Shown: in pieces, positions 1 through 64,000 of the stretch
Layout of the letters: each line of letters opens with the position of its first letter
Position numbering within the stretch: the first letter of the stretch is position 1
From: Macrostomum hystrix
Lineage: Eukaryota > Animalia > Platyhelminthes
Reading direction: 5' to 3'
NCBI GenBank assembly: GCA_950097015.1
Contig: CATNEN010000014.1
Coordinates: forward strand, 2,108,001 to 2,172,000
DNA length: 64,000 bases
The notes under the pieces: generated by a model
Seen by the model: the letters and a program-made list of their open reading frames with translations, nothing else
Databases searched by the model: none
What the model was told of the DNA's origin: nothing
Made by a program: the position numbers and the translations under genes

Positions 1-727
1 AAACGCGCATTCACTGCACGTCGCTAATTAATGGTGCATGTAATTAAGTATAAGTTATACTACTGATGCAGCGGTCCCTTGGCATGAGCATCTTACACGA
101 GCGGTGTCTCCGGGAATTTCAGTCATAGCTTTGCTATACCTTGCTCTGTTGCTCAATATTCACGGATGTAGAGTCAAATTAAAGAATAAACGCACAGATT
201 AAACAAGTTCTTAGTTCTTTACAACCCTTCGGGATGTAAGTTTAAGCTCCTCAAATAATATTTACTGAAGTAAGACAAACTATTTTGGGACTTAAAAATT
301 CCTTGACCCTATAACCCTTACACTAATTTCGGGAAAGCTTAGCTATCCGAACTGACTACCCTGATTACTCCGATGTTCTGAAGCACACAGTGTGATCTAC
401 GACTGTGTTCACTGTCAGACTGCTGTTTTGGTTCACGTGTTTAGTTAAGCCAATTTTGGATGTTTACATTTATAACAAAGGCTAACTGCTAGAACGAACA
501 AACGTTTATAATTTAATGAAGTAAAGAAACAAAGTAAAAATCGACGGAGAACCTTTTCAAAGCAAGAGGCTAAGTTAAAATAGCAAAGGTTAGCAAATTT
601 TTCTGCTAATTCGATGAATCGACAATACCGGTCTTGAACTATCATAATTCGGCAAGAACGCTATAGATAGCTAATTGCTCTTTTTATTGCAATCGATACG
701 AAGTTGCATTCTTGTTGCATACATCGA

Positions 728-3700
728 ATGCCAAGAGGTAATCGTACCAACTATATTTTGTTACATCTTATCTGATTGAAATAATTAAGCCTAGTGATCA
801 TACACTTCGATTACAACAATGGAATCACAAAAATAATATTTTTGCATTTTTGTATTGCGAAAATAACTTAGGCCTAAATTGTGTATGCTTATGTAGGGGG
901 GCCTATCTATAAAATGTTTTTGCATGCAAATGAGTAGGTTTGGCTTGGCTTTGAATTTCTATTCTACGTTATATAAATACTAGAACTGGGCTCATTGCTA
1001 CCTATCTCTGTTAATCAAGACCTAGTTAGGCCCCTATTATATTATACACTTACATATATTATGCAATAGGCCTACCTAATTGACTACATATTCCTAGATT
1101 CCTGCCCGACTACCTGAGTTTTTTGTTTTATAGAGCCTATTTTATATTATTTACAGACCTTAGCTCATGAGTCATGCCACACCTGGACCTGGCTATTAGT
1201 AGGCCTATGGCTCTGCCTACTTGTTTAGATGCAATTGAAAAAATGATCCATCAGAGTGATAAAGAAATGGTGTTAATATGATAATGATACACTGTATATT
1301 CAAATCTCCAAAGCAATTATGATTATTTAAGGGTGGATTTCTAATTGAAATTATCATCTTCAAAAGCTATAGCACTTTGGCATCTTATTCAAAGTAGGCC
1401 CTGTATAATTTTGGTTTTGGATGCTAATCAGCTCAATAAGAAATCAGCCTGAAAGTGTTAACATTCTAAAACTAGAGAATTTTATGTCTCTAGTTAGCAT
1501 GCATAGCTACTATGAAGAGAACTATGGAGTAGGCCTATGTGTTACAAAGTGGAGTGGCACCCCCTTAGTTTTAGAAGAATATAATTTTCAATGGTGTGGG
1601 TTATAATAGTGCATGTAACAATTGATACAAATAGTCCAGAGCAAATGACCATAAATCAAAAGTGCAATGTTCATATACTTTTGGTTTCCAGCAATCAATG
1701 GTGATTAGGCTATTTGATGAAAATGAAAATGAATTTTTTGTCTGTTGTATCAGATCAAATCATTTTTCTTTAAAAGTTACATTGAAATGATTGCCTTCCA
1801 AAACTGATAATATGCAAGTGTATGATCATTTAACTATTGTAACTGATTTGCAGTTCTTTTGTTCAAGCCATGATTTCTTAAGCACAGCAGACACGTTTCA
1901 AAGTTAATCATCAATTGTAACTAGTTTGACAAATAATGATTGATAATATTCAATCAATCATAGTATTGAAATATTTCTATATTTATTAAAATAACACTTT
2001 TTCCTATTTTCAATGTAGAAAAATACAATTGTTTTATCATGAGTACACATTTTGTTTTTGAGAGCTATACAAACAAGTTGTTACAACCCTAGTTTACAAA
2101 ATGACTTGAATCCTTAGGCATCCTAATTTCTCACGCTATTATAGATAGCTTCAATAGAGAGAGACCCAGTTCAATGCATGATACCAAGCTTGCAAGCCCC
2201 TTTTGGAAAGACGATTATGGCTTCCCCAAATAAGTAGCCGGTTATTTAAGGTAGATTTAGCCATTTCACCATTCATTAGGTTTAGCAATAGCCTAATCTT
2301 ACTGCTTAGCCAAATTCCACATGTAATAAGCGTAAATATATATTTCAACTGCTCTCTATTCATAACAATATAAAATAAGCAATCTGTACAAATGCAGGCC
2401 GAGGTCCGCAGCACAAAGGCGCCAGGCGTCAGTTCACAGATGAAGACACGCTCGCCCGCGAGGTCCAGGAGCTAGCCCTGGGTGGCGGTGGCCGGAACAA
2501 GAAAAAGGACGAGGCCTCCGAGGACAGCGACGCCTCTGGCAGTGGCGACGAGGCCAAGGAGGCCGGAGCTGCTGGGGGCAGTGATGACGAGGACTCCAAG
2601 GCGAAGGTAAACCGCAGATTTCTGGCTGCCACCCTAATCCCTTCCGACAGGCTGTACTAATCCGATCCAGCAGAATTCACTAATCCATTCCGACAGGCTT
2701 CACTAACCCGATCCAACAGGATTCACTAATCCGATCCGACAGGCTTCACTAATCCATTCCGACAGGCTTCACTAATCCATTCCGACAGGCTTCACTAATC
2801 CGATCCAACAGGCTTCACTAATCCATTCCGACAGGCTTCACTAATCCGATCCAACAGGCTTCACTAATCCATTCCGACAGGCTTCACCAATCCGATCCGA
2901 CAGGCTTCACTAATCCGATCCGACAGGCTTCACTAATCCTTCCTACAGGCTTCACTAATCCGATCTAACAGGATTCACTAATCCTTCCTACAAGCTTCAC
3001 CAATCCCTTCCGACAGGCTTCACTAACCCTTCCGACAGGCTTCACTAATCCGATCCGACAGGCTTCACTAATCCATTCCGACAGGCTTCACTAATCCATT
3101 CCGAAGGCTTCACTAATCCATTCCGACAGGCTTCACTCTTCGGCCTCGGCCGAGTCCCTTGCAATTCTATCCCACCTTGATTAATTTCACACCAACCAAC
3201 CCGCTTGCAGGCGCGCGGAGTGGAGCACCTGATCGAGTCTGAGAACCCGAACCGGCTGCCGCCTGCCACCAAGTCGGTGAAGAAGCTGGGCACTGACGCC
3301 GCTGCGCCCGAACTGTCCCGCCGCGAGCGTGAGGAGCTGCAGCGGCAGCGGGATCGCGAGGCCTACGAGAGGCTGCACGCGCAGCACAAGACTGCCGAGG
3401 CTCAGGTGAGCAGTTGCTATGCTCACGACTAGCCAGTGCTCAACCAGTCTACTCAGTTCTCTCAATGTGCCACGTTGAGAAAGAAATGTAGATCTATTCA
3501 TCCCATGACATAAAGGCTGACCTATATTCCCATCTAAATCCCAATCCCAGGCAGACATACATTAGTGAATCCCATCTAAATCCCAATCCCAGGCAGACAT
3601 ACATCAGTGAATCCCATCTAAATCCCAATCCCAGGCAGACTTACATTTGTGAATCCCATCTAAATCCCACTCCCAGCTACACCTACATCTTTGAATCCCA

Positions 3701-4324
3701 TCTAAATCCCAATCCCAGATGCACCTACATCTTTGAATCCCATCTAAATCCCAATCCCAGGAAGACCTACATTAGTGAATCCTATCTAAATCCCACTCCA
3801 AGGTGCACCTACATCTTTGAATCCCATCTAAATCCCAATCCCAGATGCACCTACATCTTTGAATCCCATCTAAATCCCAATCCCAGGTGCACCTACATCT
3901 TTGAATCCCATCTAAATCCCAATCCCAGGCAGACATACATTAGTGAATCCCATCTAAATACCAATCCCAGGCAGACATACATCAGTGAATCCCATCTAAA
4001 TCCCAATCCCTGGTGCACCTACATCTTTGAATCCTATCTAAATCCCAATCCCTGGTGCACCTACATCTTTGAATCCTATCTAAATCCCAATCCCAGGCGG
4101 ACCTGGCAAGGCTGGCAATTGTGCGCGCCCAGCGCGAAGAGGCCGCCAAGAAGCGCGAGGCGGAGCGCCAGTCGAAGGAGGGCGACGCCCAGCGCCGGCG
4201 AGACGATGTGGAGAAGACGGTCGCCGCCAAGCCGGCGGCTGTGGGCCGCGGCGGAAGGAGCCGGGCAAAAAAAGAGCGCGAGAAAGAGAAAAAGCAGCAG
4301 GCGGCAGGTGCGGCTGACTCGTGA
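728..4324 (+). CDS. PDAP1: PDGFA-associated protein 1 / 28 kDa heat- and acid-stable phosphoprotein, 4 exons
   Basis: Exons 728-737 (ATG CCA AGA G|gtaatc), 2398-2606, 3211-3405 and 4097-4324; all GT-AG and phase-consistent. Protein MPRGRGPQHKGARRQFTDED...GVEHLIESENPNR...ELSRREREEL...ADLARLAIVRAQREEAAKK matches HASP28/PDAP1 family motifs. Confidence 0.9.
2635..3137 (+). repeat. Minisatellite, ~23-25 bp unit (TTCCGACAGGCTTCACTAATCCA), PDAP1 intron 2
   Basis: Direct tandem periodicity. Confidence 0.95.
3520..4103 (+). repeat. Minisatellite, 42 bp unit (GAATCCCATCTAAATCCCAATCCCAGG...), PDAP1 intron 3; last unit forms the 3' splice site
   Basis: Tandem 42-bp period; final unit aatcccaatcccag|GCGGACC. 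Confidence 0.95.
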
Positions 4325-5034
4325 TTGGCGTGTTCACCTTCGCTGTGTTCATCATTATCAATTTAAAAAACCAAGCTTGCTGGCTTCATGACTGCAGGGC
4401 CAAGTCGGACTCTAGATCCCTATTCGCTTGGCAACATTTTTGTTGATATTAGTTACGGATGTTTAGGCGAGTTTTCGGGCTATGCAAATGTGCAAATCGG
4501 AATTCGAGGTGCCATTGCAAATGAAGCAGGTGAGATCAATTAAGGTCAAAGGCCAATTCAGTCCATTCGAAGTTTTAATTTAACTAGTATTAATGAATAT
4601 TGTTTAAACCGGACATAATTGCTGCTTCAAGTCCTAATTTATTAATCCTGCCTGCTTTTCCTGTCTGTTGTGCGTCTGTCAGTTGCTCCGCTTAGATTTC
4701 GCCTCCCTTCTGCTTGGTTCCCGGGCCTCTGTATTTCAGTTTCATCGTAGGGAATCAGATTAACAAAATTGTTCTGTGGTTCATTTGCTGTGGCTTAAAA
4801 TATGTTACCTAGACCGCATGAGCTACGCGATCTCAACTATGCGACTAAACTAATAAATCCTGTGAGGATTGAGGCCGCGCCGGCAGTTCGACTGTCCCTC
4901 TGTCTGTAATATTAAAGCCGGCGTGTTTTAAATTGCAAAAATGACACAAACTTGCTGCCGCCCTGCGACTTGATTTTCTTCTTCTAAGTTAACAGCTAAT
5001 ACTGCTTTTACGGAACTGGTTATACACTTCTTTT

Positions 5035-5595
5035 GGGAAATGGTTGGGTTTCGTTTTGGGAAATTGTTAGGTTTTAGTTTGGGAAATGGTTGGGTTTCGG
5101 TTTGGGAAATGGTTAGGTATTAGTTAGGGAAATGGTTAGGTTTTAGTTTGGGAAATGGTTGGGTTTCGGTTTGGGAAATGGTTAGGTATTAGTTAGGGAA
5201 ATGGTTGGGTTTCGGTTTGGGAAATGGTTAGGTTGTAGTTTGGGAAATGGTTGGGTTTCGGTTTGGGAAATGGTTAGGTTGTAGTTTGGGAAATGGTTGG
5301 GCTTCGGTTTGGGAAATGGTTAGGTTGTAGTTTGGGAAATGGTTAGGTTTTAGTTTGGGAAATGGTTAGGTTTTAGTTTGGGAAATGGTTAGGTTTCGGT
5401 TTGGGAAATGGTTGGGTTGTAGTTTGGGAAATGGTTAGGTTTTAGTTTGGGAAATGGTTAGGTTTCGGTTTGGGAAATGGTTGGGTTGTAGTTTGGGAAA
5501 TGGTTGGGTTTCGGTTTGGGAAATGGTTAGGTTTCGGTTTGGGAAATGGTTAGGTTTCTGTTTGGGAAATGGTTGAGGAAATGTTTTGGTTTTGG
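5035..5595 (+). repeat. G/T-rich minisatellite, 23 bp unit (GGGAAATGGTTAGGTTTTAGTTT), intergenic
   Basis: Tandem 23-bp period between PDAP1 and the CCCH gene. Confidence 0.95.
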
Positions 5596-6208
5596 GAAAA
5601 ATTGACTTTGTACATGAAGTAGAAGTATTCGTTTGTATTTTGAGATTGTAGTAATTAAGTTCGGTTTCGGCAACTAGTAAGTGTTTTTTGTGGTCTACAA
5701 TAATGCGATTTAGTATAGTACGAAATGGCGTGTTAGTATGAAATAAAAGGTTTCAGAATTTGTTAAAGCTATAACTTATGGTGACTACTGATGCACTATT
5801 CGTGTTGGCTTGTTTGAATCGCACACACTACCCTTGCCGTCTTTTATTCCGATGCGAGTCGGTCAATTATCACTGCGCTGCCACTGGATTGTCTGAGAGA
5901 AATCACAGATTTGAAGATATGCTTATTTCGCAACTATAGGGCCAAGTGAAATGTACGCAGCGGGGACGAGATATTTAGTGTACATTGCGACCTCATTCCG
6001 TCTACCCCAGCTAACCACGACTCGGCCATCAGACTCTATCCCTTCCTCGTCTCTGATTGGTTAAGCTTATTTTAAGCTTCGTATTCCGACCCTCATTTCC
6101 TTTACTGCGGCACCCCATAGCTGATTGGCTAGCCGAGACCGTAATCCGCTGGCCACCGCAGCGCCTCAGCCCCCTCACCGCGGCGCAAGTTGTTGCTGTT
6201 TTTGTACC

Positions 6209-6214
6209 TATAAA
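6209..6214 (+). promoter_or_regulatory. Candidate TATA box of the CCCH gene
   Basis: TATAAA ~85 nt upstream of ATG 6299; reverse CCAAT motifs (ATTGG) further upstream. Confidence 0.4.
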
Positions 6215-6298
6215 TCACTGAGCCAAGTCGCAATAGCTGGGGGCGTCTGCGCATTGCCAATAGATTTGTTCAGTCTTCTACACAGCGGAGTTGTATCC

Positions 6299-7690
6299 AT
6301 GTCGACCGACTGCCAGCAGCAACAACAGTCTGTGGAGCCACAGGCAGCTGCGGTTCCGCCTGCAACTTCGGCAGCAATCACAGCCGGCAGCTCCGAGCCG
6401 CAGATGCTGATGGTGCAGGCGGACTACTCAGCCGCTTACTATTACACTCAGCCTGCCCCTGTGCCGTACGCCTACTCCTCCGCCTCCGATCCTTCCGGCG
6501 TGCAGTTCCAGCAGGCAGTGCCGCAGCCCTACTATCCTCAGGAGCTGGTCCAGCCGCACTGCGTATACTATTATCCACCGCCACCCATGTGCGTCCCGGG
6601 CCCCGACCCGATGGCGGCTGCCGCTGTCTATGGCCAGGGCGTTGCGGCTTCCATGCCGTCAGGATATGCGGCCTTCTATCATCAGCCAGCAGCTGCTGGG
6701 CTGACCATGCCGCCGCCGCCTCCTCCACCTCATCAGCAGCAGCCGATGGCCCTGCCGCCGAGCTCGCAGCCGTTGCAACCGCCGCCTTTGATGCAGCAGC
6801 AACCGTTGCTGATGCCGCCCAGCACATCCGCTTCTTCCATGACTGCTGGCGGCTGTCCGTGCTGCTCCGCTCCTCGACATCATCAGATGGCGCAGCCTAC
6901 TATTCAGCTGCCGCCGCTGCCACAGCCACCGCCCCAGGCGCCGCAGCCGCAGCTCCTTCGTGAGCAGAGCCGGAGCAGCAGCTGCGACAGCGCCTACCGC
7001 ACTGTGTCCACTAGCGACCTGGCCGACATCAACCAGAACAGACCCACTCCGCAACAGCTGTTGGTGCCTTCGCAGCAGCAGCCGTGGGTTGCGCGCAGGA
7101 ACTCGCAGCAGCAGCAGCAGGTCCAGATTCAGAAGCGCTGGAAGACCGGCTACCTCCGCAACATTCTTTACAAGACTGAAATGTGCCGCGACGTGGCCCA
7201 GCGCGGCGCCTGCCCGCGCGGCGTCACATGCCAATTCGCGCACTCCGAGGCCGAGCTGCTGAGCCCCAGCCAGCACCCGCTCTACAAGACCGCCTTCTGC
7301 TTCGACTACAAGAACCGCGGCCACTGCCAGCGCGGCGACCACTGCTTCCATGCGCACCAGCCTGGCGAGCTGCGGCCCGCCCCGCCGGCTGAGATGCAGA
7401 CCCCACCCTCTGCCGCCTGCGCCCTGCTGCGCCCCCTGCCCCAGCAGCAGCTGTCTGGCTCCGGCGTCAGGCGCGAGTCCACTCCGAGATCGCTTGCAGG
7501 TGGCCTTCCAGCTTCGGCCGGCGCGTTCAAGACGCTGACAGCGCGGCTTGGCGGCGGCGCCAGCGGCAGCGGCAGCTTGCTGGCCTCCGCCAAGCAGCAG
7601 CTGCACTTCAGTGCCGGCGGCAGTCCGCAGTTCTCCACCGAGCGGCGCCTGTCGCTGACATCCGGGCCGGCCAGCCGCTCGGGCTACTGA
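6299..7690 (+). CDS. Intronless ZFP36/TIS11-family tandem CCCH zinc-finger RNA-binding protein with Q/P-rich N-terminus
   Basis: YKTEMCRDVAQRGACPRGVTCQFAH...YKTAFCFDYKNRGHCQRGDHCFHAH gives two C-x8-C-x5-C-x3-H fingers with YKT lead-ins. First ATG at 6299 within ORF 6125-7690. Confidence 0.88.
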   Translation: MSTDCQQQQQSVEPQAAAVPPATSAAITAGSSEPQMLMVQADYSAAYYYTQPAPVPYAYSSASDPSGVQFQQAVPQPYYPQELVQPHCVYYYPPPPMCVPGPDPMAAAAVYGQGVAASMPSGYAAFYHQPAAAGLTMPPPPPPPHQQQPMALPPSSQPLQPPPLMQQQPLLMPPSTSASSMTAGGCPCCSAPRHHQMAQPTIQLPPLPQPPPQAPQPQLLREQSRSSSCDSAYRTVSTSDLADINQNRPTPQQLLVPSQQQPWVARRNSQQQQQVQIQKRWKTGYLRNILYKTEMCRDVAQRGACPRGVTCQFAHSEAELLSPSQHPLYKTAFCFDYKNRGHCQRGDHCFHAHQPGELRPAPPAEMQTPPSAACALLRPLPQQQLSGSGVRRESTPRSLAGGLPASAGAFKTLTARLGGGASGSGSLLASAKQQLHFSAGGSPQFSTERRLSLTSGPASRSGY

Positions 7691-8197
7691 GCAGCTTCCG
7701 CGCGCATGTTTTTAATTCATCCGCCATGCTTTTTACTACTTTTTCCTGCTCAGAGTTTGTAAATATGCCTTCGTGAACTCGATTTTTGATCCCCCTCAGT
7801 GCCAATTGCCATTTACTATTTAGCCTGCGAACTCTTATGAACTCTAATAGCTGCGTTACCGCATCGAATACCGCATTTTCTCTGAGCCGCACTTTGAGTC
7901 CCTGCTCAGCCTCTGGGCTGGGCGGCGCATTGCATTTTTGCACTCTTATTCTTTCTTGATCTCGGATTTCTCGAAATAAAGTCGGATTCACCAGCTGCCG
8001 CTCAGCTGCCTACTTGCAGTAGTGCAGCGATGCCAAACTCGCAACAAGCAGCTGCTTTACTTCTAGAGTCGATGCTCATTATAAGCTAACAAAATATGAA
8101 TCTACGGCAATTAGTTATTCACTTAACAACGTTTGTACTTTCCCGCAGCCAGCGAATTTGATTTCTCGAGTAAAGTCGCAGCCAATCCGGCATTCTC

Positions 8198-8559
8198 AAT
8201 AATAATAATTGCAGGAGGGCTGCGGGCAATGACACATAGTTTGGTGACACTAGACCCGCAGCCAGCGAGGAGGCAATTCTGCCCATTTCGCTGACTCCTG
8301 AGCACACACGCACACAGATACAGTACGCAGGCATACGCTCACACAGGTGTGTACATCTGCCCTGACTTTCTCATCGTCAGGCAGTGTACACTCGAACTGT
8401 GCCTTGGAGGTTGGCCCTCAAGGGCGTAAATTGCACGACAAGCCCCCAAGCCTTCTCTCCGCGGCTGCGCCCCAAATAAATGGGGCCTCGCCGTGGAATC
8501 GAACTTAGGGACTGTGGTGCGAGTGGCAAACGCGTTAACCGCTCTGCCACCGACCCCCT
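8198..8559 (-). mobile_element. tRNA-derived SINE family A, full-length copy with TSD
   Basis: Minus strand starts GGGGGTCGGTGGCAGAGCGG (A box) ... GTTCGATTCC (B box) and ends in (ATT)n. Direct repeat CCGGCATTCTC at 8187-8197 and 8560-8570. Other copies at 39747-40100, 49281-49568 and 26003-26045. Confidence 0.88.
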
Positions 8560-8600
8560 CCGGCATTCTCACAGTCTCCTAAATTTGGTACTAAAGTAAC

Positions 8601-9640
8601 TTGAGTAGTAGCCAAGCAACAACCCAGACCTCGGGGTTGAAAATCATGCACCTCAACTGCAGAGGGTTTCACCTCGAGAGCAGAGAACTCACACAATTGG
8701 TCATTAGTCAAGATATTGACATTGCTCTCTTCTCTGAAACCATTCTCAAGAGTTCGCACACTGTCCAGATTCCTGGCTACTCCATCATCCGGTACGACAC
8801 TCCGCATGTCAGACGCGGCCTGCTGCTTGCTCACTCACCCCGCGTCAAACTCACCAATGTTCGCTTGCACTACGACAACGTGAACCATGAAGCCATCTCC
8901 TGCACCGTCAGCTTGTCTGGCATCTCCCACGGTGCCGACTTTAATCTGGCTCTGGTGTACAGGTCTCCGGCATCTTACCACCTGAACCTGCTCACGAGCC
9001 TGGTCTCGGGCAGTCGCAGTGTTCTCCTTGGCGACCTCAATGCCAGACACCGCTTCCTTGGCGGTGACAGCAGCAACAACATGGCTGGCTATGGGCTGTA
9101 CGACTGGCTCTCTGAAGGTCCGTCCTCGCGCAGCATCCTCAATCGAGTTGGCCAGTTCACCAGAATCGCCACCAAGAAAGGCGCCATTTCAAGGAATGTC
9201 TTGGACCTCGGCCTGGCTACGGAGGACTTTCTGTCTTTGTGCAGGACTTTGCAGGCGGGTCCTGGCTTGGACAGCGACCATCCGCCAATCATCCTCACCC
9301 TCAACATTCAGTCGGCAAAGTGGGCAGGTCGCGCGAAACCGAAAAACTTTTCCAAAACCAAGTGGGACCAGTTCAGGCTGAGGATCAGTGAAGCCCTTCT
9401 TCCTGACCAGCCGACTCGCTTATCGAGTGCTCAGCAAATTGACAATGAGGTCGAGCCCATCACAAAGGCCATCCACACGGTCATTGAGTCGACTGTGCCA
9501 GACTGTGGTGGCCGAAATGCTCTGCCCAGGCACATCCTCGAGCTGATCAAAGCTCACCAAGCTCACCAGGCTGTGTGAGAACACTGTCGAGAACAGCAAG
9601 GTCAAGAACTTTTGGCATGACACCAGGAAGCTTCAAGCCC
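8601..9640 (+). mobile_element. Non-LTR retrotransposon ORF2 fragment: APE-type endonuclease domain, RT absent
   Basis: Motifs HLNCRG, LFSET, YRSP, LLGDLNARH, VLDL and SDHPPI, then linker FSKTKWDQFR. Frame breaks at a short AAGCTCACCA duplication (~9550-9570); sequence becomes AT-rich after ~9650. Confidence 0.88.
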
Positions 9641-10149
9641 AGCACCATCAAATTAATGTTACATTTTTACTTTTACCTATTTTTCTACTTGAAATGCACT
9701 GCCAAGTCTAGAAATGTTTTTAATTCGCATTTCACGTTTCAATTTACACTTTTAGATTCTCTTTTTTATAAAAATATTCTAATCACAAATATTTCTGCAT
9801 GCATGCCGTTTAGATTTCCCTTTTTTATCAGATCCCTTCTTTGTGCGGGATTCCCACAATTCCCACGTATATTTCTTCCAATATTTTTCTCAATGCGTGT
9901 CTAAATATAGGCAAATATTGAATTCTTGTTTCATTGCATTATTATTTATGTTCAATATTCGCATACAATAATCTAGATCGAATCGCGTGTCAATACTTTC
10001 TTAAATTCTATAAAATATAATTTGAATCTCTGCGGCACAGTCTTTCGAAACTGATCCGCGTCCCAGCCTTTTTTGGGGTTTTGCTACCAAACAACAAATT
10101 TGGTAGCCCTTCATAGCCCGCCCTACGGGTTGAAGTTGCAGGGAGACGG

Positions 10150-10856
10150 TGGCAGATGCAGTAAGTCGGTAGAGGTTGCAGGAAGTCAGTGGAGGTTGCA
10201 GGGAGTCAGCTGAGGTCGCATTGAGTCAGTGGAAGTGGCAGGGAGTCAGTGCAGGTTGCAGGGAGTCAGTGGAGGTTGCAGGGAGTCAGTGGAGGTTGCA
10301 GGGAGTCAGTGGAGGCTGCAGGGAGTCAGTGGAGGTTGCAGGGAGTCAGTGGAGGTTGCAGGGAGTCAGTGCAGGTTGCAGGGAGTCAGTGCAGGTTGCA
10401 GGGAGTCAGTGCAGGTTGCAGGGAGTCAGTGGAGGTTGCAGGGAGTCAGTGGAGGCTGCAGGGAGTCAGTGGAGGTTGCAGGGAGTCAGTGGAGGTTGCA
10501 GGGAGTCAGTGGAGGTTGCAGGGAGTCAGTGCAGGTTGCAGGGAGTCAGTGCAGGTTGCAGGGAGTCAGTGGAGGCTGCAGGGAGTCAGTGGATGTTGCA
10601 GGGAGTCAGTGGAGGTTGCAGGGAGTCAGTGCAGGTTGCAGGGAGTCAGTGCAGGTTGCAGGGAGTCAGTGCAGGTTGCAGGGAGTCAGTGCAGGTTGCA
10701 GGGAGTCAGTGGAGGCTGCAGGGAGTCAGTGGATGTTGCAGGGAGTCAGTGGAGGTTGCAGGGAGTCAGTGGAGGTTGCAGGGAGTCAGTGGAGGTTGCA
10801 GGGAGTCAGTGGAGGTTGCAGGGAGTCAGTGGAGGTTGCAGGGAGTCAGTGGAGCC
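10150..10856 (+). repeat. Minisatellite, 20 bp unit (GCAGGGAGTCAGTGGAGGTT)
   Basis: Tandem 20-bp period; explains the three repetitive ORFs in the track. Confidence 0.95.
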
Positions 10857-11366
10857 AAATGATTGATGGAATGCAATCGAGATCAAAAGTATTTCATGGT
10901 TCCTTCTTCAGCTCCCCTTCTTCAATATAAAGCATCTATAACATCTATTTATTTTAAACTACATCGCTCCATGCAGCATATTCAAGTCTTCAAAGCTTCA
11001 CATAAAGACGTCAATACAAGTTTATTTAGTTTACAGAATGAGTTGTATGAATTTCAGAGTTATTGGGCCGTGTCCAGCAAATGCTGGAAAAGTAGTATGC
11101 AATGGAAATATGCTGTGAAATATACTTTTACCGTATAGAGTAAGCTCAGCCAAAAGATAAGATCGATAGAAAAGTGAATCGTACAGACTTCTCGGGTGAC
11201 AAGTGACAGTATAATGAATATTCTTTCATGTGTGCGCAGGTGTGAAGGTGACAAGACTTGCTAGCATGAGATCTCATGACCTCAGCTACTGGGTTGCTAG
11301 GTATAGAATGCCATGTGAATGAGTATTAGTTGGAGTTAGGATCCAGCTTAGTTTTTGCCTGTCCGG

Positions 11367-14300
11367 TCACTGCGGCCTCACTTTGTTCGACTCGTCGCTG
11401 GCCCGGTGGATGATGATCGCCCCGGCGATCAGTAGCGCCTGTGAGGAATTGGGAGAATGGGATTAGGATAGAAGACTTGGGAGAATGGGATTAGGATAGA
11501 AGACTTGGGAGAATGGGATCAGGATAGAGGACTTGGGAGAATGGGATTAGGATAGAAGACTTGGGAGAATGGGATCAGGATAGAAGACTTGGGAGAATGG
11601 GATTAGGATAGAAGACTTGGGAGAATGGGATTAGGATAGAAGACTTGGGAGAATAGGATTAGGATAGAGGACTTGGGAGAATGGGATTCGGATAGAAGAC
11701 TTGGGAGAATGGGATTAGGATAGAAGACTTGGGAGAATGGGATTAGGATAGAGGACTTGGGAGAATGGGGTTAGGATAGAAGACTTGGGAGAATGGGATT
11801 AGGATAGAAGACTTGGGAGAATGGGATCAGGATAGAAGACTTAGGAGAATAGGATTAGGATAGAAGACTTGGGAGAATGGGATTAGGATAGAAGACTTGG
11901 GAGAATGGGATTCGGATAGAAGACTTAGGAGAATGGGATTAGGATAGAAGACTTGGGAGAATGGGATTAGGATAGAAGACTTGGGAGAATGGGATTCGGA
12001 TAGAAGACTTGGGAGAATGGGATTCGGATAGAAGACTTGGGAGAATGGGATTCGGATAGAAGACTTAGGAGAATGGGATTAGGATAGAGGACTTGGGAGA
12101 ATGGGGTTAGGATAGAAGACTTAGGAGAATGGGATTAGGATTGAGGATTTCAGGGCATGGGATTAGGATTTGGGATTTGGGATCTCAGATTTACAAAAAA
12201 CATTGTGCAATATTAGGATCAGCAGTTGCTGCACGATGGGTTATCTGCTTACCTCGAATCCCAGAATTCCTCCCAGCGCGTAGAACATTGTACTGAGCCG
12301 CATGTAGCTTTCTATGTAGCTGAACAGCTCCGCGTAGCAACCGCGCCTGTAGTTGCTGTTAGTGTTGTTGTAGGGGCAGTAGCTGTCCTCGGGCAGAAAG
12401 GAGGTCAGGTTGAACTTGCAGCATGTCACCGGGTAAGTCAGGTCTGTGGAAAATTGCGGGTTCGCGTAATGATAGACAGACACGTTAGACAGGATATTCC
12501 CCTGTTAGACAGGATATTCCCCAGTTAGACATGATATTCCCCAGTTAGACATGATATTCCCCTGTTAGACAGGATATTCCCCAGTGAGACAGGATATTCC
12601 CCAGTTAGACAGGATATTCCCCAGTTGGACAGGATATTCCCCCAGTTAGACAGGATATTCCCCAGTTAGACAGGATATTCCCCAGTTAGACAGGATATTC
12701 CCCAGTTAGACAGGATATTCCCCAGTTAGACAGGATATTCCCCAGTGAGACAGGATATTCCCCTGTTAGACATGATATTCCCCAGTTAGACAGGATATTC
12801 CCCAGTTAGACAGGATATTCCCCAGTGAGACAGGATATTCCCCTGTTAGACATGATATTCCCCAGTTAGACAGGATATTCCCCAGTTAGACAGGATATTC
12901 CCCAGTGAGACAGGATATTCCCCAGTTAGACAGGATATTCCCCAGTGAGACAGGATATTCCCCAGTTAGACAGGATATTCCCCTGTTAGACAGGATATTC
13001 CCCAGTTAGACAGGATATTCCCCAGTTAGACATGATATTCCCCAGTTAGACAGGATATTCCCCTGTTAGACAGGATATTCCCCAGTGAGACAGGATATTC
13101 CCCAGTTAGACATGATATTCCCCAGTTAGACATGATATTCCCCAGTTGGACAGGGTATTCCCCAGTTGGACAGGATATTCCCCAGTTAGACAGGATATTC
13201 CCCAGTTAGACAGGATATTCCCCAGTTAGACAGGGCATTCCCCAGTTAGACATCAGAATCATAAGATTCACCTGTTAGACGTCAGAGATTATTGTTAGTG
13301 GGGTATTTCAAATCTAATAATGCCCGATTTCCTAACTGCAGTTTGAGCAGTGAGCTTATGAAGCCGAGTGTGTGCTCACTGAAGGTGCTGTTGTAGCCAT
13401 CTGTGCTCATCGTGTAGACTTTGTTCCATCTGGGACTCATAATGGCAAAGTCCGTGCCATTGTTGACGCCGCAGCAGCCCACGAAGACCTGAAGCAGGTT
13501 CTGCAGCAGGCTCTGGATGTTGCTGCTGCCGATGCCAGTGAAGTCCTTCAGGCTGGCCTCCATGGAGCTCTTCACCGAGTTCTTGAACTGGAATGTCAGT
13601 CCGCTGTCGTGAGTCACTGAATCTGAATTCAAATCACTGACATTCGAGACTTACCACTGAAGAATCCGAGAACCACACGATGACGACAATCACCTGGGCC
13701 AGGAACACCACCGCCACGATGAAGCCGTACTGCGGGCGGGTGGGATAAACAGCATCAGCATCTGAGAGGTCTGCTCAAACTATGGTCTCGCTCACCCACC
13801 TGTGTAACTGACACCCACCTGTGTAACTGACACCCACCTGTGTAACTGACATCCACCTGTGTAACTGACACCTAACTGTCTCACTGACACCCACCTGTGC
13901 AACTGACATCCACCTGTGTAACTGACACCCACCTGTGTAACTGACACCCACCTGTGCAACTGACACCCAACTGTCTCACTGACACCCACCTGTGCAACTG
14001 ACACCCAACTGTCTCACTGACACCCACCTGTGCAACTGATACCTGACTGTCTCACTGACACCCACCTGTGCAACTGACACCTGACTGTCTCACTGACACC
14101 CTCGTGGCTGGGTCACTCACCAGAATCAGGCAGGACTGCGCCTTGCAGCTGGCACCACAGCAGCCAAAGCAGGCCAGCAGCAGCACGATGATGCCGATGA
14201 CCATGAGGGCGGCGCCCAGACCGCCGGTCACCGAGCTGATGTTCTTCAGCAGGGCGTACACGTCCATGTCGATGTTCATGCCGGTCTTCAGGGCCATTGT

Positions 14301-15195
14301 GATGCCACTGGTGGCTGTCTTAATGCTGGGCTCCAGCACGCTGCTCAGCATGCTGAACCCGAAGGTAAACATCACGCCCAGCAGGAGCAGCGCAATGCCT
14401 ATGATCTGCGGGTGGGAGCAGACAGAAGGAATTGACACTAACAAAAGCACCTGACACTAGCAACAGCACCTGACACTAGCAACAGCACCTGACACTAGCA
14501 ACAGCACCTGACACTAGCAACAGCACCTGACACTAGCAACAGCACCTGACACTAGCAACAGCACCTGACACTAGCAACAGCACCTGACACTAGCAACAGC
14601 ACCTGACACTAGCAACAGCACCTGACACTAGCAACAGCACCTGACACTAGCAACAGCACCTGACACTAGCAACAGCACCTGACACTAGCAACAGCACCTG
14701 ACACTAGCAACAGCACCTGACACTAGCAACAGCACCTGACACTAACAACAGCACCTGACACTAACAGCAGCACCTGACACTAACAGCAGCACCTGACACT
14801 AACAACAGCACCTGACACTAACAGCAGCACCTGACACTAGCAACAGCACCTGACACTAACAGCAGCACCTGACACTAACATCAGCACCTGACACTAACAA
14901 CAGCACCTGACACTAACAACAGCACCTGACACTAACAACAGCACCTGACACTAACAACAGCACCTGACACTAACAACAGCACCTGACACTGAAAACTGCA
15001 CCTGACACTGAAAACTGCACCTGACACTGAAAACTGCACCTGACACTATCTACAGCGCCTGACACTAACCACAGCACCTCTCGCTTAGCAAATTAATGAT
15101 TCGAAATCAAAAGCACTCACAATGGCCGCAACATTGGTCACAATAAGCAGGCACCGGCAGATGCAGCTGCAGCAGTTGATGAAAGCCTTTGACAT
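11367..15195 (-). CDS. Tetraspanin, 6 exons (~301 aa)
   Basis: Minus-strand exons 15195-15121, 14405-14121, 13729-13655, 13587-13380, 12443-12253 and 11438-11367; all GT-AG and phase-consistent. Four hydrophobic segments; large loop has CCG, PVTCC and GCY motifs. Confidence 0.88.
11445..12180. repeat. Minisatellite, 28 bp unit (GGGAGAATGGGATTAGGATAGAAGACTT), tetraspanin intron 5
   Basis: Tandem 28-bp period; pyrimidine-rich on the sense strand and runs up to the acceptor. Confidence 0.95.
12484..13255. repeat. Minisatellite, 20 bp unit (GTTAGACAGGATATTCCCCA), tetraspanin intron 4
   Basis: Tandem 20-bp period. Confidence 0.95.
13790..14100. repeat. Minisatellite, 19 bp unit (TGTGTAACTGACACCCACC), tetraspanin intron 2
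   Basis: Tandem 19-bp period with variants. Confidence 0.93.
14438..15080. repeat. Minisatellite, 19 bp unit (CAACAGCACCTGACACTAG), tetraspanin intron 1
   Basis: Tandem 19-bp period. Confidence 0.95.
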
Positions 15196-15281
15196 GATGG
15201 GTGGTCAAGTTTGACGGTCTGTTGTTATGGATGTGAATGAAGCCCTCTGCCACTGTTCCATAGGAAAAAGTCACGTCTGCC

Positions 15282-15289
15282 TTTTTATA
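15282..15289 (-). promoter_or_regulatory. Candidate TATA box of the tetraspanin gene
   Basis: TATAAAAA on the minus strand ~90 nt upstream of ATG 15195. Confidence 0.45.
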
Positions 15290-15949
15290 GGTCGCCTCGG
15301 AGCTGTGAAAATGAGCCTGTTATTTCCTACAAGCGTCTGCGATGAGCACAGCTGATAGTAAACAGCGGCAAGCTCACAACTGTTTACATGCGGACTCACA
15401 GAACTATGGCTTCACAGACTGAGCACTGCCCTATGTAAGAGACTGTGTGAAATTCACAGTAGAGCCAAGGAAAACAGTGAATAGGGTCATCAGATGTGTC
15501 TCTAAGCCACAGCCATAGGGAATGCCCACAAGCCATGCGCGCCTGATCTACGGCAGCTTGTTTAGTTCGCGATGGCGCAAACACCTGAGTCAGCTGTTTA
15601 TTTGGCTTTCGGCTACGCGGAAATCTGCCCCATAACTGGAGTCTGGAGTACGCCGGGGGGGGAGACAGGTTGAGAAGGCCGAGTGTTGAGGCATGGAACA
15701 ATGCCACTGGCCTCTGTGAGTCACGAAAATAATATAGCGAGTGTACTCACTCATGCACTGCTCAAACCTGCGGACTAGCACACTTTGCCAGGGTAACTGA
15801 GCAAGCAGCCTCACCTGTCAATCAGGAACTCTGTGCAGTCAGCCAGCACTGAATTTATGTACGCAATTTATGTATTTATGGATTTGTAAATAGTGAATGC
15901 CTGTACATCATTAATTATATTAGATTATTTTAGTAAGCATTACTTAGGC

Positions 15950-16557
15950 AAGCAACAGAATGTTAGACAGAGCACCAGAATGTTAGACAGAGCACCAGAA
16001 TGTTAGACAGAGCACCAGAATGTTAGACAGAGCATCAGAATGTTAGACAGAGCAACAGAATTTTAGACAGAGCATCAGAATGTTAGACAGAGCACCAGAA
16101 TGTTAGACAGAGCATCAGAATGTTAGACAGAGCATCAGAATGTTAGACAGAGCACCAGAATGTTAGACAGAGCACCAGAATGTTAGGCAGAGCACCAGAA
16201 TGTTAGACAGAACACCATAATGTTAGACAGCATCAGAATGTTAGACAGAGCATCAGAATGTTAGACAGAGCACCAGAATGTTAGACAGCATCAGAATGTT
16301 AGACAGAGCATCAGAATGTTAGACAGAGCACCAGAATGTTAGACAGAACACCAGAATGTTAGACAGAGCAACAGAATGTTAGACGGAGCAACAGAATGTT
16401 AGACAGAGCACCAGAATGTTAGACAGAGCAACAGAATGTTAGACAGAGCATCAGAATGTTAGACAGAGCATCAGAATGTTAGACAGAGCATCAGAATGTT
16501 AGACAGAGCACCAGAATGTTAGACAGAGCACCAGAATGTTAGACAGAGCACCAGAAT
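15950..16557. repeat. Minisatellite, 20 bp unit (TGTTAGACAGAGCACCAGAA), intergenic
   Basis: Tandem 20-bp period. Confidence 0.95.
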
Positions 16558-17037
16558 GATATACATTAAAGAATTTTGTAATTTTAATTAACTGCAATGT
16601 ATATTTTGATAGTTTTAGCATATGGTCTCGTACGAGCGCATGACGCGGGTAAGTTGAGATAAAGTTGCAATTAGAGGAATTTTCATATCTACACAGATAT
16701 CAAGCATGTTTGTCTTCGAGACAATTTTAATTAAACAATTTAAGTGTGTGGGACCCTTCATGCGGCACGTTGAGTGATTGCGCAACTTGCGATCGCATCT
16801 GATCCACCTGGTTGTTTAGCACAACGCACTGGCAGCTTTTGTTATCGAGTCTCAAACTGCACGCAGCGCGCTATCGCCTCGGGGGCCTTTATCGACCGGT
16901 TGCGCAATCAACTAAACCCCCCGCAGCGCCCCACCACCCCAATTCCAGAACACCAACCAGTTCTAGCCCTCCCCACTGCTGTGAATTCTATGATTGACGT
17001 GCAGCGAAAGGTGACAAAGGAGCTTTTAGCTGGACTG

Positions 17038-17045
17038 TATATAAA
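17038..17045 (+). promoter_or_regulatory. Candidate TATA box of the sHSP gene
   Basis: TATATAAA ~90 nt upstream of ATG 17132; a partial heat-shock-element-like TTCCAGAA at 16943-16950. Confidence 0.4.
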
Positions 17046-17131
17046 TGAGCTTGTCACTGCTCACCTCTGATCAACTTAGCGGACTAACAAAGGGTTCATA
17101 GAGACACACAGCAAATCACACGTCTTCCGCC

Positions 17132-18277
17132 ATGACGCTCCGACCCACCAACCTGTACCGCCGCATTGGAGAGGAGTTTGCCTACTCCATGGACACGCAG
17201 CTGGACGCTGCCTGCTTGCGCAGAGCTTTGAGTCGGGTGGCTGCCGGACGGGGTCTTCGTAACAATGAGCCTGAGTCCGACGAATCAGCCGCTGGCGTAG
17301 AGTGTTCGGACTCGACTTCCATCACCTTCTGGACGCTGGCGCTGCCTCTCGGCTCAGAATATGGACCGGACGATGTAGCTGTGAAGCTGAGTGACAGCGG
17401 CGTCTTCTCGGTGCTCGCCGAAACCGCCTCGCACTGGCAGGCTGGCGATTTCGTTCGCATTGTCCGGAGCGCCCAGCTGCCAGTTGAGCAGCTGGACATG
17501 AGCACAGCTCGCTGCTGGATGGAGGAGACCTGCGTGGTGCTGCAGGCCGAGCGGCGTCCGGCGAAGGTTGTGGCCACCCCGCCAACGCCGAGCAAGAAGC
17601 ACCAGCAACCGGCGCAGCTGCCGCTGACTCTGCGAAACGCCTGGCCAAGAGGCAGCCTGTCCGACAACAAGCAGCGCCAGGGCTGCGTTGTCAAAGAGAA
17701 GATTCGCGGCGGCGGCAGCGGAGCCAGGTGGACGCTGGATCTGGCGCTGCCCGAGTTCCAGCCGGATGAAGTGTCGGTGACAACCTTCACGCCGGAACCC
17801 GCTGAAACTGGGACGGAGGAGGTGGAGAGCGCGCAGCCGCTTGTTCCAAGACTGTTAGTGACTGCTGAGTACTTCGCTGCCGACGGCTCGTCGTTAGACT
17901 CCACGATGCGCCATGTGTACCGCCGGGAGGTCACGCCACCAACTGGTGTACCGCTTGACCAGGTGGTAGCCAGCTTCTCTGACAGCGGCATCCTTCGGCT
18001 GGCTGCTCCGCTACCGGCGAGCGCCGTGAAGTCCCGTCGCACAATTGTCGGCTTGGTTGGCGGCAGCGCCGGTGGTGCCGGAGCGAAAATCGCTTCATTG
18101 ACGCGCGAGCTTCGCCACGTAGGCACTCAACGGCGTCAGCAGCAGCAGCAGCCGCAAGTCGGTGTCTCGAAGTCTGCTTCGCTGCCCCGACAGCCAAGTG
18201 AGGCCGCTGACGCTGCGGCGACCTCTGGGCATGGCAGAATGCGTTCCAGCGAGAGCCGCAACTGCTGTGTGCAGTAG
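17132..18277 (+). CDS. Small heat-shock protein with two alpha-crystallin-like domains and a C-terminal CCVQ
   Basis: Intronless 381-aa ORF. Two HSP20-like blocks: FWTLALPLGSEYGPDDVAVKL...FVRIVRSAQLP and WTLDLALPEFQPDEVSVT...YRREVTPPTGVPLDQVVASFSDSGILRLAAP. Confidence 0.75.
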   Translation: MTLRPTNLYRRIGEEFAYSMDTQLDAACLRRALSRVAAGRGLRNNEPESDESAAGVECSDSTSITFWTLALPLGSEYGPDDVAVKLSDSGVFSVLAETASHWQAGDFVRIVRSAQLPVEQLDMSTARCWMEETCVVLQAERRPAKVVATPPTPSKKHQQPAQLPLTLRNAWPRGSLSDNKQRQGCVVKEKIRGGGSGARWTLDLALPEFQPDEVSVTTFTPEPAETGTEEVESAQPLVPRLLVTAEYFAADGSSLDSTMRHVYRREVTPPTGVPLDQVVASFSDSGILRLAAPLPASAVKSRRTIVGLVGGSAGGAGAKIASLTRELRHVGTQRRQQQQQPQVGVSKSASLPRQPSEAADAAATSGHGRMRSSESRNCCVQ

Positions 18278-19915
18278 CAAATCAGCAGCAAATCAGCTTT
18301 GTAAAGTAAAAGGCGATCGATTTTAAACATACAAATCCCTTATACTGCATTCGTATTTCGAAAACTGACTTTTATTGAATAGCAGTGACCGCATTTCATC
18401 ACCACACTAAAAACTAATTTTAATGTGACGTTTTAATTTTAATTTCAATTACCATCTCTTCTTGCTTTTTAAGCTTGCTCGATTTGTTGTGGAAATAGTA
18501 TTTGTTGTAGCCATTTTCCATGTTAATAATGACACACTAAAGTTGCCAAAACTAAACATGTTTTAATTATTAATGCTGCACTTAAAACTCAAATTTAACA
18601 TTCTGTAATTATGATGTCGGTTTTATCTGTTCTTATGCAAAGAATCGCGACAAAAAATATAAAATGCACTCTAACACATTGTTAGCGCTTTATAAATCTT
18701 AAAAAAAATTTGGACAGTGCATGTGAATTCAGAATTAAAAAGCAGTAATGAAACAGGACTTGTACTTTGCGAAAATCCCTAGTTATTCTCTAGATCCCTA
18801 GTAGATCCCTAATTCTTTTAATGGGCTCCGTCTTGTAATCTGATTGAAACTTACGGCTTACTCAATAAAACTATTATTGTATTAATATAAAATTGACAAA
18901 GTATATTTTTCTCACACACTGACTACCTGGCGCGATAACACAAATTATTTATCCATATCAAGTCGCACAGTTCGTTCGTGTCTTCAGTTTTGTTTCTTAG
19001 AACAGTTTTTAAACGAATAAATGCGCCTGCTGAAAAATTGCGTGTCGTCGTGTCGATTGTTGACCACCACACATTTATTTGTAATAGAGCTTGTGATAAA
19101 ATATAAATCAAGTTATTAAATTGTATGTAACATGAGATTAAGTATTAAATGTTAAAATATCATTACAACGTTGATATATAAACAGGAGATTATGACTTTT
19201 TAAAACGTTCAAAGCTAAGCTCAATAAAAAGATTAGGCCTATAGCAAAACAGCTGAAAAATTATTGAGATTATAATTAAAAAATAAGAAGTAAGTTATGA
19301 GATTATAGCTCTAAAAACTTGCTAACTATGAGCTTACAGACAGTATAGCTAGCTAACTAGGCTGCTATGAGCTTACTTATATCATGTCTAAAGTAAACTA
19401 AGTAGTAATAAAGGTTCTTTCCTATGCTGTAAGATTTGGCAATCCTCTAGTTTGGCATATTTAACTCGAATTTATTTTGTCATGAAAGTTTTAATGACTT
19501 TTAAAATAAAAAATGACTTGCAACCAACAAACAATAACCAATATGCCACTTAGATGTCAGTAGGCCTAGTGCACTTCGATAGCATAGCACAGTATAGTGG
19601 TGGTGCAGCACCTTAGGCTCAGGTCGGGAGGGTGGTGAATGGTGGTCACCCCACTTCTCCAGGTGGTCACCTCCTTTCCCTAGATATTCACACCCTAACC
19701 ATTTAAACCCAAAATCATACCCTTTACTGACAATTGTGTTGACTATAGACTATGTGGTGGACTATGAGGTGGACTATGTGGAATTTACCACACTAATTAA
19801 AAACTCTCATTTTAGGCTTGGACTATGCTGTGGACTATGCAATGGACTATACAGAATTTATGGAACTGATTTAAGAACCTCATTTTAGGCTTAGACTATG
19901 CAGTATACTTTTTAT

Positions 19916-20677
19916 GGTCCTAGGTCATTTCGGTGACAAGACATTTCGGTGACAGTCATTTCGGTGACACAATTGGTCAGATTGGTGACAACTATTTTTG
20001 CACCTTAATATGCTAAAAAACTGCCTTCCATTTTAACTATGCACACATATAAAATATTAATTAAATAATGCTAAAAGTATTAATAAGAAGCTGCATCGCT
20101 ATGTTAAAGTCTGGGTTTTACTTTAAATGAGTTAAATTATTAAATTATTTAATGAGTAGGCCCTACATACATGCGCAACCTCCCAAATCTTAGCCGGCCA
20201 TGCGACTTAATTTGTTGCTCTCATTTGCGACTTAGTTCGTTTCATTGCTCTATTTACGACTTAGTTTGCTCTCATTTGCTCTCTTTTTCTATCCCCTTTT
20301 TCCTTTTCTTCACGCCTTCCTTTTTTGTCCCTTGGTCCCCCCTTTGATTTTTTTGCGCTTGGTCAATTGGTTTTTGCGACTTACCTTGCTTGGCCCTCGT
20401 TTCACCCGGCCGGTTCAGCCGGGTCGGCCGGGTGTTGCGCATGTATGAGGCCCTAGTCAATAGTTTCAATAGTTATTCGTTCCTAATTAAATGTGTATAA
20501 TAAACATTTTTCAAGTTTTGGATTGACAAGGCGAGTGCAGGCTTTAAGCAGCTGCTGGATCGTGGAAGGCTGTTTTCTTAGCATATTTAGGTGCAAAAAT
20601 AGTTGTCACCGAACTGACCAATTCTGTCACCGAAATGACTGTCACCGAAATGACTGTCACCGAAATGACCTGGGACC
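19916..20677. mobile_element. Non-autonomous TIR DNA transposon with ~85-bp TIRs containing GTCATTTCGGTGAC repeats
   Basis: Ends GGTCCTAGGTCATTTCGG / CCGAAATGACCTGGGACC; 8-bp TSD CTTTTTAT at 19908-19915 and 20678-20685. Confidence 0.85.
20166..20447 (+). mobile_element. 282-bp MITE nested inside the 19916-20677 element
   Basis: TIR CATACATGCGCAAC / GTTGCGCATGTATG; 8-bp TSD AGGCCCTA; second copy inverted at 23663-23944. Confidence 0.9.
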
Positions 20678-20987
20678 CTTTTTATTTAATTCTATGCAGA
20701 ATTTACCGCACTGTTTAAGAAACCTCATTTCAGGCTTGGACTATTTTTGGCTCTGGATTTTTTTTGTCATTAATGTAATTTCATAAAAAAAATTACACAA
20801 GCTACAAAACATGCAAAATGCAATAAGACTAATCACCCCGACTTTATATTCGAAGCTAAAATATAACTATCACTGTTCACCAGATAGTCCTCCGCATAGT
20901 CCAAGCCTGAAATGAGGTTCTTCAAACAGTGCAGTTTTTAACATATTATAAACAGTGCTGTAAAAGCTGCTTAACTTTACCATAGGG

Positions 20988-22125
<1,138 letters not shown>

Positions 22126-23399
22126 CCATAGGGTAATGCGTGTGACATTATGTGACATTACAATAAAGTAAAGTTAGCGGTTTTTACTGTACAGTAAAAT
22201 GTCAAACAAGCAAAAGAAAAGTGGGCGATGAATGTGTTCCGGACATGGAAGGAGAATCGTGTCCAACTGCAAATGCAAGGCAGTTGGCAAATGATACATC
22301 GTTCTATCTGCAAAGGTGGCTAGATTCGCTTCTAATGTTTTACAGGGTATGTCTCTTATAGCTGAGGCTAATCCAGCCAGGCTAATCCATCCACTTCAAC
22401 TAATCCAGGCATGCATGTAAGTGAGCCTATCACTACTGGAGATTCCAGAGCTTCTATTACTGACCACGGTGTCAAGTCTATCATCATTGATTGAGCTAAA
22501 ATCGAAATTCAGTTGAAGTGGGTTTGTGAAACATTTAATCCTCGGCTGCAATCAATGGTCCTCAGCTTGCTATGCTTGCTTCGAGACCATTAAACGCAGC
22601 CTCAGACATTCTAACCACAGAATATGAATTAAGCGGCATTTATCATTTACATAATACTTGTTATTATTGTTGTGCTTAAATACACTGATTAGTTCTGTTT
22701 AGTCTATGGTTCAAACTGATTTCATTTTGGGACCATCAAATCATTTAATGGTCTTCATTTTGGAGCCCATCAAATGATTTGATGGTCCTGGAATTATAGC
22801 ACTTTAAACCATAGACTAGGCATTCCTGGCTTAGAATGAGCCCAATAAATGTCAATAAAATAAGCAATTGGATTTTATATAGTCATATACAGCCAAATCA
22901 TAAAAACTTGCTTGTGTTTATGTATTTATTTGTAGCATGCTAGTAACTAAGAAAGTCATTATCTTTTGTGATTTAATTAAATGTGCAAAACTAGAGGATT
23001 TCTAATAGTACTAACAATAATATATTAATTGCAGGAGGGCCATAGTCTAGATCAAGTCAATTTTTGTGTCACCAGAAATTTTAAGCAGAAAAATTGGTTG
23101 CTTAATTATGTTGACATAGTTGACATAAATTGTCAAAGCAAAAAAACTGGCATACGAGTATATTATGGTGTAAATTTAATGTTGCAAAAGTTTGGATAGA
23201 ATATGAAACACACATAAATTTTCCCTTTTATTTATTAAATTCTTTTGATGCTTTTTGGACTTTTAGCAATGAATAATGATGAAAAACAGAAAATCAAAGA
23301 TGTAGTCTGCTGAAATGGATATTGCTTAACTATAGAGCATAAGAACTGCCCATCTGGTGCCATAGAAACTCAACAGGATAGCTTGGAAAAGTTCTGGTG

Positions 23400-24240
23400 A
23401 GGTCACAAACATTTGCAGTACTTGCACTTGGGGTGGGCCCAGGATCCCCCTATAAAGTTTGTATGTAAACTTGGATCTTGTTGGTTGACAAAGGCAAGCC
23501 TATGGTTAACAACTGTATGGTTTGGTAGGGCCTGGTAGGCTTGCCAGCCATTGGTGATGATACAAGCAGCAGGCAGCATGGCAGCAACAGGCAGCATGGC
23601 AGTTGTTGGCGCCATGTTCAATCATGCCTAGGAGCAATGTTCCATTGTGGTACACCCCCTGGCATACATGCGCAACACCCGGCCGACCCGGCCGAACCGG
23701 CTGGGTGAAACGAGGGCCAAGCAAGGTAAGTCGCAAAAACCAATTGACCAAGCGCAAAAAAATCAAAGGGGGGACCAAGGGACAAAAAAGGAAGGCGTGA
23801 AGAAAAGGAAAAAGGGGAGAGAAAAAGAGAGCAAATGAGAGCAAACTAAGTTGTAAATAGAGCAATGAAATGAACTAAGTCGCAAATGAGAGCAACAAAT
23901 TAAGTCGCACAGCCGGCTAAGATTTGGGAGGTTGCGCATGTATGTGCCATTTCCTCCTGACTTGATTCCATTGACCAAAGGAGAGTGAAGTGCACTAGTT
24001 GAGTGAGCCCAATGTGGCTGCACTCAAAGATAGACCCTTTCTAGATGGAGCTCTGGCCATGGCAGGCATTGCAACTCCAAGAATTTGCCATCAATAACCC
24101 TTGGTGCCACTGTACATAGCCTTATGACCTGGCCACAGCACACAAGAGAGCTGACCAGCAGGTGGTGCTTGGGCAGCCAATTAATAGTTGCCCTGGTGTC
24201 CACCGTGTTGGCATGGATTGTCTGCAGGTTGCTTTGCATA
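23400..24240 (-). pseudogene. Degenerate IS1595/ISXO2-like (Merlin-type) transposase remnant interrupted by a MITE
   Basis: IITNGWQAYQAL...HTVVNHRLAFV...HTNFIGGSWAHPK resembles the TDGWxAY...HxTVNHS...HTNxIEGxW motif of ISXO2-like transposases; fragmented. Confidence 0.6.
23663..23944 (-). mobile_element. Second copy (inverted) of the 282-bp MITE
   Basis: Near-identical reverse complement of 20166-20447; no TSD seen. Confidence 0.88.
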
Positions 24241-24459
24241 GTAAATAGTTAGTGAGTGGGTCAACTTCATTTGGTGGAATAATGTTTGTAGGTGCTGGGG
24301 CCTGCCAGTCATGGTTTAGAGTTTAGAGAGTGAAGAGGTATAAAGTGTAAAGAATTGAAACCCTGGACTTTTTACCATAGGCACCCTTTATAGTGCCATG
24401 TAAGGATGCATTTCATGACTCTTGCCACATCATGATAATCAGAAATTCAAATTCATATG

Positions 24460-25748
24460 CAGTGTTGGGCAAGTTACTTTAAAAAAGTAACTTCCGGTTA
24501 AGTAACTTCCGGTTCTAAAGAAAGTAACTTCCGGTAGTAGTTCCGGTACCGGCACTCGAAAAAAAAGTAACTTCCGGTTCTTCGGCACCGGTACTTTCTA
24601 CTTTTGAAAAATCGCGTGTTAAAGAAGGGCTTAATTATATTTTTATTATTAAAAAACTAATAATAACATGCCTTTGCAACTGCCAACTTGTCTAGAGTAA
24701 AACCAAGTGAAAATGATTAAATGAAATTATTGAAAACGAAAAATGAATTTCTGAAAACCTATATTTTTATAGTTTTTGCTTCTTTTTCCAGCACTAAGGT
24801 TCAATCCTTGCTGTGGCAGAACTTTACCAATTACCACTCAAAAGTTTGGCCTGCGCAACTAAAAAAGCTGAAAAAAAATTAGATTTGCATGTATTTTACA
24901 CCATAACATTACATTAAGTTTAAATTTGAATAAAGCGTGCGCAAATAGACTAAACGTGATCAGTAAAAAATGAAAATTCGAAAATTGAAAAATCGCGCCT
25001 CTGTTTGACGATAATTCGCGCCTGCCCTCAGAAATCGCATATTCGCGCCTCAATCACACCACTGAATAACTAACAACACAAGTCTTACAAACTAATGACA
25101 TAAAGTGACAACTCTAAAAAAGTGGAAAGAGTAGCTCTAGTGGCGCTGCTGCCCTGCTGATAATTAACTTTATTAATTCAATAACCTTTTAAGCCCTGAA
25201 AAAACTACTTTGACATTTAGACAATTTAGCCTAGGTTAACAGCTGAGAAAAAAAGTTTGCATGCTTCTTAAAAGGAACCCCCGTAATTTAAACTTGAAAG
25301 CTTTAGCACTAGTGTAAAAGCTAGATATAGACAGTCATGTTGTCACAATTCACATCAAATGCCTGTTGCCGCGAAGTAGTACAAGGCGGTTTAGTGTCGC
25401 GTCGGCAAGAGGTGCTCGCTTTGCTCGAATTAAAAATTTAATTTTTTAAAGAACCAAAAAGTTGTTAAAATTCACCAACTAAATAAAATTCAAAATTTCT
25501 CGGCATTTCTTACGACATTATGAACTGATGATATGAAAATTCTTTCAATTTGTATGTTTTCTTTACTTTCTTTCTCTTTTTTCTCTGCATTTAAAAAAGT
25601 GCCGGAAGTACCGGACTTAACAAAAAGTAACTTCCGATACCCTAGTCCGGCACTACAAAAAAAAAGAACCGGAAAAAAGTGCCGCTTTAAAAAACAGTAA
25701 CTTCCGGCACAAAAAGTGCCGGAAGTGCCGGAAGGTTGCCCAACACTG
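24460..25748. mobile_element. Non-autonomous hAT-like element with AAAGTAACTTCCGG subterminal repeats
   Basis: TIR CAGTGTTGGGCAA / TTGCCCAACACTG; 8-bp TSD TTCATATG. Confidence 0.9.
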
Positions 25749-26002
25749 TTCATATGTATACCATGTGTGCAATTTCAAAAAAACATTTTAAAATAATTTA
25801 ACAAATGAAAAAAAGCAAAGTCATTTATTAGTGCAACTTTGGTTTCAAATTGTGCAATGTTGTTGTACAGTAAAGTAAATTCACAAGCTTTATATGACGT
25901 TTTGTTGTTTCTTACATATATATATTATTTTTTGTTTACATATTGCTCTTTGTAACTGTTTATTATAAACATATATATATGTGTGTTTTTAATTAAAAAT
26001 AA

Positions 26003-26045
26003 CCAGTGAGGAGGCAATTCTGCCCATTTCGTTGACTCCTGAGCA
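26003..26045 (-). mobile_element. Fragment of SINE family A
   Basis: GAGGAGGCAATTCTGCCCATTTCG.TGACTCCTGAGCA matches the 3' part of 8198-8559. Confidence 0.65.
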
Positions 26046-26523
26046 TACCTAAGATTTTTACATGTATTCATTGCAATAAGATTGTTGGCATAACTACCTA
26101 ATAATGCCCCCTCAACAGCAAGCAGATTCATTCAAAGGTAACAGTGGCAAGTTATCTCGTATTTCCAGTTAGAAAAATTGACAAATTATAAAAAAAATTA
26201 GTAGAATATAGCAAATTATTTACCACATATATCTGTAGATAGTTTTAAATTAATGTTTGTTTTATTTTATGACATTTTATTCATGCCTACAATTGCATTC
26301 TGCAGTTGAGGCCAAGATTGAAGACATTCAGTTAAATATGTTGATCTAAATCACCATAGATTATAAGCTCTGTGACAAATTCAGCATGCAATTTTTGAAT
26401 TTCTGAAAAGTATGTAAATTATCTTATAGATGTATTTACACTATTTATACTAAAATACAAAGCATTCCCCAACTGCAGTTGGCCATGGATTAGCAATCAT
26501 TGCCTATTGAACTTTCAGCAGCA

Positions 26524-28720
26524 ATGCCAGGCCAGCCAGCCGCACACCCTGACAGATCTCACCTGCTGCTGCTGGCAGAGCTGCTAGTTTTCTGCCTAGG
26601 TCTGGCCGGCTGCCTGACTATGCAGCTGGACCGGGTGCAGCCCCATGCCTACATGGACGAAATCTTTCATGTGCCCATGGCGCAGAAGTACTGCCGCGGC
26701 GTCTACACCGAGTGGGACCCGAAGATCACCACCCCACCTGGCCTCTATGCCCTCTCTAGCGGGATCCTGCGATTGGTTTCCATGGCAACTGGCAATTCAG
26801 AAGACTCATGCAGCGTGTTTCGCTTGCGACTCACAAATCTAGTGTACTTTCTCATCAGCTTCCTGTCATTGTACGGCATTCTGTCCTCGCCGCGTCACTA
26901 TGACGTCATCAACCATGCCGATGAATCGAGTGGAAAAGTGGGCATGCCGGAGCCGCGGACTCGCATCTTGAAAGCCTTCTGCCTTTCGCTGCTCCCGGTG
27001 TCGTTTTTCTTTGTCAGCCTGTTCTACACCGACCAGGCGTCCGTGGCCTGCTTGCTGGCTGCCTACTTTATGCAGCTGAATGAGCACCGCCTTCTGGCCG
27101 GCCTCCTCGGCTGCCTGGCCGTCGCCTGTCGCCAGACCAACGCCGTATGGCTGCTGTTCTTCCTGGGCGCCGAGCTGGACATAGCCTGGCGGGCGAGACT
27201 GCGTGGGCTGGCGAAGCGACAGGAGGAGCCGGGACAGGCTGCTACAGGTGAGTGGGGAGTGACCTTTAATGCTTTTTGAGCTCTTATAATCTGCCGATAG
27301 TAGCTGGCCAACTCTTGCTCATGCTCAACTCTGATCATGACGAACCCTACTCATTACCAAACCTGCTCATGACCAAATTGACCAACCCTGCTCATTACTA
27401 ACCCTGCTTATAACCAACCCTGCTCATGACCAACCCTGCTCATTACCAACCCTGCTCATTACCAACCCTGCTCATGACCAACCCTGCTTATTACCAACCC
27501 TGCTCATTACCAACCCTGCTCATTACCAACCCTGCTCATGACCAACCCTGCTCATGACCAACCCTGCTCATTACCAACCCTGCTCATTACCAACCCTGCT
27601 CATGACCAACCCTGCTCATGACCAACCCTGCTCATTACCAACCCTGCTCATTGCCAACCCTGCTCATGACCAACCCTGCTCATTATAAAATATGCTCATG
27701 ACCAACCCTGATCATTACCAACCCTGCTCATTACCAACCCTGCTTATTATAAAATATGCTCATAACCAAACCATACAAACCCAGTCTCAATCTCAAATTA
27801 TCCTCTCTGCTTTCGCCTTCCACAGTCGAAGCCGCCCCGTCGCTCTGGTCGGAGGTCTTGGCGGTGCTGTCGCACCCGGCCCAGTTCCTTGCCACCGGCT
27901 GCCGCGTGGCCGTCCAGTCCTGGCCGCTGGTGACGGCTCTGGCCGGCTTTGCCGTCTTCGTCAGGATTAACGACGGCGTTGCCCTTGGCGACCGATCGGC
28001 CCACACCGCCCGATTGCACGGCCCGCAGGCACTGTACTTTCTGGCCTTCGCCGTCGTCATGCACCCAGCGGCGCTGTTCCGCACCCTGTGGCAGGCGGCG
28101 ATTGCGCCGGGACCGTCGAAGTTGCGCTGGCTGCGGCAGACGGCCCCGCCTCTGCTGGCGCTGAGCGGCCTGGCATGCCTGGCTGTCAGGTAAGACTGGG
28201 CACTGGGCGTCACGTCATCGGGATCTCTCCCAGATGTACCTGCCCCGATCCAAGGCTACAAGGTCTTGGTCACCCATCTCACTCCCATTGATTTTCTATA
28301 CTTATTTGCAGGTATCAGACCTACGAGCATCCCTACCTGTTGGCGGACAATCGCCACCTGACCTTCTACGTCTGGCAGCGGGTTTACCAGCGCCACTGGG
28401 CCGTCCGCTACCTGCTGGTGCCCGCCTACGCGGCCGCCCTCGTCTCCTACTGGCGGGCCGTGCCCCGCTCCGGCCTGTTCCGCCTGGCCCTGCTGGCCTG
28501 CACCTGCTTGGCACTGGTGCCCGCCGCGCTCATCGAGCCGCGCTACTTCATCGCCCCCTGGCTTCTCTGGCGAATCAGCGCCACCCGGCACGACTCCAGC
28601 AGCAGCCTCCTGTTCGAGACCGCCTACTTCGCCGGCATCAACGCCGCCACCTACTGGCTGTTCCTCAATCGGCCCTTCCACTGGGCCGGCCTGGCGGAAC
28701 CACAGCGCTTCATCTGGTAG
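26524..28720 (+). CDS. ALG10: Dol-P-Glc:Glc2Man9GlcNAc2-PP-Dol alpha-1,2-glucosyltransferase, 3 exons
   Basis: Exons 26524-27247, 27826-28189 and 28312-28720. Motifs PHAYMDEIFHVPMAQKYC, WDPKITTPPGLY, LFYTD, RQTNAVW, GVALGDRSAH, HPYLLADNRHLTFYVW and EPRYFI. Confidence 0.95.
27340..27770 (+). repeat. Minisatellite, 16 bp unit (ACCAACCCTGCTCATT/G), ALG10 intron 1
   Basis: Tandem 16-bp period. Confidence 0.93.
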
Positions 28721-28744
28721 CCCGGCTCATTGCAGTGCCCGTAT

Positions 28745-29315
28745 GCCCCACCTATTTCTGCTTCCCCACCTGTTTCTGCTTCCCCACCTGTCTCTATTTC
28801 CCCACCTGTTTCTGCTTCCCCACCTGTCTCTACTTCCCCACCTGTTTCTGCTTCCCCACCTGTCTCTATTTCCCCACCTGTTTCTGCTTCCCCACCTGTT
28901 TCTGCTTCCCCACCTGTCTCTATTTCCCCACCTGTTTCTGCTTCCCAACCAGTTTCTGCTTCCCCACCTGCCTCTACTTCCCCACCTGTTTCTGCTTCCC
29001 CACCTGTCTCTACTTCCCCACCTGTTTCTGCTTCCCCACCTGTCTCTACTTCCCCACCTGTTTCTGCTTCCCCACCTGTCTCTACTTCCCCACCTGTCTC
29101 TACTTCCCCACCTGTTTCTGCTTCCCCACCTGTCTCTACTTCCCCACCTGTCTCTACTTCCCCACCTGTTTCTGCTTCCCCTCCTATCTCTACTTCCCCA
29201 CCTGTTTCTGCTTCCCCTCCTATCTCTACTTCCCCACCTGTTTTTACTTCCCAACCAGTTTCTGCTTCCCCACCTGTTTCTGCTTCCTCACCTGTTTCTG
29301 CTTCTCTACCTGTTC
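28745..29315 (+). repeat. Minisatellite, 18 bp unit (CCCCACCTGTTTCTGCTT), just after the ALG10 stop
   Basis: Tandem 18-bp period. Confidence 0.95.
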
Positions 29316-29714
29316 CTGTCTTGTAATTCCCAGTTTTTAACTCTAGTCTCGCACTGTCGCATATTGCGAATTTCTTAATTAAACTAGTTATGTTCTCAAT
29401 CGAGTTGTTCAGACTGTGCCCGCAATATTCCTGTTTGTAAATGTTCAAACCTCTTCCAGGTGTTTGTAAGCCATTCTAGCAAGACTCAGTGTTATCTGTT
29501 TGTTCTCTGGTTCTGGGTTGTAGAAATGAGTCACAAATAGATCGCTGTTTAAATCCATTTTTGTTGCCAAGCGCACATTAATACTACATTACTGTGCGGC
29601 CATTCGTTTTTCTAAACCGTCAGTTCCTATTGTTATTGATTTATTGTAGTAAGAAGCGATCAGCTTGTGTTATCAGTATAATTGACAAGTGAGTATTGTG
29701 TTAAATGTCATGCA

Positions 29715-29720
29715 TTGCAG
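29715..29720 (+). promoter_or_regulatory. Candidate SL trans-splice acceptor at the start of the DDX55 reading frame
   Basis: ttgcag|CTA GCC AAG in phase 0; no in-frame ATG before the upstream stop TAA at 29679-29681. Confidence 0.6.
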
Positions 29721-29738
29721 CTAGCCAAGTCTCTAAAT

Positions 29739-29775
<37 letters not shown>

Positions 29776-32700
29776 GCTGGCAGCTGGACGGTGTGCAGCT
29801 GTCCGCTGCGGCACATTCAGCCATTGCCTCGCTTGGCTTTGCATCGCCGACTCCGGTTCAGCGGGCCTGCATTCCGCTGCTCCTCAGCCACAAGGATGTG
29901 GCTGCCGAGGCCGTCACGGGCTCCGGCAAGACCCTGGCCTTCCTGCTGCCGGCGCTGGAGCTGCTGGCCCGCCGGCCGGAGCCCTGGGGACGCGGCGAGA
30001 CCGGCGCCGTTGTTGTGGCCCCCACCGCTGAGCTGGCCAGGCAGGTGAGCGGCGTGCTGGACGCCCTGCTGGTCCACTACCCGCCAGGCATGAACCAGCT
30101 GCTGCTCACCAAGGGCTGCTCACAGACTGAGGTTGAGCAGTCCCTGGCCAAGGTGAGCTGGCTGATAATCAGTTTGCTATTCCTGTTAATTAAACTGGGA
30201 TAACAGTCGGTAATCAGATTGGGATTACAGTCGGTAATCAGATTGGGATTACAGTCGGTAATCAGAGTGGGATTACAGTCGGTAATCAGAGTGGGATTAC
30301 AGTCGGTAATCAGAGTGGGATTACAGTCGGTAATCAGATTGGGATTACAGTCGGTAATCAGATTGGGATTACAGTCGGTAAGCAGATTGGGATTACAGTC
30401 GGTAATCAGAGTGGGATTACAGTCGGTAAGCAGATTGGGATTACAGTCGGTAATCAGAGTGGGATTACAGTCGGTAATCAGAGTGGGATTACAGTCGGTA
30501 AGCAGATTGGGATTACAGTCGGTAAGCAGATTGGGATTACAGTCGGTAATCAGAGTGGGATTACAGTCGGTAAGCAGATTGGGATTACAGTCGGTAATCA
30601 GAGTGGGATTACAGTCGGTAATCAGAGTGGGATTACAGTCGGTAATCAGAGTGGGATTACAGTCGGTAATCAGATTGGGATTACAGTCGGTAATCAGAGT
30701 GGGATTACAGTCGGTAATCAGAGTGGGATTACAGTCGGTAATCAGATTGGGATTACAGTCGGTAATCAGATTGGGATTACAGTCGGTAATCAGAGTGGGA
30801 TTACAGTCGGTAATCAGAGTGGGATTACAGTCGGTAATCAGAGTGGGATTACAGTCGGTAATCAGATTGGGATTACAGTCGGTAATCAGATTGGGATTAC
30901 AGTCGGTAATCAGAGTGGGATTACAGTCGGTAATCAGATTGGGATTACAGTCGGTAATCAGAGTGGGATTACAGTCGGTAATCAGATTGGGATTACAGTC
31001 GGTAATCAGAGTGGGATTACAGTCGGTAATCAGAGTGGGATTACAGTCGGTAATCAGAATTGGTCAACTCGCCAACCCGAAGGGCGCCACCTTTGTCGTG
31101 GCCACGCCGCGCCGTCTCGGCGACCTCCTTGAGTCGACCTGCTCAACCGGCGAGCGGCTCTGCTCCTCCCTGCGCTCCGTGGAGCTGCTGGTGCTGGACG
31201 AGGCGGACCGGCTGCTGCAGCGCGGGTTCCGGCCGGCCCTGGACGCGCTGCTCAGCCGCCTGCCGAAGCAGCGCCGAACCGGCCTTTTCTCGGCCACGCA
31301 GACTCGCGAGCTCGAGCAGCTGGTGCGGGCCGGCCTGCGGAATCCCGTCTCTGTGCGGGTCACCGAGAAGCTCGCCAGGGTGCCCGCCGGCCTCACCAAC
31401 CTCTACAGCGAGGTGACCGCCGACAAGAAGCTCGACTTCCTGTGCCGCTTCCTCTCTGAGCACGCCAAGAACCAGAAGGTAGAGCTGGGCTGGGCACCTC
31501 TTACTGGGTGAAGTGAGATTTATGTAAAAACGGGATTCTTCTGATTGAAACGGGATTCTTCTGATTGAAATGGGATTCTTCTGATTGAAATGGGATTCTT
31601 CTGATTGAAATGGGATTCTTCTGATTGAAATGGGATTCTTCTGATTGAAACGGGATTCTTCTGATTGAAACGGGATTCTTCTGATTGAAATGGGATTCTT
31701 CTGATTGAAATGGGATTCTTCTGATTGAAACGGGATTCTTCTGATTGAAACGGGATTCTTCTGATTGAAACGGGATTCTTCTGATTGAAACGGGATTCTT
31801 CTGATTGAAATGGGATTCTTCTGATTGAAACGGGATTCTTCTGATTGAAATGGGATTCTTCTGTTTGAAACGGGATTCTTCTGATTGAAACGGGATTCTT
31901 CTGATTGAAATGGGATTCTTCTGATTGAAACGGGATTCTTCTGATTGAAATGGGATTCTTCTGATTGAAATGGGATTCTTCTGATTGAAATGGGATTCTT
32001 CTGATTGAAATGGGATTCTTCTGATTGAAATGGGATTCTTCTGATTGAAATGGGATTCTTCTGATCGAAATGGGATTCTTCTGTTTGAAACGGGATTCTT
32101 CTGATTGAAATTGGATTCTTCTGATTAAAACGGGATTCTTCTGATTGAAATGGGATTCTTCTGATTGAAATGGGATTCTTCTGATTGAAATGGGATTCTT
32201 CTGATCGAAATGGGATTCTTCTGATTGAAATTGGATTCTTCTGATTGAAATTGGATTCTTCTGATTGAAACACGATTCTTCTGATTGAAACGGGATTCTT
32301 CTGATTGAAATGGGATTCTTCTGATTGAAACGGGATTCTTCTGATTGAAATGGGATTCTTCTGTTTGAAACGGGATTCTTCTGATTGAAATTGGATTCTT
32401 CTGATTGAAACGGGATTCTTCTGATTGAAATGGGATTCTTCTGATTGAAATGGGATTCTTCTGATTGAAACGGGATTCTTCTGATTGAAATGGGATTCTT
32501 CTGATTGAAACGGGATTCTTCTGATTGAAACGGGATTCTTCTGATTGAAACGGGATTCTTCTGATTGAAACGGGATTCTTCTGATTGAAACGGGATTCTT
32601 CTGATTGAAACGGGATTCTTCTGATTGAAATGGGATTCTTCTGATTGAAACGGGATTCTTCTGATTGAAATGGGATTCTTCTGATTGAAACGGGATTCTT

Positions 32701-35700
32701 CTGATTGAAACGGGATTCTTCTGATTGAAATGGGATTCTTCTGATTGAAATGGGATTCTTCTGATTGAAATGGGATTCTTCTGATTGAAATTGGATTCTT
32801 CTGATTGAAATGGGATTCTTCTGATTGAAACGGGATTCTTCTGATTGAAACGGGATTCTTCTGATTGAAACACGATTCTTCTGATTGAAATGGGATTCTT
32901 CTGATTGAAATGGGATTCTTCTGATTGAAATGGGATTCTTCTGATTGAAACGGGATTCTTCTGATTGAAATGGGATTCTTCTGATTGAAACGGGATTCTT
33001 CTGATTGAAACGGGATTCTTCTGATTGAAACGGGATTCTTCTGATTGAAACGGGATTCTTCTGATTGAAATGGGATTCTTCTGATTGAAACGGGATTCTT
33101 CTGATTGAAATGGGATTCTTCTGATTGAAACGGGATTCTTCTGATTGAAACGGGATTCTTCTGATTGAAATGGGATTCTTCTGATTGAAATGGGATTCTT
33201 CTGATCGAAATGGGATTCTTCTGTTTGAAACGGGATTCTTCTGATTGAAACGGGATTCTTCTGATTGAAATGGGATTCTTCTGATTGAAACGGGATTCTT
33301 CTGATTGAAACGGGATTCTTCTGATTGAAACGGGATTCTTCTGATTGAAACACGATTCTTCTGATTGAAATTGGATTCTTCTGATTGAAATGGGATTCTT
33401 CTGATTGAAATTGGATTCTTCTGATTGAAACGGGATTCTTCTGATTGAAACGGGATTCTTCTGATTGAAACGGGATTCTTCTGATTGAAACACGATTCTT
33501 CTGATTGAAATTGGATTCTTCTGATTGAAATGGGATTCTTCTGATTGAAACGGGATTCTTCTGATTGAAATGGGATTCTTCTGATTGAAATGGGATTCTT
33601 CTGATTGAAATGGGATTCTTCTGATTGAAATGGGATTCTTCTGATTGAAATGGGATTCTTCTGATTGAAATTGGATTCTTCTGATTGAAATGGGATTCTT
33701 CTGATTGAAACGGGATTCTTCTGATTGAAACGGGATTCTTCTGATTGAAACACGATTCTTCTGATTGAAATTGGATTCTTCTGATTGAAATGGGATTCTT
33801 CTGATTGAAACGGGATTCTTCTGATTGAAATGGGATTCTTCTGATTGAAATGGGATTCTTCTGATTGAAATGGGATTCTTCTGATTGAAATGGGATTCTT
33901 CTGATTGAAACGGGATTCTTCTGATTGAAATGGGATTCTTCTGATTGAAATGGGATTCTTCTGATTGAAACGGGATTCTTCTGATTGAAATGGGATTCTT
34001 CTGATTGAAACGGGATTCTTCTGATTGAAACGGGATTCTTCTGATTGAAACGGGATTCTTCTGATTGAAACGGGATTCTTCTGATTGAAATGGGATTCTT
34101 CTGATTGAAACGGGATTCTTCTGATTGAAATGGGATTCTTCTGATTGAAACGGGATTCTTCTGATTGAAACGGGATTCTTCTGATTGAAACGGGATTCTT
34201 CTGATTGAAACGGGATTCTTCTGATTGAAACGGGATTCTTCTGATTGAAATTGGATTCTTCTGATTGAAATGGGATTCTTCTGATTGAAATGGGATTCTT
34301 CCGCAGGTGCTGGTATTCGTTGCCACCTGCGCAGTCGCCGACTACCTGGCCAAGGCACTGCGCCGACTCCGTCCGGACCTGCCGCCTCTGTCTGCCATCC
34401 ACGGCCGCATGCGCCGCAAGCGCCGCTCTGTGTTCGCCGCCTTCGCCGCCTGCCGCGCCGGAGCTCTAGTCTGCACTGACGTCCTGGCCCGTGGCGTCGA
34501 CCTGCCCGACGTCGCCTGGGTGCTGCAGCTCGACCCGCCAACCAGCGCCGAGCATTTTGTTCACCGCTGCGGCCGCACCGCTCGCATCGGCCGGGAGGGC
34601 CGCGCGATGCTCCTGCTGCAGCCTCATGAGCTGGAATACGCCGAGTTCCTGCGACTCAACCAGGGCGTTGTGGTGAGGCCTCCTTAGTTCTGCTATTTTC
34701 TAAGCGATTAAGTGATTTATGATGCACGAGGTTGCTAGGTGCAACTCAAGAATCCAGGTGGGTTGCTAGGTGCAAATCAAGAATCCAGGTGGGTTGCTAG
34801 GTGCAACTCAAGAATCCAAGTGGGTTGCTAGGTGTAACTCAAGAATCCAGGTGGGTTGCTAGGTGCAAATCAAGAATCCAGGTGGGTTGCTAGGTGCAAA
34901 TCAAGAATCCAGGTGGGTTTCTAGGTGCAAATCAAGAATCCAAGTGGGTTGCTAGGTGCAACTCAAGAATCCAGGTGGGTTGCTAGGTGCAACTCAAGAA
35001 TCCAGGTGGGTTTCTAGGTGCAACTCAAGAATCCAGTTGGGTTGCTAGGTGCAACTCATGTATCCAGGTGGTTGCCAGGTGCAACTGAAGTACCCAGGTT
35101 GTTGTTAAGCGGTATCAACTTTTTACGCAGGTGGAGCGCCAGGAAGTGGCAGAGGCGGACAGTCTGGCTGACCTGGGGCCGCAGCTGCGCCAGCTGTGCA
35201 GCCGGGACCGCCTGCTGTGCGAGAAGTCCATCCGAGCCTTCGTCTCCTACGTGCAGTTCTACCGCAAGCACGAGTGCCGGCTGCTGTTCCGCCTGCGCGA
35301 CCTCAACATCGGCCGACTGGCTTCCGCCTACGGTCTGCTGCGCCTGCCTAGGATGCCCGAGCTGCGGCGCCTGCCCGTCACCGACTTCCAGCCAGTCGAG
35401 GGCGTCGACCTGAGCGCCATTCCCTACCTGGACCGCAGCGTGCGGCTGCAGCGGGAGATGCAGCAGAAGCAGCAACAGGTGCTGAACCCCATTTCTGAGC
35501 ATTAATCCTTCTTAGTCCCATTTTTAATAGAAATTCGGGACTCCTATTCCCGTTTACCATTTTGAGATCCCTACCCATTCCAACTCCCAATTGTGAAGCT
35601 CTTTTCTCCCCTCCAGCAGCAGCCGAAAGACGCCAAGGACGACCTGTCGGCGCTGCCCGCCTACCGGCGCCTGCGGATAGAGCGGCGGCGAGAGCGCGAG

Positions 35701-35886
35701 ACTCGGGCCAAGCGCAAGCGCCGGGCCCCGGCAGCTGGCGCCGAGAAATCTGACGCGCTCACCGGCGAGGACCTCGCCGACCTGGAGCGCGACGTCGGCC
35801 TGCTGAAGAAGCTACGCAAAGGCCGCATCAGCACCGACCAGTTCGATGCGGCCTTCTGCCCGCAGGGCTCCGGCGACGAGGACTGA
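29721..35886 (+). CDS. DDX55: DEAD-box RNA helicase DDX55/Spb4, 5 exons, no genomic ATG
   Basis: Exons 29721-30152, ~31047-31478, 34307-34672, 35131-35478 and 35617-35886. Motifs TPVQ, KDVAAEAVTGSGKT, LDEAD, RRTGLFSATQ, TDVLARGVDLP, HRCGRTAR, RAFVSYV and YGLLRLPRMPEL. Confidence 0.93.
30195..31057 (+). repeat. Minisatellite, 24 bp unit (CAGTCGGTAATCAGAGTGGGATTA), DDX55 intron 1; stop-free in the exon frame
   Basis: About 35 units; translates as (LQSVIRVG)n continuous with exon 2. Confidence 0.95.
31528..34300 (+). repeat. Large minisatellite, 20 bp unit (GGGATTCTTCTGATTGAAAY), DDX55 intron 2
   Basis: About 138 units; last unit merges into the acceptor (gggattcttccgcag|). Confidence 0.97.
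34733..35095 (+). repeat. Minisatellite, 31 bp unit (GCAACTCAAGAATCCAGGTGGGTTGCTAGGT), DDX55 intron 3
   Basis: Tandem 31-bp period. Confidence 0.93.
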
Positions 35887-36026
35887 TAAACAGCTCTTGC
35901 ATTTCCCTATCTCGGACTATTTGCGTCAAATATAAAATCCCAACTCCTACTTAGCTAAGTAGTACGGCTAGTAGCCGCATTTTGAACATAAGCATGAAAC
36001 TTGTCCGTCTTGCTTATTTTTTATAC

Positions 36027-37386
36027 CAATCTACCCCACACAACACACCAAGCTTATCTACCCCACACAACACACCAAGCTTATCTACCCCACACAACAC
36101 ACCAAGCTTATCTACCCTCCACAACACACCAAGCTTATCTACCCCACACAACCCACCAAGCTTATCTACCCCACACAACACACCAAGCTTATCTACCCCA
36201 CACAACGCACCAAGCTTATCTACCCTCCACAACACACCAAGCTTATCTACCCCACACAACCCACCAAGCTTATCTACCCTCCACAACACACCAAGCTTAT
36301 CTACCCCACACAACACACCAAGCTTATCTACCCCACACAACACACCAAGCTTATCTACCCCTCACAACCCATCAAGCTTATCTACCTCACACAACCCATC
36401 AAGCTTATCTACCTCACACAACCCATCAAGCTTATCTACCTCACACAACCCATCAAGCTTATCTACCTCACACAACCCATCAAGCTTATCTACCCCACGA
36501 AACCCACCAAGCTTATCTACCCTCCACAACACACCAAGCTTATCTACCCCACACAACACACCAAGCTTATCTACCCTCCACAACACACCAAGCTTATCTA
36601 CCCCACACAACCCACCAAGCTTATCTACCCTCCACTACCCTCCACAACGGGCCTTCTGCCCGCAGGGCTCCGGCGACGAGGACTGATAAACAGCTCTTGC
36701 ATTTCCCTATCTACCTCACACAACCCTATCTACCTCACACAACCCTATCTACCTCACACAACCCATCAAGCTTATCTACCTCACACAACCCATCAAGCTT
36801 ATCTACCCCACACAACCCATCAAGCTTATCTACCTCACACAACCCATCAAGCTTATCTACCTCACACAACCCACCAAGCCTATCTACCTCACACAACCCA
36901 CCAAGCCTATCTACCTCACACAACCCATCAAGCTTATCTACCTCACACAACCCATCAAGCTTATCTACCCCACACAACCCATCAAGCTTATCTACCTCAC
37001 ACAACCCATCAAGCTTATCTACCTCACACAACCCATCAAGCTTATCTACCTCACACAACCCACCAAGCCTATCTACCTCACACAACCCACCAAGCCTATC
37101 TACCTCACACAACCCACCAAGCCTATCTACCTCACACAACCCACCAAGCCTATCTACCTCACACAACCCACCAAGCCTATCTACCTCACACAACCCACCA
37201 AGCCTATCTACCTCACACAACCCATCAAGCTTATCTACCTCACACAACCCACCAAGCCTATCTACCTCACACAACCCACCAAGCCTATCTACCTCACACA
37301 ACCCACCAAGCCTATCTACCTCACACAACCCATCAAGCTTATCTACCTCACACAACCCATAAAGCTTATCTACCTCACACAACCCA
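36027..37386 (+). repeat. Minisatellite, 27 bp unit (CTACCCCACACAACACACCAAGCTTAT), between convergent DDX55 and LPLA2; contains a 63-bp copy of the DDX55 3' end
   Basis: Tandem 27-bp period; 36650-36712 is identical to 35850-35912. Confidence 0.95.
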
Positions 37387-37872
37387 TATGCCATAAAATG
37401 AGGCGATGTGGAATTCAATTCAAACGTATTTTTGCGCGAATAAACGAAGCCAAGCTTTAGACATATCGCACATTTATTCACATTCATGTATTTATCACAA
37501 GCAGCAGTGCCAGTGCCCCCAGTTTGAGATACGAAGGTCTGTGAGCCGCAAGAGCAGCTTATTTTAGTTAGCATTTACATGACAAAAACAAAGGACTTTT
37601 CAACCGCAGGCAGGACAAGTATTCTCTACTGTTTGCATAATAAATTTATTTGTAGCTTTTCAAAATAAATGACGATAGATAGAAAATCCCAGATTAGAAA
37701 ATTACTGGGAAAAATGTAAGTTCAGTTAAAAAGCCTGTCAGCAGGAAGATGCTGCATGCAGCCGAATCGATAAAAAGCACGTCAGTGATGCGTGACAAAA
37801 GTGCAAATTTACACATAAGAAACAATTTAAATGTCAGTGAGACAGGGTACAGGAACCAGAGCTAGCAGCCAA

Positions 37873-40530
37873 TCATAGTCGCCTGGCCTCCTCATCGTTA
37901 TTGGCGGAGGCCTCGTGAGCAGAGAAGAACAACGGCTTCTGCTGCCGCTGAAGCGGCCGTTCGGCATCGATCTGCTTCAGCAGATTCAGCGTGTAGTTGA
38001 TAAAGGCCGGGTGGCGCAGGATCTTCACGTGCTCGGCGCCGTCAATCACGAAGCTATGCACCTGCGGGAGACGAAGGGCAGATGACAACAATACATTTCG
38101 CAGCTGAGGGCAGTGGGTGACTGAGGGCAGTGGGTGACTGAGGGCAGTGGGTGACAGAGGGCAGTGGGTGACTGAGGGCAGTGGGTGACTGAGGGCAGTG
38201 GGTGACAGAGGGCAGTGGGTGACTGAGGGCAGTGGGTGACTGAGGGCAGTGGGTGACAGAGGGCAGTGGGTGACTGAGGGCAGTGGGTGACTGAGGGCAG
38301 TGGGTGACTGAGGGCAGTGGGTGACAGAGGGCAGTGGGTGACAGAGGGCAGTGGGTGACTGAGGGCAGTGGGTGACTGAGGGCAGTGGGTGACTGAGGGC
38401 AGTGGGTGACTGAGGGCAGTGGGTGACAGAGGGCAGTGGGTGACTGAGGGCAGTGGGTGACAGAGGGCAGTGGGTGACTGAGGGCAGTGGGTGACTGAGG
38501 GCAGTGGGTGACAGAGGGCAGTGGGTGACAGAGGGCAGTGGGTGACTGAGGGCAGTGGGTGACTGAGGGCAGTGGGTGACTGAGGGCAGTGGGTGACTGA
38601 GGGCAGTGGGTGACAGAGGGCAGTGGGTGACTGAGGGCAGTGGGTGACAGAGGGCAGTGGGTGACTGAGGGCAGTGGGTGACTGAGGGCAGTGGGTGACT
38701 GAGGGCTGCCTACTCACCGGTTGTTCCTGAGCGCCAGACCAAAGCCGCACACAGGACTGCAGGCTGCGCTCGTTGACGGTGCCGTCTCCGTTGTCGTTAA
38801 CAATGTCCGGCTGAGTGTCCGCCCAGCCCGGCTCGTCGCTGGTCCACACAAACCGACCTGGCGTCGGCAGGCCGTTGCCATAGACGCAGTGCACCTCAAC
38901 GCCAGGCGGTTTGGCAGGATCGTAGCCGACAAGGGCCGACGAACGCATCGCCTGGCCTTCAGGGAAGCCGATGTCGGCGAAGAAGTCGGCGTAGTCCGCC
39001 GTGCTGTAGTTGCGACCTGGCCGGCTGGCGAACGGCTCACCGGAGGGCCAGACGACAGCCTGCGGCATCAGGAACACGGAGGAGCCGAAGGAGCGCTGCA
39101 GCGGCCGGATCTGGGAGCGAGCGGGCGATTCAAGAATTCAAGATTCAAGAATTCCTTAATTCCTGTGCTCAAGATTCAAGAATTCCTTAATTCCTATGCA
39201 TTATATTGAAGAATCTATTAATGCTCAACAGTCGCTTCAATGCCTGTGCTCAAGATTCATTCTGTTTCTGAGCTTAAAAGTCCGACCCAGCTCAGACTCA
39301 CAGTCAGTGGCTTCTCGAAGGGGATGTTGAGTGTGTCGCCGCTGGCCACAACGCGCACCGTCTTGACGGCGCCGCCCAGCGGAGCTCCGACGGCAAGCAC
39401 GGCGCGCACGTGGCGCCGCTTCCAGTCAGCCGACTGTCTCTGCAAGAAGCGCAGCAGCAGGTTGTTGCCGTAGCTGTGCGCTACCAGCAGGGCGGGCCTG
39501 TTGCCGTTCTGCCGGCACGTGACCTCCACCAGCTGATGCAGATTGTTGTCGAAGCTGATGACATCAAGGTCTGGCGGTGAGCGGCGGAAGTCGAACGGGA
39601 CGCCGCGCACCGAGGCGTTCCTGGCGTAGCCAGCCTGTCAAAAGGCAGATGTACAAAGAGCTGTTTACTACACTTAATCAGCCACGTCTTCAGGTGTCCC
39701 AGAAATTAAAATAAGCCATGAAAACTGCAGAATTCGAACCACTTATAATAATAATAATAATAATAACTGCAGGAATGTCACATCAATTAGTGACACTAGA
39801 CCCGCATCCAGCGGGGAGGCAATTCTGCCTATTTCGCTGACTCCTGAGCACCCACGCACACGGATACTGTACTGCAGGCACACACTCACGCAAGCGTGTA
39901 CATCTGCCCTGACTTTCTCGTCGCTAGGCAGTGTACACTTTCACTGTGCCTTTGGCCCTTAAGGCGTAAATTGCACGACAAGCCCCCCAAGCCTTCTCTG
40001 CCCAGCTGCGCCCAATATAAATGTGGCCTTGCTGTGGAATCGAGCTCAGGGACCTTGGCGCAAGAGGCGAACGTGTTAACCGCTTTGCCACCGACCCCCT
40101 GTGAACTACTAACCTGCGCAGTTAGCGCGGCTACTAAGCTGCTGAAGTAGGCGCTAGCCGAGATTTGCGACACGTCAAAGTACTCCACAGCCGCCGTGTC
40201 GCCATAGTTGGGCACCCGGATGCTGACGTTGGGTGCATTGCTGCTGATGCCGCTGACATTATTGAAGACAAGGCGGAAGTTGTCAATAAAACAGTCAATG
40301 GTAAAGTAGGTCAGCAGCTCCAGGTTCAGCCAGATAGGAAAATAGTCTTTAGTTATCTTGGTGCACCAGTAGTGCGGCACCGATGGCTTGCCATCAAGGC
40401 GAGCCTCCATTTGGCTGCCACCATCGCCAGGGATTAGGATAACTGGCGTCTTGGCAGCAGAGGTGCCCTGGGCTGCCACAAGGGACACCAGCAACAGTGG
40501 CACCAACTGGCAGGCTTTATTGAGAACCAT
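37873..40530 (-). CDS. PLA2G15: Lysosomal phospholipase A2 / LCAT-family acyltransferase, 4 exons
   Basis: Minus-strand exons 40530-40114, 39634-39302, 39110-38718 and 38061-37873. Signal peptide, PVILIPGDGGSQ, catalytic AHSYG, GDGTV and AEHVKIL. Confidence 0.88.
38103..38707. repeat. Minisatellite, 17 bp unit (CTGAGGGCAGTGGGTGA), LPLA2 intron 3
   Basis: Tandem 17-bp period starting ~9 nt after the donor. Confidence 0.95.
39747..40100 (-). mobile_element. SINE family A copy in LPLA2 intron 1
   Basis: Colinear with 8198-8559; (ATT)n tail; head ~13 nt from the donor GT. Confidence 0.88.
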
Positions 40531-40904
40531 TTGTGCAGTTACTATATGGCTGCAAATTTTTTGATTGATAAAGTTTACCATTAATGTATTAATGAGCTGC
40601 TTAAGCCTTCCTTTAATTTAATTAGTTTAAGTGATGACATAGTAAAAGGTAATTTAAAAACATTTGTTTTGTTTGTTACTATAAATCGTTTTTAAAATCA
40701 TATTTTTACTATAAATCTACTATTTTTAATGTTAAGTTATAAACACATATAGCTTTTAATATATATATTATAAGTAATTACTCATATGATATGTTGTAAT
40801 TTCCAATGTTGTCCAATCTTTTGACTAATTAACATTATTACTCTGAATGATTTTGCCAATTTTAGACATGTGATCACCTGAAAATAGTATACTATATTGA
40901 AAAT

Positions 40905-41622
40905 ATTGTTGGTTGATGATAATTAGAGTTCTGACATAGCTACGGATACAGCTATGGGAAGTTATATATCTTGTCCAAAATTGAAACACAGTAACTTGTT
41001 GGTTGATGATAATTAGAGTTCTGCCATAGCTACGGATACAGCTATGGGAAGTTATATATCTTGTCCAAACTTGAAACAGTAACTTGTTGGTTGATGATAA
41101 TTAGAGTTCTGCCATAGCTACAGATACAGCTATGGGAAGTTATATATCTTGTCCAAACTTGAAACAGTAACTTGTTCGTTGATGATAATTAGAGTTCTGC
41201 CATAGCTACGGATACAGCTATGGGAAGTTATATATCTTGTCCAAACTTGAAACACAGTAACTTGTTGGTTGATGATAATTAGAGTTCTGCCATAGCTACG
41301 GATACAGCTATGGGAAGTTATATATCTTGTCCAAACTTGAAACAGTAACTTGTTGGTTGATGATAATTAGAGTTCTGCCATAGCTACAGATACAGCTATG
41401 GGAAGTTATATATCTTGTCCAAACTTGAAACAGTAACTTGTTCGTTGATGATAATTAGAGTTCTGACATAGCTACGGATACAGCTATGGGAAGTTATATA
41501 TCTTGTCCAAACTTGAAACACAGTAACTTGTTGGTTGATGATAATTAGAGTTCTGCCATAGCTACGGATACAGCTATGGGAAGTTATATATCTTGTCCAA
41601 ACTTGAAACACAGTAACTTGTG
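40905..41622. repeat. 88-90 bp tandem repeat (~8 copies) upstream of LPLA2
   Basis: Period measured at 90 and 88 bp; each unit holds CATAGCT-N8-AGCTATG. Confidence 0.92.
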
Positions 41623-44437
41623 TTTCCTGTATCTAGTTTCCATATCTTGATTTCTCAAATAAAGTTTGCACTGAAGTGAGTAAAACAACAAACAACAACA
41701 AACTCAAGCCCCTAAAAACTTCAAGGCTGTATGTTTATAGGGATATGTGGATGGCTATGAAAAGATGTAGAGAGCTTTATGAGGGCTAATGACAAAGAGG
41801 ATAAGTAAAGACACTTCAGACTGCCTACTATGAGAACTCTTAATTCCTTGGTGTTTGGGACTCAAGCCCTTCAGAAATTTCTGTTACGTGCAAATTGTGG
41901 GGTGGGGTTTTCCAGTCTGTTGACTGTTGGAGGTGTAAAGATAGGCAGGATGTCTAAGGATTAATAACAAAGGCACTTCCTTTGACTGCCAATGATGGAA
42001 ACTTTTAATTCCCTGCTATGGCATTGGGGACTCAAGTTATCAAGAATTCAATGCCACATGCATGTTGTGGGCAGGTGGGGAGGGGTTTCACCCCAAACCT
42101 GTTGAGTCCCATTCTTGGGTTCCCCAAGGCTTGAATTATCATTGGCTACAATCTCCCTGGCTTTGCATTTCCAGTACCCCATTGGTCCTTTGACTTCCAC
42201 TTCCTATATATATCAAAAGACAAAGAGACAGACTTCTGTCCTTAATTTGCAACTTAAATCTTCTTCAAAGGTAGTGAAACAAAAACTGAGTTTTCTTTTT
42301 ATTATTCTGAGTTACATGTATCCATATGCAATAGGCCAGTATAAATTTGCGAGGAAAATATTCTATGAGTATAATAATATTTTACCTATGTTAATTTGTT
42401 TAAATGTCACAAATATATGGAATATACACTTGGCATATTAGGAACCAATTACTATAAATGTAGACCAACTTTGCTAAGGAAAGCGAACCGTTTCAAAGCC
42501 TATTATAAGAAACAGTTCCAATCTCCTTGTGAGCAATCTCCTCCTCGTTATTTCTAAAGTAAGTAGAAGCCATGAACATTCCAATCTGGGAAAAGCCCGA
42601 GTACAGACTGGCCAAAGAGCTTGAATTATCTGATTTAGTGGCTGAATCACCTGAGAGCAGTGTCTCCACAATTGCCTAGATCTATGATCTAGAATATTAC
42701 TGGCAGAAGGCCAGTGTTATGGTGTTAAGAGCCACACTACCCAAACTATCAGTAGTTTGTATCAGTACACCCAAAAAGGGGTGCAGAATAATGATTGTCT
42801 AGGTCACTTTGGGTGACTGGAAACAAAAAGTAAGGAAGCTAGGCCAATTAATTGCACTATGAATTACTAAGATGAGAATTTGAATTATAAGAAGAGTGTA
42901 AATTTAGAAGAAGCACTACAACACATATAAGAGTAGGGCCTAATGCACATAGTGCACATGATATAAAAGTTAAAGGAGACTCCCTTTGAGAGTTACTGGA
43001 CATACGTGAATTTTTTTAGTTATGGACATAGCTACAGATAAGGATAAGCTATGGAAACATTTTTGAGATATGGATAAATATATGGATATGGGAAAATTTT
43101 GGTTATGGTCGAACTCTAATGATAATTTATAATTTATAATATTGATTGATGATAATATATAGGCCCTAATTTTTTAATTGTCTTCAAGTCAGTCTGCTAA
43201 CTCATGGATTAAGGCAAAAAATTCAGTTTGCAAAAAAAACCTCCAATCAGTTGAATGCTAACAGTTAGCCATGTAAAAGACAGGAATCTAAAGATATTGC
43301 TTACAATTTTGTTGATGTACTGTTGCTAATTATATTAATTTGAGTCTATATAATTCTAACTAGCTGTCTAACTAGCAGAAAAAACATATATAAAAATATA
43401 GATTTATATAAAAGCGAAAAAATTACAGTATTTACAATTATTTACATTTCGTTTTTATCAGAAACTTTTTTAAAGTAGTCAGCAACTTGGTAATGTATTT
43501 TTTATCATTTTTACCAGAACACCAGCCGATGGTAATTGGTAACGAGAAAAAGCAACAATCGTTACCAAATTGGTAACAAGAAAATAACGCGCATAACATG
43601 CTCGCCAATATTTTTGTATAAATCTACCAGAAAGAAAGAAAGAGGCGAAAGCGATTAAACATTTTAACTATAATTTTGAGTCTGAAAACTCAGTCAATAA
43701 GAGAAACACGAGTGTAAAAAAGCTTAAGCCTTACATTAGCAATAGCATACATTAGCAATCATTCAAATATTAAAAACATAATCTGTCCCAAATGTAAAGA
43801 GGATGACACGCTAAAGAAAAGCTTATATGGCATAACTTTAAATAACCTATCTAATATGCGTGTAGAGCTGACGCTGTAGACCTGTAGTAGTAGCTCTGAA
43901 GAAAAAGAAATCCCTTTTCAACTATTGACAAAAAGTCAATAGAAAGACATTTAGATTATTTCAAATCTAAAATTTACGCTTTCCCCAGACACTGCTAAAT
44001 ACTTTATATGTCTAAAAAACCTTGAAAAGCTAAAAGCTCAGGTCCATACACGTTCTAAAAATGTTTTGCTTTACTTTGTAAAAAGTCGTATATTTTTAAA
44101 TAAAAAAATGTCGACTTAAAAGATTGCATTCACGAACCTGTTCCAAAAACGTTTGGATTGACTGATTGTTGTCATTAGGTCCTTTTAATTTTAATAACGT
44201 TGCCAATAAAATCGATTTCGGCTTTCGTTTTGGCTTTGCCGTAGGTGCGGAAACGTCTGAAGAAGCTTGGCACATAAGAAAGAAAGAAGTACGATATAAG
44301 TATTGTATTGCCTAAGTTAAGTCTGAGGCAAGGGCGTGCTTTAAAAAACTTAAACAGTCTCCGAGTCTCAGTCCACAGAAATACTATTTTCTAATTATAC
44401 TTAATTTCTCTTGTATGCATTTGTTATTAGCTACAAA

Positions 44438-44893
44438 GGATCCTAGACACTTCGTCATCTTACAACTTCGTCATCCACTTGGAAGGTAGGGCCTACCCTA
44501 GGAGGCTAGGACACTTCGTCATCCATCCAATTGGCATGCTTTAAAGTTTGGTCAGTTCGTCATCTACTAATAATAAGCAATCAAGTTCGTCATCAACAAA
44601 ATGAGGGTGGGGTGGTGGGGCAGAGGTGTGAACACACTTCACACTCTAAATTGTCAAAAAGAGATGTTAAAACTGATTTCATTGAAAGTTAAAGTTGAAG
44701 TGGAAAGATAGGTCCCAACACGATGTGAGAAGGGGTGTGGAGGAGTGGTTCTGTTCTAACTTTGAAAACTTTTATAGATGACGAAGTGCCCACAAGTCTA
44801 AGTCTCTTCGTCATCCACCCTCTGAGATATTGGACAGATTGTCATCTAGATGACAAAGTTGTAAGAAGACAAAGTGTGCAGGTAGGGCCTACG
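44438..44893. mobile_element. Degenerate TIR element with CTTCGTCATC subterminal repeats
   Basis: Left CCTAGACACTTCGTCATCTTACAACTTCGTCATC mirrors right GATGACAAAGTTGTAAGAAGACAAAGTGTGCAGG; flanking AGCTACAAA direct repeat (9 bp). Confidence 0.55.
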
Positions 44894-46334
44894 AGCTACA
44901 AAAGCAAGAACATTTTCAATTTTTGCCAATTAATAAGTAAAAGTGCTAGGGCTTAACAGCATCAAATAATGCAAATTGTATTATTTTTGTAGATGGCACA
45001 TTGACTAATTACTTGCTCACTTGTACTAGTTCTAGAGTAGGGCCTAGTGATGTTGCTATTTCTCTATTTATCAATTGCTTATTCTTGTTTCCACTATTTG
45101 TATTGTATACTGGCTATCCTTCCATTTTGTTGGCTGTGTTTGGTACATTACTTGTTACTACTGTAGGCCTAGCAGAGTTTCTAGCTATGTGGTTATTTGT
45201 TTTCCTATTATTTACCATCTGGTGTTATTTGTACTTTGGTCTCACATGATTAACGTGTTACTTTGGTAGCTGACTGTGTATGTGCTGCATGTAGTGCCCA
45301 AGCAGTAAGGCACTCCCTAATATTTTAATTCCAGTCTTCCAAGGCTTTATGCAGCAGATTGAAGTTGCCCAGTATGTATGACCAGGGGAGTGGAAGAGGG
45401 AAAATTCCTTCTTAATACAGTTGGGAATTGTAGGATTTTAAATTGTAGGATTAAACTTTTACTGGTCATAAATTATGTAAAACCTTAGTTTATTTAAGTC
45501 TCAAGTAGTACACCCTAAACAGTAAAGATAGTATAACCTTTAGTCAATTACTTTAGTACTCTAGTCTTCAGACAATATGCCTTAAGTCTGCTAAACAATA
45601 CATCTAGTCCCTATTAGTAGTATAGAACTAGTACAGCTCCACACAGAGTTTTTCATATAATTTAGATAGAACTAGGCTTAATAATAATATAGCTCTAAAC
45701 AATTTAGATCTAATACAGATCTTATAAATAATTAATTTAACTCTATTGATTTAAGGAACACTAGTCATACATAAGTTTGCTCTGAATTACTTGAGAGTCA
45801 ACGACAGTTTATTTTTTGGAGATACAGGAGCTACCTCTATATATACTATAAAATTGGGGCAACAGCAAAAATTAAAAAAAAATGTTGTGAATGCTTTGTA
45901 AAAAGCAAATTAGCTAATTGTTAAATAAAGGAGTAGTGGAACCTATTTCAAAATATAAAGTAGGGGCTTTGGTCAGCATTCCGTGTGCAGTAAAAATGTA
46001 AAAAAGCTTAAAAATAATCCTATCTTTAAATTAATGGAACTAGCTTAAAACACAATAAGTGCACAAGTGATTGAAGTGAATAGTTGTTTTGAAAAAGAAA
46101 AAAATTATTTCATTAAAGATAAGATTTGGCAAGATTTAATCAGAATTTGAAAGTTATTGTAGTCAAAAGATAGATATTTTTTCAAGAAATTTCATGTCTG
46201 TGACAATAAAAATGTTTAAATGTTGACTAGTTTAATATTTTCAAAGAAACTGCAAAGTTTTGCATAAAATAAAAATTGCTTATGGTTTATAGGAACAATG
46301 AAGTGTATCTCACAATATATTTTGACATTTTTTG

Positions 46335-47215
46335 TGTTGTACTGGTCGACCTGCTAACAATGCGGGATCCGGCGAGCTCCAATATGAAGTCCAAAAATTA
46401 CTAGGTAGTGTAGTAGTAGTGCTGCCACCAGGGCATCAGGACTTCTGCCTTCGGTGAGGTGAAGGATCCTTGGCCCGAAAAAGAAGAAGTCACAAAGTCT
46501 CGAGAAGCACACAGTGCAGAGTTTCAGTTGCAAGTACAGGCTGTCAGTGTCTTGCGTAGCTCGGATGGTGGGGTGGAAGGCTAAGTTAGTTTCGGGACTT
46601 AGCCAGAACTGAGCTTACGAGCAGTCACATGCAGAGACTGAAGTAGGAAACTTAGACACTCGATGGCACTGACAATAGAGACTGAAATAAGTCAGAGAAA
46701 ACGTTAATGACAGAAAGTGGAAGGGTTGAGGGCCAGAAGAGCGGGGAGCTTTCTTTTATAAGCAGGGGCCTCCCATAGGGTCAGTGCAGGGTTAGAAAAC
46801 ACGGGATTGAATCACGTGGTTTCTAAAAATAGCAACTGACGTCATCGGCGCCAGAAACGTCACTTCCTACGTAGGCTCCTGTCCCATAATCAAAGCCCCA
46901 AGTGCAGTAAACATGTTTACTTGCACTTTAAAAGACAAAGAGAGAGGCCAGTCGCATGAGGAGAATCATGCGCTGACTGAGTGCAGACAACCACACACAG
47001 AAAAGGACAAGGGACAACAAAGCCAGCGCGGGACAAAGAGGTGATGACTCATCCCTGGGGGGAAGAGACAGCACACTCAAAGTACAGGCGCAGCCGGGAA
47101 GGGGAGGGCAGAGAGGGACAGACCAGACAACGCCAGAGAAGGCAGGCCGGGCAGCCACTCAATGCAAGCAAAAGGGGACACCTAAGCTACCTTGCAGGTG
47201 GGGCTACTGACAGCT
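46335..47215 (-). mobile_element. Possible solo LTR or promoter-like GC-richer insert
   Basis: Abrupt composition change in AT-rich DNA; TG...CA ends possible; TATAAAAG on the minus strand; TGACGTCA and CACGTG motifs. No TSD found. Confidence 0.3.
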
Positions 47216-48444
47216 AGTGAGACACCAATAGGCCCCTAAGCAGTGGCTCACTACATTAGCATTCAAATTTTTTCTATTATATTTTTGTGTTCTGACACAA
47301 TGTTAACATTTTGTGCAGAAACTCTCCAGTGCTGCTCCACTTTCAGCACTTATAACTAGATCTGCTCTTGCTCTTGGCCAGGAGTAAAGTTCTGGCCAAA
47401 GAACCTAGTGGTTTCGCCTACTATGAGCCTTAAGTTTTACTTTTCCAAATATTTTGTTCAATCAGGAAAATATCTGCTCACTAGGCACATTGTCATTGGG
47501 TGCTAAAGAGTCAAAAGCTGTCTGTTCTGTCACCAGATCAGTTAACTTGCTCCCAGTGGAGTGATTGGCTGCTATGTAAGCCATGTGAGCACAGACTAAA
47601 TAGCTAAATGATGAATTCATATTAAAATGGCATATGTCATAGTCAAAGAATTTAAATAAAAGTTCACATCTTACTAAAATACTTCAAATGGCCATGTAAG
47701 GAACAAAAACAAAATTATTGCCACCTCAACAACAAAAGGCACATCAGTCACAGTAAGAATATTCCTAAAATTGAGTTCGGCATGAGCCCATGTTACTTTA
47801 ATTGAATTGGTATGTGCTGTTGCAGTACCAACTCATATCGATTTTTAGTGGCCATCTTGTTTTGATTAAAGGGGATAATTAATTGACGTGAAAGAAAAAT
47901 GCATCAATGACACTCATGACACTAATAAGAAATGTTCTTGATTAGGGCACCAGCATTGTCAGTAACAACTACAAAAATGTAACTTTTTCATAAGGTGCCA
48001 GTCAGTTTCTGTTTTTTTCTGCCCATACTTTCCTGTTGCCTGAATTGGATCTATATAGCAAATTGACAGTTATTATTTGTCTAGTTAAGTAGACATTGCA
48101 TTTTATATATTCATCCCATTAACTGGACAAATAGCTTATTACAAGTTATATTATGCAAATAGGTTTTTTAATCTCATTTTAAAGGTCCTTAATTCAAACT
48201 AAATGGCTAGGTTCTAGAAATCTTAGCCTAGCTGCTTAAAATGAGAAATATGTTTTGCTGATGGAAGTATCACAAAAAGCTGCAAATTTATGATAGCAGC
48301 AATTGATAACAGAAATGGTGCAGATATGATGCCAGAATAAAGACATGTATTTATGAACGATTTCCGACTGTATTCAAGGGCCGTACACCAGTTTCCAATC
48401 TCTGCTTGCTTTCAGCTGGCCCAGCAAGGGCGGCTAGTAGCAAT

Positions 48445-48927
48445 ATGCAGGCAGGCCGGCTGGACCCCATAACAAATCTCGTCTGGCCTGTGAAGTCCAG
48501 CTGCATCTGCATTGTGTCACAGTATGCGCCGCTGAATAATGAAGTCGGTGAAACCCTCTTGTGGCTGCTGCCCGAGTGTACAGTCTACATCGGGCGCGAT
48601 GACGTCACCAAGGTAACGGACATGGCCTGCTCCACAGTGCAGGTGGGCCTCACACACTTCACAGTCGGCTGCAAGGCCCATGAAGGCTACGCCTGCAGCT
48701 GTTTTGTGCTGCTAGAAAATGTTGGGCAAGGCGTCTGCATTGTAAAGTCGCGCGGCATGCTTCGCGGCCAGTTTGACTATTTGAGGCACGGTGAATACTT
48801 TGTACTGGGCAAGTCCAGCGCATTCGTCATCACCATCATCTCGGACGCTTCGCTGCTTGCAGATGTGCGCAAGAACCTCCAGTCCTACATTGGAGCCAGG
48901 CGCGCCAAATATGGCAAGGATACTTAA
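48445..48927 (+). CDS. Stand-alone PNKP/APTX-type FHA-like domain protein (160 aa)
   Basis: YIGRDDVTKVTDMACSTVQVGL...VLLENVGQGVCIV...LRHGEYFVLG follows the GR...D..CS..Q....V...G....L..G...L pattern; tttcag acceptor 29 nt before the ATG. Confidence 0.55.
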   Translation: MQAGRLDPITNLVWPVKSSCICIVSQYAPLNNEVGETLLWLLPECTVYIGRDDVTKVTDMACSTVQVGLTHFTVGCKAHEGYACSCFVLLENVGQGVCIVKSRGMLRGQFDYLRHGEYFVLGKSSAFVITIISDASLLADVRKNLQSYIGARRAKYGKDT

Positions 48928-49145
48928 AGAAAGCATTCTTTCTCTGCTTCTAATGCCAGTTTTCAGTTTCTGCATTTTTTGCGCATTGCATTTCGGTTAT
49001 TTGAAAATATATACAGAATACAACTCCAGTGCTGTGCCAAGCAGCTTTCATTTTGATTATTTTTACTTTATATTGTGGTCTAACTTGTTTTTCTTATTTG
49101 GAGCTTGATGTCCTCGGTTAAGCTGGGCTTCTGTTGCATGTAAAC

Positions 49146-49205
49146 AAGGCGATGATGACCGAATTGCTACTCTTGATGCTAAAGCATGATGATTGTCTAA
49201 GCCTT
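49146..49205 (+). ncRNA. Short C/D-box snoRNA-like unit (copy A)
   Basis: AAGGC-GATGATGA...AATTGCTACTCTTGA...ATGATGA...CTAA-GCCTT; 5-bp terminal stem, degenerate D box. Confidence 0.45.
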
Positions 49206-49280
49206 CTTAGGTAGCAATGACCATTTCCAGTTTAAGTCATAAGAGAGAAATAATTTGTTATTAGGTTCTATGTATCACAG

Positions 49281-49568
49281 AGGGAGGCGAGTGGCAGAGC
49301 GGTTAACGCGTCAGCCTCTTGCACCAAGGTTCCTGAGTTCGTTTCTGCGGCGAGGCCACATTTATTTAGGGCGCAGCCGCGGAGAGAACGCTTGGGGGCT
49401 TGTCGTGCAATTTACACAATTGAGAGCCAGCCTCCAAGGCACAGTGAGTGTATACTGCCTGACGATGAGAAAGTCAGGGCAGATGTACACGCCTGTGTGA
49501 GTGTGTGCCTGCTCACATCTGTGTGCATGAGTGCTCAGGAGTCAGTGAATTAGACAGAATTGCCCTTA
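49281..49568 (+). mobile_element. SINE family A copy, tail truncated
   Basis: AGGGAGGCGAGTGGCAGAGCGGTTAACGCG...GAGTTCG head; body colinear with the other copies. Confidence 0.85.
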
Positions 49569-49645
49569 GACGGAAATGATTTTCCGGACTTTAATTGAAG
49601 GTTTTATAATATAATACCTATCTGTCATTGAAGCTCTTGCCTCGC

Positions 49646-52600
49646 ATGCGCGCCAGCCTTGTTTGTGCCAGCACTGGCCGCACAGTTTGCACCATAGACA
49701 GTGCCAGCCAGGCGGCCGGCGGCCTGCTGCTCGGTCGTCAGGCCCAGTTTGACATTCGCGACGCCGCCTGCTCGCGCCAGCAGGCCCGATTGGAATTTCT
49801 ATGCGGCAGCGATGCCACCGTCCCGGCGCTGACTGTGACCTGCGTTGGCGCTGGCCGACTCAGCGTTGAATGTGTCGAAGCTAGAGGCCGGCCGCAGCGG
49901 GTGCTGCCCGTTGGCGAGTCGACAACTCTGAGTGACGGAGACTCGCTGATTCTGGGTGAAGCCTGTCGACTAGTAGTGCGATTGCTCGATGATGATTTGT
50001 CAAGATCGCCAGCAGTCAAGCGGCCGAGGCTCCAGGTGCCTGTCGCTGATGAGGCCGACAGCGACGACAGTGCGAGCGAAGTTAACCGACAGTTGGCCGT
50101 GATGCGCGAGACCGCCGCTCGATTGGCTAAGAAATCCCCTGATACTAACCAATCAGGTTTGTTCAAAGTTGCCAACCAATTAGAATCGTCTGACGCTGTC
50201 GCCCAATCAGAATCTTCCAAAGCCGTCAACCAATTGGAATCTTCCAACGCTACCAACCAATCAAAATCTTCCAACGCTGCCGACCAGTCAAAGTCTTCAG
50301 AAGCTGACAACGAATCAGAATCCTTTAACGCAACTAGCCAGGCCGTTGCCCCGAAGGCATCAAAATGCACCAGCCAATCAGAAGCAACTTTGCCTGGATG
50401 GCGAGACTTCAGCTCAGCTCTAGTCTACACCACGGCCGGTTGCCGGCCCAGTGCTAAAATTGCCGGCTTCGACATGGACGGCACGCTGATCACCACCCAG
50501 TCTGGCCGGGTGTTTCCTAAGGACATTGGCGACTGGAAGGTGATCTACTCTCAGGTGCCGGGTCGGCTGAAGTCTCTGGTTGCCGAGGGCTGCAAGGTGG
50601 TGCTGTTCTCCAATCAGAAAGGCGTCGAGGCTGGCAAAGTGAAGGTTGACGAATTGAAAATCAAAGTAAGCGGTTTTATAATATACATTTAGCTTTTTTT
50701 CTAAACTTCTTAATTTGCCACTGATGACCCTAATTGCTACTCTTGATGGTTCCATGATGACCAACAACTACCACCTGAGTTTAATCTGAGGCTCTGTATT
50801 TTCATGCACTGCAATCTAGCTATTGTGACTTTTATTTAAATCTAATTTGTAGTAAACTTTTGCACTAAACATCGGCTTGTATTCTAGCATAAGCTGGCCT
50901 ATGATGACCCTAATTGCTACTCTTGATGGTTCCATGATGATCAACAACTACCACCATTCACTTTGTCTGAGGCCTAGCTGTGCTTTATGCTATTAACTCC
51001 CGATGAAAGATGTAGCTTGACTATTCGGCGCCACCGCTTTTACTAAGGACCGCCATGTATTCCTTCCAAAATTGTACAGTAGCTGTTCAGTCCATGGACT
51101 GGGGAGATCTCTATGCTCACCTATCAGTCATCAATTTTAGATACTAGATAAGACACGGAAGAGATGAGATATGGAAGAGATGAGACACGGAAGAGATGAG
51201 ATATGGGAGAGATGAGATATTGGAGAGATGAGACACGGGAAAGACGAGATATGGGAGAGATGAGACACGGGAGAGACGAGATATAGGAGAGATGAGACAC
51301 GGGAGAGACAGATATGGGAGAGATGAGACACAGGAGAGATGAGACACGGGAGAGATGAGACAGGATACTGTAGGTGTTGGAATGTGCAACGGGGCGGATT
51401 TGGGAGCTTCGAGGGCCGTATCTGGCCCGCAGGCTGCAGTTTGCCGACCGCTGCAGTAACCACTGGGCTACAAGCGTGGCTAAAACTATTCCCCGTCACC
51501 CACCCTTCGCCAGATCGAGCGAGTTGCCGCCCGCCTCGGCGCCCCGCTGCAGGCCTTCCTAAGCGTGCGCGGCCATCGGCACCGGAAGCCCTGCTCCGGC
51601 ATGTGGCGCCTGCTGGCCAGGCCCGAGTTCAACGGCGGCCTCCTGCCGGACCCTAACCAGTCATTCTACGTTGGCGACGCCGCTGGCAGACCGGCTGAGA
51701 CCGGCAAGGGTGAGTTGAATTGGCCTCTTGTATGTCCTGGAGTGCCTGCGGATTTCAGCTCTGTTGGCCCCATTATTTGTTATCTTCCCAGAGAGCTACG
51801 GACTCCTCGATCGAGCTCAACTCCACACTCACTCACCCGGAATCCAAGGCGATGATGACCAAATTGCTACTCTTGATGTCAGCCATGATGACTAGCAGTT
51901 TACCACCATTCACTTTTGTCTGAGCGAAACACTGTTTCTTGTGTTCAGTTTATCTCTCCGTAGACCTATCTCACTTCACCCCAAAATATCCCATCTCCCT
52001 TCCCACCACAATATCCCATCTCCCTTCAACCACAATATCCCATCTCCTTTCACCTACTTTATCCCAACTGCCTTCACCCACAATATCCCATCTCCCTTCA
52101 CCTACTTTATCCCAACTGCCTTCACCCACAATATCCCATCTCCCTTCACCTACTTTATCCCAACTGCCTTCACCCACAATATCCCATCTCCCTTCAACCA
52201 CAATATCCCATCTCCCTTCAACCACAATATCCCATGTCCCTTCAACCACAATATCCCATGTCCCTTCAACCACAATATCCTATCTCTCTTCAACCACAAT
52301 ATCCATATCTCCTTTCAACCACAATATCCCATGCGTGGTAACAATGTCTACTAGGACTACTAGGAGTATCTCGAATGAAATCTTAAGTCGGCGATGATTA
52401 CTAAATTGCTACTCTTGATGTCAGCCATGATGACCAGCAGTTTACCACCAGTCACTTTCGTCTGAGCCTTAGGTACGATACTAGTATTATCTATAAGCTC
52501 TAGGAAAACGTAAGTCAATGAGATTTCACTTTCCTCATCCCCTGTCTTGTTAAATCCCATCTCCAGGCCGCGGCGGTCGCAAGGCTGATTTCTCCTGCTC

Positions 52601-53802
52601 CGACCGCCTGTTCGCCCTGAACTGCCACCTGAGCGCCTTCTACACCCCGGAGGAGTTCTTCCTCGGCCACCGGCCGGTGCCCTTAGCCCAGTGCCGCCTG
52701 CCTGAGTTTAATCCCACGGCCTACGCCAGCGCAGATCCCAGGCTCGCCAGCCAGCAGGCCGTTGATGCCTGGCCGTCGGAGGAGCTGCGCCAGCTGCTGC
52801 TGCCACCGGGCACCAGCCAGGCTGCTCCCCTTCTGGCCCTTCTAGTGGGCTACCCGGCTAGCGGCAAGTCCACTCTGTGCCGCCAGCTCGCCAGCCTGCT
52901 GCGTCGTCAGAGCCATCGGACCATCAGCGTCGTCAGCCGCGACCAGCTGGGCACCTGGCAGCGCTGCGTGCAGTCTGCCGAGACCGCTCTGAGAGCCACC
53001 GCCGACCCCATTGTGCTGGTAGGACATTGTTCAATTGTGTGGTCATTCTAGGCATCTTGATCCTCATGGCTTATTGCGTAGGAGGTTCTAGAAAGTACGA
53101 AGGGGGAAAATATTTTTTGCTTGCTTTTCAGATTTCAAAGGTTTCCCCTGTTGCTAAGCCCTGACTGCCTGCCTGGCAAGTGCCTGCAGGCCTTCGCTTT
53201 ATTTTTACATGATTTTCTTGGAACTTGTGCAATCCGATTGTCATTGCCATGCCTTTCCATTTTTCGTTTCTTTAATCTTAACTTTAACTCGAGCATAAGA
53301 TAGGACCATATTAAACCCATTTGTTAGCATTCCCTGATCCCTATACTAAGTCAAGAGCTTTCCCAGATCCAAATATCCCCATAAAAAGAGGCAAATTATT
53401 TTCTAATGGCAGCTAATATTGATCATCATGGCTCATTGCCGCGGCTTCCAGGTAGACAACACCAACATCGACGCGGATAGTCGCCAGCGCTACGTGGAGC
53501 TGGCCAGGCGGATAAGCGGCAGCCGCATCGTCTGCCTGCCCATGCAGTGCAGCCTGGCTCAGTGTCTGCATAATGAACGGTTTCGGCGCATCCTCGAGGA
53601 GGAGGCGGAGGCTGAGGCCCCAGGAGCTGGCAGGAAGCGCCGGGAGCCGGTTGGCGAGATGGTGTTCAACCAGATGCGCGCCAAGTTCAGCGAGCCGCAG
53701 CTAATGGAAGGCTTTGCCAGCATCGTCCGGGTGCCGTTTGTCCCCAGGTTTGAGCGGCCTGAACACTTCAGGCTGTACTGCGAGTACCTCATGGAGAAGT
53801 AG
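49646..53802 (+). CDS. PNKP: Bifunctional polynucleotide 3'-phosphatase/5'-kinase, 4 exons (~672 aa)
   Basis: Exons 49646-50665, 51514-51709, 52567-53018 and 53452-53802. N-terminal FHA, GFDMDGTLI, SNQKG, RKPCSGMW, YVGDAAGR, DFSCSDRLFALN, GYPASGKST, DNTN and EPQLMEGF. Confidence 0.95.
50717..50792 (+). ncRNA. C/D-box snoRNA-like unit (copy B), PNKP intron 1
   Basis: GCC-a-CTGATGA...AATTGCTACTCTTGA...ATGATGA...CTGA-GGC. Confidence 0.6.
50892..50979 (+). ncRNA. C/D-box snoRNA-like unit (copy C), PNKP intron 1
   Basis: AGCTGGCCT-ATGATGA (50901-07)...CTGA (50967-70)-GGCCTAGCT; terminal stem, internal D'/C'. Confidence 0.72.
51145..51365 (+). repeat. Purine-rich ~15 bp tandem repeat (GAGATGAGACACGGGA-like), PNKP intron 1
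   Basis: Tandem periodicity. Confidence 0.85.
51848..51925 (+). ncRNA. C/D-box snoRNA-like unit (copy D), PNKP intron 2
   Basis: ATGATGA at 51852-58, AATTGCTACTCTTGA, second ATGATGA, CTGA at 51920-23. Confidence 0.68.
51975..52335 (+). repeat. Minisatellite, 24 bp unit (CACAATATCCCATCTCCCTTCAAC), PNKP intron 2
   Basis: Tandem 24-bp period. Confidence 0.92.
52390..52468 (+). ncRNA. C/D-box snoRNA-like unit (copy E), PNKP intron 2
   Basis: GGC-GATGATTA...AATTGCTACTCTTGA...ATGATGA...CTGA-GCC. Confidence 0.62.
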
Positions 53803-53839
53803 AATACTCAGGGAGAAAGACAAACAACTAGGGGAAGAG

Positions 53840-54230
53840 GAACAAGAATGGGTGCGCGAAGGAGTTGAGGAATGTGCGGAAGAGGTAGAATAATGTGCTG
53901 AAGAGGTAGAGGAAGAGGTAGAAGAATGGGCGGAAGAGGTAGAGGAAGGGGTAGAAGAAAGGGCGGAAGAGGTAGAGGAAGGGGTAGAAGAATGTGCGGA
54001 AGAGGTAGAGGAAGGGGTAGAAGAAAGGGCGGAAGAGGTAGAGGAAGGGGTAGAAGAATGTGCGAAAGAGGTAGAGGAAGGGGTAGAAGAATGGGCGGAA
54101 GAGGTAGAGGAAGGAATAGAAGAATGTGCGGAAGAGGTAGAGGAAGGGATAGAAGAATGTGCGAAAGAGGTAGAGGAAGGGGTAGAAGAATGGGCGGAAG
54201 AGGCAGAGGAAGGCGGAAGAAGGAGAGGAA
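53840..54230 (+). repeat. Purine-rich 33 bp minisatellite after the PNKP stop
   Basis: GGAAGAGGTAGAGGAAGGGGTAGAAGAATGTGC tandem units. Confidence 0.92.
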
Positions 54231-54694
54231 AGAGGATGATAATTATGATATTGCTGTTTTAACATGTCAATCAGTCATTTTTTGCCCCAGCATTTCTGCT
54301 GTTGTAACCCTGTTCACTACTATATGCCTTCAGATTAAATTTTGATTTGTTTTATTCCTAATTGAGCTCACTTGGCCTTGGTTGAGTCCACAAGGCAATT
54401 TTTCAACTTGCTAGCTAATGATATGCTAATGATATGCTAATGATATGCTAATGATATGTTAATGATATGCTAATGATATGTTATCTGTAATGCAAAACTC
54501 CGGTTGCGCTCCGCACATTTAAATGCATATTTTGATTGCACTTTCTGCTGCTGTCAGTTCATTAACCTTCCCTGCATTTCATGTCATGATGCTTCTACAT
54601 TGAGCAGACTTCAGTAGCTTCTTTTTAGCGCGTAATAATACTACGCACTTCTTGTTGTACTTTTAAATAGTTGACGTTTAACGTCCATTATAAC

Positions 54695-54997
54695 CTAAGG
54701 GTTTTAGCCTAGTCATTTTGGTCACGATTATAAGGTTGGTGGTTCGTCCGACTCCACTGGAAGAATTTGTGTCTATTATTAAGACACTTGGCTCTGCATT
54801 GCTTCAGTTCACCCAGCTGACAGATGAGATGGGTACCAGTATTGGCTGGGGTAATTGAAGGTGGGTGTGTCGTTCCCACTGTCCATGGACTGAACAGCCG
54901 TACGCAGCGTTTAGACGCACTGCTTGGCTCAATAGCTTCGGCTGTGCCGTAGACGGCAGATGTAGCCTAACTGGGGCAGGTGTGATCAATTATTATT
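54695..54997 (+). mobile_element. tRNA-derived SINE family B, degenerate copy
   Basis: Colinear with 62598-62885 (AAGACACTT..CTCTGCATTGCTTCAGTTCACCCAG...GGGTACCAG...TTGAAGGTGGGTGTG). Confidence 0.75.
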
Positions 54998-55042
54998 AGC
55001 TCATTTTAAGCAGCCACCGTGTACTTTCTATTGCTCACCCCA

Positions 55043-55048
55043 TTGCAG
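55043..55048 (+). promoter_or_regulatory. Candidate SL trans-splice acceptor at the start of the ATP5S reading frame
   Basis: ccattgcag|CCT CCT GGC in phase 0; no in-frame ATG in ORF 55019-55243. Confidence 0.6.
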
Positions 55049-56102
55049 CCTCCTGGCCCAGCCTGCAAGCGACAGCTGCTGCTCTTAGCAACGGGCTGGC
55101 AGCCGCAGCTGCACTGCCGCCGTGGCTACTTCGACTGGCTGGTGGGCGTCTGGAACAAGGTGGACCGCGACCGGATAAAGCAGGTGAGTCTGGAAAGATC
55201 TGACAAGATCTGGAAAGATCTGACAAGATCTGGAAAGATCTGACAAGATCTGGAAAGATCTGACAAGATCTGGAAAGATCTGACAAGATCTGGAAAGATC
55301 TGACAAGATCTGGAAAGATCTGACAAGATCTGGAAAGATCTGACAAGATCTGGAAAGATCTGGAAAGATCTGACAAGATCTGGAAAGATCTGACAAGATC
55401 TGGAAAGATCTGGAAAGATCTGGAAAGATCTGGAAAGATCTGGAAAGATCTGACAAGATCTGGAAAGATCTGACAAGATCTGGAAAGATCTGACAAGATC
55501 TGGAAAGATCTGACAAGATCTGGAAAGATCTGACAAGATCTGACAAGATCTGGAAAGATCTGACAAGATCTGACAAGATCTGACAGATGACGCTCCCTCC
55601 ATGTCTGACGCTCCACTTCCAGATCGGCCCAGATCGAGCGTGCGCCGAGTGGCTATTGCGCAATGGTGCGTCCGTGGTCTGGGCTGACGACCGCGGTGCC
55701 ACCAGCGACTACAACCGGCTGGGCGCGGTGCCCGCCGACCAGCGCATCCAGGAGATCTTGGCTGACACGGCCTCGGTCAGCGCAGCCGGATTTCCTTACC
55801 TGCTGGGCCTCAGCCGACTGCGCTCCATGCAGCTCAGGAACTGCGCCTACCTGAGCGACTCAGCTTTCGCCTACCTGGCCGATCACTGCCGCCTGGAGCG
55901 CCTCCTGGTGGCCCGGTGCCCGCTGGTGACGCCGCGCGGCGTGCTTGAGATGGCCCGCATCGATGGCCTGCGCAGCCTGAGCCTCAGCCAGCTGGCCAGC
56001 GTCGACAACGCGGAGTGGGTCCAGTTGAAGGACCAGCTGGCCGCTCGGCTTCGTTCCGACTGCCGTCTGGAGTTCGACTCCGAGGACTCAGCTGAGGGCT
56101 AA
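55049..56102 (+). CDS. ATP5S: ATP synthase subunit s / DMAC2L (mitochondrial), 2 exons, no genomic ATG
   Basis: Exons 55049-55183 and 55623-56102. RRGYFDWLVGVWNKVDRDRIKQ|IGPDRACAEWLLRNGASV matches family FWGWLNAVFNKVDxxRI..GPDRAASEWLLRCGA; C-terminal leucine-rich repeats. Confidence 0.9.
55188..55586 (+). repeat. Minisatellite of AGATCTGGAA/AGATCTGACA 10-mers, ATP5S intron
   Basis: Begins within the donor region (gtgagtctggaaagatc). Confidence 0.95.
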
Positions 56103-56534
56103 ATGGTTTCTAAGAATGTTTACTTCTTAGAACGGCATAAATCATTGTCAGTGTATTATACTCATCAAGCACTAAAAATATTTTTTTTTATCTATTCTGT
56201 GAAGTATGTTTATTATATAGTTTAAAGTATTATCTTCAGGTATCCTAGTTAGTCTCATTATATATCGAAGTATTTCCTTAAAATTTTAAGTCTTTTTAAC
56301 AAGGACTTTTTTATCCGGTTTTCCATCAATTTTCATTGAAAATATTTGTAGTTCAGATTCAGTTATTCAGATTTAAAAGGTTTCCGCTACTTCTGAGACT
56401 TTCGTCGGTGCCTGCTGGCTTTCGCTTTATTTTACATGGACCTTGTGCAGTGTTTTTGTCAGTACCAAGCCTTTCATATATTTGTTTATTCTTTACTTAA
56501 CACAAGCGTAAGATAAGTGAGTACTATAGGACAA

Positions 56535-56765
56535 AACACTCCCAGATCCCCTGATTAAACCTAGAAGATCCCCAAATTGAGCAATAAACATTCCCAGATC
56601 CCCAGATTGAGCAGTAAACATTCCCAGATCCTCAGATTGAGCAGTAAACATTCCCAGATCCCCAGATTGAGCAATAAACATTCCCAGATCCCCAGATTGA
56701 GCAATAAACATTCCCAGATCCCCAGATTGAGCAATAAACATTCCCAGATCCTCAGATTGAGCAGA
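56535..56765 (+). repeat. Minisatellite, 30 bp unit (TTCCCAGATCCCCAGATTGAGCAATAAACA)
   Basis: Tandem 30-bp period ending ~20 nt before acceptor tttttgcag (56783). Confidence 0.9.
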
Positions 56766-56840
56766 TTTTCATAATTTTTGCAGGCATTTGCCCGACCCTG
56801 AAGTATTCTGTCTCACGTGTAAGCGAGCCCGGCCTATTTT

Positions 56841-57347
56841 ATGTCGGCCACAACAGCAGCCTTCAACGGTTCCCAGCCTCACCATCGGACACATCGCTGC
56901 CAGTCAGTCGGTGGAAGCGGCAGCGGCTTCATCCGAGTCAGTGGCTTGCCCCTCCAAGCTCGCCAAGTTGACCTGGAGCTCGCCTTCTCGCGATTCGGCC
57001 GAGTTCTCGACGTTTGGTCGCCGTCATCGCCGTCGGCCTCCTCATCTTCGCTGGCTGTCATCGTCGAGATGGCGGATCAGCGGGACGCGGCGGAGGCCGT
57101 TGCTCACCTCGACGGGCAGCCGCTGTGCGGAGCCCGCGCCCGACTGGAGCTGCAGCTGGACAAACGGCTGCTTCTCAAGCCTCGCTGCTACGACTGCGGA
57201 GCCAGGGGCCACCTGGCCTACGGCTGTCCGTGGACCGCCGCTGCCACCAACGGAGACACCTGGACCTCTGCTGAACAGCTGGCTGATGATGTACAACGAA
57301 AACTGGCGTTAAGATCAGCCACCTCAGTCGAGCGAATGATGAGCTAG
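56841..57347 (+). CDS. Divergent SRSF7-like RRM + CCHC zinc-knuckle protein lacking an RS domain
   Basis: IRVSGLP...LELAFSRFGRVLDVW...VEMADQRDAAEAVAHLDGQPLCGARARLEL...CYDCGARGHLAYGC aligns to the neighbouring SRSF7; intronless. Confidence 0.8.
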   Translation: MSATTAAFNGSQPHHRTHRCQSVGGSGSGFIRVSGLPLQARQVDLELAFSRFGRVLDVWSPSSPSASSSSLAVIVEMADQRDAAEAVAHLDGQPLCGARARLELQLDKRLLLKPRCYDCGARGHLAYGCPWTAAATNGDTWTSAEQLADDVQRKLALRSATSVERMMS

Positions 57348-57460
57348 CGGCCAGCTTTGCTGCGGCGACTCATCTCAGTTCTGGGAGCTCGCTGGCTGAG
57401 CTATTAACTTCTCAGGTGCTCATCGAATAAGACAGTCAATGTATTATCGGCTGTATTATC

Positions 57461-58810
57461 AGAGAATCGCCCTTCAGTTGCCCTTGAATCGCTTCAGAGA
57501 ATCGCCCTTCAGTCGCCCTTGAATCGCTTCAGAGAATCGCCCTTCAGTCGCCCTTGAATCGCTTCTGAGAATCGCCCTTCAGTCGCCCTTGAATCGCTTC
57601 AGAGAATCGCCCTTCAGTCGCCCTTGAATCGCTTCAGAGAATCGCCCTTCAGTCGCCCTTGAATCGCTTCAGAGAATCGCCCTTCAGTCGCCCTTGAATC
57701 GCTTCAGAGAATCGCCCTTCAGTCGCCCTTGAATCGCTTCTGAGAATCGCCCTTCAGTCGCCCTTGAATCGCTTCAGAGAATCGCCCTTCAGTCGCCCTT
57801 GAATCGCTTCAGAGAATCGCCCTTCAGTCGCCCTTGAATCGCTTCAGAGAATCGCCCTTCAGTCGCCCTTGAATCGCTTCAGAGAATCGCCCTTCAGTCG
57901 CCCTTGAATCGCTTCAGAGAATCGCCCTTCAGTCGCCCTTGAATCGCTTCAGAGAATCGCCCTTCAGTCGCCCTTGAATCGCTTCAGAGAATCGCCCTTC
58001 AGTCGCCCTTGAATCGCTTCAGAGAATCGCCCTTCAGTCGCCCTTGAATCGCTTCAGAGAATCGCCCTTCAGTCGCCCTTGAATCGCTTCAGAGAATCGC
58101 CCTTCAGTCGCCCTTGAATCGCTTCAGAGAATCGCCCTTCAGTCGCCCTTGAATCGCTTCAGAGAATCGCCCTTCAGTCGCCCTTGAATCGCTTCAGAGA
58201 ATCGCCCTTCAGTCGCCCTTGAATCGCTTCAGAGAATCGCCCTTCAGTCGCCCTTGAATCGCTTCAGAGAATCGCCCTTCAGTCGCCCTTGAATCGCTTC
58301 AGAGAATCGCCCTTCAGTCGCCCTTGAATCGCTTCAGAGAATCGCCCTTCAGTCGCCCTTGAATCGCTTCAGAGAATCGCCCTTCAGTCGCCCTTGAATC
58401 GCTTCAGAGAATCGCCCTTCAGTCGCCCTTGAATCGCTTCAGAGAATCGCCCTTCAGTCGCCCTTGAATCGCTTCAGAGAATCGCCCTTCAGTCGCCCTT
58501 GAATCGCTTCAGAGAATCGCCCTTCAGTCGCCCTTGAATCGCTTCTGAGAATCGCCCTTCAGTCGCCCTTGAATCGCTTCAGAGAATCGCCCTTCAGTCG
58601 CCCTTGAATCGCTTCAGAGAATCGCCCTTCAGTCGCCCTTGAATCGCTTCAGAGAATCGCCCTTCAGTCGCCCTTGAATCGCTTCAGAGAATCGCCCTTC
58701 AGTCGCCCTTGAATCGCTTCAGAGAATCGCCCTTCAGTCGCCCTTGAATCGCTTCAGAGAATCGCCCTTCAGTTGCCCTTGAATTGCTTCAGAGAGTCGC
58801 CCTTCAGTGG
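57461..58810 (+). repeat. Highly homogeneous 35 bp minisatellite (AGAGAATCGCCCTTCAGTCGCCCTTGAATCGCTTC), ~38 copies
   Basis: Tandem 35-bp period with very few variants. Confidence 0.97.
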
Positions 58811-59424
58811 CTGCTGAGAGTCATGTTCCCACCAAAAGCACCTGGAAAATTGAGTTCTGCTTTTCGGATAATGTTGGGCAGTTTTATCAGTTGGGTCCCG
58901 TCGGCCCTTCAACTCCAGGTATTTAACGCAGCTCGCTTACAGTCTCTCGACCGAGTTCATCAATCCTCTCATTGGAAGAAGTTGTTTAATCTGACAGTGC
59001 TGAATTCAGCTGCTTCTAAGTACTGAAGAGGCCAGCTGCTTGAAGCCTTCACTCAGTTCGATTCGCGACCGCGCTGTGCAACACCTAAGTGTTTTTCCAC
59101 TGTGCTATATTGTCTGGCTTATTTGGCCTCTTAGTCAATCTTCCTCGCAGAGTCACGTGTTTATTTTCCCCTCAAGGTCGAATTGGTGACGCATTTCTGA
59201 TTGGCCGTCAAATGAGTTTTATTGCATATGAATTTCTTTGACTTCTGTCACTGGCTTATTGTGCAACTGCCACTGAAATATACCTGCGGACTGACTTTTG
59301 TGCAACTGCCTGACTTTTTTGAACCACTGATTTAGGATATTATTTCTTTAAAGACACTCATTTACATTAAATAAACTTTCCTAACTTGCTAACACCCACC
59401 AGTCAGCACTTTCCCATTATTCCG

Positions 59425-59632
59425 CTTTTGAGCAGTCTCTTCCCATTCCCTGATCCCTAGTTAGCAGTCTCTTCTCATTCCCTGATCCCTAGTGAGCAGT
59501 CTCTTCCCATTCCCTGATCCCTAGTTAGCAGTCTCTTCCCATTCCCTAATCCCTAGTTAGCAGTCTCTTCCCATTCCCTGATCCCCAGAGAGCAATGTCT
59601 TCTGAATCCCTGATTCCCAGTTAGCAGTCTCT
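59425..59632 (+). repeat. Pyrimidine-rich 32 bp repeat upstream of the SRSF7 acceptor
   Basis: AGCAGTCTCTTCCCATTCCCTGATCCCTAGTT, ~6 copies, ending just before tgtccccag (59648). Confidence 0.88.
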
Positions 59633-59732
59633 GGTCAGTTGTCCCCAGGCGCTGCCCCTCAGGAACACGGGCCTGCCAATTCCATTTCAATCAATGCCCG
59701 CTGCTTCGGCCTTGCAGTCAGCAAGTCGCACC

Positions 59733-62700
59733 ATGTCTGGAATGCACCTGGACTGCAAGATCTACGTCGGCGAGCTGCCGCGGGACGCCAGTGAGCACGA
59801 GCTGGAGCGCGCCTTCAAGGCCTTCGGCCGGGTGCGCAAGGTTTGGATCGCGCGCAACCCGCCCGGCTTCGCCTTCATCGAGATGGACGATCCGCGCGAC
59901 GCCGAAGACGCCGTGCGCGATCTTGACGGCAAAATGCTCTGCGGCGTGCGCGCCCGCGTGGAGATGTCCAGCGGCCGGTCCCGGCCCAACAAGTTCCGCG
60001 AGCGCAGCCGGGAGCGCGGCGGCGGCGGCGGCGGCCCGAGGCGCGGCTTCGATCCGAACGATCGCTGCTTCGACTGCGGCGAGAAGGGCCACTACGCCTA
60101 TAACTGCCCGCGCAAGCGAGGTGGCGCCAGAGGCGGCCGCGGTGGCCGCAGCCGGAGCCGCAGTCGCAGCAATGACCGAGACAGGCGTGGAAGGTGAGGT
60201 GCAGCTGCTGTATGGGTACGGCCTTATGCGCAGTGTATTCTTTATAGATTTTTTCTCTGTTGCTGCTCTTACTGTGTTTAATTAATTAACTGTCAGGTAA
60301 GAATTTTTCCATTCCCGCCACTATTGTCACGAACTACGCAGAGTTGGCTGACCTACGGCACTTCATATTGTCTTCGGAATTATTTCTTTACAGTTCTCAT
60401 GGTCATTGTTCTTGTTTTGCCTAAAATTTTGTGTTCATCCGAATCACTATTACTTTTATGTGCTTCTGTTTCTGTTTCACTTTCAGGTTACAAAACAATT
60501 TTTGCATCAGTCAGTATCCCCAGAACTTGTGTTCCCTCACAACTCCAAATCCTCAGGTGTGTTCCCTCACAACTCCAAATCCTCAGGTGTGTTCCCTCAC
60601 AACTCCAAATCCTCAGGTGTGTTCCGTCACAATCCCAGATCCTCAGGTGTGTTTACTCACTATCCCAGATCCTCGGTGATTCCCGCACAATCCCTAATCC
60701 TCAGGTGTGTTTACTCACTATCCCAGATCCTCGGTGATTCCCGCACAATCCCTAATCCTCAGGTGTGTTTACTCACTATCCCAGATCCTCGGTGATTCCC
60801 GCACAATCCCTAATCCTCAGGTGTGTTTACTCACTATCCCAGATCCTCGGTGATTCCCGCACAATCCCAGATCCTCTGGAGTGTTCCCGCACATGCCCAG
60901 ATCCTCAGGTGTGTTTCCTCACAATCCCAGATCCTCAGGTGTGTTCCCTCACAATCCCAGATCCTCAGGTGTGTTCCCTCACAATCCCAGATCCTCAGGT
61001 GTGTTCCTTCACAATCCCAGATCCTCAGGTGTGTTCCTTCACAATCCCAGATCCTCAGGTGTGTTCCTTCACAATCCCAGATCCTCTGGAGTGTTTCCGC
61101 ACATTCCCAGATCCTCAGGTGATTCCGTCACAATCCCAGATCCTCAGGTGATTCCGTCACAATCCCAGATCTTCAGGTGATTCCGGCTCAATCCCACCAA
61201 TTGTGGATCAGTGCTTTTAACTCGCACAAACCGTGCTGGCACTCGCCGTGAGTGTCAGTTGAACTGTTGCCAATAAGTCTGCTATTTTGCAGCAAGACTT
61301 TCATGGCAGCATTGCCGGCTGTACTAAGTAAGCCCCAGTAAGCTTACGGCTGCATTTTGCCCATCTTCCAGGTGTGAAATTTCACGCTCTGAACAGCATC
61401 TCAACATTTCTTCATCAGCTAGTTCTGCCCCAGCCTGTGTGATGCCGCACAATGACCACCCACATCTTTATCGGCCAGTTGCAGTAGGCTGCTTTGGCTG
61501 AAGCGAGATTCGAACCAGTGGACTTCTTAGTGCCAGCTAGATTGAGTCCGTTGCTATTCGGACAGGTTAACTAGAGTTTATGGAGCTGTTTTACCTGCAG
61601 TGACTAGCTTAGAGGGAGGGCATTATTAGTCATTATATCGGCTCTGAACTCTGTTTCAGTTATGGGAGTCAAATAGTTGGGCTAGTTTATGCTAGGAATA
61701 TACTGCCTCGCCTACTGCATCTCTGCGTTACACTGCCTCGGCAGCAGCAACAGCAGCAACATCCTCCTCAGCAACAACCAGCAGCAGCAGCAGCAGCAGC
61801 GCTTCCCCCCGCTGATACTTCTCCTGCACATTGGGACACTTTTGTGAGAGCAGTTTGAGCAGCCCGCGCGGCGGCCACCGTGCCCTGCACAGCTGAGGGG
61901 TCTCGGCTGCCTGCAGCCATCTGACTGCCGTCTCTGCCTCTGCGCCGCTACCGGTATTGTGAAGTCACGTGCGTGCGTGCAGTGTGTCTGTACAGTGTGT
62001 GTACATGGGTTTTTTGCATGTTCCGTGATCAGAATCCTAGAGGGATTCTAGATCTAGTACTTGACGGCTGAGTCTCTCCGATGCAGAGTCGGTTATTGAT
62101 TTTATTTATTTATTGGAAAGCCGAATTGCTATATGACAGGTTCAGTGCAGTAGTTAACAACTATTTCTAGGTCTTCAGCGACCGTGAAAACTTAGTTTAA
62201 TCAAATAAGTGATGAGCTGATGTGAATCAGCGGCAGTTATTGCAATATCGCATTTTGCTTGTACAGCAAATCTGTTGAAATAGTCATCTAAGTATGCTTG
62301 CTGTATTTAGAATTAGAGCTGAATTTAAATCTGTTAAATGAGTGCGTTGACCATTTAATGTATGCGAATTGCATTTTAGGCGCAGTCCTTCCTACTCGGA
62401 TCGCAGTCGCAGTCGTTCGCCGCCTCCGCGTAGGCGCAGGTGAGTCCTAATCGGAAATAAACTTTTTTGAGCTTAACTGCTGCAGTTTGTTCTAGACATT
62501 TGCACTACGTATAGAAAAAAATAATTACAAGCACCAACCGATATGTATCGAAATTGTTCCCTCACAGTAATGATCCTTCCGCAGGCTACAACAGTGCGAT
62601 GTTGTAGCCTTGTGGTTAGAGCGTCGGACTCACGACTTGAAAGTTCGGGGGTTCGAATCTCGACTCCACTTAACCAATTGTGTCCTTTAGCAAGACACTT

Positions 62701-63134
62701 AACTCTGCATTGCTTCAGTTCACCCAGTTGTTAATTGGGTACCAGCATCAGCTGGGATAATTGAAGGTGGGTGTGGCGTCCAGCCGTACGCAGCCTTCAG
62801 ATGCGCCGCGCAATAGCTGTGGCGGTGCTGTCGGCTGCACATCTGGCCCAATCGGACAGGTGTAATCAATTATTCAATTATTATTCCTTCACAATACCTT
62901 ATAGGTTCCAGTTATCTGCTCACTGGGGACCACAGATACATTTTAGTCAACCGAATCAACCTATATGTGTCGAAATACGTATACGTATACAGTTTAGTTA
63001 GACACCGATATGTATCGAAATACGTATACAGTATAGTCAAAAACCGATACGTATCGAAACATTTAGCGCAAATCGCTATTTAATAACAAAACGAAAATTT
63101 CAGGTCCCGCAGCGGAAGCAGCAACTCCCGCTGA
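59733..63134 (+). CDS. SRSF7: Serine/arginine-rich splicing factor 7 (9G8)-like: RRM, zinc knuckle, RS domain; 3 exons
   Basis: Exons 59733-60193, 62380-62439 and 63104-63134 (phase 2 junctions). KIYVGEL...[30 protein letters not shown]...[14 protein letters not shown]...RSRSRSRS. Confidence 0.92.
60525..61190 (+). repeat. Minisatellite, 30 bp unit (CACAATCCCAGATCCTCAGGTGTGTTCCCT) with higher-order variants, SRSF7 intron 1
   Basis: Tandem 30-bp period. Confidence 0.93.
62598..62885 (+). mobile_element. tRNA-derived SINE family B, SRSF7 intron 2
   Basis: A box TAGCCTTGTGG, B box GGTTCGAATCT, central TGTGTCCTTTAGCAAGACACTTAAC domain, ATT-type tail. Confidence 0.82.
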
Positions 63135-64000
63135 AACGGCAGATCCCATGGAGTCCGTGCGATCTCCTTTAGTGGCCTCCATATTTGGAGACTGATTTGA
63201 AATCGACTTTAAACCGTTTTTGTCGCACTCTCGTCTATAAGTGTGTTTAGTCCTTACAAGCCTCTATAACACTGATATCCGTGTGCCCTGAGTTGCCGCC
63301 TCCCTGTTCGCTTGTTTGTGTTGTTTCTTCTCTTCTCTCAAAAGTTTAATCAAGCAAAAGTGTTGTCGCACGCTTTGGCTGAGTTGTTGATAAATCCCAA
63401 TACTTTTTTGTTCAATCGGCAGGCGAGCCTATTTACCGCTTTATAGAAGTCTGCAAAACTGTATTTATCCCAGCATTCTTATCACATTCTATTCTTATCT
63501 TTGTCTCGCGCACTCTTTAATCGAAATGTTTTAACTATTAGTTATCACTTCTACTACTTTTAGTAAAACTACTGTTGAAATATGAGTAGTATAGTGCGTC
63601 TCAGAAGTGCTTTTCCTTGATATTAATAAAATTAAACAGCAATTTGTTATGGATTAATATCTGCTGCACATGCCCTTAAGACCGCTTTTTAGCAATTGTC
63701 AATCCTTTTTGAAGCAGCAATTCTCTTTTGTTTCTGACTGATGTTTTAACTGCGCGTTCCAAATTCCAAATGCCCCATCCCATTTTCGGCCTTTGAAGTT
63801 AAATCGTAATTGCTGGTCTTATCTAATCTTCAACTTTAGCTAATGCAAAACTAATAACTAAATCACCGAAATGAAAGCTTGTACTAAATTCTGTTGTTAA
63901 ATAAGCCGTGGCACCTACGTACAAAATTGACACCGAAAACTCAAACAGTTTATTGTCAGCAGCCAAGCCTTGATTCGGTTTCTTCATTTTTTGTGTTTGC

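What the first reader, a model, noticed from the sequence alone, without database searches (positions are those of the whole stretch)
29679..29780. DDX55 has no ATG of its own: start codon probably donated by the spliced leader
Seen: the DDX55 frame is closed upstream by TAA (29679-81), and no ATG lies between that stop and the Q motif. A good acceptor (ttgcag|, 29720) is exactly in phase 0, giving M+LAKSLNQQ...GWQLDGVQL, an N-terminus close to the usual DDX55 length. A tiny GT-AG intron at 29689-29720 cannot help because TGA is in frame just upstream. Known: flatworm spliced leaders end in AUG, which can act as the initiator. Inference: this ribosome-biogenesis gene cannot be translated without trans-splicing.
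Basis: partly seen in the sequence, partly recalled or inferred. Interest (0 to 1): 0.75.

Follow-up and report, generated by a model that had tools for sequence, protein, structure and literature searches.

The report
DDX55 likely borrows spliced-leader AUG
In this Macrostomum flatworm the ribosome-assembly helicase gene DDX55 has no start codon of its own and most likely takes the AUG that ends the trans-spliced leader. Flatworms are already known to do this, and the RNA joint itself could not be seen here because a CAG repeat breaks the transcript assemblies.

Summary
In the DDX55 frame a TAA lies at 29679-81, and the next in-frame ATG is at 30090, after the Q motif and the GSGKT motif. TTGCAG| ends at 29720 in phase 0.

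- TTGCAG fits the published Macrostomum trans-acceptor motif.
- Two out-of-frame ATGs (29705, 29710) would spoil an unspliced leader.
- Four RNA-like runs cover exon 1 and splice it to exon 2. None shows any contig upstream of 29748.
- All three M. lignano copies of the orthologue are deposited as 5'-partial proteins without Met. Each begins right after an AG in phase 0, in an annotation that cuts genes at leader-read peaks.

The leader-to-exon joint was not seen. Logan's 31-mer contigs break in the (CAG)12 run, which starts 18 nt after the acceptor, and the read tools are capped.

The exact acceptor is open between 29720 and 29741. Nearly every AG there is in phase 0, so the leader AUG is in frame either way.

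The mechanism has been known since 2006 (Cheng et al.). This scan has already reported follow-up-confirmed cases in the same genome (LTV1, TAF10, ADCK1, TOP3A). This is one more probable member of a known kind, of low interest.

The parts
29679..29681 (+). In-frame TAA that closes the DDX55 reading frame upstream
29705..29712 (+). Two out-of-frame ATGs (29705-07, 29710-12) just before the acceptor. On an unspliced leader they would start a poly-Ala ORF (29705..30031) or a 4-codon ORF instead of DDX55
29715..29720 (+). It matches the published M. lignano trans-acceptor motif [T/C]TNCAG
   Evidence: PMC8629364
29736..29741 (+). AATCAG, an alternative acceptor, also phase 0. It lies opposite the M. 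lignano acceptor region in the DNA alignment
29721..30152 (+). DDX55 first coding exon (144 codons, no ATG before codon 124) holding the Q motif and motif I. RNA contigs cover 29748/29782-30152
29739..29774 (+). (CAG)12 run coding for Q12. It breaks the 31-mer transcript contigs and hides the 5' joint
31083..31481 (+). DDX55 exon 2. RNA contigs join 30152 to 31083 (acceptor AG 31081-82), outside the intron minisatellite 30196-31058. The 3' end (donor near 31481) is approximate and taken from tblastn
28746..29318 (.). 18-nt tandem repeat (about 32 copies) between the ALG10-like stop (28718-20) and DDX55. It lies in the ALG10 3' region or the DDX55 outron
29378..29383 (+). ATTAAA, the only poly(A)-signal-like hexamer between the two genes. 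It suggests the upstream mRNA ends about 320 nt before the DDX55 acceptor
29441..29465 (+). Rival only: the sole upstream ATG that could reach the DDX55 frame by cis-splicing. The routes are TTT|GTAAGC to 29725, or GGT|GTTTGT (exon end 29461) to 29721. No RNA contig lies on it

Best explanation
DDX55 of this Macrostomum species (not M. lignano) is transcribed with an outron that is removed by spliced-leader trans-splicing. The acceptor is at 29720, or less likely at 29741. The roughly 35-nt Macrostomum leader ends in ...TTGCAUG, and that AUG lands directly in phase 0 in front of the first exon. It then serves as the initiator, giving M-LAKSLN-Q12-GWQLD... (or M-Q12-GWQLD...). The gene has no initiator of its own, so production of the helicase depends on trans-splicing. 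What is shown: the missing ATG, the in-phase acceptors, expression and splicing of exon 1 to exon 2, and the orthologue's 5'-partial annotation. What is inferred: the leader joint in this species, which acceptor is used, and translation from the leader AUG.
For: (1) There is no in-frame ATG from TAA 29679 to 30090, and 30090 lies after the Q motif and GSGKT, so a start there would give a dead helicase.
(2) The out-of-frame ATGs at 29705 and 29710 would capture scanning ribosomes on any unspliced leader. Trans-splicing at 29720 removes them.
(3) TTGCAG equals the top motif [T/C]TNCAG at 21,754 M. lignano trans-splice sites (PMC8629364). Only two such motifs occur in 29340-29720.
(4) All AGs from 29719 to 29783 except one are in phase 0, so the AUG is in frame whichever acceptor is used.
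(5) In four RNA-like runs, contigs identical to the window cover exon 1 at depth 15-26 and join 30152 to 31083. No contig lies on 29340-29747. The X1 contig starts at 29748, inside the CAG run. Runs X2-X4 hold 0.52-0.54 of the sampled words, about what an mRNA starting near 29721 would give (0.50).
(6) Orthologue: the three M. lignano copies (PAA61692.1, PAA53010.1, PAA79877.1) are deposited as 'partial' and begin QSQQPLP... without Met. In all three loci the CDS starts at the base after an AG (gagcag|CAA), in frame. That annotation cuts transcripts at peaks of leader-bearing reads (PMC5730564). Synteny ALG10 > DDX55 < LCAT is the same as in the window.
(7) The leader is identical in three Macrostomum species and ends in ATG (PMC8629364; PMC10468722 and its supplement).
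(8) Use of the leader AUG as initiator is established in flatworms (Cheng et al. 2006, as cited in PMC12582326 and PMC9851317).
Against: No leader-joined read or contig was seen at 29721 or 29742, because the assemblies break in the CAG run and the read tools are capped. The polypyrimidine tract before 29720 is weak. Alignment with M. lignano favours 29741 as the homologous acceptor. M. lignano keeps an in-frame genomic ATG 12-15 nt upstream of its annotated start in all three copies, so a conventional start existed or still exists in the genus. Run X1 holds more words (0.70) than exon 1 explains. A cis route with a good donor (TTT|GTAAGC at 29466) exists on paper.
Confidence: 0.78

Rival explanations
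1. A short cis-spliced 5' exon supplies the ATG. ATG 29441 is followed either by donor TTT|GTAAGC (exon end 29465) spliced to 29725, or by donor GGT|GTTTGT (exon end 29461) spliced to 29721. The N-terminus would be MFKPLPGV-SKSLNQ... or MFKPLPG-LAKSLNQ...
For: A full enumeration of ATG, GT and AG combinations in 28721-29751 leaves these as the only in-frame routes outside the tandem repeat. GTAAGC fits the cis donor motif GT[G/A]AG (PMC8629364).
Against: The good donor needs acceptor gctag| at 29724, which lies 4 nt behind the stronger ttgcag|. The donor that reaches 29721 is weak. No RNA contig lies on 29424-29479 in any of four runs, while exon 1 has depth 15-26 (a hole is not proof). M. lignano has no such exon: a minisatellite lies there, and its models are 5'-partial.
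Confidence: 0.08
2. The mRNA has an ordinary unspliced 5' leader and translation starts at a near-cognate codon in frame, such as TTG 29682, TTG 29715 or CTG 29784.
For: In-frame near-cognate codons exist. Run X1 holds more of the stretch's words than exon 1 accounts for.
Against: Two upstream out-of-frame ATGs (29705, 29710) would be met first. No contig covers 29340-29747. The orthologue's boundary sits at an AG. Non-AUG starts are weak for a housekeeping gene.
Confidence: 0.05
3. This is an artefact or a decaying copy. Either an assembly error near 29700-29780 hides a real ATG, or this copy is a pseudogene.
For: The 5' 60 nt of the exon, including the CAG run, were not checked by any RNA contig.
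Against: Contigs from four runs match 29782-30153 with no differences and no indels. All five exon blocks are open and 62-94% identical to the M. lignano protein over residues 11-597. The gene is expressed and correctly spliced. The ATGs at 29705 and 29710 would need specific indels and run into stops.
Confidence: 0.03

Closest known systems
Schistosoma mansoni mRNAs that need the leader's 3'-terminal AUG as initiator (Cheng, Cohen, Ndegwa, Davis 2006, J Biol Chem 281:733; cited in PMC12582326 and PMC9851317)
   Same: The flatworm leader ends in AUG, the recipient exon begins in phase 0 at the acceptor, and there is no usable genomic ATG. [quoted passage not shown]
   Different: The lineage differs (free-living Macrostomorpha) and so does the gene. 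In this case the joint and the translation are inferred, not shown.
Macrostomum lignano DDX55 (BOX15_Mlig030321g1 / g2 and Mlig008531g1; PAA61692.1, PAA79877.1, PAA53010.1)
   Same: It is the orthologue by best hit (79% identity over exon 1, 90-94% over exons 2-3) and by synteny ALG10 > DDX55 < LCAT. It has a Q-rich N-terminal tail before GWQLD. The annotated CDS is 5'-partial and begins right after an in-phase AG.
   Different: M. lignano still has an in-frame genomic ATG 12-15 nt upstream (tgcATGcag|gagcag|CAA), in front of the acceptor. In the window species the nearest ATGs are out of frame. The tails differ: QSQQPLPQPS in M. lignano against LAKSLN-Q12 in the window.
Other ATG-less genes of this same genome reported by this scan (LTV1, TAF10, ADCK1, TOP3A)
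   Same: The architecture is the same: a first coding exon that opens at a phase-0 acceptor with no ATG.
   Different: Their follow-up notes report leader-bearing transcript contigs at the joint. Here the CAG run prevents that. I did not re-test those notes.

Membership tests
Genes with a spliced-leader-donated initiator AUG (flatworm type) | The organism has a spliced leader whose last three bases are AUG | tested here: met
   The window is a Macrostomum species by orthology and synteny with M. lignano. The Macrostomum leader CGGTCTCTTACTGCGAAGACTCAATTTATTGCATG is identical in three species where they overlap (PMC8629364; PMC10468722 supplement). No leader gene lies in the window itself.
Genes with a spliced-leader-donated initiator AUG (flatworm type) | No in-frame genomic ATG between the upstream stop and the essential N-terminal motifs | tested here: met
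   TAA lies at 29679 and the first in-frame ATG is at 30090, after the Q motif and GSGKT.
Genes with a spliced-leader-donated initiator AUG (flatworm type) | A 3' splice acceptor with the exon starting in phase 0 | tested here: met
   TTGCAG| at 29720 and AATCAG| at 29741 are both in phase 0. The first fits the motif [T/C]TNCAG.
Genes with a spliced-leader-donated initiator AUG (flatworm type) | The leader sequence is joined to that acceptor in RNA | tested here: inconclusive
   In one search, the contigs of four runs stop in the CAG run (X1 starts at 29748). Nothing is laid upstream, and one loose end in the repeat was dropped by the tool. The M. lignano orthologue's 5'-partial start after an AG is only indirect support.
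Genes with a spliced-leader-donated initiator AUG (flatworm type) | Translation begins at the leader AUG | not testable with these tools
   This needs ribosome profiling or N-terminal proteomics.
DDX55 / Spb4 DEAD-box helicase | A DEAD-box core with Q motif and motif I, Helicase_C and the Spb4 C-terminal extension, with best relatives named DDX55 | tested here: met
   Pfam DEAD at 1e-17 on exon 1. The best hits are DDX55 of many animals. The M. lignano orthologue carries DEAD, Helicase_C and CTE_SPB4, and it aligns to five window exon blocks over residues 11-597.
Downstream gene of a Macrostomum operon | A same-strand upstream gene, a trans-spliced downstream gene, and a repeat-adjusted intergenic distance under 1 kb (criterion of PMC8629364) | tested here: inconclusive
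   From the ALG10-like stop at 28720 to 29720 is 1000 nt. Subtracting the 573-nt tandem repeat leaves 427 nt, so the distance criterion is met. Trans-splicing and a joint precursor were not shown.

The most novel reading that the evidence does not exclude
DDX55 may record a hand-over of the start codon within one genus. In M. lignano an in-frame genomic ATG survives 12-15 nt upstream, inside the outron next to the acceptor, and is kept in frame in all three copies even across a 3-nt indel. In the window species that ATG is gone, and only the leader AUG can start the protein. This would be a dated example of a gene becoming dependent on trans-splicing after the leader AUG made its own initiator redundant.
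Probability: 0.35. Interest if true: 0.4.

Novelty: new member of a known kind. Interest (0 to 1): 0.2.

Why it matters
If it holds, an essential 60S-biogenesis helicase in this worm is made only from trans-spliced mRNA. That adds to the link reported for M. lignano between trans-splicing and conserved, stem-cell-expressed genes (PMC8629364). The practical point is larger. Gene predictors that demand a genomic ATG will truncate or mis-start such genes, and databases will keep them as 'partial', as the three M. lignano DDX55 entries show. The mechanism itself is not new.

Tried and rejected
(1) Read laying on 29340-30170 with the only four holder runs. This confirmed expression and the exon 1-2 joint, but the 5' joint is hidden by the (CAG)12 run.
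(2) Word-index protein search with exon 1. It found no fragment from this species, only DDX55 of other animals at 53% identity or less.
(3) Exhaustive representative search. It found the M. lignano orthologue. A second word search with that orthologue's N-terminal 150 residues found no other Macrostomum protein, so no third species could be compared.
(4) Clonorchis sinensis DDX55 also looked ATG-less ('partial', starting GWQFDG). Its locus begins at a run of N, so this is an assembly gap and was rejected as evidence. Paragonimus and Hymenolepis models start with their own annotated Met.
(5) Supplements of PMC8629364 and PMC5730564 hold no per-gene trans-splicing table for Mlig030321 or Mlig008531. 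No paper mentions these ids.
(6) Cheng et al. 2006 is not in the library and is cited second-hand.
(7) The leader sequence is not in the window.
(8) Acceptors late in the CAG run, which would give the usual short DDX55 N-terminus (M-GWQLD), were rejected as the main site. The X1 contig carries at least 27 nt of CAG before GGC, at the same depth as the rest of the exon.
Exons were handled one at a time by reference or by tblastn of the M. lignano protein against the window.

Full report
**What is in the sequence**

The stretch reads ...tat TAA ttg aca agt gag tat tgt gtt aaa tgt cat gca ttg cag | CTA GCC AAG TCT CTA AAT (CAG)12 GGC TGG CAG CTG GAC....
- TAA at 29679-81 is in the frame of the helicase.
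- The only in-frame ATG up to the end of the exon (30152) is at 30090. That is after the Q motif (GFASPTPVQ) and the P-loop (GSGKT).
- TTGCAG ends at 29720, and 29721 begins a codon.
- The 32-nt GT..AG interval 29689-29720 is preceded in frame by TGA 29683-85.

Exon 1 (29721-30152) hits Pfam DEAD at 1e-17, and its best relatives are DDX55 proteins.

**Organism and gene**

The closest protein is M. lignano PAA61692.1, with 79% identity over exon 1. tblastn of that protein against the window gives five open exon blocks covering residues 11-597: 29775-30152, 31080-31481, 34304-34675, and 35131-35883 in two parts. Identity is 62-94%.

The M. lignano loci have the same neighbours as the window, ALG10-like > DDX55 < LCAT (window ORFs). 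The window is therefore the DDX55 orthologue of another Macrostomum species. The gene is intact.

**RNA evidence**

Only four runs of one study hold the stretch. Their type is not on record, but their contigs are spliced, so they behave as RNA.

Contigs identical to the window cover 29921-30153 in all four runs and 29782-29948 in X1, at depth 15-26. They continue with GCGCCACCTTTGTCG..., which is exon 2 from 31084. The joint is therefore 30152|31083, with acceptor AG at 31081-82.

No contig lies on 29340-29747. The X1 contig has 34 letters before 29782, so it starts at 29748 inside the (CAG)12 run (29739-74). A 36-nt repeat cannot be crossed by 31-mer assembly. The tool mentions one loose end dropped in the repeat in X4.

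Two weaker points follow from these data:
- The mRNA contains at least 27 nt of the CAG run at full depth, so acceptors late in the run are not the main site.
- X2-X4 hold 0.52-0.54 of the sampled words. An mRNA beginning at 29721 would give 0.50, and a leader 150 nt longer would give about 0.69. X1 holds 0.70, which is unexplained.

**Why the leader AUG is the best explanation**

1. There is no usable genomic start codon.
2. An unspliced leader would present ATG 29705 (a 108-codon poly-Ala ORF) and ATG 29710 (4 codons) before any DDX55 codon. Trans-splicing at 29720 removes both.
3. TTGCAG matches [T/C]TNCAG, the top motif at 21,754 M. lignano trans-splice sites (PMC8629364). That motif occurs only twice in 29340-29720.
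4. All AGs from 29719 to 29783 except 29723 are in phase 0, because the in-frame CAG codons end in AG. The leader AUG is therefore in frame whichever of them is used.
5. The Macrostomum leader ends in ...TTGCATG and is identical in three species.
6. Use of this AUG as initiator is established in flatworms (Cheng et al. 2006, cited).

**The orthologue**

All three M. lignano genome copies are deposited as 'partial' proteins that begin QSQQPLP(Q/R)PSGWQLD without Met. In each locus the CDS begins at the base after an AG, in frame...tgcATGcag|gag cag|CAA TCG.... The gene range equals the CDS, since it ends at the TGA.

That annotation cut transcripts at peaks of leader-bearing reads and then ran TransDecoder (PMC5730564). 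A 5'-partial ORF opening at the first base after an AG is what a leader-donated AUG would leave behind once the leader is trimmed. This is an inference from the annotation method. I could not find the per-gene trans-splicing flag.

**A qualification from the same loci**

M. lignano has an in-frame genomic ATG 12 nt (L001, L002) or 15 nt (L003) upstream of the annotated start. An in-frame TAA lies 33 nt further up in L001. The genus therefore had, or in M. lignano still has, a conventional initiator beside the acceptor. In the window species the nearest ATGs are out of frame.

The DNA alignment places the M. lignano acceptor region opposite window 29736-41 (aaatcag|). The true acceptor may therefore be 29741, giving M-Q12-GWQLD, rather than 29720, giving M-LAKSLN-Q12-GWQLD. 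I put this at about 0.3 against 0.6. The alignment in this stretch is weak.

**Rivals**

A full enumeration of ATG, GT and AG routes in 28721-29751 leaves the following outside the tandem repeat:
- ATG 29441 with donor TTT|GTAAGC (a good donor) spliced to 29725. That acceptor is poor, lying 4 nt behind ttgcag.
- ATG 29441 with donor GGT|GTTTGT (a weak donor) spliced to 29721.

No RNA contig lies on that spot in four runs (absence is not proof), and M. lignano has a minisatellite there. Non-AUG initiation and an assembly error are less likely still, for the reasons given in the Rival explanations entries.

**Context**

The ALG10-like gene ends at 28720 on the same strand. The 1000-nt spacer holds a 573-nt 18-mer tandem repeat and one ATTAAA at 29378. 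By the published repeat-adjusted criterion of under 1 kb, the pair would count as an operon candidate if DDX55 is trans-spliced.

**Comparison and novelty**

The mechanism is known. In S. mansoni more than 40 cDNAs need the leader AUG (PMC9851317). This scan has already reported follow-up-confirmed cases in this same genome: LTV1, TAF10, ADCK1 and TOP3A (these are AI notes that I did not re-test). This is a probable further member, not directly confirmed.

The only mildly new angle is the contrast with M. lignano, which suggests that the gene's own ATG was lost recently.

**Left out**

Noticed in passing
window 30153-31083: RNA contigs of four runs join 30152 directly to 31083 (acceptor cccgaag|G, AG at 31081-82). 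This is 24 nt beyond the end of the 24-nt minisatellite (30196-31058).
   Followed up: yes
window 29919-29950: All four runs have other long contigs (1.8 and 2.4 kb) that share exactly these 30-32 nt (AEAVTGSGKT coding region) and then diverge. One continues upstream as ...GGCAGAGACATGATTGGCATCGCAGCAACC. Other DEAD-box mRNAs are identical at the nucleotide level over this motif, which splits the DDX55 assembly here.
   Followed up: partly
L001 5989-5991, L002 5985-5991, L003 5986-5988 (M. lignano): An in-frame genomic ATG sits just before the acceptor in all three M. lignano DDX55 copies and stays in frame across a 3-nt indel in L003. In L002 the bases TTGCATG equal the last 7 nt of the spliced leader. 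This could be chance, a vestige, or an alternative conventional start.
   Followed up: partly
window 29340-29720 (run X1): Run X1 is listed as holding 0.70 of the sampled words, against 0.52-0.54 for X2-X4. Yet no X1 contig is laid upstream of 29748. X1 may contain outron or pre-mRNA, or the tail of the ALG10 3' UTR, dropped by a filter.
   Followed up: no
window 29705-30031: An ORF of 108 codons in the +1 frame relative to DDX55 starts at ATG 29705 and reads the CAG run as poly-Ala. It could only be translated from unspliced precursor RNA.
   Followed up: no
L004 1-3000 (Clonorchis sinensis CM030375.1): The 'partial' C. sinensis DDX55 (KAG5441184.1, starting GWQFDG) begins right at a run of N. 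Its missing start is an assembly gap, not evidence for a leader-donated AUG.
   Followed up: yes
window 28746-29318, 30196-31058, 31520-34300: Three long minisatellites (18-nt, 24-nt, and a larger array with a unit of about 24 nt) fill the spacer and the first two introns of DDX55. The M. lignano loci carry unrelated minisatellites at the same places (for example L001 5580-5950).
   Followed up: partly

What the first reader, a model, noticed from the sequence alone, without database searches (positions are those of the whole stretch)
55019..55183. ATP5S/DMAC2L also lacks an ATG; an SL AUG would complete a mitochondrial presequence
Seen: the acceptor ccattgcag| (55048) is in phase 0 and there is no in-frame ATG. 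Adding a leader AUG gives MPPGPACKRQLLLLATGWQPQLHCRR|GYFDW, a basic, acid-free peptide like a mitochondrial targeting signal just ahead of the conserved region. Inference: a second SL-AUG-dependent gene in the same 64 kb, which suggests this initiation mode is common here and could gate expression after transcription.
Basis: partly seen in the sequence, partly recalled or inferred. Interest (0 to 1): 0.72.

Follow-up and report, generated by a model that had tools for sequence, protein, structure and literature searches.

The report
Spliced leader supplies DMAC2L start codon
In this flatworm (Macrostomum hystrix) the gene for the mitochondrial ATP-synthase factor ATP5S/DMAC2L has no start codon in its own DNA, and transcript assemblies show the trans-spliced leader, which ends in AUG, joined in frame in front of its first codon; this mechanism has been known in flatworms since 2006, so it is one more confirmed case.

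Summary

- **Gene model:** exon 1 is 55049-55183, exon 2 is 55623-56099, and the stop is TAA at 56100-56102. It encodes an ATP5S/DMAC2L homologue.
- **No start codon of its own:** there is no ATG between the in-frame stop at 55007 and the conserved block, and none in any frame of exon 1.
- **RNA evidence:** in three runs of one study, a roughly 1-kb contig lies on 55048-55183 without a difference. It is preceded by 24 letters of the Macrostomum spliced leader (SL) and followed by exon 2. The RNA therefore reads ...UUGCAUG|CCUCCU, which translates as M-P-P-G. No contig joins an upstream exon to 55049.
- **SL genes:** the genome's SL RNA genes end in ATG followed directly by GTAAG.
- **Conservation:** the M. 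lignano orthologue starts at the same codon. Its apparent genomic ATG is most likely an artefact of polishing that assembly with RNA-seq.
- **Presequence:** the 27-residue N-terminus is basic and acid-free, and has arginine at -2 before the residue that aligns with the mature bovine N-terminus. This makes a mitochondrial presequence plausible, but it is not shown.
- **Not tested:** "gating" of expression.

The mechanism is known (Cheng et al. 2006). This scan has already reported such cases on other DNA of this genome (POP5, TAF10, ADCK1, LTV1). Interest is low.

The parts
55007..55009 (+). In-frame TAA in the outron. It closes the reading frame upstream of the acceptor.
   Evidence: 13 codons without ATG lie between it and 55049
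55040..55048 (+). Trans-splice acceptor ccattgcag|. It fits the published Macrostomum SL-acceptor motif [T/C]TNCAG.
   Evidence: motif from PMC8629364; the SL-carrying contigs begin to match at 55048
55049..55183 (+). Coding exon 1, 45 codons in phase 0, with no ATG in any frame. The first 26 residues are the presequence-like part; residues 27-44 are the conserved N-terminal block YFDWLVGVWNKVDRDRIK.
   Evidence: contigs of X4, X5 and X6 cover it with 0 differences; 94 of 135 bases are identical to M. lignano, with one in-frame 24-base indel
55184..55622 (+). Phase-0 intron (gtgagt...ccacttccag) filled by a 20-bp tandem array at 55189-55582.
   Evidence: for the array; the loose end behind 55183 in X5 and X6 reads the first 30 letters of 55623 onwards
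55623..56102 (+). Coding exon 2 (159 codons) plus the stop TAA at 56100-56102. This is the leucine-rich-repeat body of ATP5S/DMAC2L.
   Evidence: bovine ATP synthase subunit s (3dze), E 2.3e-15 over chain residues 21-158; the named hits are ATP synthase subunit s of insects, and the best hit is the M. lignano orthologue at 73% identity
56103..56473 (+). 3' untranslated region. Its end near 56418-56473 is inferred only from contig lengths.
   Evidence: table 8: 796, 814 and 851 contig letters lie beyond exon 1 (X5, X6, X4); collinearity with the genome is assumed

Best explanation
The window is from Macrostomum hystrix. The two-exon gene at 55049-56102 encodes the orthologue of ATP5S/DMAC2L (ATP synthase subunit s, also called coupling factor B). 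Its pre-mRNA has no usable start codon. The 35-nt spliced leader, whose last three letters are AUG, is trans-spliced to the acceptor at 55048/55049, and the outron with its in-frame stop is removed. The mature mRNA then reads leader-AUG followed directly by CCU CCU GGC. The first, and only suitable, AUG a scanning ribosome meets therefore comes from the leader and opens a 205-codon frame. Shown here: the leader-to-exon junction in RNA, the frame, the lack of any other in-frame AUG ahead of the conserved region, and the leader genes with ATG|GTAAG. Inferred: that translation starts at that AUG, and that M plus 26 residues form a cleavable mitochondrial presequence, cut after ...RRG and before YFDW. 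The gene probably lies in a same-strand cluster PNKP > DMAC2L > RRM-CCHC gene that may be an SL-resolved operon.
For: Identity of the genome: G000 has 220,453,370 bases in 42 contigs, exactly the figures for the M. hystrix assembly in Table 1 of PMC10468722.

Junction in RNA: in X4, X5 and X6 one contig each (1011, 956 and 974 letters; depth 53-78) matches 55048-55183 with 0 differences. Each has a 24-letter loose end before 55048 that ends ...TTTATTGCAT. In X5 and X6 the listed loose end behind 55183 equals the start of exon 2. The G at 55048 serves both as the leader's last letter and as the G of the acceptor AG.

Leader genes: those 24 letters plus G occur 28 times exactly in G000, none of them in the window. 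They include arrays with a period of about 11.6 kb. In bona fide copies (L001, L006) they are preceded by CGGTCTCTTA and followed by GTAAG and a U-rich Sm-like site. This equals the published 35-nt M. lignano SL (PMC8629364).

Frame.

Homology.

Conservation: the M. lignano orthologue is annotated 'partial' and starts at the same proline codon. DNA similarity starts at the acceptor: 39% identity upstream against 70% in exon 1.

Literature: the flatworm SL 3'-terminal AUG acts as initiator (Cheng et al. 2006, J Biol Chem 281:733, as summarised in PMC9851317, and PMC12582326). The M. hystrix genome paper itself notes that the SL likely holds the final ATG start codon.
Against: All RNA evidence consists of assembled contigs from one study (P2). 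Contigs drop rare isoforms, so a minor cis-spliced form with an upstream ATG exon cannot be excluded. The run records do not say that the runs are RNA; this is inferred from the missing intron and the leader. No ribosome-profiling or protein N-terminal data exist here, so use of the leader AUG in translation is inferred. The context of that AUG is weak (U at -3, C at +4). The presequence-like part has no helical hydrophobic moment above shuffles, and the M. lignano counterpart holds two acidic residues.
Confidence: 0.88

Rival explanations
1. A cis-spliced upstream micro-exon with its own ATG is joined to 55049, and the SL form is a by-product.
For: Another follow-up in this genome found such a micro-exon for one claimed case (note s1-316733). 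Contigs cannot show rare forms.
Against: In all three runs the only contig on exon 1 carries SL letters before 55048. No joint to 55049 and no other loose end there is listed. Depth is zero over 54941-55036. The M. lignano annotation, built from SL-trimmed reads, starts at the same codon.
Confidence: 0.05
2. Exon 1 is untranslated leader, and the protein starts at the first genomic in-frame ATG (55827) or at a non-AUG codon.
For: There is no genomic ATG before 55827, and the leader AUG sits in a weak context.
Against: Exon 1 residues 27-44 align with residues 2-19 of the solved bovine protein, collinear with exon 2, and with the same block in insects. Exon 1 is kept in frame against M. lignano, including a 24-base indel. 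A start at 55827 would remove 68 residues of exon 2 that align with the solved structure. An out-of-frame ATG at 55663 comes first.
Confidence: 0.03
3. The ancestral gene had its own ATG at this codon, as the M. lignano assembly seems to show (gcATG|CCT), and M. hystrix recently swapped it for an acceptor. Dependence on the SL would then be young, not conserved.
For: L007 and L008 read TGCATG directly before the first proline codon and have no AG there.
Against: Those six letters are the last six of the SL. At the next gene, three M. lignano copies show a graded series: cTTGCATGG, tttttATGG and tttttcTGG. The Mlig_3_7 assembly was polished with Pilon using RNA-seq (PMC5730564). A protein from an older annotation reads ISFQ before PAIF, which suits ...CAG|CCT. 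The depositors marked the protein as partial.
Confidence: 0.1

Closest known systems
Flatworm mRNAs that take their initiator AUG from the spliced leader (Cheng, Cohen, Ndegwa and Davis 2006; Schistosoma mansoni)
   Same: The leader ends in AUG followed by the GU donor. It is joined in frame to an ORF that has no AUG of its own ahead of conserved sequence, and the outron is removed.
   Different: The species (a free-living macrostomorph) and the gene differ. Here only the RNA junction is shown, not translation. In S. mansoni the AUG was reported in frame in 28% of trans-spliced transcripts and needed by more than 40 cDNAs (PMC9851317); no such count exists for M. hystrix.
Bovine and human ATP5S/DMAC2L (ATP synthase subunit s, coupling factor B; PDB 3dze)
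   Same: Exon 1 residues 27-44 and the whole of exon 2 are collinear with chain residues 2-158. There is an N-terminal extension of similar length, free of acidic residues, and an arginine two residues before the aligned mature N-terminus.
   Different: Only about 30-37% identity to animal homologues. Pfam gives no hit. The start codon is not encoded by the gene.
[quoted passage not shown]
   Same: Same-strand neighbours PNKP, DMAC2L and an RRM-CCHC gene, in the same order in M. lignano. The downstream gene is trans-spliced. The spacer is mostly repeats, about 600 nt once repeats are subtracted, which is under their 1-kb threshold.
   Different: No polycistronic precursor was seen. Trans-splicing of the third gene was not tested.

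Membership tests
SL-AUG-initiated flatworm mRNA | The organism's spliced leader ends in AUG, followed directly by the GU donor | tested here: met
   L001 and L006 read ...TTATTGCATG|GTAAG. There are 28 exact copies in G000.
SL-AUG-initiated flatworm mRNA | The leader is joined to the gene's 5' acceptor in RNA | tested here: met
   A 24-letter SL loose end lies before 55048 in the contigs of X4, X5 and X6, with 0 differences over exon 1. One study only.
SL-AUG-initiated flatworm mRNA | The leader AUG is in frame with the conserved ORF, with no stop between | tested here: met
   AUG|CCU CCU GGC; 45 open codons to the donor, then exon 2 in phase 0.
SL-AUG-initiated flatworm mRNA | The mature mRNA has no other in-frame AUG ahead of the conserved region | tested here: met
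   No ATG in exon 1. The first in-frame ATG is at 55827. The 35-nt leader holds no other ATG, as read directly.
SL-AUG-initiated flatworm mRNA | Translation really starts at the leader AUG | not testable with these tools
   Needs ribosome profiling, N-terminal proteomics or a reporter.
ATP5S/DMAC2L (ATP synthase subunit s) | Sequence similarity to the solved protein along its length | tested here: met
   3dze: E 2.3e-15 for exon 2, chain residues 21-158. Exon 1 residues 27-44 align with chain residues 2-19 (weak alone at E 0.65, but the top hit and collinear).
ATP5S/DMAC2L (ATP synthase subunit s) | The nearest named relatives are subunit s, not F-box/LRR proteins | tested here: met
   All named full-length hits are ATP synthase subunit s. 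FBXL2 matches only through repeated LRR units.
ATP5S/DMAC2L (ATP synthase subunit s) | Single copy in the genome, as expected of the orthologue | tested here: met
   One match in G000, the window's own.
ATP5S/DMAC2L (ATP synthase subunit s) | Cleavable mitochondrial presequence and mitochondrial location | tested here: inconclusive
   Net charge +4, no D/E, R at -2. Hydrophobic moment is not above shuffles. No predictor or experiment was available.
SL-resolved operon | Same-strand neighbours with a repeat-adjusted spacer under 1 kb and a trans-spliced downstream gene | tested here: met
   The PNKP stop is at 53800-53802 and the acceptor at 55048, 1246 nt apart. About 640 nt of this are tandem or dispersed repeats.
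SL-resolved operon | A polycistronic precursor RNA spans both genes | tested here: inconclusive
   No contig covers 54941-55036 in X4-X6. Contigs cannot show rare precursors.

The most novel reading that the evidence does not exclude
Reliance on the leader's AUG is old and fixed for this gene: the same first codon is used in M. hystrix and M. lignano. It may also be favoured among nuclear genes for mitochondrial proteins, because their loosely constrained presequences tolerate a start placed wherever an acceptor falls. Earlier notes of this scan list ADCK1, COQ7, a mitochondrial tyrosyl-tRNA synthetase and a neurolysin-type peptidase beside DMAC2L. Because the intron is also in phase 0, leader addition at the exon-2 acceptor (55622) would give an in-frame protein without a presequence. 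Choice of acceptor could therefore switch the protein between mitochondrial and non-mitochondrial forms.
Probability: 0.1. Interest if true: 0.5.

Novelty: new member of a known kind. Interest (0 to 1): 0.22.

Why it matters
Practically, gene finders that demand a genomic ATG will truncate, mis-start or mark as 'partial' genes such as this one. The M. lignano orthologue is deposited as partial, and an older prediction fuses it to its neighbours. Annotation of Macrostomum genomes should therefore add the leader's AUG at in-frame trans-splice sites. Biologically, it adds a conserved mitochondrial ATP-synthase factor to the genes whose protein output depends wholly on trans-splicing. It does not change what is known about the mechanism. 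The side observation that one reference assembly carries leader letters at acceptor sites matters for anyone comparing start codons or splice motifs in that genus.

Tried and rejected
- **Pfam:** the scan of both exons gave no family, even at E up to 1.
- **Rfam:** 53800-56900 gave only two sub-threshold mir-750-like matches inside the intron's tandem array, taken as chance. The SL gene locus gave nothing useful, since no flatworm SL family matched.
- **Leader in the window:** a search allowing up to 3 mismatches found nothing, so the leader letters in the contigs cannot come from nearby DNA.
- **Run X1 (second study):** it laid nothing on exon 1, only pieces of the dispersed repeat. There is therefore no second independent study.
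- **Hydrophobic moment:** the value for the presequence-like part is not above shuffles.
- **Cheng et al. 2006:** the primary paper is not held, so it is cited through papers that summarise it.
- **Older M. lignano protein P0015:** its DNA is not on record.
- **M. lignano's own ATG:** considered as real and rejected as the most likely reading; see the rival explanations.
- **Joined model:** exon 1 and exon 2 were never joined into one query. All searches went exon by exon, by reference, so the full-length joined protein was not searched or folded.

Full report
**What is there**

Around the finding lies a two-exon gene on the + strand.
- Exon 1 runs from 55049, after the acceptor ccattgcag|, to 55183, before the donor gtgagt.
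- The intron, 55184-55622, is almost filled by a 20-bp tandem array.
- Exon 2 runs from 55623 to the stop TAA at 56100-56102.
- Both splice sites are in phase 0.

- The peptide is as written.
- The first in-frame stop upstream is TAA at 55007-55009, with no ATG in the 13 codons between it and 55049.
- Exon 1 has no ATG in any frame.
- The first in-frame ATG is at 55827, far inside the conserved part, and an out-of-frame ATG at 55663 precedes it.

**What the gene is**
- Exon 2 matches bovine mitochondrial ATP synthase subunit s (coupling factor B, PDB 3dze) at E 2.3e-15 over chain residues 21-158.
- Exon 1 residues 27-44 align with chain residues 2-19. This match is weak on its own, but it is the top hit and collinear with the exon-2 match.
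- The word search gives the M. lignano orthologue at 73% identity. Its other named hits are insect proteins called ATP synthase subunit s.
- Pfam is blank.
- The genome holds one copy.
- The exons were searched separately, by reference. The joined model was not built or searched.

**Which organism**

G000 has 220,453,370 bases in 42 contigs. These are the figures for the Macrostomum hystrix assembly in PMC10468722. Earlier notes of this scan name the same species.

**The decisive test**

I laid contigs of four public runs on 54485-55188.
- In three runs of one study (X4, X5, X6), one contig each (1011, 956 and 974 letters) matches 55048-55183 without a difference.
- Before 55048 each carries 24 letters that end ...TTTATTGCAT.
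- Behind 55183 the listed loose ends (X5 and X6) read the first 30 letters of exon 2.
- The contigs therefore lack the intron and are RNA-derived.
- The G at 55048 is shared between the leader's last letter and the acceptor AG, so the RNA reads ...UUGCAUG then CCU CCU GGC. The AUG is in frame.
- No contig joins another exon to 55049, and depth is zero over 54941-55036.
- That all three contigs stop after exactly 24 leader letters is what a 31-mer assembly graph would give at a sequence shared by thousands of transcripts. This point is my inference.
- The fourth run (X1, another study) has nothing on exon 1, so the evidence rests on one study.

**Where the leader comes from**
- The 25 letters occur 28 times exactly in G000 and not at all in the window, even allowing 3 mismatches.
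- Several contigs hold arrays with a period of about 11.6 kb.
- In L001 and L006 the sequence is preceded by CGGTCTCTTA and followed by GTAAG and a U-rich Sm-like site.
- This is the published 35-nt M. lignano leader with its GTAAG donor (PMC8629364).
- The acceptor TTGCAG| fits that paper's SL-acceptor motif [T/C]TNCAG.

**Mechanism**

Shown:
- The pre-mRNA has no start codon ahead of the conserved region.
- Trans-splicing removes the outron with its in-frame stop.
- It places the leader's terminal AUG directly before codon 2.

Inferred:
- Ribosomes start at that AUG. It is the first AUG of the mRNA, about 32 nt from the cap, and gives a 205-residue precursor.
- The context of the AUG is weak (U at -3, C at +4).

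**The presequence**

The part ahead of YFDW is M plus 26 residues.

For a presequence:
- It has four K/R and no D/E, against 14% D/E in the rest of the protein (p about 0.02).
- It ends in R-R-G. This puts arginine at -2 relative to the residue that aligns with the first residue after the initial Met of the bovine crystal construct. That this residue is the mature N-terminus is my recollection.
- Most homologues have an arginine at the same place.

Against:
- The helical hydrophobic moment is not above shuffles.
- The M. lignano extension has two acidic residues.

A mitochondrial presequence is therefore plausible but not shown.

**Conservation**
- The M. lignano orthologue (P0001, deposited as 'partial') begins at the same proline codon.
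- DNA similarity between the species starts at the acceptor: 41 of 105 bases identical upstream against 94 of 135 in exon 1, with one 24-base in-frame indel.

At first sight the M. lignano assembly has its own ATG, since L007 and L008 read TGCATG|CCT with no AG. I think this is an artefact, for four reasons:
- The six letters are the leader's last six.
- At the next gene, three copies read cTTGCATGG, tttttATGG and tttttcTGG, a graded series.
- The assembly was polished with Pilon using RNA-seq (PMC5730564). The M. hystrix assembly was polished with DNA reads only.
- A protein from an older annotation reads ISFQ before PAIF, which suits ...CAG|CCT.

If so, dependence on the leader's AUG is shared by both species.

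**Surroundings**
- The last coding ORF of PNKP ends at 53802 on the same strand.
- An RRM-CCHC gene with its own ATG at 56841 follows, behind a possible acceptor at 56783.
- The order PNKP, DMAC2L, RRM gene is kept in two M. lignano loci.
- Of the 1246 nt between the PNKP stop and the acceptor, about 640 are tandem arrays and a dispersed 200-bp repeat.
- By the operational criterion of PMC8629364 this would count as an operon, but no precursor RNA was seen.

**What is known already**
- All flatworm leaders end in AUG (PMC12582326).
- Cheng et al. 2006 showed its use as initiator. They found it in frame in 28% of S. mansoni trans-spliced transcripts and needed by more than 40 cDNAs (as told in PMC9851317).
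- The M. hystrix genome paper remarks that the leader likely holds the final ATG start codon.
- This scan has already reported such cases on other DNA of the same genome: POP5, TAF10, ADCK1 and LTV1.

This is therefore a correct reading, one more member of a known kind, and of low interest. 'Gating' of expression has no support here: only the trans-spliced form is seen, and trans-splicing affects about a fifth of this species' genes constitutively.

Noticed in passing
L007:3995-4000, L008:2495-2500, L009:2492-2500 (M. lignano assembly GCA_002269645.1): The last 2-7 letters of the spliced leader stand in the genome sequence in place of the AG acceptor at trans-splice sites, in graded form between copies (TGCATG; cTTGCATGG, tttttATGG, tttttcTGG). 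The assembly was polished with RNA-seq (PMC5730564). This is probably a systematic artefact that creates false genomic ATGs and hides acceptors.
   Followed up: partly
window 54748-54958: A dispersed repeat of about 200 bp lies about 90 bp upstream of the trans-splice acceptor. There are 1851 first-look candidates in the genome, and the 40 scored are mostly 80-83% identical. Many RNA contigs match it at 90-95% with high depth. No Rfam or tRNA-like match was found. It is possibly a SINE or MITE.
   Followed up: partly
L002-L005 (G000 C3 and C7); further places: Some exact copies of the leader are not followed by GT but by unrelated sequence, and four near-copies end in GCATA instead of GCATG. 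They may be SL pseudogenes or retro-copies of trans-spliced mRNAs.
   Followed up: no
window 56783-57347: An RRM plus CCHC zinc-knuckle gene (SRSF7-like) on the + strand has its own ATG at 56841, behind a TTGCAG| acceptor at 56783. If the leader is added there, its AUG opens a 6-codon upstream ORF (AUG GCA UUU GCC CGA CCC UGA). A 30-bp tandem array (56566-56763) fills most of the spacer to DMAC2L.
   Followed up: no
window 29713-29722: The DDX55 site flagged by the same reader has the same acceptor letters, cATTGCAG|, as DMAC2L. I read the sequence only; no RNA test was made here.
   Followed up: no
window 55622/55623: The exon-2 acceptor is also in phase 0, so leader addition there would give an in-frame protein without the presequence and the first conserved block.
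   Followed up: no
P0015 (UniRef A0A1I8FY02, M. lignano): An older gene prediction fuses DMAC2L with the two following RRM-CCHC genes into one 594-residue protein. This shows how tightly packed, start-codon-less genes mislead gene finders.
   Followed up: no
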